Shown: positions 1 to 36,163 of the stretch, piece after piece
Position numbering within the stretch: position 1 is the stretch's first letter
Layout: every line of letters begins with the position of its first letter
Origin: Bacteroidota bacterium
Lineage (GTDB): Bacteria > Bacteroidota > Bacteroidia > Flavobacteriales_F > PHOS-HE28
Direction: 5' to 3'
DNA: 36,163 bases
Assembly (NCBI GenBank): GCA_023430945.1
Contig: JAEYYE010000391.1
Coordinates: forward strand, 1 to 36,163
Translations under genes and position numbers: made by a program
Notes under the pieces: model-generated
Told to the model about the DNA's origin: nothing
What the model saw: the letters and a program-made list of their open reading frames with translations, nothing else
The model's database searches: none

Positions 1-7337: not shown

Positions 7338-7955
7338 CTAACGAAGCGAGAGCTGTAGGTTCACGCCTGCCGCACCCAAAGCCGCCGCATGCAGCGAAGG
7401 CCCGATGTTCAAGGAGAGATCCGGGCTCACATCGAAGCGCACGAAATGCGCATCCACCGAAGCATCGATGATGTTCAACACATAAACCCCGGCCAGGGCG
7501 ATGTAACTGATGTCGCGCCAGCGCTGGTACACTTCCATCACCCGCCGCACTTCGGTGGGATCATATTGTCCGTTGAATTCATCCACCGTTGCCGGATCTT
7601 CATCAACGAGCGCGAGATACGCCGTTCGGTAGCGCTTGTATTCCTTGGTGTTATCGCGAATGAAAGAATAACTGATCCCGATCCCGGCCCATACGATCGG
7701 TGCTTTCCAATATTTGCGGTTGTAGATCTGCCCGGCACCAGGCACCACGGCGCTAAGGATCGTAGCCTTTCGCGGTGAATGCCTTTCGCGCCAGGTCAAC
7801 GTATCTGCTTCGATCACTACACTGTCGATCGCAAAAGGCTCAGCCGTGCGGATCTGTGTGGTATCGCTGCTTACGCCAACGGTATCAGTGGCTTGCCCAA
7901 AAGCGATCGACGCCAATGAACAGAAGAAGAACCATGCGCTCTGGCGGAGAAGCAT
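7338..7955 (-). CDS. DUF5683-domain protein (conserved parAB-linked protein of Bacteroidota)
   Basis: 205 aa with a signal peptide, then SPRKATILSAVVPGAGQIYNRKYWKAPIVWAGIG...ISYIALAGVYVLNIIDASVDAH, typical of DUF5683. It sits downstream of parB. Confidence 0.7.
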   Translation of the reverse strand: MLLRQSAWFFFCSLASIAFGQATDTVGVSSDTTQIRTAEPFAIDSVVIEADTLTWRERHSPRKATILSAVVPGAGQIYNRKYWKAPIVWAGIGISYSFIRDNTKEYKRYRTAYLALVDEDPATVDEFNGQYDPTEVRRVMEVYQRWRDISYIALAGVYVLNIIDASVDAHFVRFDVSPDLSLNIGPSLHAAALGAAGVNLQLSLR

Positions 7956-7987
7956 TTCCGCAAAGATCGGATGCGGAACGGGATGTT

Positions 7988-8121
7988 GCGTGAGGGATAG
8001 AAGGGGAAAGCCCGCACGACCGTAGGGAGGAGGACTTGTACCGGATAGCCCGACCCGCCTTCACTGCAGCTTCGGCGGGCATCGCCCGCATGTATGCTGA
8101 AGGGTTGGCGGGGCACGCCCC
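7988..8121 (-). repeat. Intergenic REP-like repeat, copy C (long form, inverted orientation)
   Basis: The reverse complement reads GGGGCGTGCCCC...GCGGGCGATGCCCGC...GGGTCGGGCTATCCGGTACAAGTCCTCCTCCCTACGGTCGTGCGGGCTTTCCCCTTCTATCCCTCACGC. The 3' ~70 nt are near-identical to copy A. Confidence 0.6.
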
Positions 8122-8171
8122 TAAAATTCCGTTGATCTTCGGATCGTTCCTTCAAACCGCCGACCAACCGA

Positions 8172-9056
8172 TCACCCCAGCAACGCCATGATCCGCTTCA
8201 GATCATCTTCACTGCGGAAAGCGATCTCGATCTTGCCTTTGCCTTGCGGATCCTGCTTCACGACCACGCGGCTGCCGAACCGATCGGCGAGCTTTCGGCC
8301 CAATTCCTTGTTGGCCCTTGGTGCAAAGGCCGGAGCGCGCTTGGTCGCTGGCACGGTGCGCGCAAGTTCCTCCACCTGGCGAACGCTGAGCTGCGTTTCA
8401 ACGATGCGGTGGTACAGTTCGATCTGTCGGATTGGATCGTTGATCGAGATCAACGCACGTGCATGGCCCATTCCGATCGTGCGCTGACGCAACCCGAGCT
8501 GGATCTCCGGCGGAAGTTTCAGCAAACGCAGATAATTCGTGACCGTGGTGCGATCCTTCCCGACCTTTTCGCTCAGTTGTTCCTGTGTGAGCTTCACCTC
8601 ATCGATCAGGCGCTGGAAACTGATCGCCACTTCAATCGCGTCGAGTTCTTCACGTTGGATGTTCTCCACAAGCGCCATCTCAAGCATCGCCTCATCGTTG
8701 GCGATGCGGATGTACGCCGGGATCTCCTCCAGGCCGGCCAGTTGCGAAGCGCGGAAGCGGCGTTCGCCGCTGATCAGCTGGTAGCGATCGTAACCCATGC
8801 GGCGCACGGTCACCGGCTGGATGATGCCGAGTTCGCCGATGCTTTGCGCCAATTCAGCAAGCGCTTCATCGCTGAAGTGCGTGCGCGGCTGGAATGGATT
8901 CGGTTCGATCTGCGAAACGGGAATGGTACCGATCGCACTGGCGGCGCGTGAAGGCGCCGGTCCTTCACTATCTGAACCTACTGTTGTGGTGGTGATGTCC
9001 GTCGCCGGATCATCAAGCAGGGCGCTCAAGCCGCGGCCCAGACCTTTCTTCTTCAT
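8172..9056 (-). CDS. parB: Chromosome partitioning protein ParB
   Basis: 294 aa: KKGLGRGLSALL, IQPVTVRR, LISGERRFRAS and an HTH segment LTQEQLSEKVGKDRTTVTNYLRLLKLP. The start overlaps the parA stop by 4 nt. Confidence 0.92.
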   Translation of the reverse strand: MKKKGLGRGLSALLDDPATDITTTTVGSDSEGPAPSRAASAIGTIPVSQIEPNPFQPRTHFSDEALAELAQSIGELGIIQPVTVRRMGYDRYQLISGERRFRASQLAGLEEIPAYIRIANDEAMLEMALVENIQREELDAIEVAISFQRLIDEVKLTQEQLSEKVGKDRTTVTNYLRLLKLPPEIQLGLRQRTIGMGHARALISINDPIRQIELYHRIVETQLSVRQVEELARTVPATKRAPAFAPRANKELGRKLADRFGSRVVVKQDPQGKGKIEIAFRSEDDLKRIMALLG

Positions 9057-9862
9057 ATCGTTGCTTCGATCGCCTCGCTTCGTTCAACTTTCGGTGCCGG
9101 TGCGTTCTTCTGCAGGATCTCACGCGCCAGGTTCAGGTAGTTCACCGCGCCTTTGCTGCTCGCGTCGTGCATGATGATGGTCTGCCCATGGCTCGGTGCT
9201 TCGCCAAGTGCCACGTTGCGGTGGATCACCGTATCGAATACCAGTTGCTGGAAATGCGTCTTCACTTCTTCAACGACCTGGTTCGCCAACCGCAAACGGC
9301 TATCGTACATGGTGAGCAGCATGCCTTCGATCGAAAGCTCCGGATTCAAACGTTGCTGCACGATCTTGATCGTGTTGAGCAATTTGCCAAGACCTTCCAA
9401 CGCGAAATATTCGCATTGCACCGGAATGATCACACTGTCGCTCGCGGTCAAACTATTCACCGTTACAAGCCCCAGCGAAGGTGAACAATCGATGATGATG
9501 TAATCGTACAGATTGCGCAATGGCGCGAGCACTTTCTTCATCTGTTGCTCGCGATCACGCATGTCGATCATCTCGATCTCCGCGCCGACAAGATCGATGT
9601 GGCCGGGCAGCAGATCGAGGTTCGGATTATCGGTGTTCAACACCACTTCGGTGGCGGGCGTTCCGTTGATGATGCATTCGTAGATGCTGGCGTTCACGTT
9701 GCGCGGATCGAAGCCCACGCCGCTCGTGGCGTTGGCCTGTGGATCGGCATCCACCAGCAGCGTGCGGCGCTCGAGCACACCAAGGCTCGCGGCAAGGTTG
9801 ATCGCAGTTGTGGTCTTGCCCACACCGCCTTTCTGGTTCACTACGGATATGATCTTTCCCAT
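9053..9862 (-). CDS. parA: Chromosome partitioning ATPase ParA/Soj
   Basis: I place the start at MGKIISVVNQKGGVGKTTTAINLA (deviant Walker A). It is followed by LLVDADPQANATSG and IIIDCSPSLG. Confidence 0.92.
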   Translation of the reverse strand: MGKIISVVNQKGGVGKTTTAINLAASLGVLERRTLLVDADPQANATSGVGFDPRNVNASIYECIINGTPATEVVLNTDNPNLDLLPGHIDLVGAEIEMIDMRDREQQMKKVLAPLRNLYDYIIIDCSPSLGLVTVNSLTASDSVIIPVQCEYFALEGLGKLLNTIKIVQQRLNPELSIEGMLLTMYDSRLRLANQVVEEVKTHFQQLVFDTVIHRNVALGEAPSHGQTIIMHDASSKGAVNYLNLAREILQKNAPAPKVERSEAIEATI

Positions 9863-10073
9863 TTTTCCTTGTGGTGGGTTGGTGTGCGTTGGGGTGTGAT
9901 GGATCGCATTAAGCGTTGATGCAACGGTTAGCGATCGATACAAAGAACAGCCAGATCACCGATACGCTCGTGTTGATAACCGATCGAGTTTTGAACAGTG
10001 CGATGATGAACAATTGGCCTGAAGCTGGATCGTGGAAAAGGTTTTTCTTCCACGTCTTCGATCGAAGCGGCGT

Positions 10074-11528
10074 TCAGTGAAGGGCCCGATCGAACAACAG
10101 CACAACAGCTGCGGTAACGATGATGTTGCTGATGATGTTCACCGCATCGTTGCTCATCCAATTGAAGCCGGAGATCCTTTTCGATCCGCTGCGGCGTTCA
10201 TCGGAAAGCGATCCATCGGCACAGCGGAAGTGCGGCTGCAGTTTCGATCCGAACAAACTATCCACCAGCATGCCACCCATCCCGGCGATCATGAAGGGAA
10301 GCATTTGCAGGCCACTGCGATCCATGAGAACGACTGCCAGCACGGCGAAAAGGAGTGAAGCGAACAGGGCACCGGCCGATCCGGCAAGGCTGATCCCGCC
10401 GGAAAGTCCCGAAGGAACATTGCGGCCGGTGGTGATATCGATCGTTCTTCCGCGGAAGGCCATGCCGATCTCCGAAGCCCACGTATCCGCTGCGCTCACG
10501 GCGATGCTCGCGCCCATGGCCATCTGCGCCAGTTGCGGATCGGGAATGGATGCGGCCGCTGCGAAAACCCCGCCATTGCAGATCACCTGGATCGCATCGC
10601 GAGGTTTTCCGTGCTTGCGATCGGTGGTCGCCGCCGTTCTGTTCAGCCTGCCGAACAACGTGCTGCCCGCCAGGAAAACGAAGAGCGGGATCAGCCAGAA
10701 CGCGCCAGCGAAATACATCACCCACACACCGATCAGTGAAGCAGCGATCGCTCCGCCAAGTGTGAGCAAACGCATACGTATGCATGCCCATGTGAAGATG
10801 ATCGCGAGCGCACACGTGATCACAAGTGACGTAATGAATGAAGTGTGGATCGAAGCCGTGGTGATCTCCTTCACCAGCAGCCACGCCGCAAGCGGAATGA
10901 AGAGGTTGTCCGTTCCGCGCGATGCCAGTGCTTCGATGCCGGTGAGAAGTAACGCGATCACGCCCACCATGGCGATCGAAGCCCACAGCGGCACCACGGC
11001 CAGGAAGGACCGGATCTCCGGAAAGAAGACCATTACGAGGATCGAGACAAGAACGAACGCGACGCTGGCGGTCATGCTTTTCGGGTCGGCGGTGAAGCGG
11101 AAGAACCGGTGCGAGAAGAAGAGACCTGCGAGCGCTGCGAATGAATCGGCGAACGCAAGGATCGCCATGGGCAGCGCGATCAACCAGCGATCGGATTCAA
11201 CGTAAAGCAGGAAGAGGTAAGGAACCGGGAACAACAGGATGCCCCAGCTTTTCGAACCATCCTGATCGAAGAGCCGGCCCGAGACGACCAGCCAGATGAG
11301 GATGAACTCGCTTCCGATCACGATCCAGCGCAACAGTGCCAGATCTTCCAACAACAGCGGAACCAATGCGCACGATCCCACGGCGGCGATGTGTAGTACC
11401 TTCCGTGCCAGCCATTGCGGAACATACCTGTTCCGCCAGGCCACCTCACATGCGATCGCAAGGATCAGCACCAGCGGCCCCAGCAGCAGTAACAAGTCCA
11501 GGTCGTTCATGTGGATCCCGCGGAGCAC
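10074..11528 (-). CDS. Polytopic membrane fusion protein: N-terminal phytol/dolichol-kinase-like (COG0170) domain plus C-terminal DUF92 (TMEM19/VTE6-like) domain
   Basis: The N-terminal half has ARKVLHIAAVG and GTDNLFIPLAAWLL, which match the RKxxHxxxG and DNLxxPL motifs of the phytol-kinase/dolichol-kinase family. The C-terminal half has GKPRDAIQVICNGG, SGLSGGISLAGSAGALFASL, DSLFGSKLQ and SNDAVNIISN, typical of DUF92. The start may be Met7 (11510). Confidence 0.6.
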   Translation of the reverse strand: MLRGIHMNDLDLLLLLGPLVLILAIACEVAWRNRYVPQWLARKVLHIAAVGSCALVPLLLEDLALLRWIVIGSEFILIWLVVSGRLFDQDGSKSWGILLFPVPYLFLLYVESDRWLIALPMAILAFADSFAALAGLFFSHRFFRFTADPKSMTASVAFVLVSILVMVFFPEIRSFLAVVPLWASIAMVGVIALLLTGIEALASRGTDNLFIPLAAWLLVKEITTASIHTSFITSLVITCALAIIFTWACIRMRLLTLGGAIAASLIGVWVMYFAGAFWLIPLFVFLAGSTLFGRLNRTAATTDRKHGKPRDAIQVICNGGVFAAAASIPDPQLAQMAMGASIAVSAADTWASEIGMAFRGRTIDITTGRNVPSGLSGGISLAGSAGALFASLLFAVLAVVLMDRSGLQMLPFMIAGMGGMLVDSLFGSKLQPHFRCADGSLSDERRSGSKRISGFNWMSNDAVNIISNIIVTAAVVLLFDRALH

Positions 11529-11646
11529 GGGCGATCATTTCCTACTGCACAAGGTCCGAATATATCCGGTGGAAGGATGCGGTGTACGCTGGCGCCGGAC
11601 GAAAATGTGCGATCGGAGCGAACAAAAGGTGTGATCCGCTTTTTGC

Positions 11647-12540
11647 ATGAAGGCCCTGGGGATCCTCTGGCGTTTCAGCCGGCCGCACACGATCATCGGC
11701 AGCTTCATCAGCGTTGCTTCGATCTATGTGATCACCGTGCTGGCGATCGGCGGTGGCTGGAGCGATCCGGTCATTCCGATCGCCGCGATCACCGGCGCAC
11801 TTGCTTGCAATATCTATATAACCGGGCTCAACCAGATCACCGATGTGGAGGTGGATCGGATCAATAAACCGTGGCTGCCGCTCGCAGCGGGCGAACTTTC
11901 CATGCGTGGTGCGATCGCCATCGTGGTTATGTGTGCGGTGCTCGCATTGGGAATTTCCGCGTGGCGATCGGTGTATGTGATGTGCGTGATCGGTGCGATC
12001 ATGGCGATCGGTACGGCGTATTCCATTCCGCCGCTGAAGTTCAAACGTCATCATCTCGGTGCCGCAATGGCCATCACCATCGTGCGCGGACTGTTGGTGA
12101 ACCTTGGGCTTCACGCGCATTTCGTGGAAGAACTCAGCGGATCGCTGGATCTGTTCCCGCAGATCGTTCCGCTTACCGCATTCGTCACCTGCTTCAGTCT
12201 CGGTATCGCATGGTTCAAGGATATTCCGGATACACGCGGCGATGCGATCCATTCCTTCGGAACGCTTGCTGTGTTGAAGGGAAGGCGTAAAGCGCTGGCT
12301 CTGGGTGTACTCGTGGTGAGCCTGGCCTATCTTCTGGTGATCGCTTCAGCTTTCGGCGGAATGCTTCCTTCCCCGATCTTCTTCATAATCGTACATGCAC
12401 TGATCCTTGCGCTATTCCTTGCGTTCGCGCTCCGGCTCGATGTATGGAACGATCGTGAGGTACTCCGATCCTATCGCTTTTTCTGGGGATTGTTCTCGCT
12501 GGAATACGTGATCTACCCGATCGGCCTTGCGTTCGGTTGA
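11647..12540 (+). CDS. UbiA-superfamily aromatic prenyltransferase, homogentisate phytyl/prenyltransferase-like
   Basis: 297 aa with about 8-9 TM segments. The first Asp-rich motif, NQITDVEVDRINKPWLPLAAGELS, closely resembles the plant/cyanobacterial HPT motif NQxxDxEIDKINKPYLPLASGE. The second motif is FKDIPDTRGD. Confidence 0.65.
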   Translation: MKALGILWRFSRPHTIIGSFISVASIYVITVLAIGGGWSDPVIPIAAITGALACNIYITGLNQITDVEVDRINKPWLPLAAGELSMRGAIAIVVMCAVLALGISAWRSVYVMCVIGAIMAIGTAYSIPPLKFKRHHLGAAMAITIVRGLLVNLGLHAHFVEELSGSLDLFPQIVPLTAFVTCFSLGIAWFKDIPDTRGDAIHSFGTLAVLKGRRKALALGVLVVSLAYLLVIASAFGGMLPSPIFFIIVHALILALFLAFALRLDVWNDREVLRSYRFFWGLFSLEYVIYPIGLAFG

Positions 12541-12589
12541 TCGGCGTCCACCTGCCGATCGGGAAGGAACTTCCACCGGCACGATCTCC

Positions 12590-12967
12590 TCAAACCTCCT
12601 GCCGGTCCAGATCTTCGAAGCTCACGTTGGAGAAAGGTGTCACTTCCTCGGCGGTGATGGGTTCGATCACTTCTTCCTCCGGCCGGTCATATTCAGGCGT
12701 CCAACCATCGGCGAAGCCGTTCGATCGGAGGTATTCGATCTCTTCGAAAGCATCCTTCAGCCCATTGATGAATTTGCTGAAATCCTCCTTGTAGAGGTAG
12801 ATCTTGTGCTTTTCGAAGGTGGCCGTACCATCGGCATGTGTCTGCTTCTTGCTCTCCGTGATGGTGAGGTATAGGTCACGGCCACGGGTGCTGCGCACAT
12901 CGAAGAAATAGGTCCTTTTGCCGGCACGGACCTTCTTGGAATAAACATCGCCTCTTTCTTCGGCCAT
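12590..12967 (-). CDS. PUR-alpha-like DNA/RNA-binding protein (DUF3276)
   Basis: 125 aa: YSKKVRAGKRTYFFDVRSTRGRDLYLTITESKK...FEKHKIYLYKEDFSKFINGL, the characteristic DUF3276 pattern, plus an acidic tail. Confidence 0.75.
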   Translation of the reverse strand: MAEERGDVYSKKVRAGKRTYFFDVRSTRGRDLYLTITESKKQTHADGTATFEKHKIYLYKEDFSKFINGLKDAFEEIEYLRSNGFADGWTPEYDRPEEEVIEPITAEEVTPFSNVSFEDLDRQEV

Positions 12968-13086
12968 GACCCTGATCGCCCGGATATATTCAGGCGCGAG
13001 CCAAATATAAAAGGGTTTTTCAAACCGGCAATAATGGGGCGGTATCCACCGATCGCACGCAATTTCCCGTGGAAAATAGATCCCTG

Positions 13087-14970
13087 TCAGGCTTCCTTTC
13101 TCGCTTCCTCCAGCAATTGTTCGTTATACAATTGCGCATAGAGCCCGCCATGGCCCAGCAGTTGGCCGTGGTCGCCTTCCTCCACCACACGGCCTTCTTC
13201 CAACACGAGGATGTGATCCGCATCGCGCACGGCACTTATGCGATGGCTTATGATCACGGTGGTACGGCCTTTCATCACCGTGCGCAGTTCCTGCAGAATG
13301 GCTTCCTCGGTAGCGGTGTCCACGGCGCTCAACGCATCATCGAAGATCAGGATGCGCGGCCGGCCGATGATGGCCCGGGCGATGCTCACACGCTGTTTCT
13401 GACCACCGCTCAGGGTGATCCCACGTTCACCGAGCAAGGTGTCGTAGTTCTTCGGAAGGTCGATGATGTTGTCGTGTACCTGCGCGGCCTTCGCGGCACG
13501 CTCCACGCGGACCGTGTTCTCTTCCGAGTGGTCGAGCCGGAAGGCGATGTTGTTGCGAATGCTATCGCTGAAAAGGAACACATCCTGGGGTACGAACCCC
13601 AGCTGGCTTCGCAATCTCTCCAGCTTGATCCGTTGGATGGGCACCCCATCCACCAATACTTCGCCGCTGGTGGGATCGTATAGCCTGCCGATCAGTTCGG
13701 CGATCGTGCTCTTTCCACTGCCGGTATGGCCCACGATCGCGAGCGTGCGCCCCACAGGTATGTGGAAGGATACGTTCCTGAGCGCTTCGATCCCGGTGTG
13801 CGGATAGGTGAAGCTCACGTTGCGGAAGGTGATGTCGCCTTCGATCTCCTGCAATTCGTCCAGCGGATCGCTGATGGCCGGTTCCGTATCGAGGAATTCG
13901 TTGATGCGCTCCATGCTGGCCGATGCCTGCTGGATCAAGGAAGTGACCCAGCCAACTGAAGCGAAAGGCCAGGTAAGCATGTTCACGTAGATCACGAATT
14001 CAGCGATGTTGCCCACGCTCACCGATGGATCGCCGTTGATCAGCATTCTTCCACCTATGAAGATGGTAAGAACCGTACTGAGCCCGATCAGCAGCATGAT
14101 CGCCGGCATGAAAAGCGCGTCGACCTTCGCCTGCTTCAAACTACGGACCCGGTATTCCGCAGCCGTGTCACGGAACCGGTCCACGGACATCTGTTCCTTG
14201 GCGTAGGCCTTCAGCACGCGGATGCCGCTGAAGCTTTCCTGCGCCAGCGTGCTCAGCCGGCTCTGCTGTTCCTGCACATCCATGCTGCGCTTGTTGATCA
14301 CGTCGCTCACGTAGTAGATCACCACGCTCATGATCGGCAGCGGCGCTAGCGTCCAAAGCGTGAGTTCGGCGTTCACATGGATCATTCGCCCGATGCAGAG
14401 AATGAAGAGCACGGCCAGGTTGATGGTGTACATAACAGCAGGGCCGATGTACATGCGCACTTTGCCGACGTCCTCGCTGATGCGGTTCATGAGGTCGCCG
14501 GTGCTGTTGCGTTTGTAGAACGCCCGATCCAATTTCTGGTAATGATCGAAGATCCTGTTCTTCAGGTCGTATTCGATCAGGCGGCTCACCACGATGATCA
14601 TCTGCCGCATGAGGAACATGAAGAATCCTTTCAATAGCGCGAACGCGAGATAGAGTAGCGCAAGAACGCCTGCCAGCCACACCACGGTGGATCGTACAGC
14701 AGCATCGGCATCCAGATCGTTCAACCTTCCCTCCAGATCGATCCCGGTCCAACCGATCCAGATCCGCAGGATCTCGGGCACCGGAAGCTTTCGTTGTTCG
14801 GGCGGAAGCTCCAATTGCCCTACCGCTTTTCCGATCAGGTCGATCGCTTCGCGCACCACTTCGGGCGAATACACCGCGAACAGGTTGCTGAGAATGATGA
14901 AGAGCGTTCCCAGCACGATGTGCCAGCGATACTTCGCGAAATACGGGTTCAGCTTCAGCAGCGGTCGCAT
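13087..14970 (-). CDS. ABC exporter, fused permease/ATP-binding protein (MsbA/MdlB-like)
   Basis: 627 aa with an N-terminal six-helix TMD. The C-terminal NBD has GHTGSGKST, LSGGQKQRVSIARA and ILIFDDALSAVD. Confidence 0.88.
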   Translation of the reverse strand: MRPLLKLNPYFAKYRWHIVLGTLFIILSNLFAVYSPEVVREAIDLIGKAVGQLELPPEQRKLPVPEILRIWIGWTGIDLEGRLNDLDADAAVRSTVVWLAGVLALLYLAFALLKGFFMFLMRQMIIVVSRLIEYDLKNRIFDHYQKLDRAFYKRNSTGDLMNRISEDVGKVRMYIGPAVMYTINLAVLFILCIGRMIHVNAELTLWTLAPLPIMSVVIYYVSDVINKRSMDVQEQQSRLSTLAQESFSGIRVLKAYAKEQMSVDRFRDTAAEYRVRSLKQAKVDALFMPAIMLLIGLSTVLTIFIGGRMLINGDPSVSVGNIAEFVIYVNMLTWPFASVGWVTSLIQQASASMERINEFLDTEPAISDPLDELQEIEGDITFRNVSFTYPHTGIEALRNVSFHIPVGRTLAIVGHTGSGKSTIAELIGRLYDPTSGEVLVDGVPIQRIKLERLRSQLGFVPQDVFLFSDSIRNNIAFRLDHSEENTVRVERAAKAAQVHDNIIDLPKNYDTLLGERGITLSGGQKQRVSIARAIIGRPRILIFDDALSAVDTATEEAILQELRTVMKGRTTVIISHRISAVRDADHILVLEEGRVVEEGDHGQLLGHGGLYAQLYNEQLLEEARKEA

Positions 14971-15152
14971 ACGGGCGGTCGGAACTTCCTACTTTTGCGC
15001 ACCTGCTTTCGGTAACGCTTCGGATAAGCGCTGCAAAGGTAGGCTTGCCGGTGAGGGAGAAGGAAGTGCCGCGTTGACCGAATGATCATTCCGGTGACCT
15101 GCACGGATCTCGATCTTGAAGGCGATCGACGAACGAAACCAACGCACCAGTA

Positions 15153-16256
15153 ATGGTCACAACTACACTTGGAACGCCACAGACCGCCGATCTCGTGATC
15201 GGCCGCATGGAGAAGCACGATCACGAGGAAGTGCTCTTCTGTTTCGATCGGCCCACGGGCCTCCGCGCGATCATCGCGATCCACAATACCACGCTGGGTC
15301 CGGCGCTGGGCGGCACGCGCATGTGGCCATATGCGAGCGAAGCCGATGCGTTGCACGATGTGCTTCGCCTTAGCCGTGGCATGACCTACAAGAGTTCGCT
15401 CGCAGGTCTCGACCTGGGCGGGGGAAAGGCCGTGATCATCGGTGATGCGCGCACGCAGAAGACCGAGGCGATGTTCCGCCGGTTCGGCCAGTTCGTGGAA
15501 AGCTTGAACGGACGTTACATCACCGCTGAGGATGTGGGCATGAGCACCACGGAGATGGTGAACATTCGCAAGGAAACGAGCTTCGTAGCTGGTCTTCCGA
15601 TCGAAATGGGTGGCAGCGGCGATCCAAGTCCGGTTACGGCGTATGGCGTTTATGTGGGCATGAAGGCCGCAGCGAAAAGAGCATACGGTACGGATTCCTT
15701 GAAAGGACGCAAAGTGGCGGTGCAGGGCGCGGGTAATGTCGGGAAGTATCTGGTGGAACATCTGGTAAAGGATGGCGCGATCGTTCTCCTCACCGATATC
15801 CATGAAGAGAAGCTGGCTGCGATCAAAGCGCAGATGTAGTCTGTAACGATCGTTGGATCGGATGAGATCTATGATCTTGACGTTGACATCTATTCGCCCT
15901 GCGCGCTTGGTGCCACGGTGAACGATGAGACACTGGCCCGCTTGAAATGCAGTGTGATCGCCGGCGCGGCCAACAACCAGCTGGCCGACGAATCGATCCA
16001 CGGGCTGGCCGTGATGGAGAAAGGGATCCTCTATGTTCCCGATTTCCTGATCAACGCCGGCGGCATCATCAACTGCGCGTGGGAACGCAAAGGCTACAAC
16101 CGCCAGGCCGCGCTCAACCAGACGGAGGAGATCTACAACACCGCCTTGAAGTGCTTCGAGGCGAGCGCCGATCAGAAGATACCCACCTACCTCGCCGCCA
16201 ACCAGGCCGCCGAGCAACGGGTGAACAGCATGCGCGGAGCAGGGATCCGTTTCTGA
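15153..16256 (+). pseudogene. Leucine/valine/phenylalanine dehydrogenase family gene interrupted by one in-frame TAG (15837-15839)
   Basis: Track ORFs 15153..15839 and 15918..16256 are in the same frame (offset 765 nt). Translation across the stop is collinear with Leu dehydrogenases: [102 protein letters not shown]. Confidence 0.7.
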
Positions 16257-16258
16257 GA

Positions 16259-17209
16259 ATGCTCAATCGCAGGTATCTACGCATCAAGGTCTTTCAATCG
16301 CTTTACGCCTACTGGCAGAGCGACAGTGCGAGCGCCGCGCGGCTCGAGAAGGAACTCTTCCAAAGCATCGAACGCACGTACGACCTGTTCCTTCAGCTTC
16401 TGCTCACGTTCGGTGAATTGCGGCACATCGCCGAGCTGCGGATCGAAGAGCGGAAGAACAAACGCCTGCCGACACCCGAGGACCTGAACCCGAACATGCG
16501 GTTCGTGGAGAACCCGGTGTTGCGCGCGATCGCTGCCAGTGAACGATTGCGGATCGAAACGGAAAAACGCCGTATCAGTTGGGTGGGGCACAAGGAGCTT
16601 TTCACCAAATTGCTCAAGGAGGTGGAAGCATCCGATTCGTACAAGAAGTACATGTCCGATCCGCTGCCGACGTACAAGAAGGATCAGGCTTTTTTGATCG
16701 AGCTTTTCACCGATCACATTGCGAACCACGAAGCTTTACAGGATGTTTTCGAAAGCCGGAGCATCTACTGGCTCGAGGACCTGGACCTGGCGGCCACGCT
16801 GGTGAAACGCGGGATCGAACAGATGCGCGAAACGGACAAAGGCGATCTGCCGATGCCCGAACTTTCACGCGATCCGAAGGAAGAGACCGATTTCGTCACC
16901 ACGCTTTTCCGCAAGTCGGTGGAATTTGATGAAGAGCACGAAAAAGCGATCGGCGAGAAGGCGAGCAATTGGGAAAGCGATCGGATCGCGCTGAGCGATA
17001 TGATCCTGATGAAGATGGCTCTCACGGAAGTAAGGGTCTTCGACCAGATCCCGGTGAAAGTCACCTTGAACGAATACATCGAGATCGCAAAAGCGTACAG
17101 CACACCGAAGAGCAAGAACTTCATCAACGGCGTGCTGGACAAGATCTTCATCGAGATGAAAGCGAACGGCAAGATCCGAAAGGTCGGTCGCGGGCTTCTT
17201 GAAAGTTGA
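16259..17209 (+). CDS. nusB: Transcription antitermination factor NusB (long Bacteroidota form)
   Basis: I place the start at MLNRRYLRIKVFQSLYAYWQS (Met105 of track ORF 15947..17209). The C-terminal segment is DRIALSDMILMKMALTEVRVFDQIPVKVTLNEYIEIAKAYSTPKSKNFINGVLDK. The nusB-DUF1573-yajC-coaE synteny also supports the call. Confidence 0.88.
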   Translation: MLNRRYLRIKVFQSLYAYWQSDSASAARLEKELFQSIERTYDLFLQLLLTFGELRHIAELRIEERKNKRLPTPEDLNPNMRFVENPVLRAIAASERLRIETEKRRISWVGHKELFTKLLKEVEASDSYKKYMSDPLPTYKKDQAFLIELFTDHIANHEALQDVFESRSIYWLEDLDLAATLVKRGIEQMRETDKGDLPMPELSRDPKEETDFVTTLFRKSVEFDEEHEKAIGEKASNWESDRIALSDMILMKMALTEVRVFDQIPVKVTLNEYIEIAKAYSTPKSKNFINGVLDKIFIEMKANGKIRKVGRGLLES

Positions 17210-17210
17210 A

Positions 17211-17708
17211 ATGATGAATTTCAGGATACTCCATATCGCTTCACTTCTGATCGTTCTGATGATCGGTCTATCCGGTTGCCAGCTCACCGATCATACAGAG
17301 AAAGGTGAGATCTCCGTGGAGGACATCAATGCACCTGTTTCCGGATATGAGGATGTCGATCCAGAAGATCTGCCGCAGATCAGTTTCAATGGGACAAATC
17401 AGGACATGGGGCAGATCGTGCAGGGCACGAAAGTGACGCGTGAGTTCACATTCACCAATACCGGCGGCAGTGCGCTCGTGCTCTCCGATGTGCGCGGATC
17501 GTGCGGTTGCACGGTGGGGAGGGAATGGCCGAAACATCCGATCAAGCCGGGCGAAACTGGAACGATCGAAGTGGTATTTGACAGCGAAGGCCGCAGTGGC
17601 CGGCAGGATAAGACGATCACGGTGGTGGCGAATACCACGCCTCCGAGCACGGTGCTCACCATTTCCGGCGAAGTGATCGGGCCGGCCAACATGCAGCCGG
17701 TGGAATAA
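17211..17708 (+). CDS. DUF1573-domain lipoprotein
   Basis: Lipobox LSGC, then FTFTNTGGSALVLSDVRGSCGCTV...PGETGTIEVVFD, typical of DUF1573. I prefer the ATG at 17211 over the TTG at 17199 used by the track. Confidence 0.8.
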   Translation: MMNFRILHIASLLIVLMIGLSGCQLTDHTEKGEISVEDINAPVSGYEDVDPEDLPQISFNGTNQDMGQIVQGTKVTREFTFTNTGGSALVLSDVRGSCGCTVGREWPKHPIKPGETGTIEVVFDSEGRSGRQDKTITVVANTTPPSTVLTISGEVIGPANMQPVE

Positions 17709-17724
17709 CAGATAGCAAGAACAA

Positions 17725-18057
17725 ATGAACGCATTGGTACTACTTCAAGCAGCAGGCAACACGGAGAATCCCACCAGTTTCTGGGTGATGATGGGTTTGC
17801 TCATGATCGTGTTCTACTTCTTCATGATCCGTCCCCAACAGAAAAAGGCGAAGGAAGCGAAGAAGTTCCGCGAATCGTTGCAGAAGGGAAGCAAGGTGAT
17901 CACCATCGGTGGCATCCACGGCCGCGTGATCGAAGTGGCCGAAACCACGGTTCTGCTCGAGGTTGACAACAACGTGAAGATCCGTTTCGAGAAGAGCGCG
18001 GTCGCCATGGATACGTCCATGCAATTGAACGAGGCGACGGCGAAGCAGGCTGTTTGA
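17725..18057 (+). CDS. yajC: Preprotein translocase subunit YajC
   Basis: 110 aa with a single TM helix followed by IRPQQKKAKEAKKFRESLQKGSKVITIGGIHGRVIEV. Confidence 0.9.
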   Translation: MNALVLLQAAGNTENPTSFWVMMGLLMIVFYFFMIRPQQKKAKEAKKFRESLQKGSKVITIGGIHGRVIEVAETTVLLEVDNNVKIRFEKSAVAMDTSMQLNEATAKQAV

Positions 18058-18084
18058 TCCATCGATCGGGCGTTACTTCGCGCC

Positions 18085-18669
18085 ATGATCAAGGTTGGCC
18101 TAACGGGCGGGATCGGCAGCGGCAAGAGCATAGTCGCGAGGATCTTCAATGTTCTGGAGATCCCTGTGCTTGATTCCGATCTGATCGCACGCGAGTTGAT
18201 GCAGAATGATCCGGAACTGATCGCTGCGCTTTCCGATCGGTTCGGTGCTTCGATCTTCAACGATCGCAAGCTCGATCGGAAGAAAATGGGTTCGATCGTC
18301 TTCAATGATCCACAGGCGTTGAAGGAGCTGAATTCATTGGTCCATCCGGCGGTGAGAAAAGCTTTTTCAGATTGGGCCGATCAACAGAATTCACCGTACG
18401 TTCTCATGGAATCAGCAATACTTGCAGAAACCGGGGGTCACAGGAATTTCGATCGCACGATCGTTGTTTCGGCGCCCGAGGATCTGCGGATCCAACGTGT
18501 GATGAAGCGCGATGGAGTAGGAGAGGAAGCGGTGCGTGCACGCATGCGTAACCAGGCGAGTGAAGAAGAGAGGTTGAAGATCGCCGATCATGTGATCGTG
18601 AACGACGATAGGCAGTTGGTGATCCCGCAAGTGCTTTCGATCCACAAGAAGTTGCTCGATCGGAATTGA
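18085..18669 (+). CDS. coaE: Dephospho-CoA kinase
   Basis: MIKVGLTGGIGSGKS P-loop, HPAVR, and RVMKRDG...RMRNQ. Confidence 0.9.
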   Translation: MIKVGLTGGIGSGKSIVARIFNVLEIPVLDSDLIARELMQNDPELIAALSDRFGASIFNDRKLDRKKMGSIVFNDPQALKELNSLVHPAVRKAFSDWADQQNSPYVLMESAILAETGGHRNFDRTIVVSAPEDLRIQRVMKRDGVGEEAVRARMRNQASEEERLKIADHVIVNDDRQLVIPQVLSIHKKLLDRN

Positions 18670-18672
18670 TCC

Positions 18673-18951
18673 ATGCAACGCCCGATCCCACTGAACATCG
18701 TTACGCTGATCTTCGGGGTGCTCAGCATTCCGCTGGCATTTCTGCGGCATTTGTGTTCACTCGCCGTAGTGCTCAGTTTTCTTGCGATCGCTTTCGCGCT
18801 CTGGGGAAAGTGGTATTCGGGGAAACGTCCCGATCGCTTCAGTACCACAAGCCTGAAGCGAATGCGGATCGGAGGCTATGCCGGTACGATCGGCCTGCTT
18901 GCAGGGATCGTGATGTGGATCCTCTGGGCCACGAACTATCTGCTGCGTTAG
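18673..18951 (+). CDS. Small membrane protein (about 3 TM segments), function unknown
   Basis: 92-aa hydrophobic ORF lying 3 nt after coaE and ending in TAG. Confidence 0.45.
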   Translation: MQRPIPLNIVTLIFGVLSIPLAFLRHLCSLAVVLSFLAIAFALWGKWYSGKRPDRFSTTSLKRMRIGGYAGTIGLLAGIVMWILWATNYLLR

Positions 18952-19505
18952 GCGCGTTGCGCCTTCACGATCGGCCGGATGTGTTCGATCACGCTCGCTT
19001 CTCCGAAAACATCGATCAACCGTTGAAGCAACATTGATGTTCCTTCCGCATCGCTTGATGCACGATGCTTCGCGGTGAACGGGATCCCGAAATACCGGCA
19101 AAGGCTTCCGAGGTTGTAATGCTGCAGGTGCGGAAGCAGTTTGCGTGAAACTTTTTCGGTACACAACGTTCTTCGTTCGAACACCAGTCCGATCCGCGCG
19201 AATTCATGTTCAATGGCGGTAAGGTCATAGCGCACGTTGTGCGCCACCAGGATCCGATCCTCGGTGATCGTGGCGAGCGAACGTGCCACTTCAAGGAAGA
19301 TCGGTGCATCGATCAGCATGCGATCATCGATCCCGGTGAGTTTCCGTATGAACGGCGGCACCCCGATCCGGGGATCCACGAAACTGTCCCAACGCAAACG
19401 CTCGCTCCTTCCATCGAAGGCGATCACGGCCACTTCGATCACCCTGCCTTCGCATGGATCGCCACTGGTCGTTTCCACATCGATCACCGCGTACCGTTCC
19501 TTCAT
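18948..19505 (-). CDS. DEDDh 3'-5' exonuclease (DNA polymerase III epsilon / DnaQ-like)
   Basis: I place the start at MKERYAVIDVETTS (Exo I). Exo II is VAHNVRYDL and Exo III is HRASSDAE. Confidence 0.8.
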   Translation of the reverse strand: MKERYAVIDVETTSGDPCEGRVIEVAVIAFDGRSERLRWDSFVDPRIGVPPFIRKLTGIDDRMLIDAPIFLEVARSLATITEDRILVAHNVRYDLTAIEHEFARIGLVFERRTLCTEKVSRKLLPHLQHYNLGSLCRYFGIPFTAKHRASSDAEGTSMLLQRLIDVFGEASVIEHIRPIVKAQRA

Positions 19506-19665
19506 CGGGGCTTCATACGCCGATCGGCCGCCGCTGGTTATACAATTGGCCGGAGTGATGTGGATGATCGGGTCGATCATGGTCGCAAAAGAACGCATCA
19601 GCACGATTCCGCGGACATTTCCTTTTCCGGATCAACCTTCTATTTTCGCATCGAGCTCCACCACC

Positions 19666-20067
19666 ATGCTGATCGAATTTTCCACCGAGACCCGCGCAGC
19701 CGTACTTGAAATGCTCGACGGGCAGATCCTCGTGATCCGCTTCAAACCTGGCATGCCGATGGATCTGCAGGGCGTTACGGAGGTGATCGAGCGGCGCAAG
19801 TCGATCTCCGCAGGAAAAAGGATCGCCACCATCACCGTACTTCCCGAGGATCTCGATGCGGATGTCGATGTGTTCGTGACCGATCACGCAGAGCAGGTGA
19901 AGGATCTTACGCTGGCCGAAGTGTGTGTTTCCGCGAACGTGCATCATCGCAGACTCGCGGAGCTTTATTATTCGAACTTCCCGCAGCCTTTCGCCACAGG
20001 TGTTTTCGGATCCGAAAAAGAAGCGATCAGCTGGCTGCACTCCATCATGGAACCGGTGCTGGGCTGA
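19666..20067 (+). CDS. Hypothetical protein (133 aa)
   Basis: Internal ATG of track ORF 19237..20067, whose upstream part is antisense to the exonuclease gene. The stop overlaps the next gene's ATG (TGATG). No family recognised. Confidence 0.45.
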   Translation: MLIEFSTETRAAVLEMLDGQILVIRFKPGMPMDLQGVTEVIERRKSISAGKRIATITVLPEDLDADVDVFVTDHAEQVKDLTLAEVCVSANVHHRRLAELYYSNFPQPFATGVFGSEKEAISWLHSIMEPVLG

Positions 20068-20615
20068 TGCGGGCGATCTATTCGTTCTTCTACAGAACGA
20101 TCGCAGGCTGGAAGATCGTTGATGAACGGCCGAAGGATCTGGATCGCTATATCGTTGTCGTGGCGCCGCACACGAGCAACTGGGATTTCTTCGTGGGCCT
20201 TTGCGTGCGCAGCCTTGCTGGCATGGGCGATGTGAAATACCTCGCGAAACAGTCGCTCTTTAAAGGTGTTTTCGGCTGGTTCTTCAGGAGGATGGGCGGT
20301 TATCCGGTGGATCGGAGCAAACACAACAACCTCGTGGATGCAGTGATCGCCATGTTCGATCGTGGCGAGATCACGAAGATCGCGATCACTCCGGAAGGCA
20401 CTCGTTCCTATCAACCCAACTGGAAAACGGGATTTCATCGGATCGCAAAAGGAGCTGGTGTTCCGATCATTCTTGGATCGTTCGATTATCCAGCGAAGAC
20501 CACGTTCCTGAGCGCTCCGTTCCCGTTGACCGATGATCCGGAGAAGGATATAGAACGAATGAAGGATTGGTTCCGGCCGCACAAAGGCAAGCATCCGGAG
20601 AACGGTGTAAGATGA
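20067..20615 (+). CDS. 1-acyl-sn-glycerol-3-phosphate acyltransferase family protein (PlsC-like)
   Basis: I place the start at MRAIYSFFYRT. It has the HX4D motif APHTSNWDF and PEGTR. Confidence 0.75.
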   Translation: MRAIYSFFYRTIAGWKIVDERPKDLDRYIVVVAPHTSNWDFFVGLCVRSLAGMGDVKYLAKQSLFKGVFGWFFRRMGGYPVDRSKHNNLVDAVIAMFDRGEITKIAITPEGTRSYQPNWKTGFHRIAKGAGVPIILGSFDYPAKTTFLSAPFPLTDDPEKDIERMKDWFRPHKGKHPENGVR

Positions 20616-20699
20616 TCATCCTCAAGGGATCGCATTACATTGCACTCGCCGATCACCGATCCGGTACATGAGTTGCTATCACCGCAGGAATTCCGATCA

Positions 20700-21224
20700 A
20701 TGAGAACCACCATCCTTTCGATCGCGCTCGCGATCGGTACCGCAGTTGCGGCTCAACAACAATTCCCCCAGGTGACCGGTGAAACGGTCAATGGCGACAA
20801 CATAACACTTCCGCGATCCGACGGTGCGAAGTACACGATCGTAGGCCTCGCCTACAGTCCGAAAGCTTCGGAAATGCTGGATGACTGGCTGGAGCCCGCG
20901 TACTTGCGTTTCATTGCGAAGCACGGGCTTTTCGCCGGTGAATACGATGCGGACATCTATTTCGTGCCGGTCTTCGCTGGATTGAACAAGGCCACGTACG
21001 AACCTTCCATGAAGAAATTCAAGAAGAGCGCATCGCCCGAGATCGTGGACCATGTGCTGTTCTCGAAACAGGATCTCGATCCACTGCGCCAGCAACTGGA
21101 CATGAACCGGGAGGAGATCCCGCATTTCTTCGTGCTCGATCGCGAAGGGAAGATCCTTTATCGCACCAAAGGGCCTTATTCTGACGAAAAGCTCGAGGCG
21201 ATGGAGGATATCCTGATGAACTGA
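20700..21224 (+). CDS. Secreted hypothetical protein, possibly thioredoxin-fold but with no CxxC
   Basis: I place the start at MRTTILSIALAIGTAVAAQQ (signal peptide). No family recognised with confidence. Confidence 0.4.
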   Translation: MRTTILSIALAIGTAVAAQQQFPQVTGETVNGDNITLPRSDGAKYTIVGLAYSPKASEMLDDWLEPAYLRFIAKHGLFAGEYDADIYFVPVFAGLNKATYEPSMKKFKKSASPEIVDHVLFSKQDLDPLRQQLDMNREEIPHFFVLDREGKILYRTKGPYSDEKLEAMEDILMN

Positions 21225-21260
21225 GGGGCACGATCTATTTTTGGACCACCGAACAGACAG

Positions 21261-21947
21261 ATGACGATGATCACGATCACATTCTCCGCCCTGATGGGCG
21301 TACTTCTTGCTTCGTGCAGCGGGGGCAATGGGGAGCGGAATGAAAAAGTTGTTGCTGCGAACACCGGGGAGATTTCAATGGAACAGAACAAAGGCACCAA
21401 GGAGGATGGCATCTATGCCAACATCAAGACGAACAAGGGAATGATCACCATCAAGCTGGAACACGAAAAGGCGCCGATGACCGTGGCGAATTTCGTGGGC
21501 CTGGCGGAAGGAAAGGTGAAGAACTCGGCGAAACCTGAAGGAACACCGTATTTCGACGGGATCAAGTTCCACCGCGTGATCCCCGATTTCATGATCCAGG
21601 GTGGCGATCCCACTGGTACAGGCACCAGCGGACCGGGATATGCCTTCACCGATGAGATCCATCCCGATCTGAAGCATACCCGCGCCGGAACCTTGAGCAT
21701 GGCGAATGCCGGCCCGGCCACGAACGGTAGCCAGTTCTTCATCACGCACAAGGAAACCCCCTGGCTGGATGGCAAGCATGCCGTGTTCGGGTACGTGGTC
21801 TCAGGCCAGGATGTGGTGAACGCGATCGTTCAGGGAGATGTGATGGAGGAAGTGCGTATCGAACGCGTTGGAAAAGCCGCGAAGGATTGGGACGCGATGA
21901 AGATCCTCGATCAGAACAAGGCGAACTTCAAGCCTTCGAACCGGTAG
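21261..21947 (+). CDS. Cyclophilin-type peptidyl-prolyl cis-trans isomerase, lipoprotein
   Basis: Lipobox LLASC, then [42 protein letters not shown] and LDGKHAVFG. Confidence 0.9.
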
Positions 21948-23175
21948 GCTTCGGCCCACGGTTACCGTTACGCCGCCCGCCCGGGCGGCGTTTCTTTTTG
22001 CCGGCACCGGCGCGTGTGCGCGGATCGTATTGTGGGCCGGGCGGGATCGACGGTGGAAGCTCCATCTTCCTCACCTCATAACCGATCAATGTTTCAATGC
22101 GGCCGAACTCACGCATCTGCTTTTCGTTCACGAAGGTGATCGCCTTGCCTTTCTTGGCGGCGCGAGCCGTTCTTCCCACACGGTGCACGTAATCCTCCGG
22201 ATCGCGCGGCACATCGTAATTGATCACCAGATCGATATCATCTATATCGATCCCGCGGCTAACCACATCGGTGGCCACAAGTACGCGCAATCTGCGGTTG
22301 CGGAAGCTCAGCATCACTTCCTCCCGCTCGGCCTGCTCCAGATCGCTGTGCATGCCCCGCGCATCGAACCCTTTTTTCTGAAGATGACGCGTAAGGTTGC
22401 GCACTTCGATCTTTCTTCCCGCGAAGATCACGATGCTTTTCGCCGGATCGGTCGCAAGGATGTGCTCCAGGATCTGCGCCTTTTGCATGTCGTAGATCAC
22501 AAAAGCCTGTTGTTCCACGCCTTCGGCGGGTTTGCTCAATGCGATGTTGATCTCGTGCGGATCGTACAGGATCTGCTTGGTGAGCTCACGGATCTGCGGT
22601 GGCATCGTGGCGCTGAAGAGCAGCGTCTGCCTTTCCTTCGGAAGAAATGTGATGATCCGCTTGATGTCATCCACGAAACCCATGTCCATCATGCGATCGG
22701 CTTCATCAAGCACCAGGAATTCCAAGCCTTTCAATGGAACGTAGCCGAGATTCAGATGGCTCATCAACTTGCCCGGTGTCGCGATCACCACTTCAACACC
22801 GCCCATCAACGCCTGTTTCTGCTGATCGAAGGAAGCGCCATCACTTCCACCGTAAACGGGAATGGATGAAATGGGAGTGAAGTACGCGATGGCCTGCAAC
22901 TGTTGATCGATCTGCAGGGCGAGTTCGCGCGTGGGCACCACGATCAACGCGCGGATCGAACCTTTTTCGCGTGGTCCGTAGCCGGTGATGATGTCGATCA
23001 GCGGGAGAAGGAAAGCGGCGGTCTTTCCAGTTCCGGTCTGTGCGCAGGCGATCAGATCACGGCCTTCCAACGCAACGGGGATGGCCTGTTGCTGGATCGG
23101 TGTGGGCAGCTTGATGTTCATATGATCAAGGCCCTCCAGCAGATCCTCGCTCAATCCCAATGTCCTGAAATCCAT
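21928..23175 (-). CDS. DEAD-box ATP-dependent RNA helicase (RhlE-like)
   Basis: Q-motif region, [18 protein letters not shown] (VLDEADRM), SAT and HRVGRTARA. It has a basic C-terminal tail. Confidence 0.92.
21971..21999 (+). terminator. Rho-independent terminator for the PPIase gene
   Basis: CGCCGCCCG-CC-CGGGCGGCG followed by TTTCTTTTT. It lies inside the 3' coding end of the convergent helicase gene. Confidence 0.5.
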
Positions 23176-23235
23176 GCTTCACGTGCCGCGGGTTTGCCGG
23201 CACTGCGCGAAGATAGACCCTTCCCGAACAGAGGA

Positions 23236-25122
23236 TCAACCGGCCTTGCGCATCAATTCCTTGTCCGGCATGAACGAAAGCGTGAGGCTGATGCCGTTGG
23301 TTCGTACCAATTTCAATTCACCGTTCAGCTGTTGGGCAAGCACATCGATCAGTTCGCAGCCAAAGGATCGTTCCCTGCAGAATTCGGATGTGCCGTCCAG
23401 TCCTTTCCCATCGTCGCTGTAGCGTAATTCATACCGATCACCTTCATGCTTGATCGCGATGCGGATGTTCCCGGCGTTCATTCCACCGAAGGCATGCTTG
23501 ATCGAGTTGGTGACGAGTTCGTTGAGCATCAAACTCAATGGCAGCAGGGTTTCCACAGGGAACGGTGGAAGATCGGTATCCACGCCGATCGAGATCCGAT
23601 CGTGAACACCGTGTGCCACCACGATGCTGCGTGCCAGTTTTTCCACGTGCGTGCGCAGTGAAGCGTTCCTGTCGCCAGTGGATCGATAGATGTGCTCGTG
23701 CACCATGGCCATGGATCGGATGCGGCCCTGGGCTTCGCGCAACACGCGCACTGCCGCCGGGTCCTTCACCTGATCACCCTGCATGTTGAGCAGACTGTCC
23801 ACCACTTGCAGATTGTTCTTCACCCGGTGATGGATCTCCTTCAGGATCATCTCCTTTTCTTCTTCGCTCATCAACGATTCGGCCAGCCGCAGGTTCTGCC
23901 TTTTCAGTTCAAGCACCTTGCTTTGGATGTCGGCGTTCTGGCGGCGGATGACTTCGTTCTTACGCGCGAGCCGTTTCATCACCTTCCTGGTGTACCGGCT
24001 TATCACGAAGACCGCGGCCAGGAGGACAAGCACCCCGCCGAGCAGGATGGACAGATAACGGTTGTTGGAGAGTTGATCCTGGATGGTGACCGCCTGCCGT
24101 TCGGTCAATTCGCGCAGTTGTGCATTGTCAAACTCCTTGCGTTTCACGTCATGCAGCACCTGCAGGCCGGCCATCTTCAGGTTCATCCTTGCGGCATACA
24201 GCGAATCGCCATGCGCTTTGGCGTGTTGCAGGTGTTGAAGGGCGAGCTTCCAATCCTCCTGGAGCAGGGCCAGCCTGTATTCGAGGTCGAGCAGTGTGGC
24301 GGTGTGCTGCGCATCGTTGAGCGCCGTGATCTGTTGCTTAGCTTCATCGAGCGATCGTTCTGCGAAATGCGACAGGCCGAGGCCGATCATGGCCTGGCAC
24401 CGATCCACCGAAAGCTGGAACCGATCCGAAGTGCTGCCATCGGATCGAAGGATCTTTTCGGCCTTTGTGAGAAAAGGCAGCGCATCGGCGAACTTTCCAT
24501 TGTCGATCAATATCCGGGCGATCAGTTCGTGCACCTTCGCTTCACACATGGGATCGCTCCCGGCCCGGCATGCGGTGATCGCCTTGGAACTATTGCTGAG
24601 CGCTTCGGTGTGCCGGCCGGCCTCCAGAAGAGTGAACATGAGATGCCTTTCAGCCTCAGCGATCGCGGTGGGATCCTTCAGGGTATAATGGATCTGGAGT
24701 GAGTTCCGTGCTTCGATCACAGCCCGGTCGAACTGGAAGTTGATGCGGTAGGCGATCGACAGATCGCGCAGCAGATCGGCTCTGACAGCGCTGTCGGCAG
24801 CTCCCCTGGCCAGTTCCAATGCCTTCAAGGTGGTGTTCAGGAATGCCTGGTTCATGCCCAGCTTCAATTCAGCAGCTGAGATGCGCATCAGAGCGATCAA
24901 TTCCTGTCGCTGATCACCCTGTTCGATGGCCAGATCGAACGCCTGCTTGGCGTGGCAGAGCGAAGTGAGCGGATCACCTGCCAGATGGAGGTCGGCATTG
25001 GCGATGGCGGTGGAATGATCGCTGGAAAGTCCTGCGCAGCCGGCCGGATCGGCGGCGGAAAGCTGCCCGAAACACCAGGCGAGCAGCAGGGCAGGGAGGG
25101 AACGAAGTGGGTTCGGGCTCAT
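23236..25122 (-). CDS. Sensor histidine kinase with extracytoplasmic TPR-like repeats, one TM helix and a HisKA_2-type H-box plus HATPase domain
   Basis: I place the start at MSPNPLRSLPALLLAWCFGQLSA (signal peptide). About 330 aa of helical repeats follow, then the TM helix YLSILLGGVLVLLAAVFVI and a coiled coil. The H-box is EIHHRVKNNLQVV, the N-box LNELVTNSIKHAF and G1 DDGKGL. Confidence 0.85.
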   Translation of the reverse strand: MSPNPLRSLPALLLAWCFGQLSAADPAGCAGLSSDHSTAIANADLHLAGDPLTSLCHAKQAFDLAIEQGDQRQELIALMRISAAELKLGMNQAFLNTTLKALELARGAADSAVRADLLRDLSIAYRINFQFDRAVIEARNSLQIHYTLKDPTAIAEAERHLMFTLLEAGRHTEALSNSSKAITACRAGSDPMCEAKVHELIARILIDNGKFADALPFLTKAEKILRSDGSTSDRFQLSVDRCQAMIGLGLSHFAERSLDEAKQQITALNDAQHTATLLDLEYRLALLQEDWKLALQHLQHAKAHGDSLYAARMNLKMAGLQVLHDVKRKEFDNAQLRELTERQAVTIQDQLSNNRYLSILLGGVLVLLAAVFVISRYTRKVMKRLARKNEVIRRQNADIQSKVLELKRQNLRLAESLMSEEEKEMILKEIHHRVKNNLQVVDSLLNMQGDQVKDPAAVRVLREAQGRIRSMAMVHEHIYRSTGDRNASLRTHVEKLARSIVVAHGVHDRISIGVDTDLPPFPVETLLPLSLMLNELVTNSIKHAFGGMNAGNIRIAIKHEGDRYELRYSDDGKGLDGTSEFCRERSFGCELIDVLAQQLNGELKLVRTNGISLTLSFMPDKELMRKAG

Positions 25123-25249
25123 GAATGGGCCTTCATACGTGTACCGGTGTATTTGGTTCCATACGTTGGCACGCGAAGCGGAATTGCCCGGCACGCAGCG
25201 GTCCCTTACTTTAGCTGCGGCCGATCGGCCGATCTTGAACAAACGCTGC

Positions 25250-28051
25250 ATGTTCCGACAACTACATCTTCTCCTGTGTGCGATCGTTCTTTCCGGTGCT
25301 TCGTTCATGGCGAACGCACAATGTGTTCCGCCGGAAGTGACCTATTCCTTCACCGGGGATTGCCAGACCGGTGAATTCTACATCGATCTGGACGTTGCAT
25401 CGCTGGGCGATTCGCCGGGCCTCACCATTGAGTATGAACTTTTCGGCTTCACCGAGACCTTCACCGACGTGCAGGTGGGTGTATTGCAGATCGGTCCCTT
25501 CTATGTGGACGAGATCGTGAACATAACCGTGATACATGGTGGCGATCCGGCGTGCGATCTCACGTTCGCTGGTTTGAACCCGGCGGCGGATTGTCCCTTC
25601 TATCTGGCCTGCGGATCACCCCCGATCATTCTCAATTACTGTTACCAGGACGATCAGGTGACGTACTGGATCTTTGAAGGGCTTGGCGATGGATCGCTCG
25701 TGTTGAATTTCCTGAGCGGCCAGATCGGCGCGGGGGATACCTTGATGGTCTACGATGGTGTGGATGCGAACGCACCACTTCTCTACCAGCATCCGGGAGG
25801 CGCACTTGCCGATCTTTCAGGGATCAACCTGATCAGCAGCTCGCCTTACATGTACATCTACTTGAGCTCCAATTCGGCTGGTAGTTGTGCAAGCGGCCTT
25901 ACCGAACTTTCGTGGCAGATCGCCTGCCTGGATTGTGCCTTCCCGAACTATACGGCCACGGTGATCGATGATTGCGCGAACGATCAGTTCAGCATTGAGC
26001 TCGATATCCTTACCACTGGTGATGGAAGCAGCGTTGATATTGAATACAGCGTTGATGGCGGGCCTTTGCAGACCATGAACGTTGGTGTGGGCATGGTGGT
26101 GCTCGGGCCTTATGCGCTTGGCCAGCAGGTGAACATCACGCTCGGTCATGAGATCGAAGCGCTGTGTGACCAGCCGCTGGGCATCTTCACCGATACGGGG
26201 TATTGCCCTACGTTGGTGGAATGCGGGCAACCGGATGTGACACAGAGCTATTGCTATAGTGACAACGATTCACAGTTCTGGGTGTATGAAGTGGTCGGCA
26301 ACCAGGGAGCGTTGTACCTTGAATTCACCGCAGGAATGATCGAGGCCGCGACAGGCGACAGCCTGATCATACGCGACGGCGCCGATGAGAGCGCGCCCAT
26401 CATTTTCGAACATACGGGCGGCACGCTCGATCTTACCGGTCTCTCGGTGATCTCCAACAGCGGATCGCTCTTCGTTTACATGAGCTCCGACTTCGAGAAC
26501 AGCTGCGCCACCACCCCGAATTGGGAATGGCAATGGTACCTCACCTGTCTTGATTGCTTCCCTGCGATCGCCGGATTCCAGTTGATCCAGGATTGTGAGA
26601 ACGCTCAATATTTCATCGATGTGAACCTGAGCAGCCTGGGAAGTGATCCCGAAGTTACGATCACCAACAACTCAAGCGCCCCGGAGGTGAACGTATCCGC
26701 TCCCGGTAACGTGATGGTGGGCCCGTTCCCTACTGGTACGCAGGGACAGGTGACCCTGGTGAATGATCAGAACAACGTATGCAATGTGACCTCGCCGATC
26801 TTCATCGATCCGCTGTGCCCAACGTATGTATGCGGAAGTGAACCCCTTGTGGAAACGTATTGTTATGGCCCCAACGAGAACATGGCCTGGGCATATGCTA
26901 CTGCAGGTACGGGCCAGATCAGGTTGGTCTTCAATATCGGCACGATCGCAAGTTCGTTGAACGATTCCCTGCGCATCTATGATGGCGTGGACGATCAGTC
27001 ACCGCTGTTGTTCGAACACGTGAACGGAGCCACCTCACAGCTTGGTCCTGATGGGTACGGTGTTGATGTAACGGCGTCCGGCCCGAACATCTACATGGAG
27101 CTCACTTCCAACGGTACGGTACAATGTTCGAGCAGCACCACTTTCGATCCCATGGAATGGCAGGTGACCTGTGAATCGTGCGTGCCACCGGGCGTTAACT
27201 ACATCCTTGAACCGGACTGTGAACACCTGAGCTATAACGCCGTTGTGGAAGTGATCACTCCCACCGGGCCGAGTGGTTTCCAGATCGTGGAGACCACCAG
27301 CGGCGAGATCCTGAATGCACCGCAACCCGGTAATTACACCTTCAATGCATCCTTCGATCTTGATTCGGCCGTGACCTTCCTGCTCACCGATCTGGATGCA
27401 GCCGGTTGCATCTATGATAGCGGTCCGCTCGTATTCACTCGCGACAGTTGCATCATCCGCAGTTGTGGCGTGGACAACTACAGTCTCTGTTATGGGAACA
27501 ATGAGGATCGCTGGTACACGTACCAGGCCGACGGCAATGTTCCCATTTCATTGAAATTCCTTGAAGGCCAGATGATGCCGAGCGATGATATCGTAGTGTA
27601 CAACGGCCTTCATGGGAACCCCGGCCAGGCCGTGATGTACCAAGGGAACAATGGCGGGAACCTCACGGGTATCACCATCAATTCCGCGAATCTGCTGAAC
27701 GCGATCACGCTTCGCATACGATCGAACGATGAATGGTCCTGCGAGGATGGATTCGTTACGACACCGCTGCGTTGGGATGTTGGCTGCGGTTATGTAGGGA
27801 TGGATGAATTCGGCCTGTCCGATTTCACCCTGCACCCGAATCCCACGGCCGGCAACATCACCATCGGCGATGTCCGGCAAGGCTCATCGGCACGGATACT
27901 TGATATTAGTGGGAGGGAAGTGCTTTCGTTGCAGCGGATCGGAGCATCCAGCACCACGATCGATGTATCGATGTTGCAGGACGGGCAGTATTTCATGCAG
28001 GTGATCTCCGATCGGGGGATCGGTACAAGATCGTTCCAGTTGATCAGGTGA
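25250..28051 (+). CDS. T9SS-secreted Cys-rich repeat protein, paralogue 1 (4 x [unassigned ~95-aa module + CUB-like ~110-aa module] + Por-type C-terminal sorting domain)
   Basis: I place the start at MFRQLHLLLCAIVLSGASFMANAQ (Met44 of the track ORF). The four-fold alternating repeat is described in the findings. The last ~80 aa (FTLHPNPTAGNITI...DISGREV...LQDGQYFMQV) match the T9SS type A CTD pattern. Confidence 0.85.
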   Translation: MFRQLHLLLCAIVLSGASFMANAQCVPPEVTYSFTGDCQTGEFYIDLDVASLGDSPGLTIEYELFGFTETFTDVQVGVLQIGPFYVDEIVNITVIHGGDPACDLTFAGLNPAADCPFYLACGSPPIILNYCYQDDQVTYWIFEGLGDGSLVLNFLSGQIGAGDTLMVYDGVDANAPLLYQHPGGALADLSGINLISSSPYMYIYLSSNSAGSCASGLTELSWQIACLDCAFPNYTATVIDDCANDQFSIELDILTTGDGSSVDIEYSVDGGPLQTMNVGVGMVVLGPYALGQQVNITLGHEIEALCDQPLGIFTDTGYCPTLVECGQPDVTQSYCYSDNDSQFWVYEVVGNQGALYLEFTAGMIEAATGDSLIIRDGADESAPIIFEHTGGTLDLTGLSVISNSGSLFVYMSSDFENSCATTPNWEWQWYLTCLDCFPAIAGFQLIQDCENAQYFIDVNLSSLGSDPEVTITNNSSAPEVNVSAPGNVMVGPFPTGTQGQVTLVNDQNNVCNVTSPIFIDPLCPTYVCGSEPLVETYCYGPNENMAWAYATAGTGQIRLVFNIGTIASSLNDSLRIYDGVDDQSPLLFEHVNGATSQLGPDGYGVDVTASGPNIYMELTSNGTVQCSSSTTFDPMEWQVTCESCVPPGVNYILEPDCEHLSYNAVVEVITPTGPSGFQIVETTSGEILNAPQPGNYTFNASFDLDSAVTFLLTDLDAAGCIYDSGPLVFTRDSCIIRSCGVDNYSLCYGNNEDRWYTYQADGNVPISLKFLEGQMMPSDDIVVYNGLHGNPGQAVMYQGNNGGNLTGITINSANLLNAITLRIRSNDEWSCEDGFVTTPLRWDVGCGYVGMDEFGLSDFTLHPNPTAGNITIGDVRQGSSARILDISGREVLSLQRIGASSTTIDVSMLQDGQYFMQVISDRGIGTRSFQLIR

Positions 28052-28070
28052 TCGATCCGGTCATCGATCG

Positions 28071-28096
28071 AAAAGCCCGGCCATGGCCGGGCTTTT
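28071..28096. terminator. Rho-independent (bidirectional-type) terminator
   Basis: Perfect palindrome AAAAGCCCGGCCATGGCCGGGCTTTT, 20 nt after the stop of paralogue 1. Confidence 0.8.
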
Positions 28097-28205
28097 CGAT
28101 CTTCCGTGGGATCGTTCGGATCGTGTTGATTACGTGTGGTGATCGCTGGATAACGAGGCGAGCGACAAATTACATTAGCTGCCACTTACACCAAACCCCT
28201 TCTGC

Positions 28206-31200
28206 ATGTTCCGGAGCTTACGCTATCTGCTTTGTACCATCCTTGCCATCGGCCTGTTCACGGCCGTTGATGCACAGGATGGCTGCGTCAACACCGCCCA
28301 ATATCCTGGCATCGAGATCACACCCGATCCATCAGGTGCGGTAACACCAGTATCAACCTGCATCTTTCTGCAGGAATTCACCCACTATACGGGGATCGTG
28401 AGTGGAAGCACCTACAAATTCACGATCAACGGTAATGGATACATCACCCTTCGATCCGGCACGAGCGATGGCCCGGTGGTGATGTCGGGTTACGATTACC
28501 TGATCTACACCGCAGCGTCGAACGATGATCTGTTCGCCCATTACACGGTCGATGAGAATTGCGCCACTGCCACCAATTGCCAGGAGAACACCGTGCAATT
28601 GATGCTCAACTGCATTCCGCCGATGGTGGGTTACGAATGGATCGAGGATTGCAGCACCGGCGAATTTACGGTGCAATTGGACTTCATCGATCTGGGCGAT
28701 TCTCCTGGGCTTACCGTTGAATACACGATCGATGGCACCGCCGGAACGATCTCTTCCGTGAATGTTGGGACCGTGGACATCGGGCCTGTAGTTCTTGGCC
28801 AGACCGTGGACATCAGCATCGTGTACGGCGGTCAACCGGATTGCGACATCGTCTTCAGCGACCTGCAGCCTTTTTCGGGTTGTCCGTTCGAGCTTACGTG
28901 TGGTGCTCCGGCAACGAACATGAGCTACTGCTACAACGGTGGTGACAACGTCTCCTGGTACTTCCAGGGCCAGGGCACGGGATGCATCCGGCTGGACTTC
29001 GTGAGCGGCATGATCGGTGGTGGTGACTTCATCACCATCTACGACGGTCCTGACAATTCCTATCCGATCCTTTTCGAACAGTTGATCTGGGCCGACCTGG
29101 ATCTCGCTGGAACAACGATCGTTTCCTCCGGACCGGAGATGTTCATGACACTTGTGGCCGATGCCTTCAGCAGCTGCAGCGACAGCATCTATGCACCGAT
29201 CGAATGGAACGTTGCATGCCTTGATTGCACATTGCCGCAGGCGGAAGTGACGATCGTGGAGGATTGCCCCAACAACCAGTACACCATCCAGGTGAACGTT
29301 ACGTCCGCAGGCGATGGTAACACGGTCGATATTGAATACGCCGTGAACGGTGGGACGCCGCAGACCGTAACCGGCGCTGCGGTGGGGCAGACCGATATCG
29401 GGCCGTTCACGATCAATGATCAGGTAGCGATCACATTGCAGCATGAGAATGATGGCATGTGCGATGTTTCGCTGGGCACCTTTACGGATAGTGGCGCATG
29501 TCCCACGATCGTTACCTGCGGCGCACCCGATGTATTGGAGACCTATTGTTATGGGAACGGTGATTCACAATTCTGGTTCTACCAATTGGAAGGCATCGGC
29601 GGATCACTTTTCCTCACCTTCACAAGCGGCACCATCGAATCGAACTTCTTCGACAACCTTGCGATCCATGATGGCTTCGACGGAACTGCACCGATCATCT
29701 GGCAGCATACATCGGAAGAAATGTTCGACCTTACCGGTGTAGCCGTTACATCCACTTCCGGGTCATTGTTCATGACGATGTCATCTGATGGCAGTTCAAG
29801 CTGTGATGATCAATCCCAGACCGAATGGAACTGGACCTTGACCTGCCTGGATTGCTCACCTGCCATCGCGAGCTACAACATCGTGCAGGATTGCGCCAAC
29901 TTCCAATATTTCGTTGATGTCGTTGTGACTGAAATGGGAAGCGATCCCGAGATCACCGTGACCAATGATGGTGGTGCCGCGGAGGCCACGATCTCCGCAC
30001 CTGGAACCGTGCAGGTAGGCCCATTCGTTTCAGGCACTCCCGTACAGATCACATTGGTGAACGATTCGAACGCCCTTTGCAATGCTGTTTCGGACATCAT
30101 GGTGAATCCGCTGTGCCCTCAGATCATTTGCGGCACCACGCCATTCCAGGAAACGTATTGCTACGATGCGAACGAGAACATGGCCTGGGCCTATGAGGTT
30201 TCGGGCAATGGCAACGTACACCTTGTGTTCGACATCGGTACGATCGAATCCGATACATGGGATGACCTTACGATCTACGATGGTCCGGATGCGCAATCGC
30301 CCATCCTGTTCCAGCACATTGGTGGCACATCGGAGCTTGGCCCCGATGGCAGCGCCGTGAATGGTGACGGTTTCGTTTACTATGGCGTGGATGTGACCTC
30401 CACCGGCCAGAACCTGTACATGACGCTCACCTCTGATGGATCGGTGCAGTGCACCAGCATGACCAATTTCGATGCATGGGAATGGAATGTGAGCTGCGAA
30501 GGTTGCGATGCCCCAGGTGTTTCCTATACCCTGGAAGCGGATTGCGAACATCTGCTCTACAAAGTGGCTGTGAACGTAACTGAATTGACCGGTCCGCTGG
30601 GTCTGCAGATCACGGAGATGAGCACCGGCGAAACGGTTACAGCAACATCACCGAACACTTTCCTCTTCAACACCATTTTCGGGCTGGACAGCATTTCCAA
30701 CTTCGAAGTGGTGGATTTTGATAATGAAGGCTGTACTTATGAAAGCGGTCCGATGGTCTTTACGCGTGATAGTTGCGTGATCAACAGCTGCGGCCTGGAC
30801 AATTACGAAGTGTGCTACGAGAACAACGAGGATCGCTGGTACACGTACCGATCGGTCGGGAACGTTCCGGTGGCCATCTTCTTCTATGAAGGCCAGATGC
30901 TGAGCAATGACATGGTGACGCTTTACAACGGTCTTGTGGATGCACCCGGCAACATCATATTCTCCGGCAACAACAGCGGCAACCTCACGGGCCTCACGGT
31001 GAATTCGAACAACACGGATAATGCGCTTACCCTGCGGATCCGTTCCAACGACAGCGGTTCCTGCTCCGATGGATCGGCCACGGTGCCGTTGCGTTGGGAT
31101 GTGGGTTGTGGCTTCGTAGGGATCGATGAGGTCGCGCGAACCGGTTTCTCGATCTTCCCCAACCCATCCACCGGCATGTTGAACATCGATCTGGGTTCAG

Positions 31201-31385
31201 TGATGGAAGGAGAGATGAACATCCGTGTGACCGACATGAGCGGCCGGATCGCTGCAGAACGCACGGTGCTCGGTTCGTTCGATCGCACCTCGCTCGATCT
31301 GGGCCAGTTGCAGAACGGCCAGTACATGGTCACGATCGTAACAGAGAACTGGACGGCCACCAAGCTATTGCAATTGATGCGCTGA
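28206..31385 (+). CDS. T9SS-secreted Cys-rich repeat protein, paralogue 2 (extra N-terminal domain + the same 4 x two-module array + CTD)
   Basis: Signal peptide MFRSLRYLLCTILAIGLFTAVDAQ. It is module-by-module collinear with paralogue 1. The CTD is FSIFPNPSTGMLNI...DMSGRI...LQNGQYMVTI. Confidence 0.88.
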   Translation: MFRSLRYLLCTILAIGLFTAVDAQDGCVNTAQYPGIEITPDPSGAVTPVSTCIFLQEFTHYTGIVSGSTYKFTINGNGYITLRSGTSDGPVVMSGYDYLIYTAASNDDLFAHYTVDENCATATNCQENTVQLMLNCIPPMVGYEWIEDCSTGEFTVQLDFIDLGDSPGLTVEYTIDGTAGTISSVNVGTVDIGPVVLGQTVDISIVYGGQPDCDIVFSDLQPFSGCPFELTCGAPATNMSYCYNGGDNVSWYFQGQGTGCIRLDFVSGMIGGGDFITIYDGPDNSYPILFEQLIWADLDLAGTTIVSSGPEMFMTLVADAFSSCSDSIYAPIEWNVACLDCTLPQAEVTIVEDCPNNQYTIQVNVTSAGDGNTVDIEYAVNGGTPQTVTGAAVGQTDIGPFTINDQVAITLQHENDGMCDVSLGTFTDSGACPTIVTCGAPDVLETYCYGNGDSQFWFYQLEGIGGSLFLTFTSGTIESNFFDNLAIHDGFDGTAPIIWQHTSEEMFDLTGVAVTSTSGSLFMTMSSDGSSSCDDQSQTEWNWTLTCLDCSPAIASYNIVQDCANFQYFVDVVVTEMGSDPEITVTNDGGAAEATISAPGTVQVGPFVSGTPVQITLVNDSNALCNAVSDIMVNPLCPQIICGTTPFQETYCYDANENMAWAYEVSGNGNVHLVFDIGTIESDTWDDLTIYDGPDAQSPILFQHIGGTSELGPDGSAVNGDGFVYYGVDVTSTGQNLYMTLTSDGSVQCTSMTNFDAWEWNVSCEGCDAPGVSYTLEADCEHLLYKVAVNVTELTGPLGLQITEMSTGETVTATSPNTFLFNTIFGLDSISNFEVVDFDNEGCTYESGPMVFTRDSCVINSCGLDNYEVCYENNEDRWYTYRSVGNVPVAIFFYEGQMLSNDMVTLYNGLVDAPGNIIFSGNNSGNLTGLTVNSNNTDNALTLRIRSNDSGSCSDGSATVPLRWDVGCGFVGIDEVARTGFSIFPNPSTGMLNIDLGSVMEGEMNIRVTDMSGRIAAERTVLGSFDRTSLDLGQLQNGQYMVTIVTENWTATKLLQLMR

Positions 31386-31403
31386 TCGGTAGATCACGAA
31401 CGG

Positions 31404-31431
31404 AAAAGCCCGGCGCCAGCCGGGCTTTTTT
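31404..31431 (+). terminator. Rho-independent terminator
   Basis: AAAAGCCCGGC-GCCA-GCCGGGCTTTTTT, 19 nt after the stop of paralogue 2. Confidence 0.8.
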
Positions 31432-31485
31432 CGTTCACATCATATTGATCCTTGGATCTGAAGTGTTGTTTGGGGATGCAGAACA

Positions 31486-31515
31486 AGAAGCCCCGCCGGA
31501 TCCGGCGGGGCTTCT
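31486..31515 (-). terminator. Hairpin terminator for the GAPDH gene
   Basis: Perfect 30-bp palindrome AGAAGCCCCGCCGGATCCGGCGGGGCTTCT. It lies 22 nt beyond the minus-strand stop at 31537 and is followed on that strand by TTGTTCT. Confidence 0.65.
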
Positions 31516-31536
31516 TCATTTCGATCGAAGATCCGA

Positions 31537-33000
31537 TCAATAGTAGATCAAGCGGCGTACGCGCGCAACATGCTTCGCCAGGCGGATCACTTGCTTGGTG
31601 TAACCGAACTCATTGTCGTACCACGCGTAAAGAACAACGTTCTTTCCATCGGGGCTTACGATCGTGGCATTACTGTCGAATACGCTGCAACAGGTATCCC
31701 CGATGATGTCGCTGCTCACCAACTCGGGATCGATCTGGTAATGGATCTGGTTCACGAGTTCGCCGTTCAATGCTGCGTGGCGTACGAATTCGTTCACTTC
31801 CTCCAACGTCACCTTCTTGTTCAGGGTAAGGTTCATGATCGCCAGCGATCCGTTCGGGGTCGGTACACGCACGGCATTCGCCGTGAGTTTGTCCTTCAGG
31901 CTCGGGATCGCTTTCGTAACGGCCGATCCGGCACCGGTGCTGGTGATCACCATGTTGATCGCAGCGCTGCGTCCGCGGCGCGGCTTCTTATGGTAGTTGT
32001 CCAGGAGGTTCTGGTCGTTCGTGTAGGCGTGAACGGTCTCGATGTGTCCTTTTTCGATCCCGACCTTATCCTCCATCACCTTCAGGATCGGGCAGATGGC
32101 GTTGGTGGTGCAGCTCGCTGCACTGAAGATCTTTTCCCCTTCCAGATCGAGATCGCTGTGGTTGATGCCGTAGACCACGTTCGGGATCTCTTTGCCTGGC
32201 GCCGTAAGGATCACTTTACCGGCTCCTTTCGCCTTCAAATGCCGCTCAAGATCCGATCGTTTGGTGAATGCACCTGTGTTGTCGATCACCAGAGCATCAT
32301 TGATCCCATAGGCCGTGTAATCCACATCTTCCGGATTGGAAGCAGCGATCAACTGCACCATCTGGCCGTTGATCCAAAGTGCCTTGTTCTTCAGGTCTTC
32401 GGTCACCGATCCCTTGAACGCCCCGTGAACACTGTCGTTTCGAAGAAGGGCCGCACGCTTCACGATCTCTTCATCGCTGAGGGTACGCGTTACGATCGCA
32501 CGAAGGCGGAGCTGCTGGCCTTTGCCGGCCTGCTTCACCAATTCCCGTGCAGCGATCCGCCCGATCCGGCCGAAACCGTAAAGGACCACATCACGCGGCT
32601 CGAACTTGTGCTTGTCCTGGCCGATGAAACCATGCAAGGTGGTCTTCAGGAATTCCTTGGTGGAAGCCGGTTTCGGCTTCGCGGTAAGGTATTCATGTGT
32701 CAACCGGCCGATATCCAGCTTGGATGGAGCAAGGTCCAGATCGAGCAGATCGCGGGCGATCTCCCTGGAAGTATAGATATCGATCGGCTTTTTCACCACC
32801 TGCTCGGCATAGTTGAAAAGGTTCAACACTTCCGAGGTTCCGATGTCGAGCAGGTGGTTGCGGAAGAAGACGAGTTCCACCCCCTTGCCGTACATGAGCT
32901 GGCCCACCGAGTTGTTCAGATCGACCGCGGCCCGTTCCCTGTCTACATACTCCTTCAGCCCGGCCTCATAGCCGGTCTTCACTTCGAGGATCTCCTCCAT
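31537..33000 (-). CDS. gap: Glyceraldehyde-3-phosphate dehydrogenase, long (~480 aa) form
   Basis: Rossmann motif VVLYGFGRIGR, catalytic SAASCTTNA, and WYDNEFGY near the C-terminus. It has an N-terminal extension of about 135 aa. Confidence 0.88.
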   Translation of the reverse strand: MEEILEVKTGYEAGLKEYVDRERAAVDLNNSVGQLMYGKGVELVFFRNHLLDIGTSEVLNLFNYAEQVVKKPIDIYTSREIARDLLDLDLAPSKLDIGRLTHEYLTAKPKPASTKEFLKTTLHGFIGQDKHKFEPRDVVLYGFGRIGRIAARELVKQAGKGQQLRLRAIVTRTLSDEEIVKRAALLRNDSVHGAFKGSVTEDLKNKALWINGQMVQLIAASNPEDVDYTAYGINDALVIDNTGAFTKRSDLERHLKAKGAGKVILTAPGKEIPNVVYGINHSDLDLEGEKIFSAASCTTNAICPILKVMEDKVGIEKGHIETVHAYTNDQNLLDNYHKKPRRGRSAAINMVITSTGAGSAVTKAIPSLKDKLTANAVRVPTPNGSLAIMNLTLNKKVTLEEVNEFVRHAALNGELVNQIHYQIDPELVSSDIIGDTCCSVFDSNATIVSPDGKNVVLYAWYDNEFGYTKQVIRLAKHVARVRRLIYY

Positions 33001-33043
33001 GATGTTGTATTGAGTGTTGGACTTAACCTTCGCAAACCAGTGA

Positions 33044-33919
33044 TCAACCGAGGTACGCTTTCAGCAGCTTGCTGCGGCTGGTATGGCGTAACCGGCGGAT
33101 CGCTTTCTCTTTGATCTGGCGCACACGCTCGCGTGTGAGATCGAATTTCGCTCCGATCTCTTCCAGCGTGAGTCCATGATTGATGCCTATCCCGAAGAAC
33201 AGCTTCACCACATCACGTTCGCGTTCGGTGAGCGTGCTTAGTGCCCGTTCGATCTCTTTTGCAAGCGATTCGTTCAGCAGCAAACGATCGGCGGGAGCGC
33301 TGTCATTATTGGGCAGAACATCCAGCAGGCTGTTGCTCTCACCTTCAACGAAAGGCGCATCCATGCTTATGTGGCGGCCGCTCACCTTCATCGTGTCGGC
33401 TACTTTTTCAGCAGGCAGGTCCAGAAGTGTGGCGAGCTCGTCAGCGCTGGGCGGACGCTCATATTCCTGTTCCAGTTTCGCGAATGCCTTGTTGATCTTG
33501 TTCAATGAACCGACCTGGTTCAGCGGAAGACGCACGATCCGGCTCTGTTCGGCCAACGCTTGAAGAATGCTCTGGCGGATCCACCAGACCGCGTAGCTGA
33601 TGAACTTGAAACCTCGCGTTTCATCGAAACGCTGTGCCGCCTTGATCAGGCCCAGGTTCCCTTCGTTGATCAAGTCGGGAAGGCTAAGCCCTTGGTTCTG
33701 ATATTGTTTGGCAACGGAAACCACGAAGCGGAGGTTCGCCTTCACCAATTTTTCCAGTGCAACCCCATCACCTTCCTTGATGCGCTGTGCCAGTTCCACT
33801 TCCTGGTCGGCAGTGATCAGGCCTTCCTTGCCGATCTCCTGCAGGTATTTGTCCAGCGACTGGCTTTCCCTGTTGGTGATCGACTTGGTGATCTTGAGTT
33901 GACGCATCCTTGATGCCAC
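33044..33919 (-). CDS. rpoD: Primary RNA polymerase sigma factor (Bacteroidota SigA/RpoD, short form)
   Basis: 291 aa. Region 2 is [55 protein letters not shown]. Region 4 is [29 protein letters not shown]. Confidence 0.92.
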
Positions 33920-34083
33920 GGTGTTCTATGATTTTGAGGTTGATCTAAAAAGGCGAACTATAGCCAACAGAAGCACCGTTCGGGTGCGAAAGCTGGCGGC
34001 AAAGGTACGACCCCATCGCCGATCGGGGCAAGGTGCCTCATCAACGATGGGGTCGGTTTGGTCGAATTTCGATGACGGATGTT

Positions 34084-35547
34084 TCAGAGTCCCAGTCCGT
34101 AGTATGCTTTCACCCCGTTCGGGTAGAAACCTTCGACCAGTACCCCGCCTTTTTTCCGGGAAAGAAGTGTTTCGATCTCATCCGGGGTGGAAACGGGCTG
34201 TTGATCAATGGCTGTGATGATGAAACCTTCGCGGATGCCGCTGCTTCGGAATTTGCCACCCTGCACGTTGCTCACCTTCACACCATTCTGCAGCCGAAGT
34301 GCCTTCAACTCATCGGCATTTGCGCGGGTAAGTTCGGCGCCGAGCGTTCCGAGCATCTTCGCCGGTGCTTTCACCGAAGCGGTAAGCGCTCCTTCGCGCC
34401 CGCGCAGCACCATGTCCATCACACTCTCTTCACCGTTGCGCAAGATCGTTACTGCCACCTTGTCGCCAGGGCGGAATTTGCCGACCTGTTCCTGAAGCTG
34501 GGTCACGTTGTTCACTTCGATGTTGCCCACCTTGGTGATCACATCACCTTCCTTCACACCGGCTTTCTGCGCAGCTCCGCCTTCTGTCAACCCGTTCACG
34601 TAAACGCCGCGGATCCGATCGAGGTTGGCCTCTTTCGCCAGTTGCTGATCGATATCGCGGATGCTCACACCGATGTAGGCGCGCTGCACACTGCCGTATT
34701 CCAGCAGATCGTTGGTCACTTTCCGAACGATGTTCACCGGGATCGCGAACGAATAACCGGCGTAAGACCCGGTGGTGCTGGCGATCGCTGTGTTGATCCC
34801 CACGAGCTCTCCGTTCACGTTCACCAACGCGCCGCCGCTGTTGCCGGGATTCACTGCGGCATCGGTCTGTATGAAACTTTCGATCGGGAAGATATCCTTG
34901 CTGGGATCATGCTGGAGTAGGTTGATGTTCCTGGCCTTTGCGCTCACGATCCCGGCGGTGACAGTGCTTGTAAGATTCATCGGATTGCCCACGGCCAGCA
35001 CCCATTCGCCAACACGCACCGCATCGGAATTCCCGAAAGGCATCACTGAAAGATCCTGCGCTTCGATCTTGAGAAGGGCGAGATCGGTACTGGGATCCCG
35101 ACCGATCACTTTCGCATCGAATTGCCGGCTATCGTTCAAGTGAACCTGGATCTTGTCGGCGCCATCCACCACGTGATTGTTGGTAACGATGTAGCCATCG
35201 CCGCTGATGATCACGCCAGAACCCGCGCCCTGCCGGGGTTGCGGCGTAGTGGGTGCGCGGTAGCCCCAGAAAAAGTCAGCGAACGGATCGCGCACGTTCA
35301 CCATGCTTTCCGTGGTAACGTGTACCACTGCGTTCACGGAACTTTCCGCCGCCATGGTGAGGTCGAGCACGCCGGCCGCCGAAGCATTCGTGGCAACCGG
35401 CATGTTCACGTATTGCACCGCCGGTTTGGGCCGATCCGGTTCACTACCTGTTCTCGCAGCCTGTTTTTCAACTATGAACTCATTGGCGCCCAAGGCCATA
35501 AGACCTCCGGCCAGGGCCATGGAAAGATGTCCTAACGCGCGTTTCAT
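34084..35547 (-). CDS. Periplasmic serine endoprotease, HtrA/DegP/DegQ (Do) family with two PDZ domains
   Basis: I place the start at MKRALGHLSMALAGGLMALGA (Met70 of the track ORF). The catalytic motifs are TNNHVV, DLALLKI and GNSGGALVN. The longer track ORF would overlap dapF. Confidence 0.9.
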   Translation of the reverse strand: MKRALGHLSMALAGGLMALGANEFIVEKQAARTGSEPDRPKPAVQYVNMPVATNASAAGVLDLTMAAESSVNAVVHVTTESMVNVRDPFADFFWGYRAPTTPQPRQGAGSGVIISGDGYIVTNNHVVDGADKIQVHLNDSRQFDAKVIGRDPSTDLALLKIEAQDLSVMPFGNSDAVRVGEWVLAVGNPMNLTSTVTAGIVSAKARNINLLQHDPSKDIFPIESFIQTDAAVNPGNSGGALVNVNGELVGINTAIASTTGSYAGYSFAIPVNIVRKVTNDLLEYGSVQRAYIGVSIRDIDQQLAKEANLDRIRGVYVNGLTEGGAAQKAGVKEGDVITKVGNIEVNNVTQLQEQVGKFRPGDKVAVTILRNGEESVMDMVLRGREGALTASVKAPAKMLGTLGAELTRANADELKALRLQNGVKVSNVQGGKFRSSGIREGFIITAIDQQPVSTPDEIETLLSRKKGGVLVEGFYPNGVKAYYGLGL

Positions 35548-35707
35548 GTTCTTTGTTCCTGCTTTAGGTTTCGTCTGGTTCGATCCGCTTCCACGAAACA
35601 ACGTGCCGCGTGCGTGAATGGTTGAACCTGTGCCAGTTAAATTATGTTGATCGACAATCACGATCCGTTCCAGATCGGAGAAGCGCGATCTTTGAACACG
35701 GCACATC

Positions 35708-36163
35708 ATGAAGATCGGATTTTCAAAGTGGCACGGTACCGGAAATGATTTCATCCTGATCGATGACAGGAAGTCAGTCTTTCCGATCGGGAATCAACTG
35801 ATCCAACGGATATGCGATCGGCATTTCGGGATCGGGTCCGATGGACTGATCTTGATCCAGGAGCCGAAAGAAAAGGGGATCGAATTCCACATGGAATTCA
35901 TCAATCCTGACGCAAGCCGCAGTTTTTGTGGAAATGGGAGCCGTTGTGCCTACGCTTTCTGGAGCGAGCTGATCGACGATCGTTCACCAGCGGCTTTCAC
36001 TGCGTTCGATGGCAAGCATGAAGCGGAATGGAGTGAAGGAAAGGTAGCGGTCACCCTGGCGCCAGTGGATCGGATCGAACGTGAAAGTGAAGGGCAGGAT
36101 CATGTGAATACCGGATCGCCGCATGAGCTGGTGTGGGTGGAAGATCCCGATCGGATCGATGTG
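35708..36163 (+). CDS. dapF: Diaminopimelate epimerase, 5' part (runs off the right edge)
   Basis: Not in the ORF track because it has no stop in the window. My own translation from the ATG at 35708 reads MKIGFSKWHGTGNDFILIDDR...DRHFGIGSDGLILI...MEFINPDASRSFCGNGSRC...NTGSPH, the canonical DapF motifs. Confidence 0.88.
   Translation, partial: MKIGFSKWHGTGNDFILIDDRKSVFPIGNQLIQRICDRHFGIGSDGLILIQEPKEKGIEFHMEFINPDASRSFCGNGSRCAYAFWSELIDDRSPAAFTAFDGKHEAEWSEGKVAVTLAPVDRIERESEGQDHVNTGSPHELVWVEDPDRIDV

What the first reader, a model, noticed from the sequence alone, without database searches (positions are those of the whole stretch)
25250..31385. Tandem paralogous T9SS cargo proteins built from four alternating copies of an unassigned Cys-bounded module and a CUB-like module
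Both proteins have a Sec signal peptide and a Por-type C-terminal sorting domain. Between these, each has four A-B units of about 200-210 aa. Module A is about 95 aa with the pattern C-x-P-x(6-8)-DC-x(3)-F/Y-x-I/V-x-L/V-D/N...LGD/GDG...T/D-I/V-E-Y...GP...V-x-I-T/S-L...C-D/N...CP. I cannot assign it to a known domain. Module B is about 110 aa with the pattern CG-x(6-8)-YCY-x-N/D...L-x-F-x-x-G-x-I-E...D-x-L-x-I-Y/H-DG-x-D...P-I/L-L/I-F/W...S-S-G-x-x-L/M-F/Y-M-x-L/M-x-S-D/N...C...W-x-W/V-x-C. This reproduces the hallmark CUB spacing (L-x-F..F-x-x-E..D-x-L-x-I-x-DG...S-x-x-N-x-L-x-V-x-F-x-SD). Module i of paralogue 1 is most similar to module i of paralogue 2. For unit 3, compare CFPAIAGFQLIQDCENAQYFIDVNLSSLGSDPEVTITN with CSPAIASYNIVQDCANFQYFVDVVVTEMGSDPEITVTN. 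For unit 4, compare NNEDRWYTYQADGNVPISL with NNEDRWYTYRSVGNVPVAI. The four-fold internal repeat therefore predates the gene duplication. No catalytic motif is evident. The proteins look like adhesin- or binding-type surface proteins of unknown ligand.
Basis: partly seen in the sequence, partly recalled or inferred. Interest (0 to 1): 0.6.

Follow-up and report, generated by a model that had tools for sequence, protein, structure and literature searches.

The report
Tandem T9SS proteins of alternating FN3-like/CUB modules
Two neighbouring genes of an uncultured Bacteroidota bacterium encode secreted, cysteine-rich, very acidic surface proteins made of four repeats of a small Ig/FN3-like module with no assigned family plus a divergent CUB domain; they are probably stiff multivalent binding proteins, and they show that CUB domains and an unnamed partner domain are common building blocks of type IX secretion cargo in this lineage.

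Summary
P1 (25250-28051, 933 aa) and P2 (28206-31385, 1059 aa) are 50% identical. Each has a Sec-type leader, four A-B units and a type-A T9SS sorting domain; PorV, PorU and GldM are present in the genome.

Module B is a divergent CUB domain. Its profile hits cubilin, neuropilin-2 and enteropeptidase CUBs (E 3e-10 to 1e-4). The AF2 model (pLDDT 96) matches single CUB domains at TM about 0.7. The cysteine positions are non-canonical, and the Ca2+/Lys-binding acidic triad is intact in only 3 of the 8 window copies.

Module A has no Pfam, NCBIfam or PDB sequence match. It folds as a 7-strand FN3/Ig-like sandwich; the nearest structures are CBM56 and FN3. Its profile finds 1281 representative proteins, alternating with CUB or GBD_T9SS_assoc domains or in A-only arrays.

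Module trees support position-wise orthology, so the internal repeat predates the gene duplication. Both genes are under strong purifying selection (dN/dS 0.04-0.05). Full A-B units occur in 125 of 132 genomes of the order and in no sampled genome outside it. The locus PPIase, DEAD helicase, TPR-HisKA_2 kinase, A-B gene(s) is conserved across the genus, with varying gene and unit numbers.

The function as a surface binding protein or adhesin is inferred, not shown.

The parts
25250..28051 (+). Paralogue 1 gene (P0001, 933 aa): leader, A1-B1-A2-B2-A3-B3-A4-B4, type-A T9SS CTD
25250..25321 (+). P1 Sec-type signal peptide (aa 1-24, ...FMANA|QC)
   Evidence: Read from the sequence: n-region Arg, hydrophobic core, A-x-A, Gln at +1. 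No predictor was run.
25322..25609 (+). P1 module A1 (FN3/Ig-like, 4 Cys)
25610..25933 (+). P1 module B1 (CUB-like; triad degenerate, G-D-N)
25934..26221 (+). P1 module A2 (modelled; pLDDT 95-96)
26222..26554 (+). P1 module B2 (CUB; modelled; acidic triad E-D-D intact)
26555..26830 (+). P1 module A3
26831..27178 (+). P1 module B3 (CUB-like; triad degenerate, A-D-N)
27179..27463 (+). P1 module A4 (divergent terminal type)
27464..27793 (+). P1 module B4 (terminal CUB type; triad absent, M-D-N)
27833..28048 (+). P1 T9SS type-A C-terminal sorting domain (aa 862-933)
28071..28096 (+). Terminator-like hairpin AGCCCGGCC-AT-GGCCGGGCT followed by TTT, after P1
   Evidence: Read from the sequence. The consensus scan did not list it.
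28206..31385 (+). Paralogue 2 gene (P0002, 1059 aa): leader, extra N-terminal domain, four A-B units, CTD
28275..28610 (+). P2 extra N-terminal 4-Cys domain (aa 24-135), conserved in many relatives, no family match
28611..28898 (+). P2 module A1
28899..29225 (+). P2 module B1 (CUB-like; triad G-D-D, incomplete)
29226..29516 (+). P2 module A2
29517..29852 (+). P2 module B2 (CUB; Y-E-D-D-S signature complete)
29853..30128 (+). P2 module A3
30129..30503 (+). P2 module B3 (CUB; Y-E-D-D-S complete; 10-aa loop insertion relative to P1 B3)
30504..30788 (+). P2 module A4
30789..31115 (+). P2 module B4 (terminal CUB type; triad absent, L-D-N)
31152..31382 (+). P2 T9SS type-A C-terminal sorting domain (aa 983-1059)
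31404..31431 (+). Terminator-like hairpin AGCCCGGC-GCCA-GCCGGGCT followed by TTTTTT, after P2; same stem as after P1
   Evidence: Read from the sequence.
25207..25214 (+). TACTTTAG inside the shared motif TTACWTTAGCTGC, 35 nt before the P1 ATG. It is one mismatch from the Bacteroidota -7 box TAnnTTTG. Promoter role is inferred.
   Evidence: sequence reading
28171..28178 (+). TACATTAG inside the same shared motif, 27 nt before the P2 ATG. Promoter role is inferred.
   Evidence: sequence reading
23236..25122 (-). Divergently transcribed TPR + HisKA_2/HWE sensor histidine kinase. Its adjacency to A-B genes is conserved across the genus.

Best explanation
These are two paralogous cargo proteins of the type IX secretion system. 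Each is exported by Sec, folded with about 16 disulfides in the periplasm, and passed through the T9SS by its type-A C-terminal domain. By analogy with other type-A cargo, PorU most likely then attaches it covalently to the cell surface. The passenger is a stiff rod of eight beta-sandwich domains. FN3/Ig-like A modules act as spacers and alternate with CUB (B) modules. Linkers are 2-5 residues long and flanked by cysteines. The likely working parts are the inner CUB modules that keep the Tyr-Glu-Asp-Asp-Ser signature of Ca2+-binding CUB domains (P1 B2; P2 B2 and B3). In C1s, MASPs and cubilin this site coordinates Ca2+ and clamps a Lys or Arg (or a polar group) of the ligand. I therefore read the proteins as multivalent, Ca2+-dependent surface binding proteins or adhesins for an external ligand, either protein or glycoconjugate. 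The divergent terminal A4-B4 unit lacks the site in 65 of 70 family members and would serve as the cell-proximal stalk. What is shown: architecture, folds, family membership, secretion signals, machinery, purifying selection and phylogenetic history. What is inferred: surface anchoring, Ca2+ binding, ligand binding and rigidity.
For: Secretion: the CTD scores above the curated cut-offs. PorV (464 bits), PorU (1255 bits) and GldM (330 bits) are present in the same genome.

Module B is a CUB domain. Its profile hits cubilin at 3.4e-10, neuropilin-2 at 3.7e-5 and enteropeptidase at 1e-4. The AF2 model of the A2-B2 unit has pLDDT 96.3 and pTM 0.83. The top Foldseek hits are almost all CUB domains, with TM about 0.7 to single CUBs. 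Pfam CUB scores 30.8 bits against a cut-off of 21.4 in homologue P0056.

Ca2+ site: profile columns E40, D44, D88 and S90 align with the Glu, Asp, Asp (and Ser) of cubilin and neuropilin CUBs. The corresponding C1s residues Glu45, Asp53, Asp98 and Ser100 form the Ca2+-dependent Lys-binding site (PMC4222235). The triad is complete in 162 of 301 B modules: 157 of 231 inner copies but only 5 of 70 terminal copies.

Module A is a 7-strand sandwich with pLDDT 95.4; the nearest structures are FN3 domains (TM 0.55-0.63) and CBM56.

Both genes are functional: dN/dS is 0.04 and 0.05 against a close relative. No catalytic family was detected. The 4 + 4 Cys are 99-100% conserved. Module A recurs next to other binding-type jelly rolls (GBD_T9SS_assoc) in T9SS cargo.
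Against: There is no direct evidence of secretion, anchoring, Ca2+ binding or any ligand. Only 3 of the 8 window CUB modules have the full triad, and P1 has one. The window proteins do not reach the Pfam CUB threshold themselves. The cysteine positions differ from canonical CUB domains (alignments), and disulfide connectivity and site geometry could not be inspected because model coordinates are not exposed. Type-A cargo can also be released rather than anchored. The extreme acidity and Lys/Arg depletion are shared with other giant surface proteins of this genome, so they carry no specific information.
Confidence: 0.6

Rival explanations
1. Glycan-capture proteins (functionally like surface glycan-binding proteins). 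The A and/or B modules would act as lectins or CBMs that hold mannose-rich or N-glycan-type glycoconjugates at the surface for neighbouring glycosidases.
For: In 7 of about 16 loci sampled across the genus, the A-B gene(s) sit between CutC-GH2 and GH92-ROK kinase-MFS-glycosylasparaginase genes. The best structural neighbour of module A is the beta-1,3-glucan-binding CBM56 (E 3.9e-3, TM 0.53). Three of 65 A modules give sub-threshold Pfam CBM_56 hits. Module A pairs with galactose-binding-domain-like modules in other cargo proteins. From general knowledge, some CUB proteins (spermadhesins) bind carbohydrates.
Against: The window locus has no glycosidase, SusC/D or transporter next to the genes. 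GH92 and GH2 orthologues were not found in this 76%-complete MAG. The CBM56 similarity is weak, and FN3 domains score equally well. CBM56 ligand residues were not compared because the paper was not retrievable.
Confidence: 0.2
2. A structural surface coat or matrix component without a specific ligand. The acidic, Ca2+-cross-linkable rods would form a protective or biofilm layer.
For: The passenger has pI about 4, with 101-121 Asp+Glu against 10 Lys+Arg. There are many paralogues per genome, and the numbers of units and genes vary.
Against: Strong purifying selection acts on each module, and position-specific module types are conserved across species. The specific ligand-site signature is kept in inner CUBs but lost in terminal ones. 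These points argue for position-specific functions rather than bulk material.
Confidence: 0.12
3. Gliding-motility adhesins of the SprB/RemA kind, propelled along the cell surface.
For: GldM and T9SS genes are present. The proteins are repetitive surface proteins. Distant relatives (P0066-P0068) carry the CHU_C type-B CTD used by SprB-like adhesins.
Against: The window proteins carry a type-A, not a type-B, CTD. There is no SprB-type repeat and no adjacent sprC/sprD/porP-like gene. At about 1000 aa they are far smaller than SprB.
Confidence: 0.05

Closest known systems
CUB domain (Pfam PF00431; Ca2+-binding CUB subset as in C1s, MASPs, cubilin, neuropilin, PCPE-1)
   Same: Module B shares the roughly 110-aa jelly-roll fold (TM about 0.7). 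It shows profile-level sequence homology. The motif order L-x-F, I-E, D-x-L-x-I-x-DG, S-D-x-S is the same. The Tyr/Glu/Asp/Asp/Ser Ca2+-site signature is present in about half of the family's copies.
   Different: It is bacterial T9SS cargo rather than a metazoan extracellular protein. The canonical Cys of the C-x-W and C-x-D/CG positions are absent; instead there are Cys at profile positions 1, 11, 93 and 108. The window copies are too divergent for the Pfam CUB model. B alternates strictly with a partner domain (A), not with the EGF, LDLa or Sushi domains seen in animals.
Fibronectin type III / Ig-like bacterial spacer domains (fn3, Big, PKD) in surface proteins
   Same: Module A is a 7-strand beta sandwich of about 95 aa. 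It is used in tandem arrays and between functional domains of T9SS cargo.
   Different: There is no sequence match to fn3 or any Pfam, NCBIfam or PDB entry. It has four invariant Cys (two predicted disulfides) and a conserved G-x(4)-G-P-F/Y motif. It forms its own family of at least 1281 representative clusters.
CBM56 (beta-1,3-glucan-binding module; PDB 5T7A, 6A6C)
   Same: It is the best Foldseek hit for module A (E 3.9e-3, TM 0.53), and three A copies give weak Pfam CBM_56 hits.
   Different: The similarity is below significance in both searches. FN3 domains superpose better by TM. No evidence on sugar-binding residues was obtained.
T9SS type-A cargo proteins with modular passengers (for example proteins with GBD_T9SS_assoc, GEVED or PKD repeats)
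   Same: They share an N-terminal leader, a multi-domain beta-sandwich passenger and a Por_Secre_tail CTD. Module A occurs in such proteins next to GBD_T9SS_assoc and GEVED.
   Different: Here the passenger is a regular (A-CUB)n array. As a full unit this array was found in 125 of 132 genomes of one order and in none of about 195 other genomes of the class.

Membership tests
CUB domain superfamily (module B) | About 110-residue jelly-roll beta sandwich superposable on solved CUB domains | tested here: met
   The AF2 model of the unit has pLDDT 96.3. The top Foldseek PDB hits are PCPE-1, neuropilin, cubilin, TSG-6 and spermadhesin CUBs, with E 8e-6 to 1e-4 and TM 0.68-0.70 to single domains.
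CUB domain superfamily (module B) | Significant sequence-profile similarity to CUB domains | tested here: met
   The profile of 45 B modules hits cubilin at 3.4e-10, neuropilin-2 at 3.7e-5 and enteropeptidase at 1e-4. Pfam CUB scores 30.8 bits against a cut-off of 21.4 in homologue P0056.
CUB domain superfamily (module B) | The window proteins themselves pass the Pfam PF00431 gathering threshold | tested here: not met
   P0001 and P0002 give no CUB hit at E <= 1. Only 4 of 45 single B modules give weak CUB hits. B is therefore a divergent branch that only a profile or the fold detects.
CUB domain superfamily (module B) | Canonical four Cys (C1-C2, C3-C4) at the usual positions; typical of CUB domains but not universal | tested here: not met
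   In the HMMER alignments the canonical Cys of cubilin and neuropilin face non-Cys columns. The Cys of B lie at profile positions 1, 11, 93 and 108, outside the aligned core. Connectivity could not be read because no coordinates are exposed.
Ca2+-binding CUB subset | Tyr / Glu / Asp / Asp / Ser signature (C1s Tyr17, Glu45, Asp53, Asp98, Ser100) | tested here: met
   The signature is met in P1 B2 (Y-E-D-D-E), P2 B2 and P2 B3 (Y-E-D-D-S) and not met in the other five window copies. Family-wide it is complete in 162 of 301 copies. Residue roles come from PMC4222235. Actual Ca2+ binding was not tested.
T9SS type-A cargo | C-terminal sorting domain TIGR04183 / PF18962 above the curated cut-off | tested here: met
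   PF18962 scores 37 and 43.1 bits (cut-off 27). TIGR04183 scores 31.8 and 29 bits (cut-off 23).
T9SS type-A cargo | N-terminal Sec signal peptide | tested here: met
   By inspection only: MFRQLHLLLCAIVLSGASFMANA|Q and MFRSLRYLLCTILAIGLFTAVDA|Q. No signal-peptide predictor was available.
T9SS type-A cargo | T9SS machinery encoded in the same genome | tested here: met
   PorV 464.5 bits (cut-off 250), PorU 1255 bits (cut-off 420) and GldM 330.4 bits (cut-off 180).
T9SS type-A cargo | Secretion and surface attachment dependent on the T9SS | not testable with these tools
   This needs proteomics or mutants. The organism is known only as a MAG.
Fibronectin type III (module A) | Seven-strand beta sandwich of FN3 topology | tested here: met
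   The AF2 model has pLDDT 95.4 and 7 strands. TM is 0.55-0.63 to many FN3 domains, but no hit reaches E <= 1e-3.
Fibronectin type III (module A) | Match to Pfam fn3 (PF00041) or a related sequence family | tested here: not met
   No family match in 65 A modules and none in PDB sequences (best E 0.13). A is treated as a separate, unnamed family.
CBM56 (module A) | Sequence or fold match together with conserved glucan-binding residues | tested here: inconclusive
   It is the top Foldseek hit but weak (E 3.9e-3, TM 0.53). Pfam CBM_56 is sub-threshold in 3 of 65 copies. Binding residues were not compared.

The most novel reading that the evidence does not exclude
The conserved pairing of a fast-evolving TPR-HisKA_2 sensor kinase with the (A-CUB)n genes may reflect a functional unit. 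Lineage-specific surface CUB rods would capture an external ligand through Ca2+-dependent Lys/Arg or glycan recognition. Occupancy, or the released ligand, would be sensed by the kinase's extracytoplasmic TPR domain. That would make a T9SS-displayed receptor-kinase system built on a bacterial radiation of the CUB recognition module, until now known functionally only from animals.
Probability: 0.1. Interest if true: 0.75.

Novelty: new variant of a known kind. Interest (0 to 1): 0.45.

Why it matters
CUB domains are known functionally almost only from animal extracellular proteins (complement, cubilin, neuropilins). Here a large bacterial radiation keeps the Ca2+/Lys-binding signature in a position-specific way inside T9SS cargo. 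That offers a tractable bacterial model for CUB recognition.

Module A is a well-folding, disulfide-bonded domain found in at least 1281 representative protein clusters and has no family model, so it is a concrete candidate for a new Pfam/InterPro entry. Annotating it would resolve hundreds of 'hypothetical' T9SS proteins.

The locus is conserved in position next to a sensor kinase, yet variable in gene number (1-3) and unit number (2-6.5). That makes it a useful marker of surface-protein evolution in this uncultured order.

Tried and rejected
- Chance or low-complexity repeat: rejected. Module boundaries and Cys are conserved, 70 homologues were found, and dN/dS is 0.04-0.05.
- Catalytic function: no Pfam or NCBIfam enzyme family was found. 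The NF038113 (M36 peptidase) hits cover only the CTD part of that model.
- The vRNAP_dom, TraT, CHB_HEX_C_1 and CBM_56 hits on the whole proteins are sub-threshold and short; I treat them as noise, apart from the CBM56 lead.
- The N-terminal domain of P2 as a degenerate CUB: hhalign probability is 6%, with no PDB or Pfam match. Unresolved.
- Disulfide connectivity from co-loss of Cys: uninformative, because all Cys are near-invariant.
- Literature on CUB with T9SS or Bacteroidetes: nothing relevant found. The CBM56 paper and the MAG source paper were not retrievable.
- The search for related loci with the unit alignment failed for lack of a conserved stretch. With P0002 it gave one near-identical MAG contig.
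- The sigma-70 promoter scan is not informative for Bacteroidota, and no exact TAnnTTTG lies upstream of either gene.
- Lys/Arg depletion as a special feature: rejected, because other giant surface proteins of the genome share it.

Full report
**1. What is in the sequence**

Two same-strand ORFs fill the region. P1 runs from 25250 to 28051 (933 aa). The mechanical ORF starts at 25121, but the Met followed by a leader is at 25250. P2 runs from 28206 to 31385 (1059 aa). The two proteins are 50% identical over 927 residues, and BLASTP also finds off-register self-similarity of about 30% that reveals the internal repeat.

Both begin with a Sec-type leader ending A-x-A|Q (read from the sequence) and end with a type-A T9SS sorting domain. 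PF18962 scores 37 and 43 bits against a cut-off of 27, and TIGR04183 scores 31.8 and 29 bits against 23. The same MAG (2.97 Mb, 408 contigs, 76% complete) encodes PorV, PorU and GldM above their curated cut-offs.

Between leader and CTD each protein has four A-B units. Each A (92-97 aa) and each B (108-125 aa) has four Cys. Linkers are minimal: C-P-x4-C-G between A and B, and C-x-x-C between B and the next A. P2 has an extra 112-aa, 4-Cys N-terminal domain (aa 24-135). Many relatives share this domain, but it matches no family, no PDB sequence and not the B profile.

Each gene is followed by a hairpin with the same AGCCCGG...CCGGGCT stem and a T run. Each is preceded by the shared motif TTACWTTAGCTGC, one mismatch from the Bacteroidota -7 box. 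The duplication therefore seems to have copied a whole transcription unit; this is an inference.

**2. Module B is a divergent CUB domain**

A profile of 45 diverse B modules hits the CUB domains of cubilin (E 3.4e-10), neuropilin-2 (3.7e-5) and enteropeptidase (1e-4) in the PDB sequence set. AlphaFold2 on the A2-B2 unit of P1, with 46 aligned units, gives pLDDT 96.3 and pTM 0.83. Foldseek against the PDB returns almost only CUB domains at the top: PCPE-1, neuropilin, cubilin, TSG-6, spermadhesins, MASP and C1r/C1s. TM to single CUB domains is 0.68-0.70.

The window proteins do not reach the Pfam CUB threshold, but homologue P0056 does, at 30.8 bits against 21.4.

The cysteine pattern is not the canonical one. 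The canonical Cys columns of cubilin and neuropilin face non-Cys residues, and the Cys of B lie at profile positions 1, 11, 93 and 108.

Columns E40, D44, D88 and S90 of the B profile align with the acidic triad and Ser of Ca2+-binding CUB domains. In C1s these are Glu45, Asp53, Asp98 and Ser100, which form the Ca2+-dependent lysine-binding site (PMC4222235). The triad is complete in 162 of 301 family copies, and the split is strongly position-dependent: 157 of 231 inner copies against 5 of 70 terminal copies. In the window it is complete in P1 B2, P2 B2 and P2 B3.

**3. Module A is an unnamed FN3/Ig-like domain family**

None of the 65 diverse A modules matches a Pfam family, and the A profile finds nothing in PDB sequences (best E 0.13). 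The AF2 model (pLDDT 95.4) is a 7-strand sandwich. Foldseek finds no hit at E <= 1e-3. The nearest structures are CBM56 (E 3.9e-3, TM 0.53) and many FN3 domains (TM 0.55-0.63).

Searched against 1.84 billion representative proteins, the A profile finds 1281 proteins at E <= 1e-3 and 801 at E <= 1e-10. Among the best 144, the arrangements are of three kinds. Some are strict (AB)n or (BA)n arrays. Some are A-only arrays; in the largest proteins HMMER reports up to 46 matched stretches. In others, A alternates with a different jelly roll, identified by Pfam as GBD_T9SS_assoc. These proteins often also carry GEVED or fn3 domains, and all eight that were scanned have a Por_Secre_tail CTD.

Module A is thus a general spacer or partner domain of T9SS cargo that still lacks a family model.

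**4. History**

By raw identity, same-position modules are closest for every A and for B2-B4. B1 is ambiguous: 38% between the two B1 copies against 43% between P1_B1 and P1_B2. A tree of the eight window units alone resolves only units 3 and 4.

A tree of 100 units from 23 proteins resolves position-specific clades: u1 99*, u2 97*, u3 91, u4 100*. In a B-only tree the clades are B1 88/89, B2 98/95*, B3 100/98* and B4 100/100*, and the AU test does not reject a B1 clade (p 0.40).

The duplication itself is old. P1 groups with P0004, P0009 and P0012, and P2 groups with P0005, all from other assemblies. The terminal unit type is shared by the whole family. Longer proteins (5-6 units) arose by duplicating inner units.

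Against a close relative (L012; both proteins about 96-99% identical), dN/dS is 0.04 for P1 and 0.05 for P2, and it is low in every module.

**5. Distribution and context**

Full A-B units occur in 125 of 132 genomes of the window's order, which holds one family and two genera in the collection. They occur in none of about 195 other genomes sampled from the class. There, only half-unit matches (A alone or CUB alone) appear, in 14 genomes.

The window's own genome has three more proteins with an A-B-A cassette inside much larger multi-domain surface proteins (one ORF of 3635 aa). It also has a CUB-first T9SS protein.

In 12 of 15 loci fetched from other genomes of the genus, and in four further loci (L012, L016, L017, L018), the order PPIase, DEAD-box helicase, HisKA_2 kinase, A-B gene(s) is kept. 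L016 and L017 hold only the kinase-A-B part, and L018 is the same contig as fetched locus L028. The number of A-B genes (1-3) and of units (2-6.5) varies between these loci. The kinase is only 24-45% identical while the helicase next to it is 75-83% identical.

In about half of these loci the A-B genes lie between CutC-GH2 and GH92-ROK-MFS-glycosylasparaginase genes. The window locus lacks these genes and is followed by a GAPDH-family gene and a sigma-70 factor.

**6. How it most likely works**

Shown: the proteins are T9SS type-A cargo, and their passengers are regular arrays of an FN3-like module and a CUB module. They carry no enzyme domain, they are under purifying selection, and their module types are position-specific.

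Inferred:
- After Sec export and disulfide formation, the T9SS translocates them and PorU attaches them to the surface.
- The short cysteine-flanked linkers, and the confident inter-domain prediction (pTM 0.83), suggest a stiff rod.
- The inner CUB modules with an intact triad bind Ca2+ and, through it, a basic or polar group of an external ligand.
- The terminal triad-less unit is a stalk.

My confidence in the architecture and family assignments is about 0.9. My confidence in the binding-protein or adhesin reading is about 0.6. The ligand class is open between protein and glycan; the GH92/GH2 neighbourhood in relatives and the CBM56-like fold of A keep a glycan-capture role alive (about 0.2).

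**7. Comparison and novelty**

Bacterial proteins with CUB hits already exist in databases: a precomputed PF00431 hit on P0056 and hits of the CUB_M02D8_5 models on distant relatives. I found no paper linking CUB domains with the T9SS or with Bacteroidota proteins.

The finding is therefore a new variant of known kinds: a divergent bacterial CUB branch with its own disulfide pattern, strictly alternating with an unnamed FN3-like domain, in lineage-restricted T9SS cargo. It is not a new fold or a new system. Interest is moderate.

**8. Limits**

Model coordinates are not exposed, so disulfide pairing and Ca2+-site geometry remain unverified. The signal peptide was judged by eye. The organism is an uncultured MAG; its nearest named record is 'Bacteroidetes bacterium isolate OH_CBrB_290'.

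Noticed in passing
window 23236-25122 (-) and loci L012, L016-L018, L022-L024, L026-L028, L030, L032, L033: The divergent TPR + HisKA_2/HWE sensor kinase stays next to the A-B gene(s) across the genus. It is only 24-45% identical between genomes, while the adjacent DEAD-box helicase is 75-83% identical. No response regulator lies in the locus.
   Followed up: partly
L016, L018/L028, L019, L024, L025, L026, L030: In about half of the sampled genomes the A-B genes are embedded between CutC-GH2 and GH92-ROK kinase-MFS-glycosylasparaginase genes, an N-glycan or mannoside-utilisation-like set. The window lacks these neighbours, and GH92 and GH2 were not found in this incomplete MAG.
   Followed up: partly
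L021 (G012:C1:1812001-1832000) and L029 (G016:C3:1329001-1349000): A second subfamily occurs here. Five and seven tandem genes, mostly of about 900 aa, each carry a B-A-B-A (two only B-A) cassette. This indicates massive local paralogue expansion.
   Followed up: no
own genome contigs C402 (ORF of 3635 aa), C396, C71, C18: An A-B-A cassette is inserted in giant multi-domain surface proteins, with GEVED-like sequence motifs (seen by eye; Pfam not run on them), and C402 also with repeated Ig-like segments. C18 encodes a CUB-first protein whose C-terminus resembles a T9SS sorting domain (by eye).
   Followed up: partly
proteins P0073-P0216: Module A forms A-only arrays, with up to 46 HMMER stretches in a 6992-aa protein. 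In other T9SS cargo it alternates with GBD_T9SS_assoc (PF23759). It is an unmodelled domain family of at least 1281 representative clusters.
   Followed up: partly
window 28275-28610 (P2 aa 24-135): The extra N-terminal 4-Cys domain has the consensus C-x-N-x2-Q-x-P...ISTC-x-F-x2-EYS...GYITVR-x-GT-x-DGPVV...DLF-x-H-x-N-x-D-x2-C. It is conserved in most longer family members. A minority carry a different N-terminal domain instead. No family or structure match was found.
   Followed up: partly
window 25322-27793 and 28275-31115 (passenger regions): The passengers are extremely depleted in Lys and Arg (10 K+R in 824 and 947 aa; 1-2 Lys) and have pI about 4. The family median is 1.55% K+R against a genome median of 11.4%. 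Other giant surface proteins of this genome show the same depletion.
   Followed up: yes
window 25207-25219 and 28170-28182; 28071-28096 and 31404-31431: Both paralogues share an upstream TTACWTTAGCTGC motif and a downstream terminator stem AGCCCGG...CCGGGCT. The duplication apparently copied promoter and terminator together with the gene.
   Followed up: partly
window 31487-31512: A further GC-rich hairpin (GAAGCCCCGCCGGATCCGGCGGGGCTTC) lies between the P2 terminator and the convergent GAPDH-family gene. It is probably that gene's terminator.
   Followed up: no
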